64,000 nucleotides of DNA from contig JARIEV010000001.1 in assembly GCA_031127225.1 (NCBI GenBank), forward strand, positions 4,930 through 68,929, written 5' to 3'. The stretch is from Gemmatimonadota bacterium (lineage in GTDB: Bacteria; Gemmatimonadota; Gemmatimonadetes; Gemmatimonadales; Gemmatimonadaceae). Position 1 is the first letter of the stretch. Each line of letters begins with the position of its first letter. The position numbers were made by a program, and so were the translations under genes. The notes beneath the pieces are model-generated. The model searched no databases. It had not been told where the DNA came from and saw only the letters and a program-made list of their open reading frames with translations. Below, piece after piece: positions 1 through 64,000 of the stretch.

Positions 1-548
1 ACTTCAGCGGCCTGCTCGGCATGCCGCGCCGCATCTACCAGTACGATGCGGGGCAGGGTTTCGACCTGTTCAACGCGATGTCGTCGGGTGGCACGCTCAT
101 CCTGATGATCGGCACGCTGTTCGGCCTCATCAACGTCTGGAAGAGCTGGAAGGGCGGGACGCCGGCGTCGAGCAACCCGTGGGGTGCCGCGACGCTGGAG
201 TGGACGATTCCGTCGCCGCCGCCCGACTACAACTTTGCCGAACTGCCGCAGGTGAAGTCGCGCTATCCGCTCTGGAACATGAAGGGCGGTGAGAAGCTCG
301 TGCACGAGACCACGCACGAGGAGGAGAAGGGACAGCACATTCCGACGTCGCAGGAACTCGGCATCGTGATGCCGAATCCGTCGATCTGGCCGCTCATCAC
401 TGCCTTTGGGCTGATCGTGATGTTCGGCGGACTGCTGTTCATGGATGCGAGCGTTCCCACGGCCGTTGCCGTGATGCTCACGGGCACGGCGCTGTGGGTC
501 GGCTCGCTCTACACCTGGCTGCTCACGCCGCTCGAGGATCACCACTAA
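1..548 (+). CDS. ctaD: Cytochrome c oxidase subunit I, 3' part (gene starts before the window)
   Basis: FSGLLGMPRRIY motif of heme-copper oxidase subunit I, NPW..TLEW...SPPP.YNF tail, then two extra TM helices (MPNPSIWP...); directly followed by subunit III. Confidence 0.93.
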   Translation, partial: FSGLLGMPRRIYQYDAGQGFDLFNAMSSGGTLILMIGTLFGLINVWKSWKGGTPASSNPWGAATLEWTIPSPPPDYNFAELPQVKSRYPLWNMKGGEKLVHETTHEEEKGQHIPTSQELGIVMPNPSIWPLITAFGLIVMFGGLLFMDASVPTAVAVMLTGTALWVGSLYTWLLTPLEDHH

Positions 549-549
549 G

Positions 550-1245
550 ATGACCGCCACTACGGCTCCCACGACCGCCGCCCACGGCGACGGCCACGCG
601 CACGGCGGCGGCCATTACACCTCGCTCGGGCTCGACAATCGCAAAGTCGCCATTTGGACCTTCATCGGCTCCGAATGCATGCTCTTTGCGTCGCTCATCT
701 CGACGTACCTGATCTACAAGGGACGCAGCCCCGCCGGACCGTATCCGCATGAGGCGTGGACGAGTCCGACGACGGGCGAAGTGTTTCCGGCGATTCTCAA
801 CATCCCGGTGACCTCGGCGTCCACGTTCGTGCTGCTCATGTCGTCGCTGGCCATGGTGCTCGCCTTGGCTGCGGTGCAGAACAAGGACGTCCCAAAGCAC
901 ACGGCCTGGGAGCGGATCCTCGGCTCGTCGAAGATCTGGCTCTGGGCTACCTGCCTGCTCGGTATCGGTTTCCTCGGCTGTCAGGCGTACGAGTTCACGT
1001 CGTTCATTCATGAAGGGCTGACGATGCGCACGAACCTGTTCGGTTCGAGCTTCTTCACCCTGACCGGCTTCCACGGCGCGCACGTGACGGCCGGTGTGCT
1101 GTGGCTGTTCACGCTGCTCGCGATCGACTACAAGCGCGGCCTCCGTCCCTCGGACGCGTTGCTCGTCGACATCTGCGCCCTGTACTGGCACTTCGTCGAC
1201 GTGGTGTGGATCGCGATCTTCACGCTCATCTACCTGATCAAGTGA
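550..1245 (+). CDS. ctaE: Cytochrome c oxidase subunit III
   Basis: W.FIGSECMLF, FFTLTGFHGAHV, LYWHFVDVVW motifs. Confidence 0.95.
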   Translation: MTATTAPTTAAHGDGHAHGGGHYTSLGLDNRKVAIWTFIGSECMLFASLISTYLIYKGRSPAGPYPHEAWTSPTTGEVFPAILNIPVTSASTFVLLMSSLAMVLALAAVQNKDVPKHTAWERILGSSKIWLWATCLLGIGFLGCQAYEFTSFIHEGLTMRTNLFGSSFFTLTGFHGAHVTAGVLWLFTLLAIDYKRGLRPSDALLVDICALYWHFVDVVWIAIFTLIYLIK

Positions 1246-1252
1246 GGCGGTG

Positions 1253-1597
1253 ATGGCTGACCACTCCCCGGCGGCTGGACACGCCCACGACGAAGCGCAC
1301 CACCCGACCTGGACGACCTATTGGAAGATTGCCGTGATCCTCACGATCATCACGGCGGTCGAAGTCTCCGCGTACTACATCCCGGCGTGGGAAAACAGCT
1401 GGGTGTACGTGCCCAGCATGCTCATCATGTCGGCGGTCAAGTTCTACATCGTGGTGATGTACTACATGCACCTCAAGTACGACCACAAGCTGTTCCGGTC
1501 GCTGTTCACCGGCCCGCTGCTGGTGGCCGGACTGACGCTCGTCGGCCTGCTGTTCCTGTTCTCGAAGCTCGTGCTGCGCCTCGGCCTGCTCACCTAG
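1253..1597 (+). CDS. ctaF: Cytochrome c oxidase subunit IV (prokaryotic caa3 type)
   Basis: Three TM helices with KF.IVVMYYMHLKYD; position in the cox operon. Confidence 0.88.
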   Translation: MADHSPAAGHAHDEAHHPTWTTYWKIAVILTIITAVEVSAYYIPAWENSWVYVPSMLIMSAVKFYIVVMYYMHLKYDHKLFRSLFTGPLLVAGLTLVGLLFLFSKLVLRLGLLT

Positions 1598-1701
1598 CGG
1601 CGAGATCGCGCGTCACCAGAACATGTGGCCAGACATCAGCGTTCAGCTGGTGTCTGGCCACTTTCGGTTCTACCCTGCCCGCTGTCGTGTAACTTTCCCA
1701 T

Positions 1702-2622
1702 ATGATCGCGCTCTTGTTGCATCCCTCGGCCCAGCTCAGCTGGTCGAATTTCACGGTCCACCCCAGTACGGCGATCGGTATCGCCGCCATTGGCGCGGCC
1801 TACATCTGGCGCGTGCGTCAGGGTCCGTCCGCGCTCGATCGGGTGCCGGCGACGGTGCGGGACGTGGCGCAGGCCACCAGCGCCCAGGGCGAGGCGGCCG
1901 CCGCGCCGCCGGGGCCCACGTCCGGGCAGCGACTCAGTTTCGTGACCTCATTGCTGCTGCTGTTTCTGACGCTGAACGGACCGCTGCACGATCTGAGCGA
2001 CTACTACCTGTTCAGCGGCCACATGGTGCAGCACCTCATCCTCACGCTCATCGTGCCGCCGCTCATGATCGTGGGCACGCCGGGATGGATGCTGCGGCCG
2101 CTGCTGCGCCGCCCCACCCTCTTCGCGCTGGCACGGCGCGGCACGACGATCGGGGCTTGCTTTGCGATCTTCAACGTGGTCCTCGCGTTCTGGCACCTGC
2201 CGCCGATGTACAATCTGGCGCTGGCCAATCATCCAATTCACATCGTCCAGCACCTGATGTTCATTGCGGCCTCGGTGCTGATGTGGTGGCCGCTCACGTC
2301 GCCGCTCCCCGAGCTGCCGCGCGCACCGTATCCGGCGCAGATGTTGTACTGCTTCGTGATGGTCATCCCGATGTCGGTCATCTCGATCTACATCGCCATG
2401 GCTGATACGCTGCTGTATCCGGCGTATGCCGTGGCCCCGCGGATTCTGGGGATCACGCCCATGATGGACCAACAGTACGGCGGGCTGATCATGTGGATTC
2501 CCGGCGGCGTCTTTTTCTATGCGGTGATGACGGTGGTGTTCTTCAAGTGGTCGCAGCGGGGCGAGGATGATCAAGACAGTGCGCAGGTGGGTTGGGTGCC
2601 TGCCGCGGACGCGGTGACCTGA
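1702..2622 (+). CDS. ctaG: Cytochrome c oxidase assembly factor, Caa3_CtaG family
   Basis: LFSGHMVQHL, WHLP, HIVQH, DQQYGGLIMWIPG motifs. Confidence 0.9.
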   Translation: MIALLLHPSAQLSWSNFTVHPSTAIGIAAIGAAYIWRVRQGPSALDRVPATVRDVAQATSAQGEAAAAPPGPTSGQRLSFVTSLLLLFLTLNGPLHDLSDYYLFSGHMVQHLILTLIVPPLMIVGTPGWMLRPLLRRPTLFALARRGTTIGACFAIFNVVLAFWHLPPMYNLALANHPIHIVQHLMFIAASVLMWWPLTSPLPELPRAPYPAQMLYCFVMVIPMSVISIYIAMADTLLYPAYAVAPRILGITPMMDQQYGGLIMWIPGGVFFYAVMTVVFFKWSQRGEDDQDSAQVGWVPAADAVT

Positions 2623-3158
2623 TGGCGGGCAAGAAGTCGGTGGCGAAACGGCACGTAGGCAAGGACGCCCCGCGCGTTGCGCCCAAGAAAAACGCGGCGG
2701 CCGCCGAGAAGAAGTTCGGCAAGGCCGCGCGTCAGGCGGCCGAGAAGGGCGGGAAGAAGCCGGGGGCCTGGCGGGATGCCGAGCAGCCGCGCGCTTCGCG
2801 CGTGTCGCGCGCGGCGGCCGTCACTCCGCCTGAGGCGCTCGGATCGGTGGCGGTGACGGTGTCCCGCACCCTCGATGCCTCGCCCAGTGAAGTGTTCCGC
2901 GCCTTCAACGACCCCTCACGTCGGCAGTGGAGCACGGCGCAGGGCTACCGCGTGGTCAGTGCCGTGGCGCCGCGATTCCTCCGCCTGATGATGCACGACG
3001 GGACGTTGGTGAGCGTGTCCGTCACCCGGAAGGGGAATGCACGCTGCGCGGTGGACCTCGAACATGCCCGCCTGCCCGACGTCGCCGCCGGTGAGGCGGC
3101 GAAGGTGGAGTGGCGCCTTGGGCTCGAACGGATGGCGGAGCTGCTCGACGCATTCTAG
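2622..3158 (+). CDS. Hypothetical protein: Lys/Ala-rich N-terminus plus SRPBCC/AHSA1-like domain
   Basis: ATG overlaps the ctaG stop (TGATG); VSRTLDASPSEVFRAF.DP..R.QW and C-terminal W...LERM resemble START/AHSA1 folds. Confidence 0.6.
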   Translation: MAGKKSVAKRHVGKDAPRVAPKKNAAAAEKKFGKAARQAAEKGGKKPGAWRDAEQPRASRVSRAAAVTPPEALGSVAVTVSRTLDASPSEVFRAFNDPSRRQWSTAQGYRVVSAVAPRFLRLMMHDGTLVSVSVTRKGNARCAVDLEHARLPDVAAGEAAKVEWRLGLERMAELLDAF

Positions 3159-3310
3159 GCACGCGCGGCGACCTGTACGCGACGACCGATGCGCGGCGAG
3201 GCCCATCGCGGGTCTCCCCCTCGACAAACTTCGTCGGCGCGGTACATACCAGTGGTGTGCTGCGCGCGGTTCGCCGCGTGCGAATCCGTCACCCCATCCC
3301 GAGCCCTGCC

Positions 3311-3862
3311 ATGATCCGCGCGTTCCGACACTCGGTGGCCACGTTGCTGACCGCCACCGGTCCGGCGCTTTTTCTGCTGGCGGCGTGCGGCGGTGGCGCC
3401 ACGGCCGAACGCGCGCGGGTTGCGGACTCCGTGGCCGCGGCCGGCCCGTCGTGCGTGAGCACGGATACGACGCCCGTCGGACTGGCGGTGCTCGACTTCA
3501 TCACGACGGCGCAGCCGCTCCCCAAGCGTTTCCTCAGTGCGGCCGGCACCGACTCCGCGGTTCCCGATGACGGCTTCAAGGTGCTGCAGGAGAAGGGCCC
3601 CACCTACTTCTACAGCAGCGATACCGTCGCGCAGCGGAAGATTCGTGAGAAGCTCGAAGAGGTCGGCCCCTATCCGTCGATGCTGGTCGTGTTCCGCGGC
3701 ACCAGCGAGACCGATCCCGGGAAGACCGTGACGGTACGACTCGGGGGGCACTACGTGGGGGGGGACGACCACGGAAAGCCAGCGCCTACGCGCGCCTACG
3801 ACGTGCAATGCGAGCCCGCCGGATGGAAGATCGCCGCGTCCAAAACCGAGGCCGGCACGTGA
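3311..3862 (+). CDS. Putative lipoprotein of unknown function
   Basis: Lipobox LLAAC after a hydrophobic stretch; GC-rich third codon positions; stop overlaps the next start. Confidence 0.7.
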   Translation: MIRAFRHSVATLLTATGPALFLLAACGGGATAERARVADSVAAAGPSCVSTDTTPVGLAVLDFITTAQPLPKRFLSAAGTDSAVPDDGFKVLQEKGPTYFYSSDTVAQRKIREKLEEVGPYPSMLVVFRGTSETDPGKTVTVRLGGHYVGGDDHGKPAPTRAYDVQCEPAGWKIAASKTEAGT

Positions 3863-5052
3863 CGGTGGCGCGCCCGGAGCGGCTCATCTCGCTGGACGTG
3901 TTCCGCGGCATGACCGTGGCGGGCATGCTGCTGGTGAACAATCCGGGGACCTGGACGGCGATCTACGCACCACTTGCGCATGCGCCGTGGCATGGGTGGA
4001 CGCCCACCGACCTCATTTTCCCGTTCTTCCTGTTCATCGTCGGGATCACCACCGAACTCTCGCTGCGCGCGCGCCGTGCACGTGGCGACGACGACCGGGC
4101 GATACTGCGCCAGATTCTCCGTCGCGGCGCGCTCATCTTCCTGTTCGGCTTCCTGCTCTCGGGCTTCCCCTTCTTCACGTGGCCGCCCGCGCTCCCCGAC
4201 GACTCGTTGTTCGAACGGGTGGTGCACCGCATCGAGCACTGGCGTGTGCTCGGCGTGCTGCAGCGCATCGGCCTCGCGTATCTGTGTGGTGGATTGCTCA
4301 CGTGGCGCACGACGCTGCGCCAGCAGATCGTGCTGCTCGCGGTGCTGCTGCTGGGGTACTGGGCGCTGATGACCCTTGTGCCGGTGCCTGATACGGGCAT
4401 CGCCGGACGCTTCGTGCTGGACAAGCCGGACCAGTTGCTGAGCGCGTGGCTCGACCGCACCGTCCTTGGCACCGATCATCTGTGGGCGGGTGGCCGGACG
4501 TGGGATCCGGAGGGGCTGCTCAGTACGATGCCCGCCGTCGGCACGATGCTGCTGGGTACATTCGCCGGACGATGGATCGCGCGGGAGGAGCTGTCGTTGG
4601 CTGAGCGACTGTGCGGACTGTTTGCTGTCGGTGCGCTCACGATGGTGGTCGGCCTGATGTGGCACTGGGCCTTCCCGATCAACAAGAACCTCTGGACCAG
4701 TTCCTACGTGCTGTTCACCGCCGGCATGGGCGCCGTCGCGCTGGCTACGTGCATGTGGGTGATTGACCTCATGCAGGTCCGGCGCTGGACGTTTCCGTTG
4801 GTCGTGTATGGCATGAATCCGATGCTCGCGTTTCTGGGGTCGGGGCTGATGGCTCGGATCACGTCGTCGATCTGGACCTGGGAGACCGCCGCGGGGACAC
4901 GGATCTCTGCGCAGGGCTTCGTGTTCAATACGCTGTATGCGTCGTGGCTTCCGCCACATGCGGCGTCGTTCGCCTACGCGCTCAGCTTCGTCGCGCTCTG
5001 GTTTCTGATTCTTCGAAGCGCGTGGACGCGCGGGTTCGTCCTCAAGGTGTGA
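3859..5052 (+). CDS. Heparan-alpha-glucosaminide N-acetyltransferase-like (NagX/DUF5009) membrane protein
   Basis: RLISLDVFRG, HAPWHGWTPTDLIFPFFLF, GVLQRIG, DPEGLLST, PINKNLWTSSY. Confidence 0.88.
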   Translation: MTVARPERLISLDVFRGMTVAGMLLVNNPGTWTAIYAPLAHAPWHGWTPTDLIFPFFLFIVGITTELSLRARRARGDDDRAILRQILRRGALIFLFGFLLSGFPFFTWPPALPDDSLFERVVHRIEHWRVLGVLQRIGLAYLCGGLLTWRTTLRQQIVLLAVLLLGYWALMTLVPVPDTGIAGRFVLDKPDQLLSAWLDRTVLGTDHLWAGGRTWDPEGLLSTMPAVGTMLLGTFAGRWIAREELSLAERLCGLFAVGALTMVVGLMWHWAFPINKNLWTSSYVLFTAGMGAVALATCMWVIDLMQVRRWTFPLVVYGMNPMLAFLGSGLMARITSSIWTWETAAGTRISAQGFVFNTLYASWLPPHAASFAYALSFVALWFLILRSAWTRGFVLKV

Positions 5053-6755
5053 TGATGACCATCGCCATGTTCCGCTCAGCACGCGGTCGGGCGCGCACGG
5101 GAGCGCGCGCCCTCGCGCTGTCCCTGCGTCTCGCCGTGCTGCTGGTGTTGCCGGGGTCGATGCCGGCGTACCCGTCGCCCGTACCGGTGACGGCCATGCT
5201 GCCGGCGACGGCGGCCGCGGCGCCGTATCGTGCCGCTCAGCCCCCGAAGCGCACCGCCACGGCCAAGAAGGCCCCGGTCAAGCGCAGCAGTACGCGGACA
5301 ACCACGCGGAGTTCGCGTGCCCGCGCGAGCCGGGCGCGCGCACCGATCGTTCCCGTGCTGCGTTTCACGTCCCCACGCGGCGACGCCGCGCTGACGAGTG
5401 ATCTCACGACGCTGCTGGGCAGCCGCACGCGCAACGGGGAATGGGGCGCGATGGTGGTGAGCATCTCGCGAGGCGATACGCTGTTCGCCCACGGGGCCGA
5501 CCGCTCACTGGTGCCCGCCAGCACGATGAAGCTGTTCACGTCGGCGATTGCGCTCGAGAAACTCGGACCTGAACACACGTTTCGCACCGACGTGCTGCGT
5601 GACGGTACACTCGAGGCGGGGGGTGTCGTGCGCGGCAATCTCGTGCTCCGTGGTGACGGGGATCCATCGATGTCTCCGCGCTTCGTGCGTGGTGGGCCTG
5701 AGGCCGCGATGACGATGCTCGCGCGGTTCGTGGCCGGTGCGGGGATCACGCGGGTGACCGGTGATCTCATTGCCGATGCCTCCGCCATGGAGGCGCGCGG
5801 CATTCCCGAAGGGTGGCTGTCGCGCTACGCGGGGGCTGGGTACGCCGCGCCGTTCTCGGCGCTTACGCTCAACGAGAACATCGTGATCGTGGGGGTCAGT
5901 GCCGGTGCCGCCGGCACCGCTGGTCGCGTCTTCCTTGAGCCGGCCACGAGCGGCCTCGTGATCACGAACACGGTGCGGACGGTCGCGGGGAGCGGCGCCC
6001 GTATTTCAGCACGCCGCGTCGGGAATGACCGCGTCGTCGTGTCGGGTACGATCGGAGCGCGGGCCGGCACCCGACGCTATCAGCTGGTCGTGGGCGATCC
6101 GGTCACGTTCACGGCGGGGGCCTTCCGGGCCGCGCTCGAAGCGCAGGGGGTCGCGGTGGACGGCGCGCTGCGGGCTGGGCGCACGCCTTCCGCCGCGACG
6201 CTCGTGACCACGCTGCCGTCGCCCCCGCTCGCACGGCTGGTGTCGGTGATGAACCGCGAGAGCATCAATATTTATGCCGAGTTGCTTTTCCGCGGGGCGG
6301 CCCGTGGTGCTGACCGGCAGACGCTTGGTTCGGCCGAGAATGCCTCGTCTGCGTTGCATGAGTTTCTGGTGACGCAGGTCGGCGCGGCAGCCGACGCCGT
6401 TCGTGCGACGGACGGCAGCGGGCTCTCGGTGCTCGATCGCGTGACACCGCGGGCCTTGGTGCAGTTGCTGTCCCACGCGCACGGCACGCCGTGGGGGAGC
6501 GCCTTTCACGCGTCGCTGCCGGTGGCGGGTGAGTCTGAGCTACTCCGGAACCGCATGCGCGCCACGCCGGCGCAGGGGAACCTGCATGCCAAGACGGGCA
6601 CGACGAACGATGTGATCGGCTTGTCCGGTTACGTCACGGCGGAGAACGGCGAGATTCTGGCCTTTGCGTTCCTGTACAACGGCAAGGATCGCTGGCACGC
6701 CCGGGAAACCATCGATGCCATGGGACCGACCATGGCCGCCTTCTCGCGGGAGTAA
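5052..6755 (+). CDS. dacB: D-alanyl-D-alanine carboxypeptidase/endopeptidase (PBP4, peptidase S13)
   Basis: SxxK (PASTMK), SxN (SIN), KTG (AKTGT), DGSGLS. Confidence 0.92.
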   Translation: MMTIAMFRSARGRARTGARALALSLRLAVLLVLPGSMPAYPSPVPVTAMLPATAAAAPYRAAQPPKRTATAKKAPVKRSSTRTTTRSSRARASRARAPIVPVLRFTSPRGDAALTSDLTTLLGSRTRNGEWGAMVVSISRGDTLFAHGADRSLVPASTMKLFTSAIALEKLGPEHTFRTDVLRDGTLEAGGVVRGNLVLRGDGDPSMSPRFVRGGPEAAMTMLARFVAGAGITRVTGDLIADASAMEARGIPEGWLSRYAGAGYAAPFSALTLNENIVIVGVSAGAAGTAGRVFLEPATSGLVITNTVRTVAGSGARISARRVGNDRVVVSGTIGARAGTRRYQLVVGDPVTFTAGAFRAALEAQGVAVDGALRAGRTPSAATLVTTLPSPPLARLVSVMNRESINIYAELLFRGAARGADRQTLGSAENASSALHEFLVTQVGAAADAVRATDGSGLSVLDRVTPRALVQLLSHAHGTPWGSAFHASLPVAGESELLRNRMRATPAQGNLHAKTGTTNDVIGLSGYVTAENGEILAFAFLYNGKDRWHARETIDAMGPTMAAFSRE

Positions 6756-6816
6756 TGGCCCGCGGGGCGGCATCACGTCGATGCCGCCCCTGTGTGGACC
6801 ACCTGCTGTGGTGCGA

Positions 6817-9800
6817 TCAGCGCAGGGTCCGTCCCCCGTGCGCACGGCGGTGCGCGCCACTGGGGAGCGGCTTCGGCACGGATCGGACGCCGACCGCGGG
6901 ATCAAGATCGATGCCGCGCGTGACACGGAGTGCCCGGGCCATGCCCGTGGTGAAGGCGCCGCCGTTCGATCCCGCGACGACGGTGCTGTTGTACCCCACC
7001 GCAAAGGCGCCGCCCAAGCCCGTGGGTGCTCCGGTCACGCTGGTCAGCCCATCGGTCGTACCGGTCGCGAGCGTACTCCACGCGCTGCCGTTGTAGCGCA
7101 GCAGTGTGCCTTGGTCGCCCGTGACATACAGGTCCGAGGCGCTCGTCCCCCACACCGACGTGAGAACCCGGCTGCTGCCGGTGCTGAGTGCACTCCACGT
7201 GCTGCCGCTGAGCGCGAAGGCGATGCCGCCCGTACCCGCGGCGTTGGCGCCGACGGCCGTCGCCCCCGCACCGCCCGCCCATACGCCGGCCAGCGTGCCC
7301 GTGGTGCTCACCGGTGCCGTGCTCCAGCTGCTCCCCGCCAAGCGGACGGCCGCGCCATTCTCGCCGGTCGCGATGATGTTCGTGGCCGACGTGCCGGAGA
7401 TTGCTAACAAGGCTCTCGTCGCGGTGGTCGCCACCGACCACACACTCCCGTTGAAGCGCAGCACCGCACCATCCGAGGTCACGGCGTACACGTTGGAGGC
7501 ACTGGAGCCCCAGAGCCCGTACACCGTGGCCGACGACGGAAAGCTCATGGCGGTCCACGAGGTGCCGTTGAAGCGCAGCATGGTCCCGTTGTCCCCGCCG
7601 GCGAAGGCCTCGGTGGCACTCGCCCCCCACACGGCGTTCAGCGTGACTGTGGTGGGTGTCGTATTCCGTGACCAGCTCGCTCCGTTCCATTGGTAGACAA
7701 AGCCGAACTCGCCGACGGCCCAGGTGTTGGTGGGCGATGTCGACCAGACGTCGAGCAAGTCCGGAGCGAGCGCCAGCGTTGCCCACGTGGTGCCGGTGCG
7801 CCGCTGCACGCTGCCGCGCTGACCACCGACCCACAGCGCACCCGTTGGATCGGTGGACACCGCGAACAGCCGCGGCGCATACGGCGTGGAAATGCGCGAC
7901 AGCGTGCCGGCAACCACGAGCAGCAGGCCGTCGTCGCTGGCCACGAAGAACCGCGGATCCGATGGCGCGATGGCGGTGACGCCGTATAGATCGGCGACGA
8001 TGCCACCGTTGGCGACCTGCGTCCAGGTAGTGCCGTTGTACGACAGCACCGTGCCACCGTTGCCCACGGCGACGACGCTCGTGGTCGACGCGCCCGCAAC
8101 GCTGGTGAGTGACTCGATCGTTGGGGCCGACTGACGCGACCAGCTTCCATTGAGGAAGCGTAGCACCGTGCCGCTGCCGCCGACCGCGAACGCCGTGCCA
8201 CCGCTCGCCCAGACGCTGGTGAGCGTTTCCGTGGCCCCCGTGCTGCCCACGGTCCAGTTGCTGCCATTCCAGCGGAGTGCCGTGCCATTCGCACCCACGG
8301 CGAACGCGCTGGTACTGCTCTCCACGAAAATGCCATTCAGTCGATTGGTGGTGCCCGAGGTGACTGCGTTCCAATTCGTACCGTCGAAGCGCACGATGAC
8401 GCCGTTGGTGCCAACGGCCATCGATGTCGCCGCCGTCGTGCCGTGCACGGCCACGAACTGCGTGCCGAACTGTGCCCCGCGCGCGGAGAGCGACCACCCC
8501 CCTCCGTTCCAGCGGAACAGGTCGCCCAGGACGTTCACCGCGAAGCCCGTGGAGGCGTTGATGCCGCTAATGGACACGACGTCTTCATAAAGCGCGCCGC
8601 CCAGCCGCGTGGCCGCCCAGCTGTTCGCGAGACCACTCACGACGGTGACCGCCGTCGTGTCACGCCGCGTGGTGTCGGCCACCGCCATCGTGATGATGCT
8701 CGCGGAGCCGCTCGCGATGGCCGTCACCAACCCCGCCGCGCTGACACTGGCAACGGCACTGTTGCTCGACCGATAGGAGACATCCGTGGACACGCCGGCG
8801 TCGGCGACCACCGTGGGCACCAGCTGGACGGTCTGCCCGGCCAGCACGACCGATGCGGTCGGTGTGACGGTCACGGAGCGCACGCTCGGTGCCACGGTGA
8901 TCGAAGCGGTGGCGCGGCGCGTGGTATCGGCCACGGACACGGCGGTGACGGCCGCCGTCCCCAGCGAGACACCGGTGACTACGCCGCCGGAGGAGACTGT
9001 TGCCACGGCCGCGTTGCTGCTGCGCCACGTGACGGCGGTGGAGGCCCCGTTGTCCAGCGCCACCGTGGCCACCAGCGTGCGGGTCCCGCCGACACCGACG
9101 GTCGCGGCGGTGGGGGAGACGCTTACGGCCGCCGCGCGCACCGTCACGAGTGCGGTGCTGCGCTTGGTGCTGTCGGCGGCGGAGAGGGCGGTGATGGTGG
9201 CCGTGCCCGGCGCGATCGCGCTCACGAGTCCGGTGTTCGAGACCGTCGCCACGGCGGCACTGCTGCTCCGCCAGAGCACCGTCTGCGACGCACCCGGATC
9301 CCCGGTCACGGTCACCGCGAACTGCCGCGTGTCACCGGTGAACATCGTGGCCGTCCCTGGGGTCACGTCCACGGTGCGCACTGTCGGTGCCACCGTGATT
9401 GAGGCGGTCGCACGTCGGGTGGTGTCGGCCACGGACACGACGGTGACGTCGGTCGTGCCGAGCCCGACTCCGGTGACCACACCGCCGGTGGAGACCGTCG
9501 CCACGGCGGGATTGCTGCTGCGCCACGTCACGGCCGTGGAGAGCCCGTTGTCGGCCGTCACGGTTGCCACGAGGGTCCGGGTGCCGCCGATGGCGATGGT
9601 GGCGGCGGTGGGCGAGACGCTCACGGCCACCGTGCGCACGGTGAACACCGAGGTGCCGCGCTTGGTCGTATCGGCGGCGGAGACGGCCGTGATGGTCGCG
9701 GTGCCGGACGCGATGCCGCTCACGAGCCCCGTGCTCGAGACGGTCGCCACGGTCGCATTGCTGCTCCGCCAGAGCACCGCCTGCGACGCGCCCGGATCAG

Positions 9801-10830
9801 CGGTCACGGTCACGCCGAGCTGGCGCGTGTCGCCCGCGAAGATCGTCGCGGTTCCCGGGGTAACGTCCACGGCGCGCACCGCGGGCGCGACCGTTACCGC
9901 CGCGGTGCCGCGGCGCGTGGTATCGGCCACGGACACGGCCGTGACGACCGTACTCCCGATCGACACGCCTGTGACCACGCCGGTGGCGGACACCGTTGCC
10001 ACCGCGCTGTTCGCGGTGCGCCACGTGAGCGCCGTGCTGACACCCGGCTCGAGCGTCACGGTGGCGACCAGCGCACGCGTGTCGCCGGTCCCTAACGTGA
10101 GCGTGGAAGGCGTGAGCGTGATCGTGCCGGCCGAGGTCACCGTGACCGGCGCGCTCGCGGTGACGCGCGGATCGCCCACGGCGGTGGCGCGCACGACGGT
10201 GGAACCGGGAGCGACCCCTGTTACGACACCCTGCGCATTCACGGAGGCCACCGACGGATTGTCCGTGATCCATCGCAGTTCACGTAGAGCACCGACGTCG
10301 GCATCCACGGTGGCCGTGAGCGGCAGTTGGCCGCCGGTGATCACGGTCACCGCCGGCGGTGACAGCGTGATCGAGCGGATCGCGAGCACGGTGACGCTGA
10401 TTTCGAGCGACAGATCACCCGTCCGGGCGCGGACCGTGGCTTTGCCCGGTGCGCGCGCCGTGACGACGGCGGTGGTGCCGCTGCCGGCTACGTCCACGAT
10501 GGCGGGATCGGAGCTCGTCCAGCTCACCGAGACCCCCGACAACGTGATGCCCTTGGCGTCACGCGCCACCACCGTGATGGTCTGCGACGCGCCGATCGCG
10601 GCGAGATCCAGCGTGCCGACGGAGCTTTCAAATCGCGTGGGTGTGCCGCCGCTCCCGCCGGTCCCACCGCCTCCCGTCCCGGTACTGCCGCCGTCGGCGG
10701 GCGCCGCACATCCCTGGACCCCGACGGCGAACATGCCGAGCAGCAGGGGGGCGAACCAGCGGAAAGCCGTACGGCGAAGCGCCGCCGAACGCGCTACGGG
10801 TGAGCCACGGAGGAACGGCATTGCTGGCAT
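6817..10830 (-). CDS. Large surface lipoprotein: 8 Big_2 Ig-like domains plus about 14 beta-propeller blades (start uncertain)
   Basis: Lipobox VQGC; repeated V.WRSSN..VATVS..G.VT; then ~40-aa L..VWG....AVG..G...R(W/F)NG..W repeats. Confidence 0.85.
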   Translation of the reverse strand: MPAMPFLRGSPVARSAALRRTAFRWFAPLLLGMFAVGVQGCAAPADGGSTGTGGGGTGGSGGTPTRFESSVGTLDLAAIGASQTITVVARDAKGITLSGVSVSWTSSDPAIVDVAGSGTTAVVTARAPGKATVRARTGDLSLEISVTVLAIRSITLSPPAVTVITGGQLPLTATVDADVGALRELRWITDNPSVASVNAQGVVTGVAPGSTVVRATAVGDPRVTASAPVTVTSAGTITLTPSTLTLGTGDTRALVATVTLEPGVSTALTWRTANSAVATVSATGVVTGVSIGSTVVTAVSVADTTRRGTAAVTVAPAVRAVDVTPGTATIFAGDTRQLGVTVTADPGASQAVLWRSSNATVATVSSTGLVSGIASGTATITAVSAADTTKRGTSVFTVRTVAVSVSPTAATIAIGGTRTLVATVTADNGLSTAVTWRSSNPAVATVSTGGVVTGVGLGTTDVTVVSVADTTRRATASITVAPTVRTVDVTPGTATMFTGDTRQFAVTVTGDPGASQTVLWRSSSAAVATVSNTGLVSAIAPGTATITALSAADSTKRSTALVTVRAAAVSVSPTAATVGVGGTRTLVATVALDNGASTAVTWRSSNAAVATVSSGGVVTGVSLGTAAVTAVSVADTTRRATASITVAPSVRSVTVTPTASVVLAGQTVQLVPTVVADAGVSTDVSYRSSNSAVASVSAAGLVTAIASGSASIITMAVADTTRRDTTAVTVVSGLANSWAATRLGGALYEDVVSISGINASTGFAVNVLGDLFRWNGGGWSLSARGAQFGTQFVAVHGTTAATSMAVGTNGVIVRFDGTNWNAVTSGTTNRLNGIFVESSTSAFAVGANGTALRWNGSNWTVGSTGATETLTSVWASGGTAFAVGGSGTVLRFLNGSWSRQSAPTIESLTSVAGASTTSVVAVGNGGTVLSYNGTTWTQVANGGIVADLYGVTAIAPSDPRFFVASDDGLLLVVAGTLSRISTPYAPRLFAVSTDPTGALWVGGQRGSVQRRTGTTWATLALAPDLLDVWSTSPTNTWAVGEFGFVYQWNGASWSRNTTPTTVTLNAVWGASATEAFAGGDNGTMLRFNGTSWTAMSFPSSATVYGLWGSSASNVYAVTSDGAVLRFNGSVWSVATTATRALLAISGTSATNIIATGENGAAVRLAGSSWSTAPVSTTGTLAGVWAGGAGATAVGANAAGTGGIAFALSGSTWSALSTGSSRVLTSVWGTSASDLYVTGDQGTLLRYNGSAWSTLATGTTDGLTSVTGAPTGLGGAFAVGYNSTVVAGSNGGAFTTGMARALRVTRGIDLDPAVGVRSVPKPLPSGAHRRAHGGRTLR

Positions 10831-10984
10831 GGGAACGGCACGCATCGGCACAGGGCGAAGCGCGCGACCCAGTGGTGCCGGGGGCATTCCCGACGTGACA
10901 TGGCCGCGCGAGAGATCTGGTGAATCATACCCCGGATGAGCCACCCGTGCCCGGGAGGCGCCATCTGCCGTGGCCCACCATGAC

Positions 10985-13933
10985 TTAGCGCGACGAACGC
11001 CGCTTGCGCGCGGCGCCGCTGGGCAGCGCACCACGCCGCACGGCGGCCCGCGCCGACGGCTCGAGCGTGCCTGGGATCGCGTCGTCGCCGCCGCCCGTCG
11101 CGCCGGCGCGGAGGGCGCTGGTCGCGCCCGCGACGATCGTGCTGTTGAGCCCCACGGCGAAGGCGCCACCCGAGGCATTCGGCGCGCCCGAGACGCTCCA
11201 GAGCAGGTCGCCGGTACCCGTAGGAATCGACGACCACGTGCTGCCGTCGTAGCGCAGCAGGGTGCCCAGATCACCCGTGGCGTAGAGGTCGAACGCACTC
11301 GCCCCCCACAGCGCCGTCAGTCCCGGCGTCGCGCCCACCGCCAGCGTGCTCCAGGCCGACCCGTTGTAGCGGAGTGCCACGCCGGCGTTGCCGGCCACGT
11401 TCGCCCCGACCGTGAGCACCTGCGTCCCGCCGGTCAGCCACACACCAGCCATGGTGCCGGAGGTCAGGGGCAGCGTCGTCGGCGTGGCGCCGCTCACGCG
11501 GAGTACGGTCCCGCCTTCGCCGGCGGCGTAGACATCGTTGGCGGAGGCGCCGAACACCGACCAAAGGGGCGCCCCGCCGAACACCGCGACGCGCCACACC
11601 GATCCGTTGAATTGCAGCACTTCGCCCGCCTTGGTGGTCGCGTACACGTTGCTGCTGTTCACGCCCCAGAGCGCGGACACCGTGCTGCTCGAGGGGAACG
11701 TCATCGCGGTCCACGTCGAGCCGTTCCAGCGCAGCATCGTGCCCCGCTCACCGCCAATGAAGCCGTCCCCGGCGGCGGTGCCCCACACGGTGGTCAGGGT
11801 GGCCTGCGTCGGGGAGGCCAGCTTGGTCCAGCTGCTGCCGTTCCAGCGATAGATGAAGCCGAACTCGCCCACGGCGAACGCGTTGCTGGCCGCCGTGGTC
11901 CACACATCGAGCAGGTCGGGGACGAGATTGTTGGTGCTCCACGTGGCGCCCCCGCCGTCGGCGCTGCGCATCACCGCACCGCGGGCGCCGCTGGCCCACG
12001 CGGTGCCCGTGGCATCGACGCTGATGCCGAACATCTGCGGCGCGTATGGCGTGTTCACCACGGTCGCGATTCCCGCGTCCACCTGACCCACGCCGCCCTC
12101 TCCCACGAAATAGCGTCGGCCGCCGTTCGCCGCGGAACCGCTGACCTGGTAGAGTGAGCCACTGAATCCCCCCACGCCCAGCGTACTCCACACGGTGCCG
12201 TTCCAGCGCAGCAGCGTGCCGTTGGAGCCGACCACCACCACATCGGTGGCGCTGAGCCCGTGCACGCCGTACAGCGCTTCACCACTCGGGACCGTGACGC
12301 GCGCCCATGCGCCGGCGGTGCGCCGCAGCACCTCGCCGTCCGATCCGACCGCGTAGGCCACGTTGTCGCCGGCCCATACCCCCTGCAGCGTCCGCGTGGA
12401 GCCGCTGGTCTCAGTGCTCCACGTGTTGGTCGCCAGCCGCAGAATGGTGCCGTTGACGCCGACCGCCCAGGCCGTAGTCGCACTCTCGACCCACACGGCG
12501 TTGAGGGCCCGCGTGGTCCCCGAGGTCATCGTGCTCCACGCGGTGCCGTTCCAGCGCGCAATCGCGCCGTTGAGCCCCACCGCGATCACGTTGGTGGCGG
12601 ACGACGCATGCACCGCGAGGTAGTCGGCAGTGCTGCCGAGCGAGAGCGCCCACGCGGTGCCGTTCCACCGGTAGATGTCGCCGGCCACGTCCACGGCGAA
12701 CGCGTCGGTGGCGCTGACGGCGACGATCGACGGGACATCGTCACGGAGCGCCCCGCCGAGGCGGGACGCACTCCACGCCGTGGCCAACCGCGGCACGACG
12801 CTCACCGTGACGGTGTCGCGCTTCGTCGGGTCTGCCGTGGAGGTGGCGGTGATGAGCGCGCTGCCGAGCGATACACCGGACACAACACCTTGCGCCGTGA
12901 TCGACACGACCGAGCTTGCCCCCGAACTCCACGCCACGCCCGTCCCGATGCCGGGATCGGCGCTCACAGTGCCCGTGAGCGCGAGACTGGTGCCGGGGTT
13001 GAGCCCGACGTTGCGCTGCGTGATGCTCACGCTGGTGGTGCGCGGCGTCACGGTGATGACGCTGGTGGCGCGACGCGTGGTATCGACGGTGGAGAGCACG
13101 GTGATCGTGCTCGTGCCGAACCCGACGGCGGTGACCACGCCGCTGGCATTCACGGTGGCGGCGGCGGGATTGCTCGAGCGCCACGCGACCGTCTGGGCCA
13201 GACCGGCATCGGCCGTGACCGTGACCGTGAGGGGTTGCGTCATCCCGATGAACAGCGCCGCGGTGGGCGGGGTGACCGTGACGGCACGGATGGCCGGCAC
13301 CACACTCACCGCGACGGTGGCACGCACCGTGGTGTCCGCGACGGCCACGGCGGTGATCGTCGCCACGCCCGGTGCGACGCCGGCCACCACACCCGTCGCG
13401 GACACGGTCGCGATGGCGGCGGCACTGGTGCGCCACGAGATCGTAGTGGCCTGCCCGGGATCGAGGCGCACGGTGGCGAGCAGCGCCTGCGTCTGGCCTG
13501 CGCCAAGCGTGACTGTGGTCGGCGTCACGGTCATCCCGCGCACCGATTGCACCGTGATCGTGGCGGTCCCACTCACCTTCGCGTCGGCCGTCGACGTGGC
13601 GCGGATGGTGGCAGTGCCCACCGCGATCGCGGTCACGGTGCCGGTGCTGCTCACCGTCGCGACGGCGGGCGCCTCACTGGTCCATGACACGCCGGTCCCG
13701 GCCCCGATCGCCGCGTCCACCACGGCGCTCAAGGGCTGCGCCTCGCCGATGCGGATGGTGGTTGCGACGGGCGAGACCGCCACGCTCCGCACGGTCGGCG
13801 GAGCGGTCACCACCGGCGGGCCGGCGGTCTCCCCGCCGCTGCAGGCGGTCACGGCCACGGCAACCGCGGCCCGCAGCCAGCGCACGCCGATGACGGAGCG
13901 ACAAATGGATGACAACCGATGGGCGGAGGGCAT
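10985..13933 (-). CDS. Paralogous surface lipoprotein: 4 Big_2 Ig-like domains plus about 14 propeller blades
   Basis: Lipobox VTAC; same repeat types and colinear similarity to the adjacent gene (PDLLDVW, AVGEFGF, TPYAP). Confidence 0.85.
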   Translation of the reverse strand: MPSAHRLSSICRSVIGVRWLRAAVAVAVTACSGGETAGPPVVTAPPTVRSVAVSPVATTIRIGEAQPLSAVVDAAIGAGTGVSWTSEAPAVATVSSTGTVTAIAVGTATIRATSTADAKVSGTATITVQSVRGMTVTPTTVTLGAGQTQALLATVRLDPGQATTISWRTSAAAIATVSATGVVAGVAPGVATITAVAVADTTVRATVAVSVVPAIRAVTVTPPTAALFIGMTQPLTVTVTADAGLAQTVAWRSSNPAAATVNASGVVTAVGFGTSTITVLSTVDTTRRATSVITVTPRTTSVSITQRNVGLNPGTSLALTGTVSADPGIGTGVAWSSGASSVVSITAQGVVSGVSLGSALITATSTADPTKRDTVTVSVVPRLATAWSASRLGGALRDDVPSIVAVSATDAFAVDVAGDIYRWNGTAWALSLGSTADYLAVHASSATNVIAVGLNGAIARWNGTAWSTMTSGTTRALNAVWVESATTAWAVGVNGTILRLATNTWSTETSGSTRTLQGVWAGDNVAYAVGSDGEVLRRTAGAWARVTVPSGEALYGVHGLSATDVVVVGSNGTLLRWNGTVWSTLGVGGFSGSLYQVSGSAANGGRRYFVGEGGVGQVDAGIATVVNTPYAPQMFGISVDATGTAWASGARGAVMRSADGGGATWSTNNLVPDLLDVWTTAASNAFAVGEFGFIYRWNGSSWTKLASPTQATLTTVWGTAAGDGFIGGERGTMLRWNGSTWTAMTFPSSSTVSALWGVNSSNVYATTKAGEVLQFNGSVWRVAVFGGAPLWSVFGASANDVYAAGEGGTVLRVSGATPTTLPLTSGTMAGVWLTGGTQVLTVGANVAGNAGVALRYNGSAWSTLAVGATPGLTALWGASAFDLYATGDLGTLLRYDGSTWSSIPTGTGDLLWSVSGAPNASGGAFAVGLNSTIVAGATSALRAGATGGGDDAIPGTLEPSARAAVRRGALPSGAARKRRSSR

Positions 13934-13963
13934 AGTGGTGTGAGACAGCGGCCGGGGGAGTCG

Positions 13964-13992
13964 CGGGCACCCCATACAGCGGGGCACCCGCA
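13964..13992 (-). terminator. GC-rich hairpin immediately 3' of aspA
   Basis: On the minus strand GCGGGTGCCCC-7nt-GGGGTGCCCGC pairs with two G.U wobbles; no U-tract. Confidence 0.4.
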
Positions 13993-13997
13993 GGCGG

Positions 13998-15902
13998 TTA
14001 TACCGACGGAACGGTGACGGTGCTGAATTCCTGCGTCGTCCGCGGCGCGGTCATCGCCGCCGGGTTGAGGATCTCGTCGAGCTGTTCGCGGGTCAGCAGC
14101 CCGCGCTCCAGCACGAGCTCAAACACGCCACGCCCGCTCGCGAGGGCGGTCTTGGCGATGTCGGTGGCGACCTCGTACCCCAGCACGGGCACGAGCGCCG
14201 TCACGATGCCGATGGAATGCTCCACGAAGAAGCGCATGCGGTCGGCGTTGGCGGTGATGCCGGTGACACACCGTTCGCGCAGCACGAGACAGGCGTTCCG
14301 CAGCATGTCGATGCCGCGCAGCAGCCGATACGCGATGATCGGTTCGAAGGCGTTGAGCTGTAGCTGTCCGGCCTCGGCCGCCATCGTGACGGTGACATCG
14401 CCGCCGATCACGTCAAAGCACACCTGATTGACCACTTCGGGAATGACGGGGTTCACCTTGCCGGGCATGATCGACGACCCGGGCTGCATGGCCGGCAAGT
14501 TGATCTCGCCGAATCCGGCGCGCGGGCCCGACGAGAGCAGGCGCAGGTCGTTGCAGATTTTCGAGAGCTTGGTGGCGGTGCGTTTCATGACGCCCGACAG
14601 CTGCACGAAGGCGCCGGTATCACTGGTGGCCTCCACGAGATCGGGCGCGGTGATCACCGGGACCTCAGCGATGCGTGCCAGGTGCCGGCACGCGAGTTCC
14701 GCGTAGCCCGGCGGGGCGTTGATGCCGGTGCCGATCGCCGTGGCGCCAAGGTTGATCTCGCGGATCAGCGACTGCGCCTCGGCCAACCGCTCGACGTCTT
14801 CCTGCAGCGTGTGCGCGAACGCCATGAACTCCTGTCCCAGCGTCATCGGCACGGCGTCCTGCATCTGGGTGCGCCCCATCTTGATCAACGGCGCGAACTC
14901 GACGCCCTTCGCGCCGAAGGCATCGGCCAACCGCGCGAGCTCGGCGCGGAAACCCGATAGGCTCGTGTGCAGCGCGATCCGGACGGCCGTGGGATACACG
15001 TCGTTGGTGGACTGGCTGAGGTTCACGTGATCATTGGGGGAGATCACATCGTACGCGCCCCGCTGCTGGTTGCTGAGTTCGAGGGCGCGATTCGCGATTA
15101 CTTCGTTGGCGTTCATGTTGGTGGAGGTGCCAGCCCCTCCCTGAATCATGTCCACCAGAAAATGCTCGTGATGTCGTCCGGCGCGTATTTCACGGGCGGC
15201 GCGGATGATCACATCGGCGTGCTCGTCGCCCAGCAGCCCGAGCTCGTGATTGGTCTGGGCCGCCGCCTCTTTGACCGCGGCCAGCGACTCGATCAGCACG
15301 GGAAACTCACGCAGGGGAATGCCCGTGATCGGGAAATTTTCGAGCGCGCGCAGCGTCTGCACGCCGTACAGGGCCTCGTACGGCACCTCGCGGTCTCCGA
15401 GCAGGTCGTGTTCGGTGCGCGTGCGATGGCCGCCAAACCCGAGGGTGCGGCCACGGCCCACGAGCGTGGCATCGGCCCGGCGCAGCCGCATGGAAATCGC
15501 GCGCGCCGCCCGCGCCACGAGCGCCGCGTACAGCTGCGGCGCTTCGCGGGTGATGTCGTCGAGCTGTGCGCGGGCGAGGATCATGGCGATGCCCGGCATG
15601 ATGGCGCGCGCCGTCGTGCCGTGCGCCGAGTCGTCGAGCAGCAGCCCTTCGCCCACCGCCTCGCCGGCGCCGAGGGTCACGAGGCGCGTGGAGCGGCCGT
15701 CGGAGGACTTTTCGATCGCGACCGCGCCGCTGATCAGAATGGCGAACCGCTGCCGGGGTTCCCCCTCGGCAAAGAGCGTTTCGTCGGGGACGAGGGTGTG
15801 CGGCGTCACGTGCCGCGACAGCTTCCAAAGGTGCGCGTCGGTGAAGCCCTCGAGGAACGAGGTGGCGCGCAGTGCGTCGGCGATTTCGGCCGGAGAAGTC
15901 AT
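13998..15902 (-). CDS. aspA: Aspartate ammonia-lyase with an N-terminal cyclic-nucleotide-binding (cNMP/CAP_ED) domain
   Basis: GSSIMPGKVNP signature, KMGRTQMQDA, QGGAGTSTNMNANEV; N-terminal ~145 aa LFAEGE...ILISGAV...LGAGEAVGE. Confidence 0.92.
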   Translation of the reverse strand: MTSPAEIADALRATSFLEGFTDAHLWKLSRHVTPHTLVPDETLFAEGEPRQRFAILISGAVAIEKSSDGRSTRLVTLGAGEAVGEGLLLDDSAHGTTARAIMPGIAMILARAQLDDITREAPQLYAALVARAARAISMRLRRADATLVGRGRTLGFGGHRTRTEHDLLGDREVPYEALYGVQTLRALENFPITGIPLREFPVLIESLAAVKEAAAQTNHELGLLGDEHADVIIRAAREIRAGRHHEHFLVDMIQGGAGTSTNMNANEVIANRALELSNQQRGAYDVISPNDHVNLSQSTNDVYPTAVRIALHTSLSGFRAELARLADAFGAKGVEFAPLIKMGRTQMQDAVPMTLGQEFMAFAHTLQEDVERLAEAQSLIREINLGATAIGTGINAPPGYAELACRHLARIAEVPVITAPDLVEATSDTGAFVQLSGVMKRTATKLSKICNDLRLLSSGPRAGFGEINLPAMQPGSSIMPGKVNPVIPEVVNQVCFDVIGGDVTVTMAAEAGQLQLNAFEPIIAYRLLRGIDMLRNACLVLRERCVTGITANADRMRFFVEHSIGIVTALVPVLGYEVATDIAKTALASGRGVFELVLERGLLTREQLDEILNPAAMTAPRTTQEFSTVTVPSV

Positions 15903-16053
15903 GGGGGGGAGTCGGAGTGGGTCCTGCTGTAGGGAAGGTGCCCGTCCGTACCGCCTCTCGCCACCGGTCGTGCGCGGCGATATCGTCGGGCATCGCCTTT
16001 CCTGACCATTTCCGGTCCCACGCCGTCACCCGGCCCCGTTTCCGAGTCTTCCC

Positions 16054-17106
16054 GTGCCCGTGTCCCGTCGTGACTTTCTCGAGCGCTCTGCCGCGCTCGC
16101 GGCCGCCGGCTTCGTGCCGCGCCTTCCTGACGACCTGCTGGGCGCCGCGGCGCCGGTGACGGCCGCACCCACGGCCTGGCACGGTCGGGGACGCCCGCTG
16201 GTGGTCTCGTCGTCCAACGGCATCAAAGGGGTGCGGGTCGCCTATGACCGCATGCTCGCCGGCGAGGACCCGCTGGACGCGGCCATTGCGGGGGTGAACC
16301 TCGTGGAGCTCGACCCCACCGATCAGTCGGTGGGGCTGGGCGGGCTCCCGAACGAGGAAGGCGTGGTCCAGCTGGATGCCTCCTGCATGCACGGCCCCAC
16401 GCGCCGCGCGGGCTCGGTGGCGGCGATCGAGGGGATCGCGACCCCCTCGCTCGTGGCCAAGGCGGTGATGGACTATACCGACCACGTGATGCTGGTCGGC
16501 GCCGGCGCCACCAAGTTCGCCAAGGCGATGGGGTTCAAGGAGCAGAACCTGCTCACGGAGCAGTCACGCCAGGACTGGATGCGCTGGAAATCGCGTCTGA
16601 ATGCCAACGACGCGTGGCTCGATCACGACGACGACATCAAGATCAAGTTCACGACGGGCACCATCAACATGAACGCCGTGAATGGGGCGGGCGACATCGG
16701 CTCAGTCACCACCACCAGCGGCATGGCGTGGAAGGTGCCGGGTCGCATCGGCGACTCGCCGGTGATCGGCGCCGGGCAGTACTGCGACAACCTCGTGGGT
16801 GCCGCCGGCAGCACAGGACGCGGCGAAGCGAACATCAAGACCTGCGCGTCGTTCCTGATCGTGGAGTTCATGCGGCAGGGCCTCGGACCGCAGGAGGCCT
16901 GTCTCAAGACCCTCGAGCGCGTGGTGGCCATGACGGAAACGCGTCTCATGGGCCCGAACGGCCGCCCCAAGTTCGACCTCGAGTTCTACGCGCTCACGAA
17001 GGACGGCCGCTTCGGCGGCGCTACGCTGTATTCGGGTGGGAAGTTCGCGGTGTGCGACGAGAAGGGGGCGCGGCTGGAGGAGGCGGCGTATCTCTTCCGT
17101 CGGTAG
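16054..17106 (+). CDS. Ntn-hydrolase asparaginase 2 family (N4-(beta-N-acetylglucosaminyl)-L-asparaginase-like), Tat-exported
   Basis: SRRDFL Tat motif; SVGLGGLP...QLDASCM, TTTSG..KVPGRIGDSP, STGRGE. Confidence 0.88.
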   Translation: MPVSRRDFLERSAALAAAGFVPRLPDDLLGAAAPVTAAPTAWHGRGRPLVVSSSNGIKGVRVAYDRMLAGEDPLDAAIAGVNLVELDPTDQSVGLGGLPNEEGVVQLDASCMHGPTRRAGSVAAIEGIATPSLVAKAVMDYTDHVMLVGAGATKFAKAMGFKEQNLLTEQSRQDWMRWKSRLNANDAWLDHDDDIKIKFTTGTINMNAVNGAGDIGSVTTTSGMAWKVPGRIGDSPVIGAGQYCDNLVGAAGSTGRGEANIKTCASFLIVEFMRQGLGPQEACLKTLERVVAMTETRLMGPNGRPKFDLEFYALTKDGRFGGATLYSGGKFAVCDEKGARLEEAAYLFRR

Positions 17107-17107
17107 A

Positions 17108-17163
17108 AAACGGCCAACTGCGTAGGCGGGAGTTCAAGAGTGCTCCCTAAGCCGTTGGCCGTT
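17108..17163. repeat. Intergenic imperfect inverted repeat (REP-like)
   Basis: AACGGCCAAC...GTTGGCCGTT arms; the 14-mer AAACGGCCAACTGC matches the reverse complement of 44868-44881. Confidence 0.65.
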
Positions 17164-17178
17164 GCAGTAAGTTGCGGT

Positions 17179-19611
17179 ATGTCCGACATCACCCTCCCGA
17201 CCCCCTACGCGCCCGCCGCCATCGAGCCCAAGTGGCGCGATCGCTGGGCCGACCGCGGCACCAACCATGCCGCGCTCGACAACGCCGCGCGCCCGTTCTA
17301 CGCGCTGATGATGTTCCCGTATCCGTCGGCCGAAGGGCTGCACGTGGGGAACCTCTTTGCGTTCACCGGCAGCGACATCTCGGCGCGCTTCCACCGGCTG
17401 CTGGGCTACGACGTGTTCCAGCCGCTGGGCTACGATGCGTTCGGAATCCACTCGGAGAACTACGCGCTGCGGATCGGCGCACACCCGATGGAGCTGACGC
17501 CGAAAAATGTGGCGAACTTCCAGCGGCAGCTCGAGCGTGCGGGGTTGATGGTGGACTGGCGGCAGAAGGTGGACACGTCGCGGCCGGAGTACTACAAGTG
17601 GACGCAGTGGGTCTTCCTGCAGCTGTACCGTCAGGGGCTCGCGTACAAGAAGGCCGCCGCCGTGAACTGGTGTCCGTCCTGCAAGACGGTGCTCGCCAAT
17701 GAGCAGGTGGAGGGCGGGACCTGCGAACGCTGCGGCACGGCGGTCGAGCAGCGGTTTCTCGAGCAGTGGTTCTTCCGCATTTCGGCGTACGCCGAGCGGC
17801 TGCTGAACAATCTCGAGTGGCTGGACTGGTCGCCGATCACGAAGTCCGCGCAGAAGAACTGGATTGGCCGCTCCGAAGGCGCCGAGTTGTCGTTCCGCGT
17901 GGACGGGCAGACGGACACCGTGACGGTGTTCACCACGCGCCCTGACACGATTTTCGGCGCGACGTACCTCGTGCTCGCGCCCGAGCATCCGCTGGTGGCC
18001 ACGGTCACCACGGAGGCGCAGCGTGCCGCGGTGGCGGGATATCAGGAGGCGACGAAGAAGCAGGACCTGATCTCGCGCAAGAGCACGAAGGAAAAGACGG
18101 GCGTGTTCACGGGCGCATACGCGGTGAATCCGGCCACGGGTGCGAACATCCCGATCTGGATCGCCGACTACGTGCTGATGGAGTACGGCACGGGCGCGAT
18201 CATGGCGGTGCCGGGACATGACGAGCGCGATTTCGAATTCGCGCAGTTGTTTGCCCTGCCCATCGTCCGCGTGGTGGCGGGCCCGGACGACCGTGCCGAC
18301 ACACCGCTGGGTGAGGTTGCGTATACCGATGACGCGCAGGGGCGTCTCGTGAACTCCGGGACGTTTGACGGGCTCCCCGTTGCCGAGGCGAAGACGGCCG
18401 TGACCGCATGGCTTGCGGCGGGCGGCCACGGCACGAAGGTCACGAACTACCGTCTGCACGACTGGTGCATCTCGCGCCAGCGGTATTGGGGCCCGCCGAT
18501 TCCGATCATCTACTGCGACGCGTGTGGCACGGTCCCCGTGCCGGAGTCGCAGTTGCCGGTGGAGTTGCCGTTCATCCCCGACTTCAAGCCCGACGACTCC
18601 GGCATTTCACCGCTGGCGCGGCACGAAGAGTGGTTCCGCGTGCCGTGTCCCACGTGCGGCGCGCCGGCCCGGCGGGAAACCGATGTGTCCGACACGTTCC
18701 TCGACAGCGCGTGGTACTTCCTGCGCTATCCCAGCGCCACGCGCAGCGATGTGGCGTTCGACGCGGACCGCACGTCGCGTTGGCTCCCCGTGGATTCGTA
18801 CATCGGCGGCAACGAGCACGCCGTGTTGCACCTGCTGTACTCGCGCTTCGTCACGATGGTCATGAAAGACGCGGGGCACATCGATTTCGAAGAGCCGTTC
18901 ACGCGCTTCCGTGCGCACGGCATGATCATCCGCGAAGGCGCGAAGATGTCGAAGTCGAAGGGCAACGTGATCAACCCCGATGTGTACATGGAAGAGTGGG
19001 GCGCCGACGCGTTCCGCATGTATCTCATGTTCCTCGGCCCGTACGAAGAGGGTGGCGACTTCCGCGACCAAGGGATCAGCGGCGTCCGCCGGTTCCTTGA
19101 CCGCCTGTGGGCGTCCGTGCGCGATGCACGGGCGGACGTGCCGATCGATGCCAACGTGGTGCGGCAGGTGCATCGCACCATCAAGAAAGTCGGCGATGAT
19201 ACCGCCGGGCTCAGCTACAACACGGCCATTGCCGCCATGATGGAATGCCTCAATCACCTGCGGTCGGGCGACCGCGCCGTGCACCGGGCCGAGGTGTTGC
19301 CGCTGGTGCAACTGGTGGCCGCGTACGCGCCGCACTTCGCGGAAGAGTGCTGGGAGATGCTCGGTCACACCGGCAGCGTGTTCGATGCCGGCTGGCCGAC
19401 GTTCGATCCGGCGATGCTCGTGGATAACGAAGTCGATCTGGTCGTGCAGGTGAACGGCAAGGTCCGTGGCAAGCTGCGCCTGGCCGCGGACGTGACGCAG
19501 GACGCCGCGATGGCGGGCGCGATGGCCGATGCCGGGATCGCGAAATTCGTGGTCGGGGAGATCAAAAAGGTGATCTTCGTGCCCAAGCGGCTGCTCAACA
19601 TCGTGGTGTAA
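17179..19611 (+). CDS. leuS: Leucine--tRNA ligase
   Basis: MFPYPS..GLHVGN (HIGH-like), TTRPDT and GTGAIMAVPGHDERD editing domain, DWCISRQRYWG, KMSKS, VQVNGKVRG. Confidence 0.97.
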   Translation: MSDITLPTPYAPAAIEPKWRDRWADRGTNHAALDNAARPFYALMMFPYPSAEGLHVGNLFAFTGSDISARFHRLLGYDVFQPLGYDAFGIHSENYALRIGAHPMELTPKNVANFQRQLERAGLMVDWRQKVDTSRPEYYKWTQWVFLQLYRQGLAYKKAAAVNWCPSCKTVLANEQVEGGTCERCGTAVEQRFLEQWFFRISAYAERLLNNLEWLDWSPITKSAQKNWIGRSEGAELSFRVDGQTDTVTVFTTRPDTIFGATYLVLAPEHPLVATVTTEAQRAAVAGYQEATKKQDLISRKSTKEKTGVFTGAYAVNPATGANIPIWIADYVLMEYGTGAIMAVPGHDERDFEFAQLFALPIVRVVAGPDDRADTPLGEVAYTDDAQGRLVNSGTFDGLPVAEAKTAVTAWLAAGGHGTKVTNYRLHDWCISRQRYWGPPIPIIYCDACGTVPVPESQLPVELPFIPDFKPDDSGISPLARHEEWFRVPCPTCGAPARRETDVSDTFLDSAWYFLRYPSATRSDVAFDADRTSRWLPVDSYIGGNEHAVLHLLYSRFVTMVMKDAGHIDFEEPFTRFRAHGMIIREGAKMSKSKGNVINPDVYMEEWGADAFRMYLMFLGPYEEGGDFRDQGISGVRRFLDRLWASVRDARADVPIDANVVRQVHRTIKKVGDDTAGLSYNTAIAAMMECLNHLRSGDRAVHRAEVLPLVQLVAAYAPHFAEECWEMLGHTGSVFDAGWPTFDPAMLVDNEVDLVVQVNGKVRGKLRLAADVTQDAAMAGAMADAGIAKFVVGEIKKVIFVPKRLLNIVV

Positions 19612-19613
19612 GT

Positions 19614-19644
19614 CGCGGGGGGCCCCGGGACCCGGGGCCCGCGG
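19614..19644. terminator. GC-rich palindrome after leuS
   Basis: GGCCCCGGG-A-CCCGGGGCC core directly after the stop; no U-tract. Confidence 0.4.
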
Positions 19645-19776
19645 GCCGTGCCGGTGAATCCGCGGCAACGATTGGACCGTCGGCGGCGTTTTACCTGTGA
19701 AGCGTTTCTCGCGGCGCTCGCCGGCCCCCGGGTCGCAAGACGAGCGCTCTTTCCGCCCCGCCGTTCGCCCCTGCGA

Positions 19777-21042
19777 ATGCCAGACAATGTGATGCCGCTG
19801 CGCGCCACGCGCCGGTTCGCCATAGCCCCCGTGCACCGGCTCCTCGCCGGTGCCTCCCTCCTCCTCGTGGGTCTGTCGGCCTGCAAAGAGAACAAGCGCC
19901 CGCCCCGTCCCGCGCCGGTCGTGTCCACGGCGACCGTGAAGAAGGGGCCGCTCCCCTTTGTCGTGACCGCCAACGGGCAGATCGAGCCCAACCGTACCGT
20001 CTCGGTGCAGTCGCTCGTGTCGGGCATGCTGACCCGCGTCGCGATCGCCGAGGGGGATGAGGTCCGGCAGGGGCAGGTGCTGTTCCAGATTGATCCGCGG
20101 CCGTTCCGGGCCGAGGTCGACCGGCTGGAGAGCACGCTGGCCCGCGATCAGGCCACGCTGGCGCGCGCGCGCGGCGACTCCGTCCGCTTCGCCGGTCTGG
20201 CGAAGGACGGATACGTCACCCGACAGCAGCTCGACCAGACCTTCGCCGAAGCCTCGGCGCTCGCCGCCACCGTTGCGGCCGGGCGTGCCTCGCTCGAGCG
20301 GGCGCGACTGGATCTCGAGAACGCCACGGTGAAGGCGCCGATTTCCGGGCGGACGGGGCAGATCACCCTGCGCGCGGGCAGCCTCGTGCGTGCCCAGGCC
20401 GATCCGCCACTGCTCATCATCAACGAACTCGAGCCGGTGCTGGTGACCTTCAGCGTGCCAGAGCAGGCGTTCGAAGAAATGCGCCGTCGCGCCGGGCTGG
20501 ATCAGGCGTTGTCGGTCGACATCGTGCCCAACGTCGGTGACAGCACCAGGAAAATCACCGGCATCCTCACGTTCATCGACAATGCCGTCGATCGCGCCAC
20601 GGGGACAGTGCTCCTGAAAGCCCGGGTGCCCAACGCCGACCGCGCCCTGTGGCCCGGTCAGTTCGTGTCGGTCGGTCTGCAACTGGCCGTCGATCAGGAC
20701 GCCATCACGGTGCCTGCCGAAGCCGTCGTTGCGACCGGGACCGGCGCGTTTGTGTATCTCGTGGACGGTGGCAAGGCCAAGCGCACGTCGGTCAAGGTCG
20801 GGCGTCAGGCTGGAACGGTGGTGAAGGTGGACAGCGGTCTCGTGGGCGGCGAACAGGTCATCATCGAGGGGCAGAATCGCCTCCAGGACGGCGCGAAAGT
20901 CGAACTGCGTGGATCGCTCTCCGGTGGTGGCCGCACTGGCGCCAACGGCGGTCGGAGCGGTCGCGGTGGTGCGCGTGGCGGTGCCGGTGGAGCCGCAGAC
21001 ACAGGGGCTGGCGGCGGGAATCCGCGCGGGGGTACCCGATGA
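19777..21042 (+). CDS. RND efflux periplasmic adaptor (MdtA-like lipoprotein); start uncertain
   Basis: Lipobox LSAC; EGDEVRQGQVLFQIDPRPF, APISGRTG, IDNAVDRATGT, LWPGQFV. Confidence 0.9.
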   Translation: MPDNVMPLRATRRFAIAPVHRLLAGASLLLVGLSACKENKRPPRPAPVVSTATVKKGPLPFVVTANGQIEPNRTVSVQSLVSGMLTRVAIAEGDEVRQGQVLFQIDPRPFRAEVDRLESTLARDQATLARARGDSVRFAGLAKDGYVTRQQLDQTFAEASALAATVAAGRASLERARLDLENATVKAPISGRTGQITLRAGSLVRAQADPPLLIINELEPVLVTFSVPEQAFEEMRRRAGLDQALSVDIVPNVGDSTRKITGILTFIDNAVDRATGTVLLKARVPNADRALWPGQFVSVGLQLAVDQDAITVPAEAVVATGTGAFVYLVDGGKAKRTSVKVGRQAGTVVKVDSGLVGGEQVIIEGQNRLQDGAKVELRGSLSGGGRTGANGGRSGRGGARGGAGGAADTGAGGGNPRGGTR

Positions 21043-24000
21043 ATCTGAGCGCCATCTGGATCCGGCGGCCGGTCATGACCACGCTGGTCATGCTGGCCAT
21101 CCTGACGTTCGGCGTGGTCGCCTATCGCGCCCTGCCGGTCAGCGACCTCCCTACGATCGATTATCCCACGATCACCGTGTCCGCCGGCCTGCCGGGCGCG
21201 AGCCCGGAAGTCATGGCGACCTCGGTCGCGACGCCGCTCGAGCAGGCTTTCTCCACGGTGTCGGGCATCGAGAGCATCACGTCCTCGAGTTCGCAGGGGA
21301 GCACCAACGTCACGCTGCTCTTCGCCCTCGACCGCGACATCGACAAGGCCGCCGGCGATGTGCAGTCGGCGATCTCCAAGACGCTGCGCCAGCTGCCGCA
21401 GGGCATCAATCCGCCCTCGTACAACAAGGCGAACGCGGCGGACTCGCCGATCATGATGTTCTCGGTCAATTCCGACGTGCTCAGCCGTCAGGAATTGAGC
21501 GAATACGCCGAAACGTTCCTGGCCCAGCGGATCTCCACGGTCACCGGCGTCGCGCAGGTGCAGGTGTACGGCTCGTCCAAATACGCCGTGCGGGTGCAGC
21601 TCGATCCCGGCGCCATGGCGGCGCGCGGCATCGGGATCGACGAAGTGCAGAGTGCCATCAATCAGGGCAACTCCAACTCGCCGGCCGGTGTGCTCATGGG
21701 GCCGAACCAGTCGTTCACCCTGCAGGCGTCGGGGCAGCTCCGCAACGCCGCCGAATTCCGCAATCTCGTGGTCACCATGCGCAACGGCGCGCCGATCCGC
21801 CTCGGCGAGCTCGGCACGGTGATCGATGGCCTGCAGAACATGCGCGGCATGAGTGAGATCAACGGACGCGCCAACACGGCGCTCGCGATCATCCGTCAGC
21901 CCGGTGTGAACACGGTGGATGTGGCGGAAGGGGTGAAGGCCGTCCTCGAACAGATCACGCCGCAGCTGCCGCCCAGCGTCAGCATCGTGCCGATCTTCGA
22001 CCGGTCCGAGTCGATCAAGGACAGCGTGGACGATGTCAAGTTCACACTGCTCCTCACGATCGGGCTCGTCGTGATGGTGATCTTCCTGTTCCTCCGTAAC
22101 ATCCGCGCGACCATCATCCCGTCGCTCGCGCTGCCGTTCTCGCTGATCGGCACCTGCACGGTGATGTGGATGCTGGGGTACAGCCTCGACAATCTGTCGC
22201 TGATGGCGCTCACGCTCGCGGTCGGGTTTGTCGTCGACGACGCGATCGTGATGCTGGAGAACATCGTGCGGCACATCGAGATGGGGAAGAAACCGCTGCA
22301 GGCCGCGCTCGACGGGTCGAAGGAGATCAGCTTCACGATCCTCTCGATGACGCTCTCGCTCGTGGCCGTGTTCATCCCGCTGCTGTTCATGCCGGGGCTC
22401 GTGGGGCGTCTGTTTCGCGAATTCGCGGTCACGATCGGTGTGGCGATTCTCGTGTCCGGCTTCGTCTCGCTCACGCTCACGCCTATGCTGGCGGCACGCT
22501 TCCTCCGCGAGGGGGAAGGACACGCCCCGAGCGACGGCAAGTGGCGGTCGGTCGAGCGGGTGTATCAGGCCACTGAAGGTGGCTACGTGCGGTCGCTCGC
22601 GTGGGTCATGAACCACCGCGGTCTGGCGATGCTGTTCAGCGCGTTCACGCTCGCCGCCACGGTCGGGCTCTTCCTGTTCATTCCGAAGGGCTTCCTCCCG
22701 TCGGAAGATACGGGCCGTCTGCAGGGATCCATTGAGGGGCCCGAAGGCATCGGCTACGAGGCGCTATCGGCGAAGATCCGCGAAGTGGCGGCGATCATCC
22801 AGAAGAGCCCCAACGTCAAGTACACGCTCGCCTCGATCGGCGGCGGTCCCGGCGGCGGTGGGTCCAACAGTGGACGCCTGCAGCTCACGCTCAGCGACGA
22901 TCCGAAGCGGCCGCACGTGGACCAGATCATGCGCGAACTCACCCGCGCCACGTCGCGGGTGCCCGGGGTACAGGTGTTCTTCCGCAATCCGCCGCCCATC
23001 AACATCGGCGGCCGTCGCGGCAATAGCGCGTATCAGGTATCGCTGCAGGGACCGGATATCGCCGAGCTGTACACGTCGGCGCGTGCCTTGGAAGCACGGA
23101 TGCGTGATCTGCCGGAACTCGAGAACATCTCGAGCGACCTGCAGGTTGGAAATCCGCAAGTCGGCATCCAGATCGACCGCGAGCGTGCCTCTTCGCTGGG
23201 GCTGACGGCCACGCAGATCGAGAACGCGCTGTACAACGCCTATGGCTCGCGGCAGGTCTCCACGATCTACACGCAGACCAACCAGTACCAGGTCATTCTC
23301 GAGCTCAAGGAAGCGTTCCAGAAGGACCCCGCCTCGCTGAGCCAGCTGTTCGTGCGGTCCAACACGGGCAACCTCCTGCAGTTGGGATCGGTGGCCACCT
23401 TCACCAAGGGGGTCGGGCCGCAGAGCATCCAGCACAACGGGCAGCTGCCGGCGGTCTCAATCAGTTTCGCCACGCGGCCCAATGTGGCGCTCGGGACGGC
23501 GGTCGACGCCGTGAACCGCGAAGCGCGCGCCGTGCTGCCGCCCGACGTAACACCGGTGCTCTCGGGTGATACACAGGCGTTCGCCCAGGCGCAGAGTGGG
23601 CTACTGGCGCTGCTGTTCGTCGCGATCTTCGTGATCTACGTGGTGCTCGGCATCCTGTACGAGAGCTTCATCCACCCGATCACGATCCTCTCCGGCCTTC
23701 CCTTCGCCGCGCTCGGCGCGCTCATCACGCTGCTGATCTTCGGTAAGGATCTCAGCGTGTACTCGTACGTCGGCATCATCATGCTGATCGGCCTCGTGAA
23801 GAAGAACGCCATCATGATGATCGACTTCGCGATTGATGCGGAGCGCGAGCGGGGCATGTCCGCGAGTGATGCCATCGTGGAGGCAGCGCGGGTGCGCTTC
23901 CGCCCCATCACGATGACCACACTGGCCGCCCTCATGGGGACGCTGCCGATCGCCATCGGCTTCGGTGCCGGGGCAGAGTCACGGCAGCCGCTCGGGCTCG

Positions 24001-24158
24001 CGGTGGTGGGAGGCCTGGCGTTCTCGCAGTTGATCACGCTCTACGTCACGCCCGTCGTGTACAGCCTGCTCGATCAGATGCAGCAGCGGCGCCGGCAGGC
24101 AAAAGTGTCCAGCGCGCGCGGTGGGAGCATGGAGCCGATGCCGGTTGCGGGTGACTGA
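21039..24158 (+). CDS. RND efflux permease (MdtB/MdtC-like, AcrB family)
   Basis: IRRPVMTTL, LPVSDLP..DYPTI, GFVVDDAIVMLENI, GLVKKNAIMMIDFA, RFRPI.MTT; ATGA overlap with the adaptor. Confidence 0.93.
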   Translation: MNLSAIWIRRPVMTTLVMLAILTFGVVAYRALPVSDLPTIDYPTITVSAGLPGASPEVMATSVATPLEQAFSTVSGIESITSSSSQGSTNVTLLFALDRDIDKAAGDVQSAISKTLRQLPQGINPPSYNKANAADSPIMMFSVNSDVLSRQELSEYAETFLAQRISTVTGVAQVQVYGSSKYAVRVQLDPGAMAARGIGIDEVQSAINQGNSNSPAGVLMGPNQSFTLQASGQLRNAAEFRNLVVTMRNGAPIRLGELGTVIDGLQNMRGMSEINGRANTALAIIRQPGVNTVDVAEGVKAVLEQITPQLPPSVSIVPIFDRSESIKDSVDDVKFTLLLTIGLVVMVIFLFLRNIRATIIPSLALPFSLIGTCTVMWMLGYSLDNLSLMALTLAVGFVVDDAIVMLENIVRHIEMGKKPLQAALDGSKEISFTILSMTLSLVAVFIPLLFMPGLVGRLFREFAVTIGVAILVSGFVSLTLTPMLAARFLREGEGHAPSDGKWRSVERVYQATEGGYVRSLAWVMNHRGLAMLFSAFTLAATVGLFLFIPKGFLPSEDTGRLQGSIEGPEGIGYEALSAKIREVAAIIQKSPNVKYTLASIGGGPGGGGSNSGRLQLTLSDDPKRPHVDQIMRELTRATSRVPGVQVFFRNPPPINIGGRRGNSAYQVSLQGPDIAELYTSARALEARMRDLPELENISSDLQVGNPQVGIQIDRERASSLGLTATQIENALYNAYGSRQVSTIYTQTNQYQVILELKEAFQKDPASLSQLFVRSNTGNLLQLGSVATFTKGVGPQSIQHNGQLPAVSISFATRPNVALGTAVDAVNREARAVLPPDVTPVLSGDTQAFAQAQSGLLALLFVAIFVIYVVLGILYESFIHPITILSGLPFAALGALITLLIFGKDLSVYSYVGIIMLIGLVKKNAIMMIDFAIDAERERGMSASDAIVEAARVRFRPITMTTLAALMGTLPIAIGFGAGAESRQPLGLAVVGGLAFSQLITLYVTPVVYSLLDQMQQRRRQAKVSSARGGSMEPMPVAGD

Positions 24159-24180
24159 CCCGCGACGGTGACCGAAAGAG

Positions 24181-24214
24181 CGAACGGCCGTCGGCATCTG
24201 CCGGCGGCCGTTCG
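24181..24214. terminator. Hairpin between the convergent RND permease and kup genes
   Basis: CGAACGGCCGTCGGCA-TC-TGCCGGCGGCCGTTCG. Confidence 0.6.
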
Positions 24215-24241
24215 TGCATCGGTCATCCACCCGCCCCGCGT

Positions 24242-26368
24242 CTAGAACTCGATCTGGGTGCCGAGTTCGACCACGCGGTTGGGGGGAATGCAGAAGAACT
24301 CCGTGGCCGAGCGCGCGTTCCGCGCCATGATCGAGAAGATCACCTTGCGCCAGCGTGCCAGCGTGACCGTGTCACCGGGCTTGGCCGAGACGGGAATGAG
24401 CCGCTCGCGTCCCAGGAAATAGCTCGTCTCCATCGGCTTGCAGCGGATCCCCATCTGGTCCACCACCTCGAGCACGTTGGGCACGTTCGGCGTCTGCATG
24501 AAGCCGTAGGACGCCACCACGCGCCAGAAGCCGTTCCCCAGCGGGATGACGCGCACGCGCTCGGCAGCGGTGGTCTCCGGCACATCGGCCGTTTTCACCG
24601 ACACCAGCAGCACGCGTTCATGCAGCACCTTGTTGTGCTTCAGGTGGTGCAGCAGCACCGGCGGTACGCCGTCATCGCTGCCGGTCATGAAGACGGCGGT
24701 GCCGGGCACGCGGTGGACGCTGGAGCTCTGCGCCCCGTCGATGAACAGCCCGATCGGCATGGCGCCCTCGGAAAGGCGCGCATTGAGCAGGGCGCGGCCG
24801 CGCTTCCACGTGAGCATGAGCAGGAACAGCACGACGCCAAGGGCCATCGGTACCCAGCCGCCATGCATGAGCTTGACCACGTTGGCGCTGAAGAAGAACA
24901 GGTCAACCACCAGGAACACCGACGCGAGCCCCGCCGCCTGCCACCATTTCCAGCGGAAGCGGATGCGTGCGACGACGTAAAAGAGCACGCTGGTGATCAG
25001 CATGGTGCCCGTGACCGCGATGCCGTACGCCGCTCCCAGTGCGGACGTGTTCTTGAAGAGTACGACGATGATGAGACAGCCCACGGCAATGAAGTAGTTC
25101 ACCTCGGGGATGTAGATCTGCCCCTCCTCGACCGTCGAGGTGTGCCGGATTTCGAGCCGCGGAATGAAGCCCAGCGCGATTCCCTGCCGTGTGACTGAGT
25201 ACGCGCCCGAGATCATGGCCTGCGACGCCACGATCGCCGCCATCGTGGCCAGCACGATGAGCGGTAGGATCATCGCCTTGGGCGCGAGCAGGAAGAACGG
25301 ATTCTCGACCGCCGCCGGATTGCGAACCAGCAGCGCGCCCTGACCGAAGTAATTGAGCAGCAGCGCCGGGAACACCAGCAGCAGCCACGCCGCACGAATG
25401 GGACGGATGCCGAAGTGTCCCATGTCGGCATAGAGGGCCTCGCCACCGGTGATCACGAGCACCACGGAGCCGAGCACGAAGAACGCCAGCGAGCCATGTA
25501 GCTGGACGAAATGCACGGCGTACATGGGGTTCACTGCGCCAAGAATCCACGGCGACTGCATCAGTTCGCGCACGCCGAGGGCGGCGATCGTGATGAACCA
25601 CAGCAGCATGATCGGACCGAAGGCCTTGCCCATCAGGTCGGTGCCGAAACGCTGGACCGCGAACAGCGACGTCAGGATCACCAGCGTGATCGGCACGATG
25701 TACTGCGCTACACTCGGCACGGCGATCTCAAGCCCTTCCATGGCCCCGAGCACGCTCATCGCCGGCGTGATGATGCCGTCGCCGTACAGCAGAGCCGTGC
25801 CGAACAGCGCGAGGGCCACGAAGATGCCACCACGCTTGAATCCCTGCGGTGTCCCGCGCGGGAAGATCAGCGCGAGCATGGCGAACTGGCCGCCCTCACC
25901 GCGGTTGTCGGCCCGCAGCACGAAGCTCACGTACTTCACCGTGATCACCAGCGTCAGCGCCCACACGATCAGCGAGAGGATGCCGAAGACGTTCTCGCGG
26001 GTGGGCTGCAGCCCGTAAATGGGACTGAAGCATTCCTTGATGGAATACAGCGGGCTGGTGCCGATGTCGCCGTACACCACGCCAAGCGCCGTCAGCGTAA
26101 GAATCGCGAGGCGTTTGCCCGTGGGATTCTGATGGTGCCCGTCTTTCCGGAGCGGTGACTGCACCGGGAACATGCCGGTGTTCGAATGGATCTCGGCGCC
26201 CAGCGGGGCGCTGCCCGCGTCGTGCGCCGCCGCAGGGTTGGCCGATGCGCCGGTCGGATGCCGGATGGCGTCGGATGGGCGCGGTTCGGCAGGAGAGCCG
26301 GTCGTCGGCTCCGGCGTTGATGCAGAGGCGGCCGGGGCCGCGTCCGGGATGCTAGGATCGTTAGTCAT
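24242..26368 (-). CDS. kup: Potassium transporter Kup
   Basis: LGVVYGDIGTSPLY, ADNRGEGG, GGEALYADMGHFG, GQIYIPEVN, VVELGTQIEF. Confidence 0.95.
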   Translation of the reverse strand: MTNDPSIPDAAPAASASTPEPTTGSPAEPRPSDAIRHPTGASANPAAAHDAGSAPLGAEIHSNTGMFPVQSPLRKDGHHQNPTGKRLAILTLTALGVVYGDIGTSPLYSIKECFSPIYGLQPTRENVFGILSLIVWALTLVITVKYVSFVLRADNRGEGGQFAMLALIFPRGTPQGFKRGGIFVALALFGTALLYGDGIITPAMSVLGAMEGLEIAVPSVAQYIVPITLVILTSLFAVQRFGTDLMGKAFGPIMLLWFITIAALGVRELMQSPWILGAVNPMYAVHFVQLHGSLAFFVLGSVVLVITGGEALYADMGHFGIRPIRAAWLLLVFPALLLNYFGQGALLVRNPAAVENPFFLLAPKAMILPLIVLATMAAIVASQAMISGAYSVTRQGIALGFIPRLEIRHTSTVEEGQIYIPEVNYFIAVGCLIIVVLFKNTSALGAAYGIAVTGTMLITSVLFYVVARIRFRWKWWQAAGLASVFLVVDLFFFSANVVKLMHGGWVPMALGVVLFLLMLTWKRGRALLNARLSEGAMPIGLFIDGAQSSSVHRVPGTAVFMTGSDDGVPPVLLHHLKHNKVLHERVLLVSVKTADVPETTAAERVRVIPLGNGFWRVVASYGFMQTPNVPNVLEVVDQMGIRCKPMETSYFLGRERLIPVSAKPGDTVTLARWRKVIFSIMARNARSATEFFCIPPNRVVELGTQIEF

Positions 26369-26429
26369 GATTCGGGACGAAACCGAAATGTACCATGGTG
26401 CGCCCCGGAACTCGCTACCCGATCGGCCT

Positions 26430-27653
26430 CTACTCGTACCGGAGCGCCATGATCGGGTCCAGCTTGGAGGCCCGCCGGGCGGGCCACACCCCGAACACCA
26501 CCCCCACCACGGCCGAAAAGGCGAAGGCCATCGCGATCGATTGCGAGCTGACCGACGTGTTCCAGGCAAACAGACGGCTGATCAGCATCGCACCGCCACT
26601 GCCCACCGCCACGCCGATCGCTCCCCCCAGCAGGCAGAGTACCACGGCCTCGATGAGGAATTGGAACAGGATGTTCGCCCCGGTCGCCCCCAGCGCCTTT
26701 CGGACGCCGATTTCCCGCGTCCGTTCGGTCACCGACACCAGCATGATGTTCATGATGCCGATGCCGCCCACCAGCAGCGAGACCGCCGCGATCCCGGCCA
26801 GCAGCGATCCGAACACCTTGCTCGTCTCAGCGAAGGTGGTCAGGAAGTCCGCCTGATTCCGGATGGTAAAGTCGTCGTCCCGCTCGCGCGGCAGGCGATG
26901 CTCACGGCGCAGGATCTTCTGGATCTCCGCCATGGCTTCGGGGATCCGCTCCTCGGAGACAGCCAGCACTGAAATCGAGCGGATCCGGTCGGTGCCCAGC
27001 ACCCGGAAGCGCGCCGTGTTCAGCGGGATCAGGACCTGGTCGTCGGGGTTCTGAAAGGGCGATGTCTGCCCCTTCGACTTGAGCACACCGATGACGGTGA
27101 ACTGGATCCCGCGAATACGGACCGCCTCACCGATGATCGCCTCGGGGTTCTCAATGCCGAGATTGGTCAGCACCGCGGGTCCGACCACGGCCACGCGCCG
27201 CTTGCCGAGGTCCTCCTGCGTGGAGAACATCCGGCCCCCCAGCAGTTCGTACTTGCGCACCTCGAGGTAGTTGGCTGAGGTGCCGACCACCTGCGTGCTG
27301 GCGTTTTTCGCCTGAAACTGTAGCTGCAGCTGGCGGGACATCTCGGGCTGGACGGCCGTGACCAGCGTGGACTGCTCTTCGAGCGCGGCCGCGTCGTCCA
27401 TCGTGAGCTTAGCGCGATCGGCTTCCGCCGCCACGCCGCCCATGCCGCGCACCTGCCCCGGTGTGACGGTGAGGAGGGTGGTCCCGAGCGCGGTGATGCG
27501 ATCCTTGATCGACTCCTGCGCACCGCGGCCGATCCCGTCCATCGCGATCACGGCACCAACCCCGATAACGATGCCGAGCATCGTGAGGACGGAGCGGAGC
27601 TTGTTGGCCCGGAGCGCTCCTAAGGCGACGCGAACGGTTTCGGCGTAGACCAT
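26430..27653 (-). CDS. MacB/FtsX-type ABC transporter permease (no fused ATPase)
   Basis: NKLRSVLTMLGIVIGV, GGIGIMNIMLVSVTERTREIGVRKALGA, PARRASKLDPIMALRYE. Confidence 0.93.
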   Translation of the reverse strand: MVYAETVRVALGALRANKLRSVLTMLGIVIGVGAVIAMDGIGRGAQESIKDRITALGTTLLTVTPGQVRGMGGVAAEADRAKLTMDDAAALEEQSTLVTAVQPEMSRQLQLQFQAKNASTQVVGTSANYLEVRKYELLGGRMFSTQEDLGKRRVAVVGPAVLTNLGIENPEAIIGEAVRIRGIQFTVIGVLKSKGQTSPFQNPDDQVLIPLNTARFRVLGTDRIRSISVLAVSEERIPEAMAEIQKILRREHRLPRERDDDFTIRNQADFLTTFAETSKVFGSLLAGIAAVSLLVGGIGIMNIMLVSVTERTREIGVRKALGATGANILFQFLIEAVVLCLLGGAIGVAVGSGGAMLISRLFAWNTSVSSQSIAMAFAFSAVVGVVFGVWPARRASKLDPIMALRYE

Positions 27654-27655
27654 GC

Positions 27656-29113
27656 TCAGCGCCCTCCGGGACGCCCGCCGCCAGCAGTCGGCGCGCCGGC
27701 GGCCGCTCCACCACCAGTTCCACCACCAGTTCCACCACCAGTTCCACCACCAGCGCCACCGGCCGCGCCGCCCCCCGCCGCACCACCGGTGCGCTGCACA
27801 CCCGGCATGCCACCGGCACCGGTCATGCTGCGGAAGCGATCGTTCTGCTGATCACGCTTGGCCTGCAGCGACTGCACGGCGAGCGTGGCTACCTTCTCCC
27901 CTTCCGTGAGTCCCGACAGGACCTCGGCGTAGTCGTAGTCCGACGCCCCCAGTCGCACGAGACGGGGGGCGAACTTTCCGGGGGCCGTTTCCACGAACAC
28001 CAGCGCGGTACGCGCCCGCGGGGCCGGCGCCGCGGGTGAGGCGGTCGTCTTGGTGCGCCCGCGCGGCGCTGTGGGTGCGGGCGCCCCGCCTCCCGCGTCG
28101 TTGTCGGTCCGCATGGCCGCCTGCAGCGCGCGCACCTGCGCTGTCACGCTGTCGGGGTCGAGCCCTACGAACGCGGCGGATACCGCCGCCTCCCGCACGG
28201 TGCGCACTGCGTCGTTGCTGACCGCGACGACATTGTCACGCCGGTCGATCAGCATGGACACCTCGCCGTTCATTCCCGGCTTGAGCAGTCCCTCGTTGTT
28301 CTCGAGTGACACGATCACGGGAAACATGGTGACGCTCTGCTGCACCACCGCCTGCGGTTCGATCTTCTCGACCACACCCTGAAACGGCCGCTCGGGGTAG
28401 GCATCGACCGTGACGCGGGTGGACTGTCCGGCGCGCACGTTCCCGATGTCGGTTTCATTCACCAGCGCCCGCACGCGCACTTTCGTGAGATCGGCCATCT
28501 TGAGCAGCGTCGTGCCGCCCGACACAGAGCCAGTGGCCGAGGCGATGACCTGGCCGAGCGAGACCGGCTTGTCGATGACCGTGCCGTTCACCGGCGCGAT
28601 CACGGTGGCGTCATCGAGCCGTTGCTGGGCGAGGTCCACGTTCGTGGTGGCCCGCACGATCGCGCCCTGCGCCTGCGTGAGCTGCAGCTGCGCCGTCTCG
28701 AATTCCTGCGTCGTGATGATGCGCGTGGCATACAGCTCGTCGGAGCGCTTCTTCTGCGACTGGGCCACTTCAAGGCCGGCCTGCGCACTCCGCAGGTCTG
28801 CGGCGGCCTGGTCGTACTGGTTCTTCACGTCGCGCGTATCCACCTGCACCAGCAGGTCACCGGCTTTCACCTGCGATCCGGTTTCCACCGGCATCCGCGT
28901 GATCTGTCCCGACGCCTTCGACTTCACTTCGATCACGTTGATCGGTTCGACGGTACCCGTGGCCTGTGCGTCCACCACGATCGTTTGGCGGCCGACGACC
29001 TCCGTGCTGACCGCCATCACCGTTTCCTTTTTCTGCCCGCAGGCAGACAGCGCGCCGCCCACGAGCAACACCGGCAGGGTCAGCACCCGCAGGCAGCGCG
29101 CCGGGGTACGCAT
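27656..29113 (-). CDS. MacA-like periplasmic adaptor with Gly-rich C-terminal tail
   Basis: Lipobox LSAC; EVKSKASGQI, APVNGTV, VNETDIG..V..GQ...VTVDAYP, LKPGM. Confidence 0.88.
   Translation of the reverse strand: MRTPARCLRVLTLPVLLVGGALSACGQKKETVMAVSTEVVGRQTIVVDAQATGTVEPINVIEVKSKASGQITRMPVETGSQVKAGDLLVQVDTRDVKNQYDQAAADLRSAQAGLEVAQSQKKRSDELYATRIITTQEFETAQLQLTQAQGAIVRATTNVDLAQQRLDDATVIAPVNGTVIDKPVSLGQVIASATGSVSGGTTLLKMADLTKVRVRALVNETDIGNVRAGQSTRVTVDAYPERPFQGVVEKIEPQAVVQQSVTMFPVIVSLENNEGLLKPGMNGEVSMLIDRRDNVVAVSNDAVRTVREAAVSAAFVGLDPDSVTAQVRALQAAMRTDNDAGGGAPAPTAPRGRTKTTASPAAPAPRARTALVFVETAPGKFAPRLVRLGASDYDYAEVLSGLTEGEKVATLAVQSLQAKRDQQNDRFRSMTGAGGMPGVQRTGGAAGGGAAGGAGGGTGGGTGGGTGGGAAAGAPTAGGGRPGGR
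27707..27752. repeat. 12-bp tandem repeat (CCACCACCAGTT)n encoding GGGT repeats
   Basis: Three or more consecutive copies visible. Confidence 0.8.
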
Positions 29114-30483
29114 CAGAGATCGCGGCCCACCAGCGAGGATAACTGCGCCCGTGCGATCCGACCGTCGAGGCGGGCCTGAATCAGCGCTTGCCGCGCCTGA
29201 TTGAGCTGCGTCTGCGAGGTGAGCAAGTCGAGCAGCGTGGATGCCCCCAACGCGTACCGCTGCTGCTGCACCCGCAGATCCTCCTCGGCGGCGGCGATCG
29301 CCGCCAGCTGCACCTGCACCCGCGCCTGCGCGTTGGCGAGCGCACGGAGCTGCGACGTGAGCGTCTGCCGAGCACCGAGCTTGGCGTCACGCAGCTGCGC
29401 CTCCGCATTGCGCAACGTCACATCGGCCTGCACCGCCCCCTGTTCACGCACGAAGCCGTTGAACAGCGGATACGAAAAGTTGAACGACATGTTCTGCCGG
29501 TTCGGGTCGTTACCGCCGATCAGGAACAGGTTGCCGCCAGTGAAGGCCTTCGAGCTCTGCGTGTACGAGTAGTTGTACGACATGGACAGCGTGGGGAGGT
29601 ACTGTGACCGCTGCGCCTTTCGGCTGGCACGCGCGGCCAGCAGGTTCGCTTCGGCCAGCTGGACGGCAGGGCCGCGGCTGATCAGCGTTTCGAGCTCGGG
29701 TTCGAGCGGCACGGTCGGCATCGACTCCGCGCTGTCCGACGGCGACGTGGTCACCGTGGTTGTGGATCCCACCACGCGCGTGAGCGCGGCGTTCGCGACG
29801 CGCAGGTCGTTCTGCGACGTCAGCACAGCCAGCTGCGCGTTGCCGAGCTGGATTGCGGAGCGCAGCGAGTCGGACTTGGTGGCCACACCGGCCGCCACGC
29901 GGGCCGTCGACGCCTTGAGCTGCTGCTCGGCCTGCTCCAGCTGCGCCCGTGCCGCGGTTTCCGATTCGCGCGCCGCGAGAGCGGCGTAGTACTGCTGCTT
30001 CACTTGCAGCGCGGCATCGAAGCGTGCCTGAATCGTGGTGGCGTCGGCCAGATCGCCGGTCGCGCGCACCCGCGCCAGCTCCTGCCAGCGCCGTCCCCCG
30101 TCGAACAATTCCAGCTGCGTGCCGAGTCCGTTGTTGTAGTTCCACGGGTTGCCGGTGAGTGGCACCAGCTGTCCCTGGAAGAACTGCACGCCTTGCGTGC
30201 GCGAGCTCGATCCGTTGAGGTTGAGCGACGGCAGGTACGCGCCGAGCGCCGCGCGGCGTGCGGCGCCGGCCGTGCGCTCGAGGCCGCGCGCCTGCACCAC
30301 GGCCGGCGAGTTCCGCTGCGCCATCTGAATGGCTTCCGCGAGGGTAATCGGGCGCGCGCCATCGTCGGCGACCGTCAGCGGCTGTGCGCCGAGCGGCTTT
30401 TCGCGCAGCGGGGCGGCCACAAGGACCGCCCCGAGAATGAGTGTATGGCTGACGGCCCGGCTGAACAGATTCCTGCGGGTCAC
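29113..30483 (-). CDS. TolC-family outer membrane factor
   Basis: Signal peptide, ITLAEAI..A..NSP, duplicated YLP.L, RY.LG.ST.LDLL. Confidence 0.9.
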   Translation of the reverse strand: MTRRNLFSRAVSHTLILGAVLVAAPLREKPLGAQPLTVADDGARPITLAEAIQMAQRNSPAVVQARGLERTAGAARRAALGAYLPSLNLNGSSSRTQGVQFFQGQLVPLTGNPWNYNNGLGTQLELFDGGRRWQELARVRATGDLADATTIQARFDAALQVKQQYYAALAARESETAARAQLEQAEQQLKASTARVAAGVATKSDSLRSAIQLGNAQLAVLTSQNDLRVANAALTRVVGSTTTVTTSPSDSAESMPTVPLEPELETLISRGPAVQLAEANLLAARASRKAQRSQYLPTLSMSYNYSYTQSSKAFTGGNLFLIGGNDPNRQNMSFNFSYPLFNGFVREQGAVQADVTLRNAEAQLRDAKLGARQTLTSQLRALANAQARVQVQLAAIAAAEEDLRVQQQRYALGASTLLDLLTSQTQLNQARQALIQARLDGRIARAQLSSLVGRDL

Positions 30484-30872
30484 TTGATCTCACCTCGCGC
30501 ACGCGCCGTGCTATCGGCCGCCCGCTGGTTGCGCTCGAGCAAGGCGCGGAAGGCGGTCTTCTGCGCGCTGTCGAGGCTGTTCATCATCAGCACGCGCGCG
30601 CTGTCGCGCACGGCATCGAGGGACGGACGGACGGTGGCCATGATCGTCCGCGATTCCCGACGCCGCCAATCCCATACGGAGTCGAGGACAACGCGCTGGT
30701 CAGGTGACAGCTGGAGTTCGCGCGCGAGCCCATCGATGACCGTGGTTTCGCTCACGGACCCCGGACGGGGCGGCGATACGGCGCGCTCGGCGGCAAAACC
30801 GACGGCTCCCCCGGTGAGGAACGCACCGGAGAGAAACATCATGGCGAGCGACTTGGGACGAGGAGTGGACAC
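30480..30872 (-). CDS. Membrane-anchored periplasmic protein, Spy/CpxP/heavy-metal-sensor-like
   Basis: N-terminal TM segment; LARELQLSPDQ and LDSAQ motifs resembling LTxxQ. Confidence 0.6.
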   Translation of the reverse strand: MSTPRPKSLAMMFLSGAFLTGGAVGFAAERAVSPPRPGSVSETTVIDGLARELQLSPDQRVVLDSVWDWRRRESRTIMATVRPSLDAVRDSARVLMMNSLDSAQKTAFRALLERNQRAADSTARARGEIK

Positions 30873-30885
30873 GGCGTGATCCGGG

Positions 30886-31323
30886 CTAGTAGTCGAGCGG
30901 GTGCAGATACCGCTCAGGGGCATCCTCAGCCAAGTGCGGACGCATCCGTGTGGTCAGCGTCGCGTCATCCAGCGGGAGCGGCAGCGCCGACTCGACCGCG
31001 GCGCGCGCCGCCAGCTCCCGGGCCGTGGCCTCACGTTCGGCTTCGCGCACAAACGTGGCACCGGCCACCAGCAGCGCGATCGTGGCCGCGATCAACCCGA
31101 CGTTGCGGATGTCCGCCGCCCGGAATTCACCGAAGCCGCTCCACCACGCCGGACGCAACTCGCCGATGCGGGTCACGCTGCGCGTGACACTTTGCATCAC
31201 GCGTTCTTCCAGCCCGTTCCAGTAGCGCTCGCCCTGCGGCGCCGCGTAGTGGCTGCGTAGCAGGTCGGTCACCCGAGGGTCCGCATCCGGGCGGCGCCCG
31301 TCGTCGTTCCGTGTGACGTTCAT
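30886..31323 (-). CDS. Putative anti-sigma factor (single TM)
   Basis: Overlaps the ECF sigma stop (ATGA); P...YW..LEERVM N-domain, central TM helix. Confidence 0.65.
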   Translation of the reverse strand: MNVTRNDDGRRPDADPRVTDLLRSHYAAPQGERYWNGLEERVMQSVTRSVTRIGELRPAWWSGFGEFRAADIRNVGLIAATIALLVAGATFVREAEREATARELAARAAVESALPLPLDDATLTTRMRPHLAEDAPERYLHPLDY

Positions 31324-31925
31324 TTCTCACTCCGAAGGTTGCTTAACTGACGCCGCAGATGCGTCCGAGCATGATGCAGGTCCGATCGCGCCGTCCCCTC
31401 GGGAATTCCGAGGAGAGCGCCGATTTCCGCGTGCTTATATCCCTCGACGTCGTGTAGCACGATGACCGCGCGCTGCCGTTCGCCCAGTGTGCCCAGCGCG
31501 CGGGCCAGCCGCGCGCGTAATTCATCCGCTTCCGCTGGATCCCGGTGCGGGGACGACAACGTTTCCGGCAATTCGTCGGCGTCGCGTACCTTGCGCCGCC
31601 GGGCAATGTCCAGCGATGCGTTCGCGACGATGCGATGCAGCCACGCGCCGAACGCCTGCTCGGGGCGAAACCGTTCGAGCGCGCGGAACGCGTGCAGAAA
31701 CCCTTCCTGCACCGCATCCTCCGCGTCGTCGTGCGACAGCACGATCGCGCGGGCCACGGCGTACGCCCGACGTTGATGGCGACGCACCAGCCCGGCAAAG
31801 GCCGTGTGGTCCCCCGCCTGCGCCGCGAGCACCAGCTCCCGCTCTTCGAGCGCCTCGGCCGACACGGGCCGGTCAGTCCCCATGACGGGGACGGAAGTGG
31901 GAAGGGAGAGGGCGACGGAGGTCAT
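31320..31925 (-). CDS. ECF sigma-70 factor (start uncertain)
   Basis: DAEDAVQE.F, F.AWLHRIV.N, region 4 EIGALLGIPEGTARS.LHHAR. Confidence 0.92.
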   Translation of the reverse strand: MTSVALSLPTSVPVMGTDRPVSAEALEERELVLAAQAGDHTAFAGLVRRHQRRAYAVARAIVLSHDDAEDAVQEGFLHAFRALERFRPEQAFGAWLHRIVANASLDIARRRKVRDADELPETLSSPHRDPAEADELRARLARALGTLGERQRAVIVLHDVEGYKHAEIGALLGIPEGTARSDLHHARTHLRRQLSNLRSEK

Positions 31926-31948
31926 CGGCAATGGTGGGGTCACCCAAA

Positions 31949-32569
31949 TTACGCATCGCCGACGGGAGGCGTTGACGTGGTGAGGCCGGCCCCCGCGAGG
32001 CCGAGGGCGGACGCCTCAGCCTGCATGGCGGCGAGCACCACGGCGATGTGCTCGTCGAGCGGCACCCCGAGCGCCTCGGCGCCCTCAATCACATCCTGAC
32101 GATTGACGCCCCGCGCAAACGCCTTGTCCTTCATCTTTTTCCGTACCCCGGGCACGTCCACATCCGCCACGGCTTTCGACGGCTTCACCAGTGCGCTCGC
32201 CGTGATCAGCCCGGTGAGTTCGTCCACCGCGAAGAGCGCCTTGGCGAGCAAGGTGACCCGTGGCACACCGGTGTACGCCGCGTGTCCCAGCACCGCCTCG
32301 CACACCACCTCCGGCCAGCCGGCCGCCCGCAGTACGCGGACACCCTCGGCCGGGTGTTCGACCTCGGCCCCCTGATCGGCATTGGGGTAGCGCTCGTAGT
32401 CGAAATCATGGATGAGTCCGGTGATGCCCCACAGCTCGACATCTTCGCCCAAGCGGACGGCGTACGCCCGCATCGCACACTCCACCGAAAGCATGTGCTT
32501 CCGGAGCGATTCGGACGCGGTCCAAGCATGGACCAGGGCGAGCGCATCGGCGCGAGAGGGCAGGGGCAT
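31949..32569 (-). CDS. HD-domain (HDIG) metal-dependent phosphohydrolase
   Basis: LRKHM..VE, GLIHDFDYE, LFAVDELTG, KKMKDKAFA.GVNR. Confidence 0.85.
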   Translation of the reverse strand: MPLPSRADALALVHAWTASESLRKHMLSVECAMRAYAVRLGEDVELWGITGLIHDFDYERYPNADQGAEVEHPAEGVRVLRAAGWPEVVCEAVLGHAAYTGVPRVTLLAKALFAVDELTGLITASALVKPSKAVADVDVPGVRKKMKDKAFARGVNRQDVIEGAEALGVPLDEHIAVVLAAMQAEASALGLAGAGLTTSTPPVGDA

Positions 32570-32648
32570 GACCGTCGGGTGGAAAACGAGGGAGTCGGTA
32601 CTGCGGAAGTGTAACCGCTTCGGCGCGCGAAACGTGCCGAACGACAGG

Positions 32649-34202
32649 CTAGTGCAGATCCGCCGCCTTCACGGCGCTCGTGGGCCGGCCGGTCCGCCAG
32701 ATCAGGAGCAGCGGCAGCGCCGACACCAGCAGAATCCCCGAGATCAGGTAGATCCGCGAGAAGGCCATCACGCTGGCCTGCTGCGTGATCTGGCGGTCGA
32801 GGATCAGCAGGGCCTGCTGCTTGGCCGCCGCGACATCGATGCCGCGCGCCGCCATCCCCTGCATCAGCCCCTGCATCCGCTGCATCGTGGCCGGATCGTA
32901 GCTGCCTGCATGCTCGGTGAGCATCGCCTTCTGCACCGCCGACTGCCGCGCCAGCATGGTCGCCATGATCGCGATCCCGAGGGACCCCCCCAGCTGCCGC
33001 ATCAGGTTGAACATCCCCGTGCCCTGACCGATCAGGCGCATCGGCAGCCCCGACACCGTGGCGTTCGTGAGCGGCACGAACAGAAACCCCAGTCCCACGC
33101 CGCGCATGATCAGTGGCCAGAACAGATCCTGCTGCCCGGATTCCAGCGTCATGCGCGACAGCAGCGTCATGGCGCCCAGGAACAGGAAGGCACCCAGCAC
33201 GATCATGGGGCGGGCGTCCACCGTGCCCGACATGCGTCCCATGAACGCCATGGTAATGGCCGATGCGATCGCGCCGGGGAGAATCACCATCCCCGTCTGT
33301 TGCGCGGTGTAGCCGTGCAGCTGCTGCAGAAACACCGGCAGCACGAACACCGAGCCGTACAGCGCGACGCCCAGGAACGCGGCGAACACCACGCCCGGCG
33401 CGAGTTGCCGCGAGCGCAGAATGCGGAAGTTGATGATCGGCTCGTCAATCGACAATTCGCGCCACACCAGCAGCACCGCCGACGTCACGCTCGTCACCGC
33501 GAGCGCCGTCACGAAGCGCGACTCGAACCAGTCGAAGCGTTCGCCGCGCTCCAGCATCCACTGCAACGATCCCACCGCCATGGTGAGCAGCAGAATGCCC
33601 CACACATCCACCGACCTCGACTTCACCTGATGCGCGGCGTCGCGCACATAGGTCCACACGAGATACCCCGCGAAGATGCCGAGGGGCACGTTGATGTAGA
33701 AAATCCACGGCCAGGCATAGGCGTCCACGATGTAGCCGCCCAGCGTGGGGCCGAGTGTGGGCCCCACCATCACCCCGACGCCAAAGATCGACTGCCCGAT
33801 GCCGCGCTCATGCGGCGGAAACGCTTCGAACAGCGTGGTCTGCGCCGTGGACAGCAGCGCGCCGCCACCGAGTCCCTGCAGCACGCGCCAGAACACCAAT
33901 CCCCACAATGACGTGGCCGCGCCGCAGAAAAATGACGCCACCACGAAGATCGCAATCGACCCCGTGAGATAGTTGCGGCGTCCGAAAAAGGCGGAGAGCC
34001 AGCTCGACATCGGAATCACGATCACGTTCGCGATGATGTACGACGTGGACACCCACGCGATCTCGTCGAGCGTGGCGCCGAGCGTGCCCATCATGTGCGG
34101 GATCGCCACGTTCACGATCGACGTGTCCACGAGCTCGAGCACCGCCGCCAGCGTGACGGCGATCGCGATCAGATACTTGTGCTTGTACGGATCCTCCGTC
34201 AC
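32649..34202 (-). CDS. DHA2-family MFS efflux permease (EmrB-like)
   Basis: DTSIVNVAIP, WVSTSY, RVLQGLGGG, GPTLGG, WPWIFYINVP. Confidence 0.93.
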   Translation of the reverse strand: MTEDPYKHKYLIAIAVTLAAVLELVDTSIVNVAIPHMMGTLGATLDEIAWVSTSYIIANVIVIPMSSWLSAFFGRRNYLTGSIAIFVVASFFCGAATSLWGLVFWRVLQGLGGGALLSTAQTTLFEAFPPHERGIGQSIFGVGVMVGPTLGPTLGGYIVDAYAWPWIFYINVPLGIFAGYLVWTYVRDAAHQVKSRSVDVWGILLLTMAVGSLQWMLERGERFDWFESRFVTALAVTSVTSAVLLVWRELSIDEPIINFRILRSRQLAPGVVFAAFLGVALYGSVFVLPVFLQQLHGYTAQQTGMVILPGAIASAITMAFMGRMSGTVDARPMIVLGAFLFLGAMTLLSRMTLESGQQDLFWPLIMRGVGLGFLFVPLTNATVSGLPMRLIGQGTGMFNLMRQLGGSLGIAIMATMLARQSAVQKAMLTEHAGSYDPATMQRMQGLMQGMAARGIDVAAAKQQALLILDRQITQQASVMAFSRIYLISGILLVSALPLLLIWRTGRPTSAVKAADLH

Positions 34203-34206
34203 GGCC

Positions 34207-35244
34207 TTAGCGGACCGTCACGGTTGCGAGCACGGACATCCCCGGGCGCAGCGGACGGTCAGGCCCGAGCGCCTTCGTGATCCGGATGCGCACCGGCACC
34301 CGTTGCACCACCTTGGTGAAGTTGCCGGTCGCGTTGTCCGGCGGGAGCAGCGCGAACTTCGCCCCCGTGGCCGACGCGATGCTCTCGACCACACCCTCGG
34401 CGTGCGCACCGTAGGCGTCTACCTCGAGCTCCACCGGCTGGCCCACGCGGATCCGGCTCAGCTGCGTTTCCTTGAAGTTGGCCCACACGAACACCCCTGA
34501 GTCGGACACGATCGACATCAGTGTTTGCCCCGGCTGGATCAGCTGCCCCACCTCCACCTGCTTCCGCGACACAACCCCGCCAACGGGTGCCACGATCGTC
34601 GTGAACGACCGCTGCAGCGCCGCGTTGTCGCGGACGGCCTGCGCCGCCGCAAGCCGCGCGCTGGCCAGCCGGACCCCTGCCTCGGCGCTCGAGATTCCGG
34701 CCGCGGCCGCGCTGACCTGCCGCTGGGTGGCGGTGAGTTGCGCGTTGGTCGCGTCGAACGTGGCCTGCGCGGCATCCAGCTGTGCCATGCTGATGATCTG
34801 CTTGGTCGCCAGCTCTTTCGCGCGTGCCAGATCACTCTGGGCTCTCACCACCTGCGCCCGCGCCGCGTCAACCTGTGCATCACCCACGTCGCGCTGGCTC
34901 GCGGCGGTGCGCACCTGGGCCGAGGCCTGTCCCGGCACGCCACGCGTACCAGCCGTCGCGAGCGCGGCGGCGTAGTCGGCCTCCGCCTGCGCCAGCCGGA
35001 CGTCGTATTCGCGCGGGTCGATCGTGACGAGTACGCTGCGGTCGTCCACGTGCACGTTGTCCCCCACGCTCACGGCGAGCACGAAGCCGCCGACCTTGGC
35101 CACCACCGGCACAATGTGCCCGTCGACCTGTGCGTTGTCGGTGGATTCATGCGCCTCCGCGAACGACCAGCGGTTGAAGCCCCACACCCCGCCGCCGACG
35201 GCGAGCACGAGTGGAATGAGCAGACGGATATTCGGGCGGGCCAT
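34207..35244 (-). CDS. HlyD/EmrA-family membrane fusion protein
   Basis: STDNAQV.G, ANFKETQL, FALLPPDNATGNFTKVVQRVPVRI. Confidence 0.93.
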   Translation of the reverse strand: MARPNIRLLIPLVLAVGGGVWGFNRWSFAEAHESTDNAQVDGHIVPVVAKVGGFVLAVSVGDNVHVDDRSVLVTIDPREYDVRLAQAEADYAAALATAGTRGVPGQASAQVRTAASQRDVGDAQVDAARAQVVRAQSDLARAKELATKQIISMAQLDAAQATFDATNAQLTATQRQVSAAAAGISSAEAGVRLASARLAAAQAVRDNAALQRSFTTIVAPVGGVVSRKQVEVGQLIQPGQTLMSIVSDSGVFVWANFKETQLSRIRVGQPVELEVDAYGAHAEGVVESIASATGAKFALLPPDNATGNFTKVVQRVPVRIRITKALGPDRPLRPGMSVLATVTVR

Positions 35245-35256
35245 ATGTATCAGTGC

Positions 35257-35291
35257 GGAGTAGGGAGTACGGAGTACGGGAGTCGCGAGTC
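35257..35291. repeat. Intergenic heptamer tandem repeat (GGAGTAC-like x5)
   Basis: GGAGTAG GGAGTAC GGAGTAC GGGAGTC GCGAGTC. Confidence 0.65.
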
Positions 35292-35307
35292 CAGATGGCG
35301 ACGGGCG

Positions 35308-36642
35308 CTACGGCAGCTGCTGGACGTCGCCCATGGCGCGGGCGAGGGCGACGCGGGAGCCGTGATAGCTCGCGAGTGCGTCGTTGCGCAGCGTCCGCGC
35401 CTGATTCAGCGACAGCAGCGCGGTAATCACGTCGCCGTTGCCGGCCACGCCGGCGCGGAACCGCTCCCGCGCCTGCGACACTTCCTGTTCGGCCAGGCGC
35501 AGCCGTTCGCGCACGGCGTCCACCTGCTCGAGGGCGCCGGCGAGATCGAGCAGCGCGGCGCGTACCTCGAGCGCGCTCTGCGCCCGCAGATCGCGCAGGC
35601 GCGCGTCGGTCTCGCGCGATGCGGCCACCTGCTCCTGCATGCGTCCTTCACGTCGGAAGCCGTCAAATAGCCCTACAGACAGCTGCACGCCCCACGTGTA
35701 GGTGGGGAGCAGCCGGCTCCAGTTTTTGCCGATCACGCCTTGGTCCACCATCAACCCCAGCTGCGGCGTGCGCTCCCACCGGATCGCACTCGTGGCCCGA
35801 CGCTGCGAGGCCCCCTGCGCCATCAGGGCGCGCACGTCGGCACGCGATTCCCCGGCGTGTGTGAGCGCCGCCTGTTCGTCGGGTGCGGCCTCGCCGATCG
35901 GCAGCCCGGCCAGTGAATCGCGCAGCACCAGCGGCGCATCCAACGGGAGCGCGACGGCCCGCTTGAGTTCGAGCAGGCTACGGTCCCGGTCGTTGCGCGC
36001 CGCGATGATCTGCGCGCGCACGTTGGCCAGCTGCGATTCGGCGCGCGTCACATCCAGCGCGATGCCCACACCGGCCTGCAGCTGGTCGCGCGCAATGCGC
36101 AACAGATCCGCCGCCAGCGCCGAATCTGCCCGTCGCGCCGACAGCTGCGCTTCGGCCCGCGCCGCGCGCACGTACACCACCGCGGCCGTCGCGGCGGCGA
36201 GATCCGCCTGCGCCAGCACATCAGCGCTGGCGGCCACCACGGCCGACTGGGCCGCCCGCCACTTGGCGATGTTGCCCAGGTCGAGCAGCGGCTGCTGCAG
36301 CCGGTAGCGCAGGTCCACGGTCGGCACGGGCCCGAGCAGCTCACCCTCGGGGTTGAGCAACGGCCTCCCGGTGGCGGGATTGGCAAAGGAGAAACCGAAC
36401 GTGGCCGAGTTGAGCGTGCGCTCGGCCTGCTGAAAGCCGGCCGCGAGGTCGGGGAACAGCGCCCCGCGGCGCTGCAGCACGCGCGCCTCGGCCTGCGCCA
36501 CGCGGGTGCGCGCCACCTCGACGCCGCCGCTCTGTTTGGCGGCGAGCCGGGCGGCGTCGCCAAGGGACAGCGCCGGCTGGGCCGACACCGCATGGCCGGC
36601 CAGCAGCAGCAGCGCGGCGCTACAGGTGATTACGCGGATCAT
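35308..36642 (-). CDS. TolC-family outer membrane factor of the EmrAB-type pump
   Basis: Signal peptide AVSA|Q, LSLGDA, ERFRAGV; operon with emrA/emrB-like genes. Confidence 0.87.
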   Translation of the reverse strand: MIRVITCSAALLLLAGHAVSAQPALSLGDAARLAAKQSGGVEVARTRVAQAEARVLQRRGALFPDLAAGFQQAERTLNSATFGFSFANPATGRPLLNPEGELLGPVPTVDLRYRLQQPLLDLGNIAKWRAAQSAVVAASADVLAQADLAAATAAVVYVRAARAEAQLSARRADSALAADLLRIARDQLQAGVGIALDVTRAESQLANVRAQIIAARNDRDRSLLELKRAVALPLDAPLVLRDSLAGLPIGEAAPDEQAALTHAGESRADVRALMAQGASQRRATSAIRWERTPQLGLMVDQGVIGKNWSRLLPTYTWGVQLSVGLFDGFRREGRMQEQVAASRETDARLRDLRAQSALEVRAALLDLAGALEQVDAVRERLRLAEQEVSQARERFRAGVAGNGDVITALLSLNQARTLRNDALASYHGSRVALARAMGDVQQLP

Positions 36643-36688
36643 GGAGGCGAGATGGAAAGGAGAACTCGCGAGGCGGCTGGGCCCCGGC

Positions 36689-36724
36689 AAAAAAAAAGCG
36701 GGCACCGCTGGTCGCGATGCCCGC
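36689..36724 (-). terminator. Rho-independent terminator
   Basis: Minus strand GCGGGCATCGC-GACCA-GCGGTGCCCGC followed by T9. Confidence 0.85.
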
Positions 36725-36739
36725 CCCGGCTGCGGCCGG

Positions 36740-36922
36740 TTACCCGACCCGCACCGACTCGACCGTGACCGCCCCGGTCGTCTTCTCTGCTTCGTGCGCC
36801 TTGAACGACGCGTTGGTCCACAGGACAATGCCGTACAGGATCGCGCCGATGAAGACCGCGCCGCCGATCAGTCCCATGAAGGCCGCGCCCTTGTCGCTGC
36901 CGTGCTGCTCGTGTCCGCCCAT
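36740..36922 (-). CDS. Small single-TM hypothetical protein (60 aa)
   Basis: GGAG RBS upstream, one hydrophobic helix, lies between ppi and the terminator. Confidence 0.6.
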   Translation of the reverse strand: MGGHEQHGSDKGAAFMGLIGGAVFIGAILYGIVLWTNASFKAHEAEKTTGAVTVESVRVG

Positions 36923-36941
36923 GTCCGTTCTCCGGGGAAGG

Positions 36942-37412
36942 TCAGTCGACGTCGGTGACGCGCACCGACACCATGCCATCATTCGCCACGATCGAGGGGA
37001 GGAACTCGAGCCCCTTGATGACCTGGCCGAACACCGTGTGCACGCCGTTCAGGTGGCGCGTGTTGGCCTCGCTGAGCACGACGAAGAACTGGCTGCCGCC
37101 GGTGTTCTTGCCGGCGTGCGCCATCGACAGCGCGCCCACCGCATGCTTGTGCGGATTGCCCGCGGTTTCACACGGGATCTGCCACCCCGGGCCGCCCGTG
37201 CCGATGCGGCGATCGCCGGCGGGGAGGTCGCGCGAGTACGGATCGCCACCCTGCACGACGAAGTCCTCGATCACGCGATGGAACTTCACACCATCGTAGA
37301 AGCCCTGATTCGCGAGCTTCTCGAAGTTTTCAACGGTCTTGGGCGCCTCGGCCGCGTACAGCTCGGCGACAAGGGTCCCCTTGGTGGTCTCGAACGTTGC
37401 CAGTTTGGCCAC
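36942..37412 (-). CDS. Cyclophilin-type peptidyl-prolyl cis-trans isomerase
   Basis: [47 protein letters not shown]; AAGGAG RBS. Confidence 0.95.
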
Positions 37413-37472
37413 TGTGTCTCCTTAGTCCTTTGGGAGGGAAGACGGGAAAGCTAATGCGGGAACGCCCCGGCG

Positions 37473-38303
37473 TCAGCTTGGCCGTCCGGCACTTGGGCAG
37501 ACGGCCGCAATGACGCAGTCGCCGCAGGCCGGTTTGCGCGCCAGACACACGCGCCGCCCGTGCCAGATCAGCAGGTGGCTGAGCAACGCCCAGTCGTCCT
37601 GTGGAAAGAGCGGCATCAGCGCCCGTTCGATGCCGATCGGATCCGCCTGCCGCGTCAGCCCCAGCCGCCGCGCCAGCCGCTGTACGTGCGTGTCGACCAC
37701 GATCCCCTCGTTGATCGCGAAGGCGTTGCCGAGGATCACATTGGCCGTCTTGCGTCCCACCCCCGGCAGGGCCACGAGGTCGGCGATGGTGCGCGGCACC
37801 TCGCCCCCGTGGTGCGCCACGAGCCGGGTGGCCATCCCCACCAGGCTCTTCGCCTTCGCCCGGAAGAAACCGGTGCTGCGCACGATCTCTTCCACGTCCT
37901 CCAGCTTCGCAGCGCTGAGGGCGGGGGCGTCGGGGTACCGGGCGAAGAGGGCCGGGGTGACCATGTTCACGCGCACGTCCGTGCACTGCGCCGACAAAAT
38001 GGTCGCGCACAGCAGTTCGAACGGATTGCGATAATCGAGCTCGCAATGCGCATCGGGGTACACCCGCTTGAGGTGCGTGAGCACTTCCGCAGCAATGGCC
38101 TGCTTGCCGGCTTTGGTGGTCGGCGAGGCCGCCACCGGCGCGGCGCGCTGCGATGGCTTCTGGCCGAAGGTCGTGGTCATGCGCCGCGCCGGCTTTTGCT
38201 TTGCCGCCGCCCCGGATGGGGTCACCGGCGCCCGCCCCGCCGTTTTCCCGGGCTGTTTCACCGACAACGGCTGACGGGGGGCGCCGCCCCCTGCTCGTGC
38301 CAT
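37473..38303 (-). CDS. nth: Endonuclease III with a basic N-terminal extension
   Basis: LSAQCTD..VN, HhH LPGVGRKTANV, VDTHV.R, C-x6-C-x2-C-x5-C 4Fe-4S motif. Confidence 0.95.
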   Translation of the reverse strand: MARAGGGAPRQPLSVKQPGKTAGRAPVTPSGAAAKQKPARRMTTTFGQKPSQRAAPVAASPTTKAGKQAIAAEVLTHLKRVYPDAHCELDYRNPFELLCATILSAQCTDVRVNMVTPALFARYPDAPALSAAKLEDVEEIVRSTGFFRAKAKSLVGMATRLVAHHGGEVPRTIADLVALPGVGRKTANVILGNAFAINEGIVVDTHVQRLARRLGLTRQADPIGIERALMPLFPQDDWALLSHLLIWHGRRVCLARKPACGDCVIAAVCPSAGRPS

Positions 38304-38312
38304 GCGCGCCGC

Positions 38313-40091
38313 CTACATCACGCGCAGACGCGGTGGTGCCGCCGGCACCACCACCCCTGCCCGGCGCGCCCGCGCGAACGCCAGCACGTCGTCGGCGGAG
38401 CGGGTGTTGAGCACATCCGCCGGCGTGAGCCACCCCTTGCGCGCACTGGCCACTCCCAGCTCGAGATGATCGAGCCCCTGCGGCGAGTGGGCGTCGGGGC
38501 CGATGCTCACCAGCGCCCCGCACTGCTGCGCGATGCGGCAGGCGCGCCAGTCGATGTCGAGCCGGTGCGGATCGGCGTTCAGTTCGACCGCCACGCCGAC
38601 GGCGCCGGCCTTTTCGATGATCGCCGCCAGATCGATGGCGTACGGTTCGCGCGTGAGCAGGAGCCGCCCCGTGGGATGCCCGAGGATCGTGAGATGCGGA
38701 TCGTCGAGCGCCTTCAGCACCCGGTCGGTCATCTGTCGCTCGTTCATGCCATAGCGCGAGTGCACCGAGCCGATCACGAAGTCAAAGCGGTCGAGAAACG
38801 CGGCGTCGTAGTCCACGCGTCCGCACGGCAGGATGTCGGCCTCGATGCCCTTGAGCACCCGGAAGTCCACTCCCTGCGCGGCAAAGTGTGCGTTCAGGGC
38901 GTCGATCTCGTCGTGTTGCCGCAGAATGGCATCGCGCGAGAGGCCGCCGGCGTACGTGTTCGACTGCGAGTGGTCCGACACGCCCAGATAGTGCAGCCCG
39001 CGTGCGCGCGCGGCGGCGGCCATGTCGGTGATCGTGGCGCCGCCGTCGCTGTACTGCGAGTGGCAGTGCAGCGCACCGGCGAGATCCCGCTCGGTGATGA
39101 GCGTGGGAAACGCGCCACGCGCCGCGGCGTCCACTTCACCCGTGGCTTCGCGCTGTTCGGGCGCCACGTACGCCAGACCGAGGGTCGTGTATAACGCGGT
39201 CTCGTCGGGGATCGACACCAGCGCACCGTCGCGGTCGCGTAATTCGTCGCCGGCCAGCACGAAGCCCAGCTGTGCGGCTCGCTCGGTCACCTGCTTCACG
39301 TGCGCGCTACTGCCGGTGGCACGCCAGAGCGCGAGCGCGAACTGTTCGGGACGCACGCAGGACACATCCACGCGCACGCCGTTGTCCAGCCGCAGCGACA
39401 GCGACCGGCCACCGCCACCCAGCACTTCCTGCACCCCGCGCAGCCGCGCGAACGACGCCGCCACCACGCTGGGCGATCCGCGCACGGCGCAGACGAGATC
39501 GACGTCACGCACGAGCTCCATGCGGCGGCGGATCGAGCCGGCGATCGCCAGTTCGAGGACGTCGGGGTGCGACCGGATGGCGTCGGCAATACGCTCCGCC
39601 TCCGCGCGTCCGTGCGGCCACAGCACATACGCCCCGGTCGCGCGCAGATCGGCGATCCCCTTGAGAATCTTGTCGGCCGTTTTGCTGCCGAACCGTGGCA
39701 ACCCTGCCAGACGACCGTCGCGCGCCGCCTGTTCGAGTTCGAGCAGCGTATCGACGTCCAGTCCATCGTGGATGGCGCGGATGCGCGACGGCCCAAGCCC
39801 TGGCACGCGCAGCATTTCCAGCAAGCCTTCGGGGGTCTCCTCCTGCAGGCGCTCCAACAGCGACGAACCGTTGCTGTCGGCGAGGTCCTGCAACACCGCG
39901 ATGGCGGCCGGCGCCAGCCCCTCTCCCACGCCGCCATCGCGCACGAGCGCGGCCGTGAGCGGCGTCTCGCCATGCGATGCGACCACGCGCGCCGCTGCCT
40001 GCATCGCCCGCACCGAAAACCGGTCCTCGTCGTGCAGCTCGAGGAGCGTGGCGATCTGGGTCAGCGCAAAGGCGGCGGAGCGACAGTCCAT
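38313..40091 (-). CDS. polX: Family X DNA polymerase/3'-5' exonuclease with PHP domain
   Basis: HhH VPGLGP, GSIRR...RDVD, PHP motifs HCHS.YSDG, SDHS, GIEADI, GHPTGR, DAH. Confidence 0.92.
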   Translation of the reverse strand: MDCRSAAFALTQIATLLELHDEDRFSVRAMQAAARVVASHGETPLTAALVRDGGVGEGLAPAAIAVLQDLADSNGSSLLERLQEETPEGLLEMLRVPGLGPSRIRAIHDGLDVDTLLELEQAARDGRLAGLPRFGSKTADKILKGIADLRATGAYVLWPHGRAEAERIADAIRSHPDVLELAIAGSIRRRMELVRDVDLVCAVRGSPSVVAASFARLRGVQEVLGGGGRSLSLRLDNGVRVDVSCVRPEQFALALWRATGSSAHVKQVTERAAQLGFVLAGDELRDRDGALVSIPDETALYTTLGLAYVAPEQREATGEVDAAARGAFPTLITERDLAGALHCHSQYSDGGATITDMAAAARARGLHYLGVSDHSQSNTYAGGLSRDAILRQHDEIDALNAHFAAQGVDFRVLKGIEADILPCGRVDYDAAFLDRFDFVIGSVHSRYGMNERQMTDRVLKALDDPHLTILGHPTGRLLLTREPYAIDLAAIIEKAGAVGVAVELNADPHRLDIDWRACRIAQQCGALVSIGPDAHSPQGLDHLELGVASARKGWLTPADVLNTRSADDVLAFARARRAGVVVPAAPPRLRVM

Positions 40092-40146
40092 GTGGGGAAA
40101 TCTAGCGCACGCAGGCCCGTGCGACTGGCCTGCCGCGGAGCACGCC

Positions 40147-40602
40147 CTACCCTTCGATTCCCGCCACGCGCTGCGCCTGTCGCACCAGTTCCACCATCTG
40201 GGCCTCGGTCAGGTCCATCTCCTGTCCCGCCGCCTCGGCGTCCAGCAGTCCGGTGCGCACGCTCACGGCCACCTGATTCAGGTACCGGACCTTGGCGATC
40301 AACTCATTCGTCAGCTGACGCAGCCCGTGAAACCGGCGCTTTTCCGCGTTCGCCCGGCGATAGCGCTGCACCAGCTCCTCCAGCCGCAGGTCGCGCGCGA
40401 GCGTTTCCACGTCGTGCAGCGTGCGACCGGGAATCACCCCGCGGTCAGGGATCCCGCTGTGCTCCCAGTCCGCGTCGGCGAAAAACAGGCGACCCACCAG
40501 TTCGATGCCGTCGTGCGCCGTGTGCAACGTCACGCGGACGGCGCGACCGTCAACCGGAATGGTTGTCAGCGGCGTGAGGGTGACTGGACCGAAGGATACC
40601 AT
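40147..40602 (-). CDS. Hypothetical protein
   Basis: Coding-like codon usage, helical C-terminus, co-oriented with polX; overlaps the upstream hydrolase 3' end by about 53 bp. Confidence 0.6.
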   Translation of the reverse strand: MVSFGPVTLTPLTTIPVDGRAVRVTLHTAHDGIELVGRLFFADADWEHSGIPDRGVIPGRTLHDVETLARDLRLEELVQRYRRANAEKRRFHGLRQLTNELIAKVRYLNQVAVSVRTGLLDAEAAGQEMDLTEAQMVELVRQAQRVAGIEG

Positions 40603-41464
40603 GAGGCTCCGCAAGGAATCGACGTATGGCCGCAAAGAGCAGCGCGGGTTGCTCGACGTACGGCACATGGCCGCAGTCGTCCAGCGTCACGAATTCAGCG
40701 CCGAGGGCCTGTGCGGCGGCGGCGGCTGATGCGAGGGGGATCGGATCCTGTTGTCCATGAATGACGAGCGTCGGGCAGCGGACGGCACGCAGCGCCAGCG
40801 TCAGATCGAAATCGCCGAGGCTGGTCCATACCGACTGCTGCACGCGGCCGGTGACGCGGAAGGGTGTCAGGGCGCGTGCACGCACCGGATCCGCGAAATA
40901 GCCGGCCACGCTCAGCTCGAAGCTCCGTTGACGATACGCCGCCGGATCCGATTCACGCAGCCCTGACGCCGCCAACGCCTCGCGCATCCCCTGAATCGCA
41001 GCGCTCCGACCGCGCATGGCCAGTGACGACTCGAATTCGTCCCGCCACGCGCGCGTGATCGGCGCTGGAGACAGCAGCACCAGTCGTGCCGGTGCGTGAC
41101 GCGCGTCACGCGCTGCCGGATCGCGCGTGCAGGCGACGGCGTACAGCATGGCCAGCAAGGCGCCCCACGAGTAGCCGATGATCGTGGGCGCGGTGAGACC
41201 GAACTCGGCGATCACCTGTGCCAGATCCTCCACCTGTGTCTGCCACGTGATCGGCGTCGGGTCGTCCGTCTTCGAGCGACCGCCACCCCGCTGATCGTAG
41301 GTGATCACGCGACAGTGCTCGGCCAGCGCCAGCATCTGCGGGTACAGGTAATCGTGGTGCGCGCCCGGCCCACCGTGCAGCAGCAGCACCGGCGGGGCAC
41401 CCGGCGGTCCATCCGCGCGCCAATACAGGGGCACGTCGGTGGTCTGCGTGAACCCATCGGTCAT
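40550..41464 (-). CDS. Alpha/beta hydrolase, proline iminopeptidase-like
   Basis: LHGGPG, YDQRG.GRS, GYSWG nucleophile elbow, G.QDP, CGH. Confidence 0.88.
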   Translation of the reverse strand: MTDGFTQTTDVPLYWRADGPPGAPPVLLLHGGPGAHHDYLYPQMLALAEHCRVITYDQRGGGRSKTDDPTPITWQTQVEDLAQVIAEFGLTAPTIIGYSWGALLAMLYAVACTRDPAARDARHAPARLVLLSPAPITRAWRDEFESSLAMRGRSAAIQGMREALAASGLRESDPAAYRQRSFELSVAGYFADPVRARALTPFRVTGRVQQSVWTSLGDFDLTLALRAVRCPTLVIHGQQDPIPLASAAAAAQALGAEFVTLDDCGHVPYVEQPALLFAAIRRFLAEPHGILRSSHPHAADNHSG

Positions 41465-41594
41465 GATATTTGCTTCATGCTCGGCCATCATCGCCGCGCC
41501 GCCGTCGTGGAGTGTGCCATGTGATGAAATCTTATCGCGTGCAACCCGTCGCTGCCTATCGCCTCCGTGCAGCGACATTCGTAACTTCCGTTCC

Positions 41595-43274
41595 ATGCAA
41601 CCACTGGGCTATCGACGCAGCATACCAGGTGCCGGCGACAGCGGTGCGGGGAAGGCCCCGCCCGACAGTCGCGCCTCGCGCGTGATCGCGCGGGCGCTGG
41701 CGTTGCTCGTCGATCGGGTGGTGACGGTGCAGGGGATGCGTCCCGGGCCGCGAACCACCGAAATCGACGCGGAGTTGGTCATGCAGCCGCTCGTGCGCGA
41801 TGCGCTGCGGCAGCTCACCGCGCGTTCCCGCGAGGCCGCGCTGCGCTGCCGGGTGATTGAGGGGCAGCTGGTGCTCGAGGGTGTTCCCGTCGAACGTCGC
41901 CTCACCGAGGATGATCCGCTGCTTGGGGGATTGCTGCACCGCCTGCTCAGCCTCGGCATCGGGACGGTGACGGTGCGGCAGGGTGCGTCGCCCGGCGAAC
42001 TGCTCACCCTTGCCTCTCTGCTGTCGCAGACGCCACTGCCCGGTGAAGCGCCGATCCCGCTGTCGGGTGACACGCCCACCACGATGAACCGCGCCGTCAC
42101 GGCCGACGAGCCGCTGCGCGAACTGCTGCGCTCGTGGAGTGTGCTCGTCACGCGGGAGCCTCCGGGGCGCGACGCCGTGCGCGAGGCCGTGCGCGATCCC
42201 ATGCGGGGCACTCCGTGGAGCGTGGCGGCCATCGACGAGGCGTCCGTCACCATGAGCACCTCCGGCGGCAGTGCGGTTGCGGCGGCGCTGACACGACTCG
42301 CGGCCGCGCGCACCGACGGTGCCACGGTGGCGGCGGGCGACCTGCTGGTCGAACTGATCGACAACGCCGAGCGGCGCGGTGACGCGCTCACAATCGAGTC
42401 TATCGCGCGGGCTGCCATGCAGCATGTGCATGCCGTGCACGCGGGCGGTGGCCGCCTGGGCGGCGAGCGTATCGTCCGACGGCTGCTGCATCGCACGTCG
42501 CTGCAGCTGCTCGCCACGCGCGTCCCCTTCACGACCGAGCGCACCGTGGTGCTCGAGTTGATGGCCCGCGCGGGTGACGCCGCCGTGGAACTCCTCGTGC
42601 AGCAACTGCTGTCCTCCACCGAATCCCAGGCGCGGCGGGCGTTTTTCGACAGCGTGGTCGCGCTCGATCTCAACGCCACGCTCTTGATTGACTTGGTGCG
42701 CGACAGCCGGTGGTTCGTGGTGCGCAACGCGGTCGCCCTGCTGGGCGAGATGGGCGTCGATCAGGCCGACACGGCCATGTTGCCGCTCCTTGCCCACGAA
42801 GACGACCGCATTCGGATTGCCGCCGCCCGGGCGCTGATGCGCTTCGGGACCGCCAAGGCGATTCAGGGGCTGCACGGCGTCATCGACGACCGGCATCCGG
42901 AAGTGCGTCGCATCGCCGCGGCGGCGTATGGGCTGCCGGGCACCGGCCCCGGCGGCGCGCGTCCACAAGCCGCCCGCCTCTCCGCGGCACTCGACAAGGA
43001 ACCGAACGACGACGTCGCGCTCGAAATGCTGGCCTCGCTCGGCAAGCTGGGCAGCGCTGACGCGATCCAGCGTTTGTTGCGCATTGCGCAACCTGTGGCG
43101 GCCGAGCCCGGCGAACGCGCCGTCGCGCGTGATGCCTGGATGCGCATCGCCGCGCTGGAGTCGCTGGTGCGCGCGCGCGGTGGCGCGGTGCTTCCTGCTA
43201 TTGAGTCGCTCGTGGGTGACGCCGATCCCGAAGTGGCCGCGGCGGTGATGCGTTTGCGGGCGTCGCTCTCGTAG
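41595..43274 (+). CDS. HEAT-repeat domain protein
   Basis: DSRWFVVRNAVALLGEM, HEDDRIRIAAARAL, DRHPEVRRIAA, DADPEV. Confidence 0.75.
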   Translation: MQPLGYRRSIPGAGDSGAGKAPPDSRASRVIARALALLVDRVVTVQGMRPGPRTTEIDAELVMQPLVRDALRQLTARSREAALRCRVIEGQLVLEGVPVERRLTEDDPLLGGLLHRLLSLGIGTVTVRQGASPGELLTLASLLSQTPLPGEAPIPLSGDTPTTMNRAVTADEPLRELLRSWSVLVTREPPGRDAVREAVRDPMRGTPWSVAAIDEASVTMSTSGGSAVAAALTRLAAARTDGATVAAGDLLVELIDNAERRGDALTIESIARAAMQHVHAVHAGGGRLGGERIVRRLLHRTSLQLLATRVPFTTERTVVLELMARAGDAAVELLVQQLLSSTESQARRAFFDSVVALDLNATLLIDLVRDSRWFVVRNAVALLGEMGVDQADTAMLPLLAHEDDRIRIAAARALMRFGTAKAIQGLHGVIDDRHPEVRRIAAAAYGLPGTGPGGARPQAARLSAALDKEPNDDVALEMLASLGKLGSADAIQRLLRIAQPVAAEPGERAVARDAWMRIAALESLVRARGGAVLPAIESLVGDADPEVAAAVMRLRASLS

Positions 43275-43302
43275 CTGCCGCGACGGGAGCGACAGCCGCC
43301 GG

Positions 43303-44370
43303 TTACCGCGCGGTGAAGTCGGTCTCGTGCGTCACCATACGGCACGTCTCCGCGATCAGTTCGGCGGCGCGGTCCAGATCATGCAGCGACACCAGTTCGT
43401 TGGGCGAGTGCATGTAGCGGTTCGGAATCGAGAGCAACGCCGTCGCCACACCGTCGCGCGTGAGATGAATCGCATCGGCGTCAGTGCTGGTGAACCGGCC
43501 GGCCGCATGCACCGAGTAGGGGATCTCGAGCCGCGCGGCGGTATCGGCCAGCAGACGGAACACCACCGGACTCACCACCGATCCGCGCGTCAGCACCGGA
43601 CCGCCGCCCACCGAGTGCTCGCCGAGTTCTTTCTTTTCCACGCCGGGGTGATCGGTGGCAAAGGTCACGTCCACCGCGATCGCCATCGCCGCGTCGAGTT
43701 GCTGCGCCGCCACGCGCGCGCCACCACCCGCGTAACCGATCTCCTCCTGCGCCGTCGCGGCCGCGATCACGCGCGCCGCCCCCGGCTTTTCGGCATAGCG
43801 GCGCAACGCCTCGAGCACCACAAAGGCCCCGATGCGATCGTCGATGGCGCGCGAGACGATGCGGCCGTTCGGCAGCTCCAGCAGTCGCGCGTCGATCACG
43901 CCCGCGTCGCCGATCTCCAGATGCTCCATCGCTTCGGCCTTCGTGGTCACGCCGATGTCGACCCACAGATCGGTGATCTTCGACGCCTTCTCACGCTCCT
44001 CCGGCTTCATGAGGTGGATCGGCTTCTTCCCGATCACACCGAACACGTCACCGTGGCGGCCCAGAAAGCGCATCCGCTGCGCGACCAGCACCTGTGGATC
44101 CCAGCCGCCGATGGGCTCGAAGTAGATAAACCCGTGCTCGTCGATATACGTCACGATCACGCCGATCTCATCGATGTGCCCGGCGAGCAGAATCGTGGGT
44201 CCCCCGCTCCCCTCCACGGTGGCGAGACTGTTTCCCACGACGTCGGCTTTCACCGAGGAGAACGCAGCGGCTTCGGCGCGCCAGACGCGGGCCGGTGCGC
44301 CTTCGAAGCCCGACGGACCGGGCGTGTCGAGCAGGCGCTTCAGGAAGGCAACGGAGGATTCGGAGAGCAT
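43303..44370 (-). CDS. M42 family metallo-aminopeptidase
   Basis: AGHIDEIG, IGGWD, DDRIG, QEEIG, AVDVT, TDAD, RYMHSP.E. Confidence 0.93.
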   Translation of the reverse strand: MLSESSVAFLKRLLDTPGPSGFEGAPARVWRAEAAAFSSVKADVVGNSLATVEGSGGPTILLAGHIDEIGVIVTYIDEHGFIYFEPIGGWDPQVLVAQRMRFLGRHGDVFGVIGKKPIHLMKPEEREKASKITDLWVDIGVTTKAEAMEHLEIGDAGVIDARLLELPNGRIVSRAIDDRIGAFVVLEALRRYAEKPGAARVIAAATAQEEIGYAGGGARVAAQQLDAAMAIAVDVTFATDHPGVEKKELGEHSVGGGPVLTRGSVVSPVVFRLLADTAARLEIPYSVHAAGRFTSTDADAIHLTRDGVATALLSIPNRYMHSPNELVSLHDLDRAAELIAETCRMVTHETDFTAR

Positions 44371-44399
44371 TACGGGAATATAGGTGCTATTCTTGACAG

Positions 44400-44756
44400 A
44401 TGATCCTCCTTCTCCTCGCCATCGGCGTCGGGGCCGGCGTGCTCTCGGGCATCTTCGGGATCGGCGGCGGCATCGTGATCGTGCCGGCGCTCATCTATCT
44501 CGCGAAGATGACCCCGCAGCAGGCCGCCGGCACCTCACTCGCCGCTCTGGTGCTGCCCCTCGGTGCCGCCATCGGCGCCGCCACGTACTACCGCGCCGGG
44601 CATCTGCAGCTCATGGACGCGCTGCTGATCGCTGTGGGCATGGCCGCCGGCGCGTACTTCGGTGCGCAGATCGCCACGCACGTGGATGCCACGATACTCC
44701 GGCGCGCCTTTGCGTTGCTGATGGTGGGGATGGCGGTGAAGCTGTGGGTGGGGTGA
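44400..44756 (+). CDS. Half-size TSUP (TauE/SafE) family membrane protein
   Basis: G.LSGIFGIGGGIVIVP, AAGTSL; four TM helices. Confidence 0.85.
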   Translation: MILLLLAIGVGAGVLSGIFGIGGGIVIVPALIYLAKMTPQQAAGTSLAALVLPLGAAIGAATYYRAGHLQLMDALLIAVGMAAGAYFGAQIATHVDATILRRAFALLMVGMAVKLWVG

Positions 44757-44881
44757 AACTGCCAACTGCCTAGTGAGCAGGGAGGAGAATACCAGGAAGG
44801 AGGAGGCAGGAGCTCGACGCGGCTGTCCTGCGTTCTCCACCCTGATCGCCTCCTCCCTGCTTCCTTGGCAGTTGGCCGTTT
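44756..44881. repeat. About 125-bp intergenic imperfect hairpin (REP/MITE-like)
   Basis: AAACTGCCAACTGCC/GGCAGTTGGCCGTTT outer arms, AGCAGGGAGGAG/CTCCTCCCTGCT inner arms, GCAGGA/TCCTGC core. Confidence 0.75.
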
Positions 44882-44883
44882 GT

Positions 44884-45786
44884 TCACCGCACCCGCTCCG
44901 CGTGCCGCCCATCAATCGCCGTGAACAGCGACGGATTAAAGATCCGCGCCATCGCCTCGATGCCGTCCACGATGCGTGGCCCCGGTCGGCTCACGAGCCC
45001 GTTGGCATCGAGCGCCCACACCGCCCGTCCCTGCAGCCAGGCCCATTGCGGCAGCGCCAGACACCGCGTCGCCTCTGCCACTGACGCCGCGAGCGAATAG
45101 CCGCACGGCGCGAAGAGCACGATCTGCGGGTCGGCCGCGATCAACGCCGGCATCTCGACGGTCACCGAGTGCGCGCCGGCCGTGCCGTACGCATCGCGGC
45201 CACCGGCACGCGCGATCTGCTCGGGGCCCCAGTGGCCCGCCACGTACACCGGGTCGGTCCACTCCAGCAGCAGGACGCGCGGACGCGGGGCCTTGGCGGC
45301 TTTCAGGATGTCGTGCACATGCTTCACGCGATCGCGCAGCCCCGCCAGCAGTTCATCCGCCTCATCGCCGGCCTGCATCGCATCGGCGACGGCACGGATG
45401 TCGGCGTAGACGCCGTCCAGCGTCGTGCCCCCCAGCGTCACGATGCGCGGCACCGGCGACAGCTGCTCGGCCAAGGCGCGCACGTCGGTTTCACTGATCG
45501 CGCACACGTCGCACAGTGCCTGTGTGAGCAGCACGTCGGGGTGCAGCGCGCGAATGCGCGTCTCGTCCATGGTGTACAGCGCGTGTCCCGCACCATGAAG
45601 CTCCCGCACCGCGGCGTCGATCACCGCCGGATCGCTCGAGTGCGGCACGCTGCTCTTCGTGACCCGCGCGCGCGACACCACGATCTCGGGGTAATCACAT
45701 TCGTGCGTCACACCCACGAGATGGTCCGTGGCGCCGAGGAAGGCCATGATTTCCGTGGCAGCGGGGAGCAGGGAGACGGTGCGCAT
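44884..45786 (-). CDS. BtuF-like (cobalamin/Fe-siderophore binding fold) protein without a signal peptide
   Basis: RTVSLLPAATEI, VGVTHECDYP, TQALCDVCA, LEW.DP...GHW, RPGPRIVDGIE. Confidence 0.8.
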   Translation of the reverse strand: MRTVSLLPAATEIMAFLGATDHLVGVTHECDYPEIVVSRARVTKSSVPHSSDPAVIDAAVRELHGAGHALYTMDETRIRALHPDVLLTQALCDVCAISETDVRALAEQLSPVPRIVTLGGTTLDGVYADIRAVADAMQAGDEADELLAGLRDRVKHVHDILKAAKAPRPRVLLLEWTDPVYVAGHWGPEQIARAGGRDAYGTAGAHSVTVEMPALIAADPQIVLFAPCGYSLAASVAEATRCLALPQWAWLQGRAVWALDANGLVSRPGPRIVDGIEAMARIFNPSLFTAIDGRHAERVR

Positions 45787-45791
45787 ACCCG

Positions 45792-47477
45792 CTACCTCGC
45801 CGCCTCGTACACCGCCTTCCCACCCACCCACGTCGACACCACCTTCGTCTTCATCACCATCTCGCTCGGCACGCGCATGATGTCGGTGTCGAGAATGACG
45901 AAGTCGGCCAGCTTGCCGGCCGTGATCGAGCCCATCGACGATTCCTGGAAGCCCGAGTAGGCCGGCCAGATCGTCATGCTGCGCAGCGCGTCCTCGCGCG
46001 ACATCTTCTGCTCCGGGAACCAGCCACCGGCCGGCCAGTCGCGGGCGTCCTGACGCGCGATCGACGCGTGGAACGAGATCAGCGGATTCACCTGCTCCAC
46101 CGGGAAGTCACTGCCGTTCGGAATCACCACGCCCGTCTGCAGCAGCGACTGCCACGCATACGCGCCATACAGACGCGTGGGGCCCAGGCGCTTGCCGATC
46201 CAGTACATGTCGCTGGTCTGATGACTGGCCTGCATGCTGGGAATCACACCGAGCTGCGCAAAACGCGGGATGTCGTCGTAATGCAGAATCTGCGCGTGTT
46301 CCACACGGAAGCGATGGTCGACGCTCGGCACCGTCTTGAGCGCCTGCTCGTACGCGTCGAGCACCACGCGATTGCCGCGGTCGCCGATGGCGTGCGAATT
46401 GATCTGGAACCCCGCCTTGAGCCCACGTTCGGCCACCTCGCGGATGTGCTCTTGCGTGCTCTTGAGCAATCCCGAGTTGTTCGGGTCGTCGCTGTACGGC
46501 TCCAGCAACGCGGCACCACGCGAGCCCATCGCGCCGTCGGCGTACAGCTTCACGGCGCGCACCCATAGCTGCCCGTCGTACATCGCCGACTGCGGTCCCT
46601 TCGCGAAGTAATGGTCGAGCGCCGTCTTGTCGTCGCCGATCATCACGTACAAGCGCAGGTTCAACTCCTTCGCCTTGGCCAGCTCCTCGTACGTGTCGAT
46701 CGCCGTGCGCGTGGCGCCCGCGTCGTGCATGCCGGTGAGTCCCCAGCTGTGCATCACCGCGATCGCTTCCTTGAGCGCGCTCTTGTACTCGGCCGCCGTG
46801 GGCGCCGGCACTTTGGCTTCGAGCACGTCGCTGGCATTGTCCACGAACACACCCGTGGGATTGCCCTTGGCATCCTTGATGATCTGCCCGCCCACCGGCG
46901 CCTTCGAGGCGGCGGTCACACCGGCCGCCTTCATCGCGGCCATGTTGGCGTACGTCGCGTGCCCGTCCACCCGCTCCAGCAGCACCGGATGATCGGGGAG
47001 CGCCGCCGTGAGCGCGTCGTGCGTGGGGAAGTCCGTCACGCCCCAGTCATTCTGGTCCCACCCCCGGCCCGTGATCCACGTGCCCGCGGGTACCGACTTC
47101 GACTTGGCCACCACCCGCGCGATCACCTCGGCCAGGCTGTTGGTGCCCGTGAGGTCCACCGACCGCAGCGTCTGGGCCAGCCCGCTGAAGTGCGCGTGCG
47201 CGTCCACCATGCCCGGGATCACCGTGCGTCCACCGGCGTCCACCACGCGGGTGTTCGGTCCTTTGAGCACGGCGGCTTCGCGCTGCGAGCCCACGAAGGC
47301 GATGCGTCCGTCGCGCACCGCAAACGCCTCGACCAGCGGGCGGGCGTCGTCGGCGGTGTAGACACGCGCGTTGGTGACGATCAGGTCGGCGGGCGCCTTG
47401 GGGGCCACCGTCTGAGCCGACAGGGCAAGCGGCGCCGCGAGCACGGCGGCGCCGAGGAGAGTGCGAAAAGCGATCAT
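45792..47477 (-). CDS. Secreted amidohydrolase 3 (YtcJ-like)
   Basis: Signal peptide, PGMVDAHAH, KLYADGAMGSRGA, HAIGD, RVEHAQ, GSDFPVE, GKLADFV. Confidence 0.9.
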   Translation of the reverse strand: MIAFRTLLGAAVLAAPLALSAQTVAPKAPADLIVTNARVYTADDARPLVEAFAVRDGRIAFVGSQREAAVLKGPNTRVVDAGGRTVIPGMVDAHAHFSGLAQTLRSVDLTGTNSLAEVIARVVAKSKSVPAGTWITGRGWDQNDWGVTDFPTHDALTAALPDHPVLLERVDGHATYANMAAMKAAGVTAASKAPVGGQIIKDAKGNPTGVFVDNASDVLEAKVPAPTAAEYKSALKEAIAVMHSWGLTGMHDAGATRTAIDTYEELAKAKELNLRLYVMIGDDKTALDHYFAKGPQSAMYDGQLWVRAVKLYADGAMGSRGAALLEPYSDDPNNSGLLKSTQEHIREVAERGLKAGFQINSHAIGDRGNRVVLDAYEQALKTVPSVDHRFRVEHAQILHYDDIPRFAQLGVIPSMQASHQTSDMYWIGKRLGPTRLYGAYAWQSLLQTGVVIPNGSDFPVEQVNPLISFHASIARQDARDWPAGGWFPEQKMSREDALRSMTIWPAYSGFQESSMGSITAGKLADFVILDTDIMRVPSEMVMKTKVVSTWVGGKAVYEAAR

Positions 47478-47564
47478 GAAGCCGGGGTAGGAGGGTCGGC
47501 TCAGTTTGCGCCCCGGCGGGGCGCGGGGCAAGGTTCGGCCCAATCACGCCGAATCCGCGGGGGG

Positions 47565-47610
47565 ATGGTATGGAAAAGTTTGGTTAAATGGTATGGAAAA
47601 AACTGGTCAA
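47565..47610. repeat. AT-rich 23-bp tandem direct repeat (possible regulatory site)
   Basis: ATGGTATGGAAAAGTTTGGTTAA / ATGGTATGGAAAAAACTGGTCAA. Confidence 0.65.
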
Positions 47611-47674
47611 ATCGTCGCTCGACGATGCACAGTAGCGCGCGCTGGCGTAGGCATTGCCGGAGCAAGCGCTTCGT

Positions 47675-47890
47675 GTGCCGACTCCCGTGCAGTCTGGCGC
47701 TGGCCGTATCGTGCAGGTCCGTATGCGGCCGCTTACGCTGGCTGAGCGTGGAATTGAGACGCCGACGGTCAGTCTTCGAGATCTGATCAGTGGCGCCCGA
47801 CCCGGCATTGGCGGATCCACGCAGGTTGCCCTCGCCGACTATGCCCGGGAGATCGTGTCGTCCGGATTCCCTGCCATTCGGCGAGAGTCG
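47675..47890 (+). pseudogene. Internal fragment of an AAA+ ATPase (AAA_14/DUF4143 type)
   Basis: SGAGRIVQVRMRPLTLAERG..PTVSL..L...DY..EIV.SGFP matches this family from memory; no Walker A motif or C-terminal domain. Confidence 0.65.
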
Positions 47891-47967
47891 CTGCCTCGTA
47901 TCTTCGCCTCGCCGTCGACCGTGATGTTCGGGAGTCCGGGGTCAACTCGGCGTTGCTCGGGCCATAG

Positions 47968-48010
47968 CGAAAAGCGCGGGGCGACCGTGATGGTCACCCC
48001 GCGCTTTTCG
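47968..48010. terminator. Bidirectional intrinsic terminator after the fasciclin gene
   Basis: CGAAAAGCGCGGGGCGACC-GTGAT-GGTCACCCCGCGCTTTTCG. Confidence 0.8.
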
Positions 48011-48049
48011 TACTCTGTACTCCGTGCTGCTTACTTCGCAGTTACTGAG

Positions 48050-48535
48050 TTACTTGGCCGGCGGCAGGATCACGGCGTCGATCACGTGGATCACGCCATT
48101 CTTGGCCGCGATGTCCGTCTTCACAACGTGCGCGTTGTTGAGCATGACCGTGCTGCCCATGAGCATGACCTTCGCCTCGGCGCCCTGCACCGTCTTCGCG
48201 CCCTTGCCGTTCAGCTTCACGACGTCGGCCGCCATCACCTTACCGGCGACGACATGATACAGGAGCACGTTCTTGAGCGCGGCCTTGTCGGCCAGGAGGG
48301 CGTCGAGCTGCGCCTTCGGGATCTTGGCGAAGGCTTCGTCGGTCGGGGCGAACACCGTGAACGGGCCCGGGCCCTTGAGCGTCTCGATCAGGCCAGCAGC
48401 CGTGAGGGCCGTGGCGAGCGTCTTGAACGAACCGGCCGCGACGGCCGTCTCCACGATGTCCTTGTCCTGCGCCTGCGAGACCGTCGGGGCCGCCATCGCG
48501 ATCATGGCAGAGGCCACCAGCATAAACTTACGCAT
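48050..48535 (-). CDS. Secreted fasciclin (FAS1) domain protein
   Basis: Signal peptide, [47 protein letters not shown]; GGAG RBS. Confidence 0.95.
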
Positions 48536-48567
48536 CAGATCGAGCTCCAGAAATTTCAGTGTTTGGT

Positions 48568-48587
48568 TTAGGACCAACCGGTCCTAA
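48568..48587. promoter_or_regulatory. Palindromic putative operator upstream of the fasciclin gene
   Basis: TTAGGACC-AACC-GGTCCTAA, perfect 8-bp arms in the divergent intergenic region. Confidence 0.5.
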
Positions 48588-48790
48588 CACGAGATTTAAC
48601 ACGGGCTCGGGTGTGCTGGTTCCGCGATCACGAGACTGTGACAAAGTGCGTCGCTGGTTCGGAATCCAAGATCTAGTGGTGGCATGGTGGCCAGGCGATC
48701 CCCAGTGGGCTGGCGGTGCGGACGCGGCGCCCGCAGACTCATTGTGGAACGCGACCCGGCGGCACCGACTATGAAGTCCCAACGACGACA

Positions 48791-50146
48791 ATGCCCAATC
48801 AACCTGCCTCCCTCACCCCACCGACCGCCCCGCCCGTGAAAAGTGGCTCGGGAGCCGTGGGCATGCTCATGGGATCCGTTGGAGGATTGGTCGTCGGACT
48901 CGGCCTCGGGATCGCCGGACACGAAACCGGATCGACTGTCCTCGCCGGCGTCGGCCCCTACATCAAAGCGTTCGGGGCAGGGTGGATGAATGCACTGACC
49001 GCTCTGGTGCTGCCGCTGATGGTCGCTAACATCGTCACGGCGGTCCTGCAGAGCCGGGACGCCCGCGCCACCGGCAAGATCAGTGCGTACGCGCTCGGAC
49101 TGTTCGTGGCGGCGCTACTCCTAGGGACGGCCTTCACGCTGGTGGTGGTCCCGCCGTTCATCTCCGTGCTCCCGCTCGATGCCAACGTGGCCGCCTCACT
49201 GTCGGCCACGCTCACCCCCGCAGCGCGCGCGGCGGCGGCGACGGCTCCCGTGCTGTCCACGCCCTCCGACATCGTGAGCGTGTTCATTCCGCGCAACGTG
49301 TTCAAGTCGGCGGTCAACGACGATCTGCTTCCCATCCTCATCTTCTCGATCGCCTTCGGCTTTGCCGTGAGCCATGTGCGCGGCGCGGGGCGCGACCTGC
49401 TCGCGGCGGTGTTCAGCGCCCTTGCCGAGGCGCTGCTCGTGCTGGTGAGCTGGATCCTGAAGCTCCTCCCCCTCGGCGCCTTCGCGCTGGCGTATTCGTT
49501 TTCCGCGGGAGCAGGAATGCAGGCGGCCGGCGTGCTGGCGCAGTTCACCCTGATCACCTGCGCCTCCATGCTCGCCTTCACCGCGTTGTTGTACCCGGTG
49601 TCGGCGCTCCTGGGCGGTGTCTCGCTGCGGCAGTTCGCGTTGGCCGTGCTGCCGGCGCAGATCTCCGCCGTGTCCACCCGCTCGTCGATCGCCTCGCTGC
49701 CGGCGTTGCTGCAGGGGGCGCAGACACACCTGCGCATGGACCCTGCCGTGGCCAACCTCGCCCTGCCGTTGTCGGTGGCCGTGTTCAAGGTCAATCGCAC
49801 GATCTCGTCCACGGTGAAGATGCTGTTCATCGCCCATCTCTTCGGCGTGCCAGTTGGGGCGGCGCAGATCGTCGTCTTCACCGCGACGATTGTGATGCTC
49901 AGTTTCACTTCACTGGGTGTGCCGGGCGGCGGCACCGCCTTCAAGTCGATGGCGGCCTATCTCGCCGTGGGATTACCCATCGAAGGCGTCATCCTGCTGG
50001 AGGCGGTCGATGTGATCGCCGACGTGTTCAAGACCCTGCTCAACGTGACCGGCGACATGTCAGTGGCCGTCATCCTCAACCGATTTACCGCCGCGGCGCC
50101 CGCATTCTCGCCTCGATCTCCCGCACTTCCCGCGGACCCGACGTGA
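48791..50146 (+). CDS. Dicarboxylate/amino acid:cation symporter (DAACS, GltP-like)
   Basis: IP.NVF, STRSSIASLP hairpin, GVPG, GLPIEG..L..VD...D.FKT..NVTGD. Confidence 0.88.
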   Translation: MPNQPASLTPPTAPPVKSGSGAVGMLMGSVGGLVVGLGLGIAGHETGSTVLAGVGPYIKAFGAGWMNALTALVLPLMVANIVTAVLQSRDARATGKISAYALGLFVAALLLGTAFTLVVVPPFISVLPLDANVAASLSATLTPAARAAAATAPVLSTPSDIVSVFIPRNVFKSAVNDDLLPILIFSIAFGFAVSHVRGAGRDLLAAVFSALAEALLVLVSWILKLLPLGAFALAYSFSAGAGMQAAGVLAQFTLITCASMLAFTALLYPVSALLGGVSLRQFALAVLPAQISAVSTRSSIASLPALLQGAQTHLRMDPAVANLALPLSVAVFKVNRTISSTVKMLFIAHLFGVPVGAAQIVVFTATIVMLSFTSLGVPGGGTAFKSMAAYLAVGLPIEGVILLEAVDVIADVFKTLLNVTGDMSVAVILNRFTAAAPAFSPRSPALPADPT

Positions 50147-50441
50147 GCCACGTGAGGCGTCCGTCGGCCGTAATCACGTAGTCGTCCTCGATGCGCACGC
50201 CGATATCGCGGTCGCACGCCACGGCAGCGGCGAGCCGCGACTGCCGGCACTGCCGCTGGCCGTCACGTGAACAGGCATATGTGGCGTCGGGTGATTCGAT
50301 CAGGCCGAGGCGGGCCAGGCGGCACATTCGCGTGCGCCGATGGCCGGCGGGGCGCTTGCTGGGCGCTTGCTGGGCGCTTGCTGGGCGCTGGCTGCGCGCC
50401 GCCACAGACGGTGACAGCAGGAGGGCGACGATGCCCGCCAT
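50085..50441 (-). pseudogene. Internally deleted Xaa-Pro aminopeptidase (M24B) remnant
   Basis: Signal-like N-terminus, LARLGLIESPDATY patch and C-terminal IGVRIEDDYVIT..G...L....PREV.EIE; the catalytic core is missing. Confidence 0.7.
50350..50393. repeat. 11-bp tandem repeat (GGGCGCTTGCT) x3-4
   Basis: Directly visible inside the aminopeptidase remnant. Confidence 0.75.
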
Positions 50442-50493
50442 CAGGCGCCGTACGCTGTCGCGCCGCGCGATCGTGTCACGTGCGCGTGCGGCG

Positions 50494-51093
50494 TTACCGC
50501 AGCAGCGCGCTGCTGATGACGCTCTCCAGGAGCCCCAGCCCGAAGTAGGCGATGAGCACCGTGATGTCGATCATGCCGATGGTGGGCACCACCTGACGCA
50601 GCGGGGCGAGGAACCATTCGGTGAGCACGTACGACCAGCGCCACCACTTGGAGTACGGGCCGCCGCCCACCCAGCTCGCGATCACGCGGGCAAAGAGCGC
50701 GAGGCGCAGGACACTGAAGGTCCAGCGCACGAGCAGCGCCGCGAGCGAGGCGGTGGAGCCGCTCATGTAGGCCAGCATCGCCAGCTGATCGCGCAGGAAG
50801 CCGACGGCCGAGAGCAGCACGAGCCCGCCCACCACGACCGCCGCGAGCGCCCACCAGGGCGCGGCGTATGGCGTGCCGCCGGCGCGGAGGATGCGGCGCT
50901 CCATCGGGGCGATCAGCCACGGATCCACCCGGTCGCGGGTGAAGCGCGCGAGGGGGGAGAAGGGGGACATCCGCCGGGTGCGGGCGCTGTATGACACCAG
51001 CGCCGCCACGGCGGTAAGGGCACCGGCCGCAAACACCGCAGGGCGGAGCAGGGCGAGGAGCAGATCAAGGAGACCGACGGCAGATCCGAGCAT
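50494..51093 (-). CDS. YggT family membrane protein (two YGGT repeats)
   Basis: RVIASW......W..LTEWFLAPLRQVVPTIGMIDIT. Confidence 0.85.
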   Translation of the reverse strand: MLGSAVGLLDLLLALLRPAVFAAGALTAVAALVSYSARTRRMSPFSPLARFTRDRVDPWLIAPMERRILRAGGTPYAAPWWALAAVVVGGLVLLSAVGFLRDQLAMLAYMSGSTASLAALLVRWTFSVLRLALFARVIASWVGGGPYSKWWRWSYVLTEWFLAPLRQVVPTIGMIDITVLIAYFGLGLLESVISSALLR

Positions 51094-51277
51094 ACGAGAA
51101 AGATACTCTGGCGCCGGGGCTGGGGTTCAGGGGAGCGCCCCCTGCAGCGGGCGCGCGGCGTTTTCACCCCGGTCGCAACGCGGCGGTGGGGCGGTGGCCC
51201 GCCGACCCCGTATCGTGTGGTTCGAGCGGCTGGTTCGCCCTTGCGTGTGTGAAAACAACTGAAGAAAATAGGACTGA

Positions 51278-51349
51278 GTGCTATTCACCCGTTTCCCGCT
51301 GACCACCCGCACGGTGCGCCTCGAGGCATTCGACCCGTATGATGACTAG
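51278..51349 (+). pseudogene. Possible C-terminal stub of the toxin partner of the MqsA-like gene
   Basis: 23-aa ORF VLFTRFPLTTRTVRLEAFDPYDD overlapping the antitoxin start; only loosely resembles MqsR-type C-termini. Confidence 0.3.
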
Positions 51350-51854
51350 ACGCTCCCCAGACTTGCGGCCCGATGCTGTCGTCCTACGGTGCGCTGCCTG
51401 TGGAGACGGACAGTTTCAGGAGACCAACGTCGAAGGCCGTGCGTTTCCCTATCGCGACGAGCGCGCGCTGACGCTGACGCAGGCCCTGCTCCTCCCGGTG
51501 TGCACCGTCTGCGGGGAGGTGCGGGAATCGGCGCAACACGCCGCTTCGCTGGACCGCTTGCTCCACGCAGCATACGTCGCGCGTCGCGCGGCGCAGACGC
51601 ACGAATTGGTCGCGCAGTTAACGGCCGCCGGCTGGCGACAAGTGGACATCGAGCAGACGATGGCACTGTCCGCGGGCTACCTCAGCAAGGTGCTCAGAGG
51701 GGAAAAGCTCCTCGCGCCATCGACCTTCCGCCATCTGATCCATCTCGCGCTGCACCCCCGAGAGGCGCTCCGGGATCTCGCACCGTTCTTCCCACAGTCG
51801 CGTGACATTGAGTCGACGCTGGAGCGCCGCGGGGCGTTTGCCGCCTCGCGATGA
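51339..51854 (+). CDS. MqsA-like antitoxin (CxxC...CxxC zinc ribbon plus XRE HTH)
   Basis: CAAC...CTVCGE, then QVDIEQTMALSAGYLSKVLRGEK HTH. Confidence 0.75.
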   Translation: MMTRRSPDLRPDAVVLRCAACGDGQFQETNVEGRAFPYRDERALTLTQALLLPVCTVCGEVRESAQHAASLDRLLHAAYVARRAAQTHELVAQLTAAGWRQVDIEQTMALSAGYLSKVLRGEKLLAPSTFRHLIHLALHPREALRDLAPFFPQSRDIESTLERRGAFAASR

Positions 51855-51857
51855 GCG
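51811..51857 (+). repeat. 47-bp direct repeat, copy 1 (3' end of the MqsA-like gene)
   Basis: 46/47 identical to 52433-52479. Confidence 0.9.
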
Positions 51858-51923
51858 CACCGGCGTGCGAATGGTGTGCGGGTCTCTCGTCGGCCGACGT
51901 ATGCCGTCGGGTCTCGCGCCGAG

Positions 51924-51952
51924 TTGCCGGTTAATAGCAATATTGCTAACAT
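51924..51952 (+). promoter_or_regulatory. Sigma70-like promoter with a 14-bp palindromic operator
   Basis: TTGCCG-17bp-TAACAT; TAGCAATATTGCTA at 51935-51948 overlaps the spacer and -10. Confidence 0.7.
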
Positions 51953-51974
51953 GTGAGTGGGTGCAGCAGGCGAC

Positions 51975-52072
51975 ATGAGCGCCCGCCGGAAACGATCGGT
52001 TGAATTCGCCGCGAGCGCGTCGCGGCCCGATTCCTGTTGGCTGAGCAACATTACCGCGGACACCAGCGATGA
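51975..52072 (+). pseudogene. Internally deleted RelE/HigB (Gp49-like) toxin
   Basis: N-stub MSARRKRSVEFAASA joined out of frame to C-stub RVAARFLLAEQHYRGHQR*; its TGA overlaps the antitoxin ATG. Confidence 0.65.
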
Positions 52073-52434
52073 ACGGCAGCAAATCGAACAACGGCACAGG
52101 TGACGAAGAGACGATCGAGGCCGGCAGCGACAATGTCTTTGCCGATCTCCATCGACCGAACCCGCAGGAGCGGCTCTCGAAAGCCCTCCTCGCCCGGGCG
52201 ATCCAAGAGATCGTCAAGCGGCGTGCCTGGACGCAGGTGCGAGCCGCACGTCACGTCGGTTTGGCGGCGTCGGACATGAGCGATGTCATGCGCGGAAAGC
52301 TCGCGCGATTCAGTCTCGATCGACTGGAGTCCGTTCTGCTCGACCTGCAGATGGACGTGCACATCATCATCCGACCCGTGTCGGCTGAGGGGCGACGTGG
52401 GACAGTCACGGTGGAACTCCTCGGCGCCGATTAG
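52069..52434 (+). CDS. XRE/HTH_37 antitoxin (HigA2-like)
   Basis: GSDNVFADL, WTQ..AA..G....DMS...RGKL.RFSLDRL, MDVHIIIRP. Confidence 0.85.
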   Translation: MNGSKSNNGTGDEETIEAGSDNVFADLHRPNPQERLSKALLARAIQEIVKRRAWTQVRAARHVGLAASDMSDVMRGKLARFSLDRLESVLLDLQMDVHIIIRPVSAEGRRGTVTVELLGAD

Positions 52435-52479
52435 TCGGCGCTGGAGCGCCGCGGGGCGTTTGCCGCCTCGCGATGAGCG
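52433..52479 (+). repeat. 47-bp direct repeat, copy 2
   Basis: 46/47 identical to 51811-51857. Confidence 0.9.
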
Positions 52480-52551
52480 TAATCGGTTTTGTCCCCTACT
52501 CGAAGAGCGACACGGTAAGGGCGGGCAGCAGCAGTCCAGCCGCCCTTTGAT

Positions 52552-52580
52552 TTGACAAGCGACACGTGTCACTTTACATA
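52552..52580 (+). promoter_or_regulatory. Sigma70-like promoter with a palindromic operator upstream of higA
   Basis: TTGACA-17bp-TACATA with GACACGTGTC (52561-52570) in the spacer. Confidence 0.75.
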
Positions 52581-52594
52581 CATGTTGAGCCCCA

Positions 52595-52642
52595 ACGACT
52601 CAGAACTTTCGACGCCAAGGGCTTGAGCTGCTGTTCTACCAA
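52595..52642 (+). pseudogene. HigB toxin remnant
   Basis: TTQNFRRQGLELLFY resembles the HigB N-terminus (MI.SF.HKGL..FF) with the start degraded to ACG; the rest is absent. Confidence 0.55.
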
Positions 52643-52654
52643 CCGGAGCCTCCC

Positions 52655-52963
52655 ATGGCGATGAAGAACCCCGCGCATCCCGGCCGTGTGGTGCGCGCCA
52701 TGTGCCTGGACCCGAACGGTCTCAGTGTGACGGAAGCGGCCGCCGGACTCGGCGTGTCCCGGCAGGCCCTGAATAACGTGGTCAACGGGAAGGCGGCCAT
52801 GAGCCCCGAGATGGCGGTCCGCCTTGAGAAGCGCTTCGGCGGAAGCGCCGAGATGTGGCTCTCGCTCCAACTGGCATTCGACTTGGCGGCAGCGTACAAG
52901 AAAGCGGGCGCGATTCGCGTCGAGCCGTTCAAGGCGGGCGCTCACGTATCATCGGCGGCGTAG
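52655..52963 (+). CDS. higA: HigA family addiction-module antitoxin
   Basis: MKNPAHPG, LSVTEAA..LGVSRQAL...VNGK...SPEMAVRL...FGGSAE.WL.LQ..FDL; GGAG RBS. Confidence 0.92.
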   Translation: MAMKNPAHPGRVVRAMCLDPNGLSVTEAAAGLGVSRQALNNVVNGKAAMSPEMAVRLEKRFGGSAEMWLSLQLAFDLAAAYKKAGAIRVEPFKAGAHVSSAA

Positions 52964-54240
52964 CCGCGCCGCGCCCTCCGCCCCGCCACGTGCCCCAGCG
53001 CCGCCCCGGCCGCCAGGCACGCCGCCATCAGCGCCCAGTCCCGCGCGCTTACCGGGGCCACCCCAAACACCCGCGGCATCGCCGCCGCCCCCGCCCAGAG
53101 CCACACCACGGCCACGCCCAGCACGCGCCACCGCCGCGGGGATGCCTGTATTCCCCACCATCCTACCGGCATCATCAGCGCAGTAAGCCAGCAGATATGC
53201 GCCAATAGTTCAAAAGCGCCCCCGAGGTCGAACACGGTCTGGATCAGCGCCCACCCAATCACCGGCGTCAGCGCCAGCGTGCGGCTTTCCTGAAACTCGG
53301 CCCACGTGGCCGTCAGCCGCAGCGTATCGGGGGCGCTCCACGCCTCCAGCACCAACGGCCGCGGGTCGTCCACCGACCGGCCGGCGAACACGCCCTCGAC
53401 GCGCAGCGTTGGCATGGCCAGCCCCCAATCCCACGCGCGCCGCGTGACGTCGAGCGTCGCGGCGAGATCGTTTTCGGCCACCATCGCCACCGGCGACTCG
53501 TCGCCGATCACGTGCAGGAACACCGCCGGCACCTCGAACGGCTCCCGGTCCCGACCGCGCAGTACGGTCCGCAGCGCCACCGTGGCCGGCTCGCGCGAGA
53601 CCTGTACGATCACCGGACCGGTGCCGCGATGGGTGGTGCCGAACCCGTTCACCGACACGGAGTCGATCAGCCCGCCGTACCACGCCATCCTCGGCACATG
53701 GGTCAGCGCACTGGTGGCGTAGCGTGCCGAAGTGGCCCCGTCGTTCCGCGCCGCGCGGGCGACTCCCGACCGCGGGCCCAGCGCCGCACTGGTGAGCGCG
53801 AACAGCGCGACCACCCCCGCCGCCCATCCCCACGCCAAGCGTGTGGCTACCCGCCACGACGCCGGCCGCAGCCACCCGCGCCGCGCGACCAGCCACGCGC
53901 CGGCCACTCCGCCCAGCGTGTTCGCCACCACATCGGCCCACGCCGGGGAACGCGCCGGCGGCACGCCGACGGATTGCAGGAACTCCACCCCCAACGAGTA
54001 CGCGGCGGAGCAGAGGAGTACCGCCCACCACCGCACCCCCAGCATCGCGAGCGCGACGCCAAAGGGTGCGAACAGCACCACGTTGCTGATGCCGTCGGTG
54101 AGCCACAGACCACCGCACGCCAGACACCAGCGCCCGGGCATGCGGTGCGCCGCAATCGCGTTGAAGGGCGCCAGGGTCGCGACCGCAACGAGCCCCACGC
54201 CCGCCACGAGTAGGGCCCACCACACCCAAGTTTTACTCAT
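52942..54240 (-). CDS. VanZ-like membrane protein with a large extracytoplasmic domain
   Basis: D.ISNVVLFAPFG, VEFLQ, R....DVVANTLG. Confidence 0.75.
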   Translation of the reverse strand: MSKTWVWWALLVAGVGLVAVATLAPFNAIAAHRMPGRWCLACGGLWLTDGISNVVLFAPFGVALAMLGVRWWAVLLCSAAYSLGVEFLQSVGVPPARSPAWADVVANTLGGVAGAWLVARRGWLRPASWRVATRLAWGWAAGVVALFALTSAALGPRSGVARAARNDGATSARYATSALTHVPRMAWYGGLIDSVSVNGFGTTHRGTGPVIVQVSREPATVALRTVLRGRDREPFEVPAVFLHVIGDESPVAMVAENDLAATLDVTRRAWDWGLAMPTLRVEGVFAGRSVDDPRPLVLEAWSAPDTLRLTATWAEFQESRTLALTPVIGWALIQTVFDLGGAFELLAHICWLTALMMPVGWWGIQASPRRWRVLGVAVVWLWAGAAAMPRVFGVAPVSARDWALMAACLAAGAALGHVAGRRARRGYAADDT

Positions 54241-54330
54241 AACCCAAAACCCATAACACAGAACTCAAAACCCACCGCCCCCAGCCCACCACCCCAGCCC
54301 ACCGCCCACCGCCCACAGCCCACAGCTCCC
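54241..54330. repeat. Intergenic degenerate heptamer array (AACCCAN / AGCCCAC, about 13 units)
   Basis: aacccaa aacccat aacacag aactcaa aacccac ... cgcccac cgcccac agcccac. Confidence 0.75.
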
Positions 54331-54333
54331 CTC

Positions 54334-55506
54334 CTACCGCAGCACCGCCTTCGCAATCGTATTCAGCTGCATGTTGCTCGTCCCTTCGTAGATCGTGCCG
54401 ATCTTGGCATCGCGGTAGAACTTCTCCACCGGATAGTCGCGCGTGTAGCCGTAGCCGCCGAACAGCTCCACGCACAGCGACGTCACCTTCTCGCACATCT
54501 GCGACGAGTACAGCTTGGCCATCGCCCCTTCGCGCGCGATATCCTGCCCGGCATCCTTCAGGCGCGCTGCGTTGTACACCATGAGCCGCGCGGCCTCGAG
54601 CTCGGTGGCGGCCTGTGCCACCTGAAACTGAATCCCCTGAAACTCGGCGAGCGCCTTGCCGAACTGCTTGCGCTCCTTGAGGTGCGATACCGCCGCCGAC
54701 AGCGCGCCCTGCGCCACGCCCAGCATTTGGGCGCCGATCCCGATCCGTCCTTCGTTCAGCGTTTCGATCGCGATCTTGTAGCCGGTGCCCACCTCGCCCA
54801 GCACGTTCGCGTCGCTCACGAAGGCGTTCTCGAAGTGCAGCGACGTCGTGCTGGAGGCGCGGATCCCCAGCTTGTCTTCCTTTTTGCCAACGGAAAATCC
54901 GGCGGCGCCGCGCTCCACGATGAACGCCGTGATCCCCTTGTAGCCCATGTCGGGGCGCGTGTTCGCGAACACAACGAACACATCGGCCTCACCGCCGTTG
55001 GTGATCCACGCCTTCGAGCCGTTCAGCGTCCAGCCACCGTCCACCTTTTCGGCGCGTGTGGCCAGTCCGAACGCATCCGAGCCCGAGCCCGGCTCCGACA
55101 ACGCGTACGCGCCGATCGTCCCCGACGTCATGCGCGGCAGGATCCGCGCGCGCTGTTCGGCGTTGCCGTACCGGAAAAGCGGGTAGTTCACGAGCGTGTT
55201 CTGCACGTCCACCTGAATGGCCGCCGACGCATCCACCTTGCTGAGTTCTTCCACCGCGATCGTCACCATCATCAACGACCCACCGGCGCCGCCGAACTCG
55301 TCGGGGAGCTCGATGCCCATGAGCCCGAGTTCCACGAACTTCGCCGTGAGCGCGGGATCGATCTTGCCGGCCTCTTCCATGGCCCGCACGCGCGGTCGCA
55401 CCTCCGACTCGGCCAGATCGGCCACGGCGGCGCGGAACAGCGCCTCCTCTTCGGAGAGCATCGTGAGGGGAGGGCGCGAGAGGTCGGGGAGGGAGGAAGC
55501 AGTCAT
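54334..55506 (-). CDS. Acyl-CoA dehydrogenase (short/branched-chain type)
   Basis: YALSEPGSGSDA, LNGSKAWITNG, KLGIRASST, RKQFGK..FQ, IYEGTSNMQ. Confidence 0.94.
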   Translation of the reverse strand: MTASSLPDLSRPPLTMLSEEEALFRAAVADLAESEVRPRVRAMEEAGKIDPALTAKFVELGLMGIELPDEFGGAGGSLMMVTIAVEELSKVDASAAIQVDVQNTLVNYPLFRYGNAEQRARILPRMTSGTIGAYALSEPGSGSDAFGLATRAEKVDGGWTLNGSKAWITNGGEADVFVVFANTRPDMGYKGITAFIVERGAAGFSVGKKEDKLGIRASSTTSLHFENAFVSDANVLGEVGTGYKIAIETLNEGRIGIGAQMLGVAQGALSAAVSHLKERKQFGKALAEFQGIQFQVAQAATELEAARLMVYNAARLKDAGQDIAREGAMAKLYSSQMCEKVTSLCVELFGGYGYTRDYPVEKFYRDAKIGTIYEGTSNMQLNTIAKAVLR

Positions 55507-55677
55507 CGCCGTCGGGGTAGGGGAAGTGGTCCCGTTTGATTTAAGGTTTCGTGTGGCGAATGAGAAGCGGTCGGGCGTGACGGCATCGCGGTCGATTCGT
55601 CCGCATGCGTTGGCACTCCGCTTGCAGAGATGCGTGGCAGTGAAACAGAACCGTCGCAAGGAATCACGGGACACGCC

Positions 55678-57717
55678 ATGAATGAACGAGCACAGCCGGT
55701 GCCCACCGCGTCACCGCACGCCCCCGCGCGGTGGGTGAGGCGTGTCATGGCCGTGACGGTATGCTGCTACGGGGCCGCCGGCGGGACCGCCTGCAGTTCC
55801 CCGGCCGTGGCCGACGGCCCGTCGGACCGCTTACCTGTGGGCTGGCCCGCGTATGCGGGTGATGCGGGATCGCAACGCTACTCGCCGCTGGCGGACCTCA
55901 CGCCGGACAACGTGGCGGCGCTGGCACCCGCCTGGCGCTGGGCCACCGGGGAGGTTGATCATCTCGCTGCGGAAACCGGCGAGCGCGTGCACCCGGGGAA
56001 ATTCGAAGCCACACCGTTGGCGTTTGGCGATACGCTGTACCTGAGTACGCCATTCAACCGGGTTGTCGCGTTGGACGGGCGCACCGGTCGCGCGTTGTGG
56101 ACGTTCGACCCCGGGGCGACGCGCCAAGGGCTCATCGCCGACGACCGGGCGGGGTTCGTGCATCGTGGTGTGGCCTCATGGAACGGCGACGGCCAGCGTC
56201 GCATCCTGATCGCCTCGCGGTGGACGCTGAACGCCCTTGATGCCCGCACCGGACAACCGGTGTCGTCGTTCGGCACGAACGGCGCCGTTGACCTCGCCGC
56301 CGGTCTGCGCTGGGCGGTGAACCGGCAGCAGCTGGGCAGTACGTCGCCACCCGTGGTGTGGAACGACGTCGTGATCGTGGGCAGTGCGGTCGGTGATCGC
56401 ATCATCCATGATCAGGATCCGCCGGGGGACGTGCAGGCGTTCGACGCGCGCACGGGAGCACGGCGGTGGCGCTGGGCGCCGGTGCCGCCGTCGGGCGCGG
56501 CCCGCGAAACGTGGGAGGATGGGTCGGCCTCGCGCACCGGTCACGCCAATGTGTGGGCGCCGTTCTCCGTGGACGCCGACAGCGGGCTGGTCTATCTCCC
56601 CGTCAGTGCCGCGAGCAACGACTACTACGGCGGCCGGCGGCTGGGCGACAATCTCTACACGCAATCGCTGGTCTGTCTCGATGCCGCCACCGGCACGCTG
56701 CGGTGGGCGCGCCAGTTGGTGCATCACGATCTCTGGGATTACGACCCCGCATCACCGCCAGCTCTGGTATCGGTTACGGTGGGTGGCCGCCAGGTCGACG
56801 CCGTGCTGCTGGCGGGCAAGACCGGTTACCTGTACGCGTTCGATCGCTACACCGGTGACCCCGTGTGGCCGATGATCGAACGTGCCGCTGCCGCGAGCGA
56901 TGTCCCCGGCGAGCGCGCTGCCGCCACGCAGCCCCACCCGTCATGGCCGCGTCCGTTCGCGCGGCAAGGATTCGGGGCCGGCGATCTCGTGGCCTTCACC
57001 CCCGCCATCCGCGCGCAGGCCGCCGAGCGGCTGGCGACGGTGCGACACGGTGCCCTGTTCGCACCGCCCTCCACCACGGGCACGATCCAGATGCCCGGCT
57101 GGATCGGCGGGGCGGGGTGGGGGAGCACCGCCATCGATCCCGTGCGGCAGCTTGCCTTCATCAAAGCCACCAACCTGCCGGTGCTGGCGCGGGTGGTGCC
57201 CAGCGGCGATGCGCGGGGCTACGTGACCGACACGGCCGTCACGGATCCGGGGCGGGCGCTCACCATTGCGCTCCCCGATCCGCGCTGGTGGTGGCCCCGG
57301 CAGGCGTCCCCGCTGTCGCTGCCGATCAGCGCACCGCCCTACGGCACCCTCACCGCGGTGGACCTCTCCACCGGCGCGCACCGCTGGCAGATCGTGCTGG
57401 GAGACACGCCCGCCATCCGCCGTCATCCCGCGCTCCGCGCGCTCGATCTGCCCCCACTGGGGGTGGCGGGTGCGCCGGGCGGCGTGGCCACGGCCGGTGG
57501 TCTGCTGTTCATTACCGGTGGGGGCGCCGAGTTGTTCGCCATTGATGCCGCTTCCGGCGCCGTGCGCTGGTCGTCGCCGCTGGGGCAGATGGGCTACAGT
57601 AATCCCATGGTGTTCCGGGCCACCGATGGTCGCACGTACGTGGTGGTGGCCACCGGGGAGGGGGCAGGGGCCGCACTGCAGGCCTTCGCCCTGCCCACCC
57701 CGCTCCGATCGCCCTGA
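55678..57717 (+). CDS. PQQ-dependent dehydrogenase (quinoprotein glucose dehydrogenase-like, no TM domain, probable lipoprotein)
   Basis: W..Y.GD.GSQRYSPL, FEATP, RGVA.W, HHDLWDYD, PPYGTLTAVDL; possible lipobox GTAC. Confidence 0.87.
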   Translation: MNERAQPVPTASPHAPARWVRRVMAVTVCCYGAAGGTACSSPAVADGPSDRLPVGWPAYAGDAGSQRYSPLADLTPDNVAALAPAWRWATGEVDHLAAETGERVHPGKFEATPLAFGDTLYLSTPFNRVVALDGRTGRALWTFDPGATRQGLIADDRAGFVHRGVASWNGDGQRRILIASRWTLNALDARTGQPVSSFGTNGAVDLAAGLRWAVNRQQLGSTSPPVVWNDVVIVGSAVGDRIIHDQDPPGDVQAFDARTGARRWRWAPVPPSGAARETWEDGSASRTGHANVWAPFSVDADSGLVYLPVSAASNDYYGGRRLGDNLYTQSLVCLDAATGTLRWARQLVHHDLWDYDPASPPALVSVTVGGRQVDAVLLAGKTGYLYAFDRYTGDPVWPMIERAAAASDVPGERAAATQPHPSWPRPFARQGFGAGDLVAFTPAIRAQAAERLATVRHGALFAPPSTTGTIQMPGWIGGAGWGSTAIDPVRQLAFIKATNLPVLARVVPSGDARGYVTDTAVTDPGRALTIALPDPRWWWPRQASPLSLPISAPPYGTLTAVDLSTGAHRWQIVLGDTPAIRRHPALRALDLPPLGVAGAPGGVATAGGLLFITGGGAELFAIDAASGAVRWSSPLGQMGYSNPMVFRATDGRTYVVVATGEGAGAALQAFALPTPLRSP

Positions 57718-57731
57718 CGAGGACCTTCCAC

Positions 57732-59702
57732 ATGAACGAGCACAACACTCGGCCCACGCGGGCGCGTCGTCTGGCGGCCGTGGGTCTGCTGGTGATCGGC
57801 GCCGTGCTGGTGGGCGGCGCCGGCGCCGTGGTCGGCCGCCGGTGGCCCATCGAGCGATTGGAACGCCTGTTCCGTGGTGCGCGCGAGCCGGCCACCCCGG
57901 GCTGGACGGTCGTGGCGCGCACGGATCTGCCGCGGTACGAAATGCTCCGGGTGCTCGTGGGGCGCCAGCTGTTCCTGTTCGGCGGGTTCCGCAACGCGCA
58001 GTCGCAGGCCACCGATCGGGTGGAGGCGCTCGACCTTGCGTCGGGGGCGTGGACGGTCAAGCGCCCGATGCCGGTGGCCGTGACGCACACCACGGCGGTG
58101 CTGATTGGTGACACCGTCTGGATCGCGGGGGGATTCGAGGGCGATCACCCCGGGCCGGCCACGGCGCGGGTGTGGCGTTACGCCGTGTCGTCCGACCGCT
58201 GGAGCGAGGGGCCGGCGCTGCCGGCGGCGCGCGGCGGGGGCGCGCTCGTGGCGCGCGGGGACACCCTGCACCTGCTGGGCGGCTACCTGCCGGACCGCCG
58301 CACCGATTCGCCCGATCACTGGATGCTGCGTCCGGGGCAACCGCAGTGGGAGCGCCGCGCGGACCTCCCGTTGCCGCGCGGCCACCTGGCCGTGGTCGCG
58401 CTCGACGGCGCCCTTTATGCCATCGGGGGCACACACGGCCACGACCCGCTGCCGCTCGACGTCGTCACGATGCAGCGCTACGACGCGACGCGCGATGCGT
58501 GGGTGGCGGTCACGGTTATCCCGAAAGCGATCTCGCACGCCGAACCCTCGTCGTTTGCCTACGACGGGCAGCTCATCGTGGCCGGCGGCCGTTCGTTCCC
58601 AACCGGGCGCGAGAACCTCGACGACGTCTACGCCTTCGCCCCGCGCAGCGGACAGTGGACGCATCTGGGGCGCCTGCCCGTGCCCATGCTGGGTGGCGTG
58701 GCCATCGGGTGGCGCGATCAAATCGTGGCGGGGCTGGGCGCACCGCGCTTCAACTGGCCCGAAACGCCGACGCTCTGGACGGCCCCGTTGCGCGATGCGT
58801 GGTGGCCGTCCACACCGATGCCGATCGCGCTCGGTGAGGTGGCGGCGGGCGTCCTCGAGCGCGGATTATACGTGGTGGGCGAGGGGTCGCCGCACACGCT
58901 GCGCTTCGACATCGCGCGCGGCGACTGGAGCATTGTCCCCGATGGCGCGCGTCCCGCGCGCGGGCATCATCACGCGGCCGAAGTGATCGACGGGCGCTGG
59001 TATCTCTTCGGCGGGCTTGGCGGCTTCAGCGAAGGGCGCGTCCAGATCTTCGATCCGTCCACGCGCGCGTGGACGCTCGGTCCCGAGATGCCCTTCGCCG
59101 CCGGCGCGAGCGCCTCGGCGGTGATTGGCGGATCGACGTATGTGGCCGGTGGGATCATGGACGGGCACACCACGCCGCGCATGGCCGCGCTCGATCTGGA
59201 CAGCATGACCTGGCGCGAGCGCGCCCCGATGCCCCGTGCCCGCAACCACGCCGCCTCGGCCACCGACGGGACGCGCCTGTACGTGTTCGGCGGCCGAGGG
59301 CCCGGGAGTGGCGACGGGAATGAGGTGGCCGACGGCTACGGCGACGTGCAGATCTACGATCCCGCCACCGACCGCTGGACCGTGAGCGACGGGACGCCGG
59401 GGAGTCCGTTGCCACTGCCGCAGCCGCGTGGCGGCACCGGCAAGGCCGTGTTCGTGAACGGCGAGTTCTGGGTGCTCGGGGGCGAGACACTGGCCGGTCC
59501 CGGAGCCACGGCCAATGGCGTGTACGCGCGGGTGGATATCTACGACGCCACGCGCAACCGCTGGCGGGCCGGCCCGCCGCTCCTCACCGCCCGCCACGGG
59601 GCATTTCCCGTGGTGCACGAGGGACGTCTGCTCGTGGCCGGCGGTGGCGAGTCGGCCGGCTACGCGGTTACGTCGTCGTTCGAGGTGCTGTGGGCGAGGT
59701 AG
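57732..59702 (+). CDS. Membrane-anchored Kelch-repeat protein (two propellers)
   Basis: N-terminal TM helix; about 12 (L/Y)..GG...YD....W...P repeats. Confidence 0.85.
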   Translation: MNEHNTRPTRARRLAAVGLLVIGAVLVGGAGAVVGRRWPIERLERLFRGAREPATPGWTVVARTDLPRYEMLRVLVGRQLFLFGGFRNAQSQATDRVEALDLASGAWTVKRPMPVAVTHTTAVLIGDTVWIAGGFEGDHPGPATARVWRYAVSSDRWSEGPALPAARGGGALVARGDTLHLLGGYLPDRRTDSPDHWMLRPGQPQWERRADLPLPRGHLAVVALDGALYAIGGTHGHDPLPLDVVTMQRYDATRDAWVAVTVIPKAISHAEPSSFAYDGQLIVAGGRSFPTGRENLDDVYAFAPRSGQWTHLGRLPVPMLGGVAIGWRDQIVAGLGAPRFNWPETPTLWTAPLRDAWWPSTPMPIALGEVAAGVLERGLYVVGEGSPHTLRFDIARGDWSIVPDGARPARGHHHAAEVIDGRWYLFGGLGGFSEGRVQIFDPSTRAWTLGPEMPFAAGASASAVIGGSTYVAGGIMDGHTTPRMAALDLDSMTWRERAPMPRARNHAASATDGTRLYVFGGRGPGSGDGNEVADGYGDVQIYDPATDRWTVSDGTPGSPLPLPQPRGGTGKAVFVNGEFWVLGGETLAGPGATANGVYARVDIYDATRNRWRAGPPLLTARHGAFPVVHEGRLLVAGGGESAGYAVTSSFEVLWAR

Positions 59703-60646
59703 GGGAAGGCGAGCGCATCGGTTTCCCCCACCGGCTCCTCGCGCGCACCAGCTCGTAGTTTCCACAGCGCGGCGCGGGCGCCGTAGGACGACACGAGCAG
59801 TTGGAATTGCGCAAGCAGCATTAGGCACGTCCAGACGCCACGCACGTTCCCTTCACGGAGCTGCTTGCGCGCGGCCGCGCGCAGCCGGCCGCGGTAGCAC
59901 CACGCAAGCTGCATGGCGGCGCGCCGCAGGGCGGCGGCGTACCGTGGCGTGCCGTAAGCGCGGGCGTGCCACCGGAAGGTGGCGAGCGCCTGCGCGGCCA
60001 TGCGTGGTACGTTCGCGGAGACGGCGGTGGGATGCACCCGGTAGCGCAGCACGTGCGCGGGGATACCAGCCAGTGGGCCGGCGGCCGCCACGCGCAGCCA
60101 GAGTTCGAAGTCTTCGGTGGGAACGTGCGCCGGATCGAATCCGCCCAGATGCCGCAGCGCCTCGGCGCGCAGCAGCACGGCGCCGGGGGTTGTGATGGAC
60201 TGCCGCAGCAGGCGTAGCGGTGAGAGCATTTCACCACCGGCGCGGTAGCTGTCGGCGCGCTGTTCGCCGGACTCATCGAATCTCGTCACGCCGCCGGCAA
60301 CGCCGATCCACGCGGGGTGGGCCCGCAGCGCCTCCCGTAACGCGGCCACGCCCTCGTCCACCAGCAGGTCGTCATCGTCCAGGAAGAGCACGAAGCTGCC
60401 ACGCGCCTCCTGCAGGCCGATATTGCGGGCGTGCGCGACACCGGCCTGCGGGAGAACGATCAGGCGGGCTGGCGCACGGACGAGGGCATGCAGCTCCTGC
60501 AGGTATTCCGGGGTGACCCCGTTCGCGACCACCAGCAGTTCGTCCCGCGGGCCCAGGCTGCGCGCCGCCGAGTCGAGCGCCGCCGGCAGGTATCCCCGCG
60601 CGGAGTACGTGGGAATGATGATCGTGAGCGTCGGAGGCAGCGTCAC
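59660..60646 (-). CDS. Glycosyltransferase family 2
   Basis: IIIPTY, G.AHARN.G, FLDDDD, GGFD, EDFELWLR, YRVH. Confidence 0.88.
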   Translation of the reverse strand: MTLPPTLTIIIPTYSARGYLPAALDSAARSLGPRDELLVVANGVTPEYLQELHALVRAPARLIVLPQAGVAHARNIGLQEARGSFVLFLDDDDLLVDEGVAALREALRAHPAWIGVAGGVTRFDESGEQRADSYRAGGEMLSPLRLLRQSITTPGAVLLRAEALRHLGGFDPAHVPTEDFELWLRVAAAGPLAGIPAHVLRYRVHPTAVSANVPRMAAQALATFRWHARAYGTPRYAAALRRAAMQLAWCYRGRLRAAARKQLREGNVRGVWTCLMLLAQFQLLVSSYGARAALWKLRAGAREEPVGETDALAFPYLAHSTSNDDVTA

Positions 60647-60760
60647 CGACCCACCGGTCCCACCCGAGCCGCGCGGTGCCGTGACGCGAACGGCTGCGGT
60701 GCCGTCATATTCATTGGTGAGTTCACTTGGCAGGTTTCACGTTCGTTCCGGTAGAGTGCC

Positions 60761-61399
60761 ATGTCTCAGCGTGCGAAGCAATGGCGGGAGGTGCGGCGGG
60801 TCGTGTCGATGCTGCGCGCCCTGCCATGGTCGGCCCGCGCTGCCGCGATCGGCCGCCTGCTGGAGTGGCCGGGGCGCCGAGGCCGGCGGGTGCGTGAGGC
60901 GCTGGCGGCGCAGCCGGCGCGGCTGGTGATCGTGTGTCACGGCAACATCATGCGGAGCGCCTTCGCGGTGGCGTATCTGCGGCAGCAGGCGCCTGCGCTC
61001 GCCGAGCGCATCGTGGGGGCGGGGACGCACGCCACCGCCGGCCGTGCGGCACAGGACTCAGCGCTGCGGGTGGCCCCGGCATTCGGGGTGTCGCTGGCGG
61101 ACCATGGTGCGCAGCCACTGGAGGCCGTGGGGCTGACCGCGCAGGACGTGGTGGTGTGCATGGACCGGGCCAACGAGGCCAATGTGATTGCCCGGTGGGC
61201 GGCGCTGGCGCCGCGTGTGTTCCTGATCGGCGACCTCGGCGTCGTGCCCGCCGGTGCCGGCCGAGACGTGGTCGACCCCTATGCCCGCGGCGACGAGGCC
61301 ACGCGGGTGGCGTTTGCGCGCATCCAGGGGAACGCGCAGGCGTGGCTGGCGGCGTTGACGCCGCCGCCGGCGGGTGAACAAAGCCCGCCTCGGCGCTGA
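60761..61399 (+). CDS. Low-molecular-weight protein-tyrosine phosphatase (Wzb/ArsC fold)
   Basis: VCHGNIMRS P-loop, GAGT, D.VV.MD, DPY general acid. Confidence 0.85.
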   Translation: MSQRAKQWREVRRVVSMLRALPWSARAAAIGRLLEWPGRRGRRVREALAAQPARLVIVCHGNIMRSAFAVAYLRQQAPALAERIVGAGTHATAGRAAQDSALRVAPAFGVSLADHGAQPLEAVGLTAQDVVVCMDRANEANVIARWAALAPRVFLIGDLGVVPAGAGRDVVDPYARGDEATRVAFARIQGNAQAWLAALTPPPAGEQSPPRR

Positions 61400-61633
61400 G
61401 CCACGACCGTCCCCGGCGCGTGCACCCGGGGGCTGCACCGTCACACTGCTGGCAATAGTCATTTCAGTGTGATTGGCCGCACACCAGAGTGACAGCAGAG
61501 TTTGCCTCGCGCGATGTCCGTCACATGTCAGGCAAAAAATCGTTGTTACGCTCCAGCACGGCTGTCGTCCATTGCACGAGAGCGCCAGCGAAACGATCGG
61601 CCAGCACGGCGGCGTGACGCGAGCGACTCAGGG

Positions 61634-61731
61634 AAACGACAACGGCAAACCCCGGGAAACCGGGCGACGCAAAGCTGCGGGGCTACCGCGATCACACACA
61701 GGTGATCGCCACGCCAGCCGGGCCACCGAAC
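61634..61731 (+). ncRNA. Cyclic di-GMP-I (GEMM) riboswitch
   Basis: GGCAAAC-CCCGG-GAAA-CCGGG-CGACGCAAAGCTGCGGGGCTA...CCAGCCGGGCCACCGAA follows the GEMM consensus; it ends about 25 nt before the ATG, just upstream of the GGAGG RBS. Confidence 0.88.
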
Positions 61732-61755
61732 GCACTTGGCCTGCTGGAGGGCCTT

Positions 61756-63654
61756 ATGCACCCCCGATACGCTTCACTCGTGCTCGCCGCTTTCGTCGCC
61801 ACGCTCACTGCTTGTGGCACCGACAACGCGACCAATGTGCTCCCCGGCGCCGAGCCGGTGGTGAGCGCGCCGGACTACGCCGTGACGCTGGCGGACGGCA
61901 CCATTCAGCTGACCGTGGGCGAGGTCAAGGCGTTCACCGTCAGCGCGCGCGTGAAGAAGAGCCGCACGGTGCGCTGGAGCAGCAGCAACACCACGGTGGC
62001 CACGGTGAGCTCCACCGGCACCGTAACCGCCAAGACCGTTGGCGCGGCCATGATCACCGCCAGTGGCAGCAACGGCGCCGTCGACAATTTCTCCACCGCG
62101 GTGGTGTCCGGCACGGCGACGGTCGCCTCGGTGGCCAAGGTGGCCTCGGTGCTGGTGAGCGTGCCGGCCACGACCATGACGCTTGGTGCGTCGCAGACGG
62201 CGACGGCCACGGCGCGTGACTCCGCCGGCACCGTGCTCACGGGGCGCACGGTCACGTGGAGCGTGTCGGCGGGCACCTCGCTGATGGTGAACGCGAGCGG
62301 CGTCGTGACGGCGCTCGCCGGCGGCACCGAAAGCGTGGTGGCCACGGTGGACGGCGTGAAGGGCGCGCGGGCACTCACGGTGGCGACGGTGACGTCGGTG
62401 GCCGTGTCGCCCAAGACGGGCACGGCCCTTGCGCCGGCTCAGACCCGCCAGTTCACTACGGTGGCGACCTGGTCGGATCAGGTGACGCGCCCGGTGAGCA
62501 TCACCTACACGGCCACGGGAGGCACTATCTCCACGAGCGGACTGTACACGGCTGGGCAGCTGGCCGGCACCTTCCTGGTGATTGCGAACTGCGCGTGTGG
62601 TCGGGCGGACACGGCGGCGGTGTCGATCGTGTTGCCGGCGCAGTTGACCACCCTCAGCATCAGCCCGAAGATCGCCACGGTGAATGCCGGCGCGACGCAG
62701 CAGTTCAGCGCGGTGGCCAACTGGAGCACCGGCGCAACGACGCTGCCGCCGATCACCTACAGTGCAACGGGCGGTGTGGTGAGCACCACTGGCCTCTGGA
62801 CGGCCCCGAGCACGGCTGGCACGTACAAGGTGATCGTGGCGCACACGGGTGGCACGCTGAAGGATACGGCGTCGGTGACGGTGCAGGCTGCGACGACGTC
62901 GGCTACTAGCGCAGCCACCGTCGTCTTCGCGGACAATTTTGAGTCCGGATCATTCGCGACCTCGCAGAATGGCGTTCGTTGGACGGCCAACACATGGGTT
63001 GATGCGTCTGGCGCGATCGCTCGCAGCGGGACGACCTCCGCGCGGTTTCGTCAGGGCGACGCCAAAACATGGACCGAATTGAGGTTCGGTGGCTTGTCGG
63101 ACCTTGCGGAGGTGTATCTCCAGTATTGGATGTACCAGCCAAACGGCGCCGAAAGCCCGTCGGTTGGCACAGACGTTCAAGTGCCGGTAGGTACGTCGAA
63201 CGACAAGTTCTTCCGCCTGTGGGGTGGTAGCTACGATGGCGCCAACAACATCAAGTATGGCGCCAGCACCTGGGCCGGAAAACTTGGCATCGAGTACAAG
63301 CGCAACGGCCTGGACGGCACAATGTGGGGTATGGGAGAAGGTGGTCCGCTCATTGCGCCCGACGTCAAAGCCTACAACCCACTGATCGGGAACCCGGCTT
63401 ACAAGGGTCGTTGGGTCAAGGTGCAGATCCGCGCGAAAACGGCAGACGCGGGCGTGGACAACGGCATTATTCAGATCTGGATCGACAATGCGCTGGTTCA
63501 GAACCGGCAGAAGCTGCGCTCATTCGCGGCCGGGACTGGTGCGAATCGGTTTCAATCAGGATACTTGTTCGGTTGGGCCAACAACGGTTTCCCCGCGGGT
63601 CAGTATATCTATGTTGATGACTTTACGATCTCGACTGGTGGATTCCCGCAGTAG
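61756..63654 (+). CDS. Surface lipoprotein: about 4 Ig-like domains plus a C-terminal beta-sandwich (polysaccharide lyase/LamG-like) domain
   Basis: Lipobox LTAC; Big_2 repeats; C-domain VFADNFESG...YLQYW.Y...NDKFFRLW...GRW...NG.IQIWID...YVDDF. Confidence 0.8.
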   Translation: MHPRYASLVLAAFVATLTACGTDNATNVLPGAEPVVSAPDYAVTLADGTIQLTVGEVKAFTVSARVKKSRTVRWSSSNTTVATVSSTGTVTAKTVGAAMITASGSNGAVDNFSTAVVSGTATVASVAKVASVLVSVPATTMTLGASQTATATARDSAGTVLTGRTVTWSVSAGTSLMVNASGVVTALAGGTESVVATVDGVKGARALTVATVTSVAVSPKTGTALAPAQTRQFTTVATWSDQVTRPVSITYTATGGTISTSGLYTAGQLAGTFLVIANCACGRADTAAVSIVLPAQLTTLSISPKIATVNAGATQQFSAVANWSTGATTLPPITYSATGGVVSTTGLWTAPSTAGTYKVIVAHTGGTLKDTASVTVQAATTSATSAATVVFADNFESGSFATSQNGVRWTANTWVDASGAIARSGTTSARFRQGDAKTWTELRFGGLSDLAEVYLQYWMYQPNGAESPSVGTDVQVPVGTSNDKFFRLWGGSYDGANNIKYGASTWAGKLGIEYKRNGLDGTMWGMGEGGPLIAPDVKAYNPLIGNPAYKGRWVKVQIRAKTADAGVDNGIIQIWIDNALVQNRQKLRSFAAGTGANRFQSGYLFGWANNGFPAGQYIYVDDFTISTGGFPQ

Positions 63655-63673
63655 GCGCCGGCCGCCCTTGTTC

Positions 63674-63704
63674 TCGAACGACACGCCCACAGCGTGTCGT
63701 TCGA
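63674..63704 (+). terminator. Perfect 13-bp hairpin after the Ig-like lipoprotein gene
   Basis: TCGAACGACACGC-CCACA-GCGTGTCGTTCGA. Confidence 0.65.
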
Positions 63705-63764
63705 CATTCTGGGTTACGCGTGTTTCGCCTCTGCAGCAGGCCTTCGGTTGAGGTGACATCCGAG

Positions 63765-64000
63765 ATGATTACTCACGACCCGGGATCGGGCGGCACCGAG
63801 CAGCGAGCCAGCATGGCCATCGTCATGCCGACGTTCAATCGCATGCTTCAAACACTCGCATGCGCCGAGGCCGCCTACGCGGCAGTCTGCGCAATGTCAG
63901 GGGCTCAGCTCGTGATCGTCGACAATGGCTCGACAGACGGCACATGGGAAGCTTTGCGCGCACGGTTTGACTCGCATGCCACACTGGTGCGTGCGCCTAC
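63765..64000 (+). CDS. Glycosyltransferase family 2, 5' part (runs off the window)
   Basis: GAGG RBS; IVMPTFNR, IVDNGSTDGT. Confidence 0.85.
   Translation, partial: MITHDPGSGGTEQRASMAIVMPTFNRMLQTLACAEAAYAAVCAMSGAQLVIVDNGSTDGTWEALRARFDSHATLVRAP

Follow-up and report, generated by a model that had tools for sequence, protein, structure and literature searches.

Three type II toxin-antitoxin modules of unrelated families lie side by side between yggT and a vanZ-like gene, each reduced to a whole antitoxin gene preceded by a short remnant of a matching toxin. We consider ordinary erosion of toxin-first operons by three independent detoxifying deletions, and not a purpose-built antitoxin island, the best explanation, with a probability of roughly 0.6. 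According to this reading, the island would have been acquired horizontally as three toxin-first operons (MqsRA-like, Gp49-type RelE/ParE with HTH_37, and HigBA). An internal deletion of ~230-330 bp in each operon would then have removed the toxin body, leaving the antitoxin gene entire together with the 5' control region and a short piece of the toxin gene.

The window is the whole 64-kb stretch of DNA that was analysed. An ORF scan placed three intact antitoxin genes on the same strand in the yggT–vanZ-like gene interval (Table 1), where, at ~65% G+C, open frames are weak evidence in either direction. The vanZ-like gene is convergent and its 3' end is overlapped by the final 22 nt of ORF3. 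The gaps 5' of ORF1, ORF2 and ORF3 measure 245, 214 and 220 nt, less than the room needed for a toxin of 90-130 aa, so that no whole toxin fits. A tblastn search of the 64-kb window with 10 toxins as queries, drawn from the three families, recovered no whole toxin, only one remnant and weak scattered matches; within the window, none of the three modules has both an intact toxin and an intact antitoxin. The sequence-only reading of this DNA had described three co-oriented intact ORFs of different antitoxin families and no full-length toxin ORF. Both descriptions are correct, with ORF2 and ORF3 above family cutoffs and ORF1 assigned to MqsA by fold only.

Table 1. Genes, toxin remnants, putative control regions and repeats of the island, in coordinates of the window
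Feature	Coordinates	Strand	Length	Description
Module 1 putative promoter/operator	51241..51285	+		Delimited by alignment with L013, L014 and L015; function suggested by conservation
MqsR-like toxin remnant	51284..51349	+		Last 21 codons and stop; overlaps ORF1 start by 11 nt
ORF1	51339-51854	+	171 aa	MqsA-like antitoxin: N-terminal four-cysteine zinc ribbon, long helix, C-terminal HTH
Repeat copy A	51811..51857	+		Native ORF1 3' end and 3 nt
Module 2 putative promoter	51924..51952	+		TTGCCG-17-TAACAT, read from sequence; presumed function
Gp49-type RelE/ParE toxin remnant	52013..52072	+		C-terminal ~17-20 codons (supported match 52013-52063)
ORF2	52069-52434	+	121 aa	HTH_37 (XRE-type) antitoxin
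Repeat copy B	52433..52479	+		Displaced copy of ORF1 3' end; begins inside ORF2 stop codon
Module 3 putative promoter	52552..52580	+		Perfect TTGACA (52552-52557), weak -10; read from sequence, presumed function
HigB toxin remnant	52595..52642	+		First ~14-16 codons, start codon lost, in-frame readthrough into ORF3
ORF3	52655-52963	+	102 aa	HigA antitoxin

The island differs from its surroundings in composition. Its G+C content is 0.60-0.69 over 51200-52800, compared with 0.70-0.78 in the flanking genes for most 200-nt segments, a single segment there reading 0.645. The 13 larger neighbouring ORFs scanned (43.3-63.7 kb) encode metabolic or membrane proteins, with no integrase or transposase among them. 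No Pfam family was found for the six minus-strand or alternative-frame ORFs of the island, an Rfam search of the island at E ≤ 1 returned a single sub-threshold miRNA match, PADLOC reported nothing of note, and blastn of the island DNA against plasmids gave 0 matches.

ORF1 lies below every sequence-family cutoff. It scores 21.1 bits against TIGR03830 (MqsA), under the curated cutoff of 61.8, has no match to Pfam MqsA_antitoxin (PF15731), for which its homolog in L014 reaches 13.9 bits (cutoff 30), and matches Pfam HTH_31 at E 0.051 only. The AlphaFold2 model of ORF1 (pLDDT 86.9) has E. coli MqsA as its sole PDB matches at E ≤ 0.001 (3gn5, E 6.5e-5), and in the fold search the two domains match MqsA separately: the N-terminal domain on 3ga8 (TMt 0.68, rmsd 3.2 over 67 columns) and the C-terminal domain on 3fmy (TMt 0.68, rmsd 2.3), the latter also matching many XRE/C-protein structures. 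MqsA and MqsR were recovered by the fold search alone; neither came up when PDB sequences were searched by profile or single sequence. We found nine homologs of ORF1, and a tblastn search of plasmids gave no match. A match of just 21 residues (L016) lies in a Verrucomicrobiae MAG (metagenome-assembled genome). The zinc ribbon carries two conserved CxxC pairs (C18, C21, C55 and C58). C55 and C58 do not vary in the family alignment, and 9 of 10 sequences have C18 and C21, the tenth being N-terminally truncated; ORF1 retains all 52 invariant columns of this alignment, which includes ORF1 itself. As modelled, ORF1 is MqsA-like by fold only and stands outside the curated MqsA family.

The toxin partner of this family was recognized in a related MAG, L015, in which an intact 131-aa gene lies 4 nt upstream of the ORF1 homolog. 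One of five models of its product was confident (pLDDT 80.8; the other four 70.9-46.4), and the only PDB match of the toxin model at E ≤ 0.001 was E. coli MqsR (3hi2_D, E 6.2e-4, TMt 0.74). The protein itself has no Pfam match, and 66 of its 147 profile-search relatives match Pfam MqsR_toxin (PF15723). The predicted product of the L015 gene has the MqsR (RelE-like) fold and family profile. Residues 111-128 of this toxin aligned with positions 51284-51337 in a tblastn search of the whole window (10/18 identical, E 0.023). An HMM of the MqsR-like family matched the same remnant at positions 111-129 of 131 (iE 0.0011), a score reached by 0 of 1000 shuffles.

The window can be aligned with L013, L014 and L015 in the region that precedes the MqsR-like gene or what is left of it. 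Here module 1 has a -35-like TTGCGT (51241-51246), a 17-nt spacer and a -10-like GAAAAT (51264-51269), at whose position L015 reads TATAAT, followed by an imperfect palindrome (51267-51285). The block AATAGGACT..GT.C.ATT and the TTGC of the -35 element are invariant in 4/4 sequences (the window, L013, L014 and L015). By this alignment, module 1 has kept a control region homologous to the one in front of an intact toxin gene. Both the module 1 remnant and its conserved promoter/operator, as well as the 47-nt repeat described below, had been missed by the sequence-only reading.

ORF2 matches Pfam HTH_37 (PF13744) over the full model (65.2 bits, cutoff 27, positions 1-80 of 80) and 15 homologs of it were found, including the full-length P0017 at 98% identity. 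The remnant upstream of it is matched in tblastn searches by the plasmid toxins of L009 (8/15 identical) and L010, and by positions 102-118 of 124 of an HMM of 9 Gp49-type toxins, with 0 of 1000 shuffles reaching the score. Its stop codon (TGA, 52070-52072) overlaps the ORF2 start (ATG, 52069-52071) as ATGA; the coordinates of four intact plasmid pairs (L008, L009, L011 and L026) contain the same 4-nt toxin/antitoxin overlap. Inside the putative promoter, a script found TAGCAATATTGCTA, a perfect 14-bp palindrome at 51935-51948. A 48-aa ORF at 51957-52103 was also considered as an N-terminal Gp49-type remnant and rejected, since 494 of 1000 shuffles score as well.

ORF3 is a HigA protein (TIGR02607, 93.1 bits, cutoff 47.7, model positions 1-80 of 81; HTH_3, 39.5 bits) and is matched by 688 plasmid records. 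Residues 3-14 of the HigB toxins of L002 and L003 aligned with 52601-52636 by tblastn, and an HMM of 6 HigB toxins matched at 52601-52642 with positions 3-16 of 92, a score that 4 of 1000 shuffles reach. This remnant is the weakest of the three (iE 1.4). The script also reported GACACGTGTC, a 10-bp palindrome at 52561-52570, which is unremarkable alone because five-base arms are common in the window (518 counted). A separate tblastn match of HigB residues 36-73 at 51317-51430 (E 3e-4) was discarded: it falls within the conserved coding sequence of the ORF1 zinc ribbon but in a different frame, came from a search of a 2-kb database with no composition correction, and is absent with HMMs.

The remnants were detected by a permissive approach. 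Pfam found no match, even at E ≤ 10, in the 13 stop-to-stop peptides from the three gaps; HMMER filters lose such short matches, and we therefore built our own HMMs and ran them unfiltered. Each toxin HMM scored best, over all six frames of 51094-52654, on the peptide that immediately precedes its partner antitoxin. In every case the strand was correct and the matching part of the model was its collinear end. The claim of the sequence-only reading that the toxins had been removed and the upstream signals kept is borne out in that the remnants of all three toxins lie in the expected place, strand and register. Other parts of that reading held only partly. Of its toxin-like stubs, the N-terminal HigB stub of module 3 and the C-terminal end in module 2 stand, but the 48-aa upstream ORF of module 2 does not. 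The hexamers and palindromes it assigned to modules 2 and 3 are present, but its description of the promoters as well-spaced and sigma70-like was too strong: the -10 of module 3 is poor, and a strict consensus promoter scan of 50900-53100 found 0 promoter-like sites and called none of the three modules. The statement that all three families normally lie downstream of a toxin agrees with an annotated upstream toxin at 9 of 10 plasmid loci examined for HTH_37 and with L015 for the MqsA-like family, but not with HigA, where such a toxin is annotated at just 6 of the 14 plasmid loci examined.

These observations bear on whether the three genes ever had toxin partners here. Conceivably, they could be stand-alone XRE-type regulators that were never partnered with a toxin at this locus, the upstream similarities having arisen by chance. 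Solo HigA homologs are indeed common: at the other 8 of the 14 plasmid loci examined no HigB remnant was found, and several of these adjoin DNA methyltransferase or restriction genes; the low score of the HigB remnant points the same way. We nevertheless regard this explanation as very improbable, because the three remnants share the correct place, strand and register, module 2 has the ATGA overlap of intact pairs, and the sequence that controls module 1 has a homolog in front of an intact toxin gene. This chance explanation is largely refuted for modules 1 and 2.

Module 2 is bracketed by two copies of a 47-nt direct repeat that are identical at 46 of 47 positions. A 40-nt core is exact in both copies (two matches in 0 of 100 shuffles), and copy A encodes a C-terminal motif conserved in the ORF1 family. 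Short co-oriented tandem modules recall the toxin-antitoxin cassettes of integrons and superintegrons, and the window has one repeat-bracketed module. Unlike integron arrays, however, its repeat is the 3' end of a neighbouring gene, occurs in two copies and is not attC-like; we found just these two copies of one repeat, no attC-type sites and no integrase among the 13 neighbouring ORFs scanned, and hence no integron cassette array. The repeat also raises the question of an assembly artefact, in which misassembly at the repeat, or the collapse of strain variants, would have dropped the toxins or put module 2 in the wrong place, and the closest relative of ORF1 is on a contig of only 661 nt. We give this hardly any weight, and the least of the explanations discussed: collapse would not yield three separate clean deletions with retained ends, the repeat copies differ at one base, and the independent MAG assemblies L013 and L014 have the same kind of toxin deletion.

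In L013 and L014, the antitoxin is fused to ~27 N-terminal toxin codons (tblastn E 1.5e-4 and 3e-4), a toxin deletion that differs from that of the window. The ORF1 homologs of L013-L015 lie in unrelated genomic contexts, a further mark of island character beside the G+C content. A comparable state is seen for the Gp49 family at the Skermanella plasmid locus L007, where a broken toxin precedes an intact HTH_37 gene (iE 1.7e-14). L013 and L014 share one toxin deletion, and their toxin-less MqsA-like gene (pS 0.024, pN 0.0027) is 5-7 times less diverged than four flanking genes (pS 0.12-0.18, pN 0.011-0.021), with 0 synonymous changes in a 468-nt core.

Such patterns could suggest that the antitoxins are under selection, the orphans neutralising toxins of plasmids, phages or integrative elements, or acting as transcription regulators. 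We treat this as a possible but doubtful account of the island. In its favour, and counting against erosion, all three frames are whole with full-length model matches, the relatives at 95% (P0001) and 98% (P0017) identity are full length, and the three modules all show one state, with their upstream signals kept, as a selectionist reading likewise predicts. The MqsR-like toxin has also been deleted independently at least twice with the antitoxin kept each time, and the L013/L014 divergence pattern is other than plain neutral decay predicts. A selected role is, moreover, an established idea for orphan antitoxins in general, as far as the cited passages of PMC7354431 and PMC7192599 go. In a more specific version, the locus would be a maintained immunity island: selection would favour detoxified alleles, recombination would carry them from strain to strain, the orphans would be kept because they disarm cognate toxins that arrive with plasmids, phages or defence islands, and the low L013/L014 divergence would be the trace of a gene-specific sweep. 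We judge this version unlikely.

Several points speak against selection. The low divergence between L013 and L014 extends to synonymous sites, which points to recent recombination more than to purifying selection at the protein level. The remnants are no more decayed than the antitoxins: their identity to the toxins of relatives is 10/18, 8/15 and 5/12, compared with 55%, 40.6% and 55.7% for the antitoxins against the same relatives. This near-equal similarity of remnants and antitoxins to their counterparts in relatives fits recent deletion. Finally, an identical anatomy is expected from addiction alone. The sequence-only reading had preferred a selected island and named decay after detoxifying deletions as the alternative; we find the alternative better supported.

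Erosion of toxin-first operons would follow from the way in which such operons addict their hosts. Because the toxin is stable and the antitoxin labile, a cell that lost the entire operon, or its promoter, would die, whereas it would survive a deletion that kills the toxin for as long as antitoxin is still made. Toxin-first order together with addiction would therefore confine tolerated deletions to the stretch between the promoter and the antitoxin start, the arrangement found in all three modules. As HTH autorepressors, the leftover antitoxins probably continue to bind their own palindromes and are probably expressed at a low level, and nothing indicates a new task for them.

The locus can be compared with several known systems. 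The passages cited here describe orphan antitoxins as abundant and many of them as degraded pairs, with examples from Klebsiella (PMC7192599); chromosomal toxin-antitoxin remnants and pseudogenes, tiny islands of such systems only, and erosion in Photorhabdus (PMC13617665); inactive toxin mutants and decay by deletion (PMC7167474, which also cites the decay of ccdO157); and anti-addiction, in which an antitoxin encoded on the chromosome disarms a toxin carried by an incoming element (PMC7354431). Like these eroded type II loci and orphan antitoxins, the window has antitoxins left without a working toxin, toxin remnants visible by permissive translated search only, and a small island of toxin-antitoxin material alone, and it admits the same two readings, degraded remnant or anti-addiction. 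It differs from the known eroded loci in combining three unrelated adjoining modules in one erosion state in a Gemmatimonadaceae-like host, and in that each toxin was apparently lost by a large internal deletion and not by point mutations.

E. coli MqsR/MqsA (3gn5, 3hi2) resembles module 1 in its toxin-first order, in an antitoxin with a zinc ribbon and HTH, and in the predicted MqsR fold of the L015 toxin. The module 1 and L015 proteins are, however, only 15-19% identical in sequence to the E. coli proteins, ORF1 has 171 aa compared with 131-132 residues in MqsA chains, and the MqsR-like toxin of the window, unlike that of E. coli, is reduced to 21 codons. The plasmid HigB/HigA and Gp49/HTH_37 pairs that we compared (L001-L003, L006, L008-L012, L022, L023 and L025-L028) share the antitoxin families, gene order and ATGA-type coupling of the window. 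Their antitoxins are 34-58% identical to those of the window, and their toxins are whole (89-138 aa), whereas the window retains 14-20 codons of each.

Orphan antitoxins, eroded chromosomal loci and anti-addiction have already been published, and the locus adds an instance and no principle. If the antitoxins are selected after all, the locus would lend itself well to testing whether orphan antitoxins have the anti-addiction role that has long been discussed. The comparison with L015 brings out a divergent MqsRA-like pair in Gemmatimonadaceae that escapes current family models, as its toxin has no Pfam match and its antitoxin falls under curated cutoffs. Read as erosion, the island would be a clean natural example of addiction shaping the decay of toxin-first operons, in three unrelated adjoining modules.

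The interval between yggT and vanZ is an eroded three-module toxin-antitoxin island. The sequence-only reading had proposed three co-oriented antitoxin genes whose toxins were removed, and the ORF models, the toxin remnants and the lack of any whole toxin of the MqsR-like, Gp49-type or HigB families in the 64-kb window confirm and extend this proposal. ORF1, ORF2 and ORF3 denote the antitoxin genes of modules 1, 2 and 3.

Features of the eroded island and its edges (window coordinates)
Feature	Coordinates	Strand	Assignment
118-aa ORF	50085-50441	minus	
yggT-family gene, left neighbour	50494-51093	minus	PF02325
Module 1 control region, 45 nt	51241-51285		
MqsR-like remnant	51284-51346	plus	model positions 111-129 of 131
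ORF1, module 1	51339-51854		MqsA-like by architecture and predicted fold
47-nt repeat, copy A	51811-51857		
Gp49-type remnant, C-terminal end	52013-52063	plus	98-114 of 120 (first HMM); 102-118 of 124 (larger HMM)
ORF2, module 2	52069-52434		HTH_37, 65.2 bits, whole model
47-nt repeat, copy B	52433-52479		
HigB remnant	52601-52642	plus	3-15 (first HMM); 3-16 of 92 (six-toxin HMM)
ORF3, module 3	52655-52963		HigA, TIGR02607 93.1 bits (cutoff 47.7), whole model
vanZ-like gene, right neighbour	52942-54240	minus	PF04892

Reference toxins for the remnant search came from plasmid loci for HigB (six; L001-L003, L006, L022, L023) and Gp49-type RelE/ParE toxins (nine; L008-L012, L025-L028); the MqsR-like reference was alignment A3. 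All were toxins of relatives with intact copies. The first HMM set (four HigB toxins, five Gp49-type toxins and A3) was used in an unfiltered search of six-frame peptides from 51094-52654, and larger HMMs were built from all six HigB and all nine Gp49-type toxins. The top match of each toxin HMM was the plus-strand peptide just 5' of the cognate antitoxin, at the collinear end. With 1000 approximately dinucleotide-preserving shuffles per gap, the real score was reached in 0, 0 and 4 shuffles for the MqsR-like, Gp49 and HigB gaps. The Gp49 remnant frame closes with a TGA overlapping the ATG of ORF2, and the same 4-nt toxin/antitoxin overlap occurs in four intact plasmid pairs (L008, L009, L011 and L026). 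The HigB remnant has no start codon and continues in frame into ORF3. The toxin-like stubs described earlier for modules 2 and 3 stand as Gp49 C-terminal and HigB remnants, but an N-terminal Gp49 remnant, probably the module 2 stub originally meant, was rejected because 494 of 1000 shuffles score as well.

Module 1 had been thought bare. Its control region, upstream of the remnant, is homologous to the region 5' of the toxin gene or remnant in L013-L015, the MAG loci with ORF1 homologs, so this module keeps its signals too. All four sequences share a TTGC -35 element, a 17-nt spacer, a -10 element (GAAAAT in the window, TATAAT in L015) and a palindromic block. The hexamers and palindromes described for modules 2 and 3 are present, although a consensus promoter scan, which does not cover promoters of this phylum, gave 0 sites, with none of the three modules passing its threshold. 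We infer that the three antitoxins are expressed.

The earlier label "MqsA-like" holds for the architecture and predicted fold of ORF1, which is nevertheless outside the curated family: it fails every sequence model (TIGR03830, 21.1 bits against a cutoff of 61.8; PF15731, no match). Its AlphaFold2 model (pLDDT 86.9, built on a 10-sequence alignment) has E. coli MqsA as its sole PDB matches at E<=0.001, and each domain also matches separately. The family is small (9 homologs), with two CxxC pairs and a C-terminal motif conserved. A genome-contig scan with the ORF1 alignment gave four loci, three of them real (L013, L014 and L015). The scan also showed a 21-residue, 81% identity match to the HTH part of ORF1 in a Verrucomicrobiae MAG (L016:6001-6060), probably just the XRE helix-turn-helix.

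At L015, an intact 131-aa gene stops 4 nt ahead of the ORF1 homolog. Its product has no Pfam match and no PDB sequence match; the best model from a 6-sequence alignment (pLDDT 80.8; other four, 70.9-46.4) matches only E. coli MqsR at E<=0.001 (TMt 0.74). Profile searching of 1.84 billion representatives gave 163 relatives (E<=0.001), and Pfam MqsR_toxin is matched by 66 of 147 sequences (L015 plus 146 of the 150 relatives listed). Because of these MqsR matches, we consider the ORF1 family and the L015-type toxin a divergent MqsRA-like pair. Two further relatives of the toxin, P0014 (98 aa), without the stretch equivalent to residues ~90-122, and P0013 (121 aa), with an unrelated N-terminal part, may be damaged copies.

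Toxin loss is seen elsewhere. L013 and L014, 95.4% identical over 3.77 kb and counted as one lineage, keep ~27 N-terminal MqsR-like toxin codons fused to the antitoxin, whereas the window deletion leaves the C-terminal end. Since opposite toxin ends are kept, the sequences indicate that the MqsR-like toxin was lost at least twice, with antitoxin and control region retained. Judged by its sequence, the Skermanella mucosa plasmid pSM-3 (L007:617-840) represents another toxin-first erosion: an intact HTH_37 gene follows a Gp49-type toxin broken into three segments, which lie in different frames and match the model at positions 44-63, 66-77 and 85-120. HigA plasmid loci have an annotated toxin in 6 of 14 cases and none in 8 (14 examined of 688 matching records; the annotation tables omit pseudogenes). 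No HigB remnant was found at the eight toxin-less loci, six of which have methyltransferase, restriction, helicase or DUF499 genes next downstream. Toxin-less HigA homologs are thus common, and different in kind from the window module. Those at L004, L017, L018, L020, L021 and L024 (51-54% identical to ORF3, no HigB gene or remnant) lie immediately 5' of genes for DNA methyltransferases, type I restriction, helicases or DUF499 proteins, in some cases overlapping them by 4 nt, and look like controllers of restriction/defence operons. A 244-aa ORF annotated HigA on a Burkholderia sp. PAMC 26561 plasmid (L005:372-1106) resembles ORF3 in its C-terminal third only, with no HigB likeness in the N-terminal two thirds.

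The window is G+C-rich, and the closest retrievable ORF1 relatives are Gemmatimonadaceae MAGs. Across 51200-52800, G+C drops to 0.60-0.69; the flanking genes, read in 200-nt windows, mostly give 0.70-0.78, with one window at 0.645. The drop fits acquired DNA. The 13 larger neighbouring ORFs scanned (43.3-63.7 kb) include no integrase or transposase; their products include a dicarboxylate symporter, a fasciclin protein, an acyl-CoA dehydrogenase, an amidohydrolase, a PQQ dehydrogenase and a Kelch protein. Between yggT and the symporter gene, where local G+C is very high (0.73-0.75), lies the 118-aa ORF; it matches no Pfam family at E<=0.01 and is possibly a fragment of a gene. ORF3 overlaps the convergent vanZ-like gene by 22 nt at their 3' ends (52942-52963). 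Because most alignments with plasmid homologs stop at ORF3 residues 87-96, with two extending to 100-102, the last ~6-10 residues of ORF3 may contain the island's right edge.

Module 2 is bracketed by a 47-nt direct repeat (46/47 identical). In copy A the repeat forms the native 3' end of ORF1 and encodes a motif conserved in that family, and copy B starts within the ORF2 stop codon; 100%-coverage ORF2 homologs are likewise 121 aa. Module 2 therefore has the look of 575 nt inserted with duplication of a 47-nt target, or of what remains from a larger duplication followed by deletion. An integron-like site was rejected as the nature of the repeat.

The earlier interpretation, an antitoxin-only island maintained by selection or left by decay, is partly supported; observations stand on each side, and decay is the better supported of the two. 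PMC7192599 counts 2253 orphan antitoxins in 259 Klebsiella genomes, and such abundant orphans are discussed there and in PMC7354431 as degraded pairs or anti-addiction modules; PMC13617665 describes chromosomal remnants and small islands with only such systems, and PMC7167474 reviews decay through deletion and inactive toxin mutants. Under decay, addiction would force the anatomy of retained antitoxin and lost toxin on a toxin-first operon. The remnants match relatives' toxins at 10/18, 8/15 and 5/12 residues, roughly the level at which the antitoxins match their counterparts (55%, 40.6% and 55.7%), so these small numbers give no sign of long differential decay. Selection for the toxin-less antitoxins is consistent with the intact frames and family-conserved residues of all three, and with full-length relatives at 95% (ORF1) and 98% (ORF2) identity. 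It is also consistent with the toxin-less MqsA-like gene of L013:1026-1529 and L014:3981-4484, whose pS is 0.024 (3 of 126 sites) and pN 0.0027, with one difference in its 468-nt core. Four genes flanking it have pS 0.12-0.18 and pN 0.011-0.021, and the ~206 nt just 5', remnant included, carry 19 mismatches. However, with synonymous sites almost unchanged as well, a tract of recent recombination is a likelier reading of this low divergence than constraint on the protein; constraint at the nucleotide level or an artefact of the MAGs could also account for it. Of the by-products, the most useful are the divergent MqsRA-like family and the neat example that the locus gives of how toxin-first operons erode.
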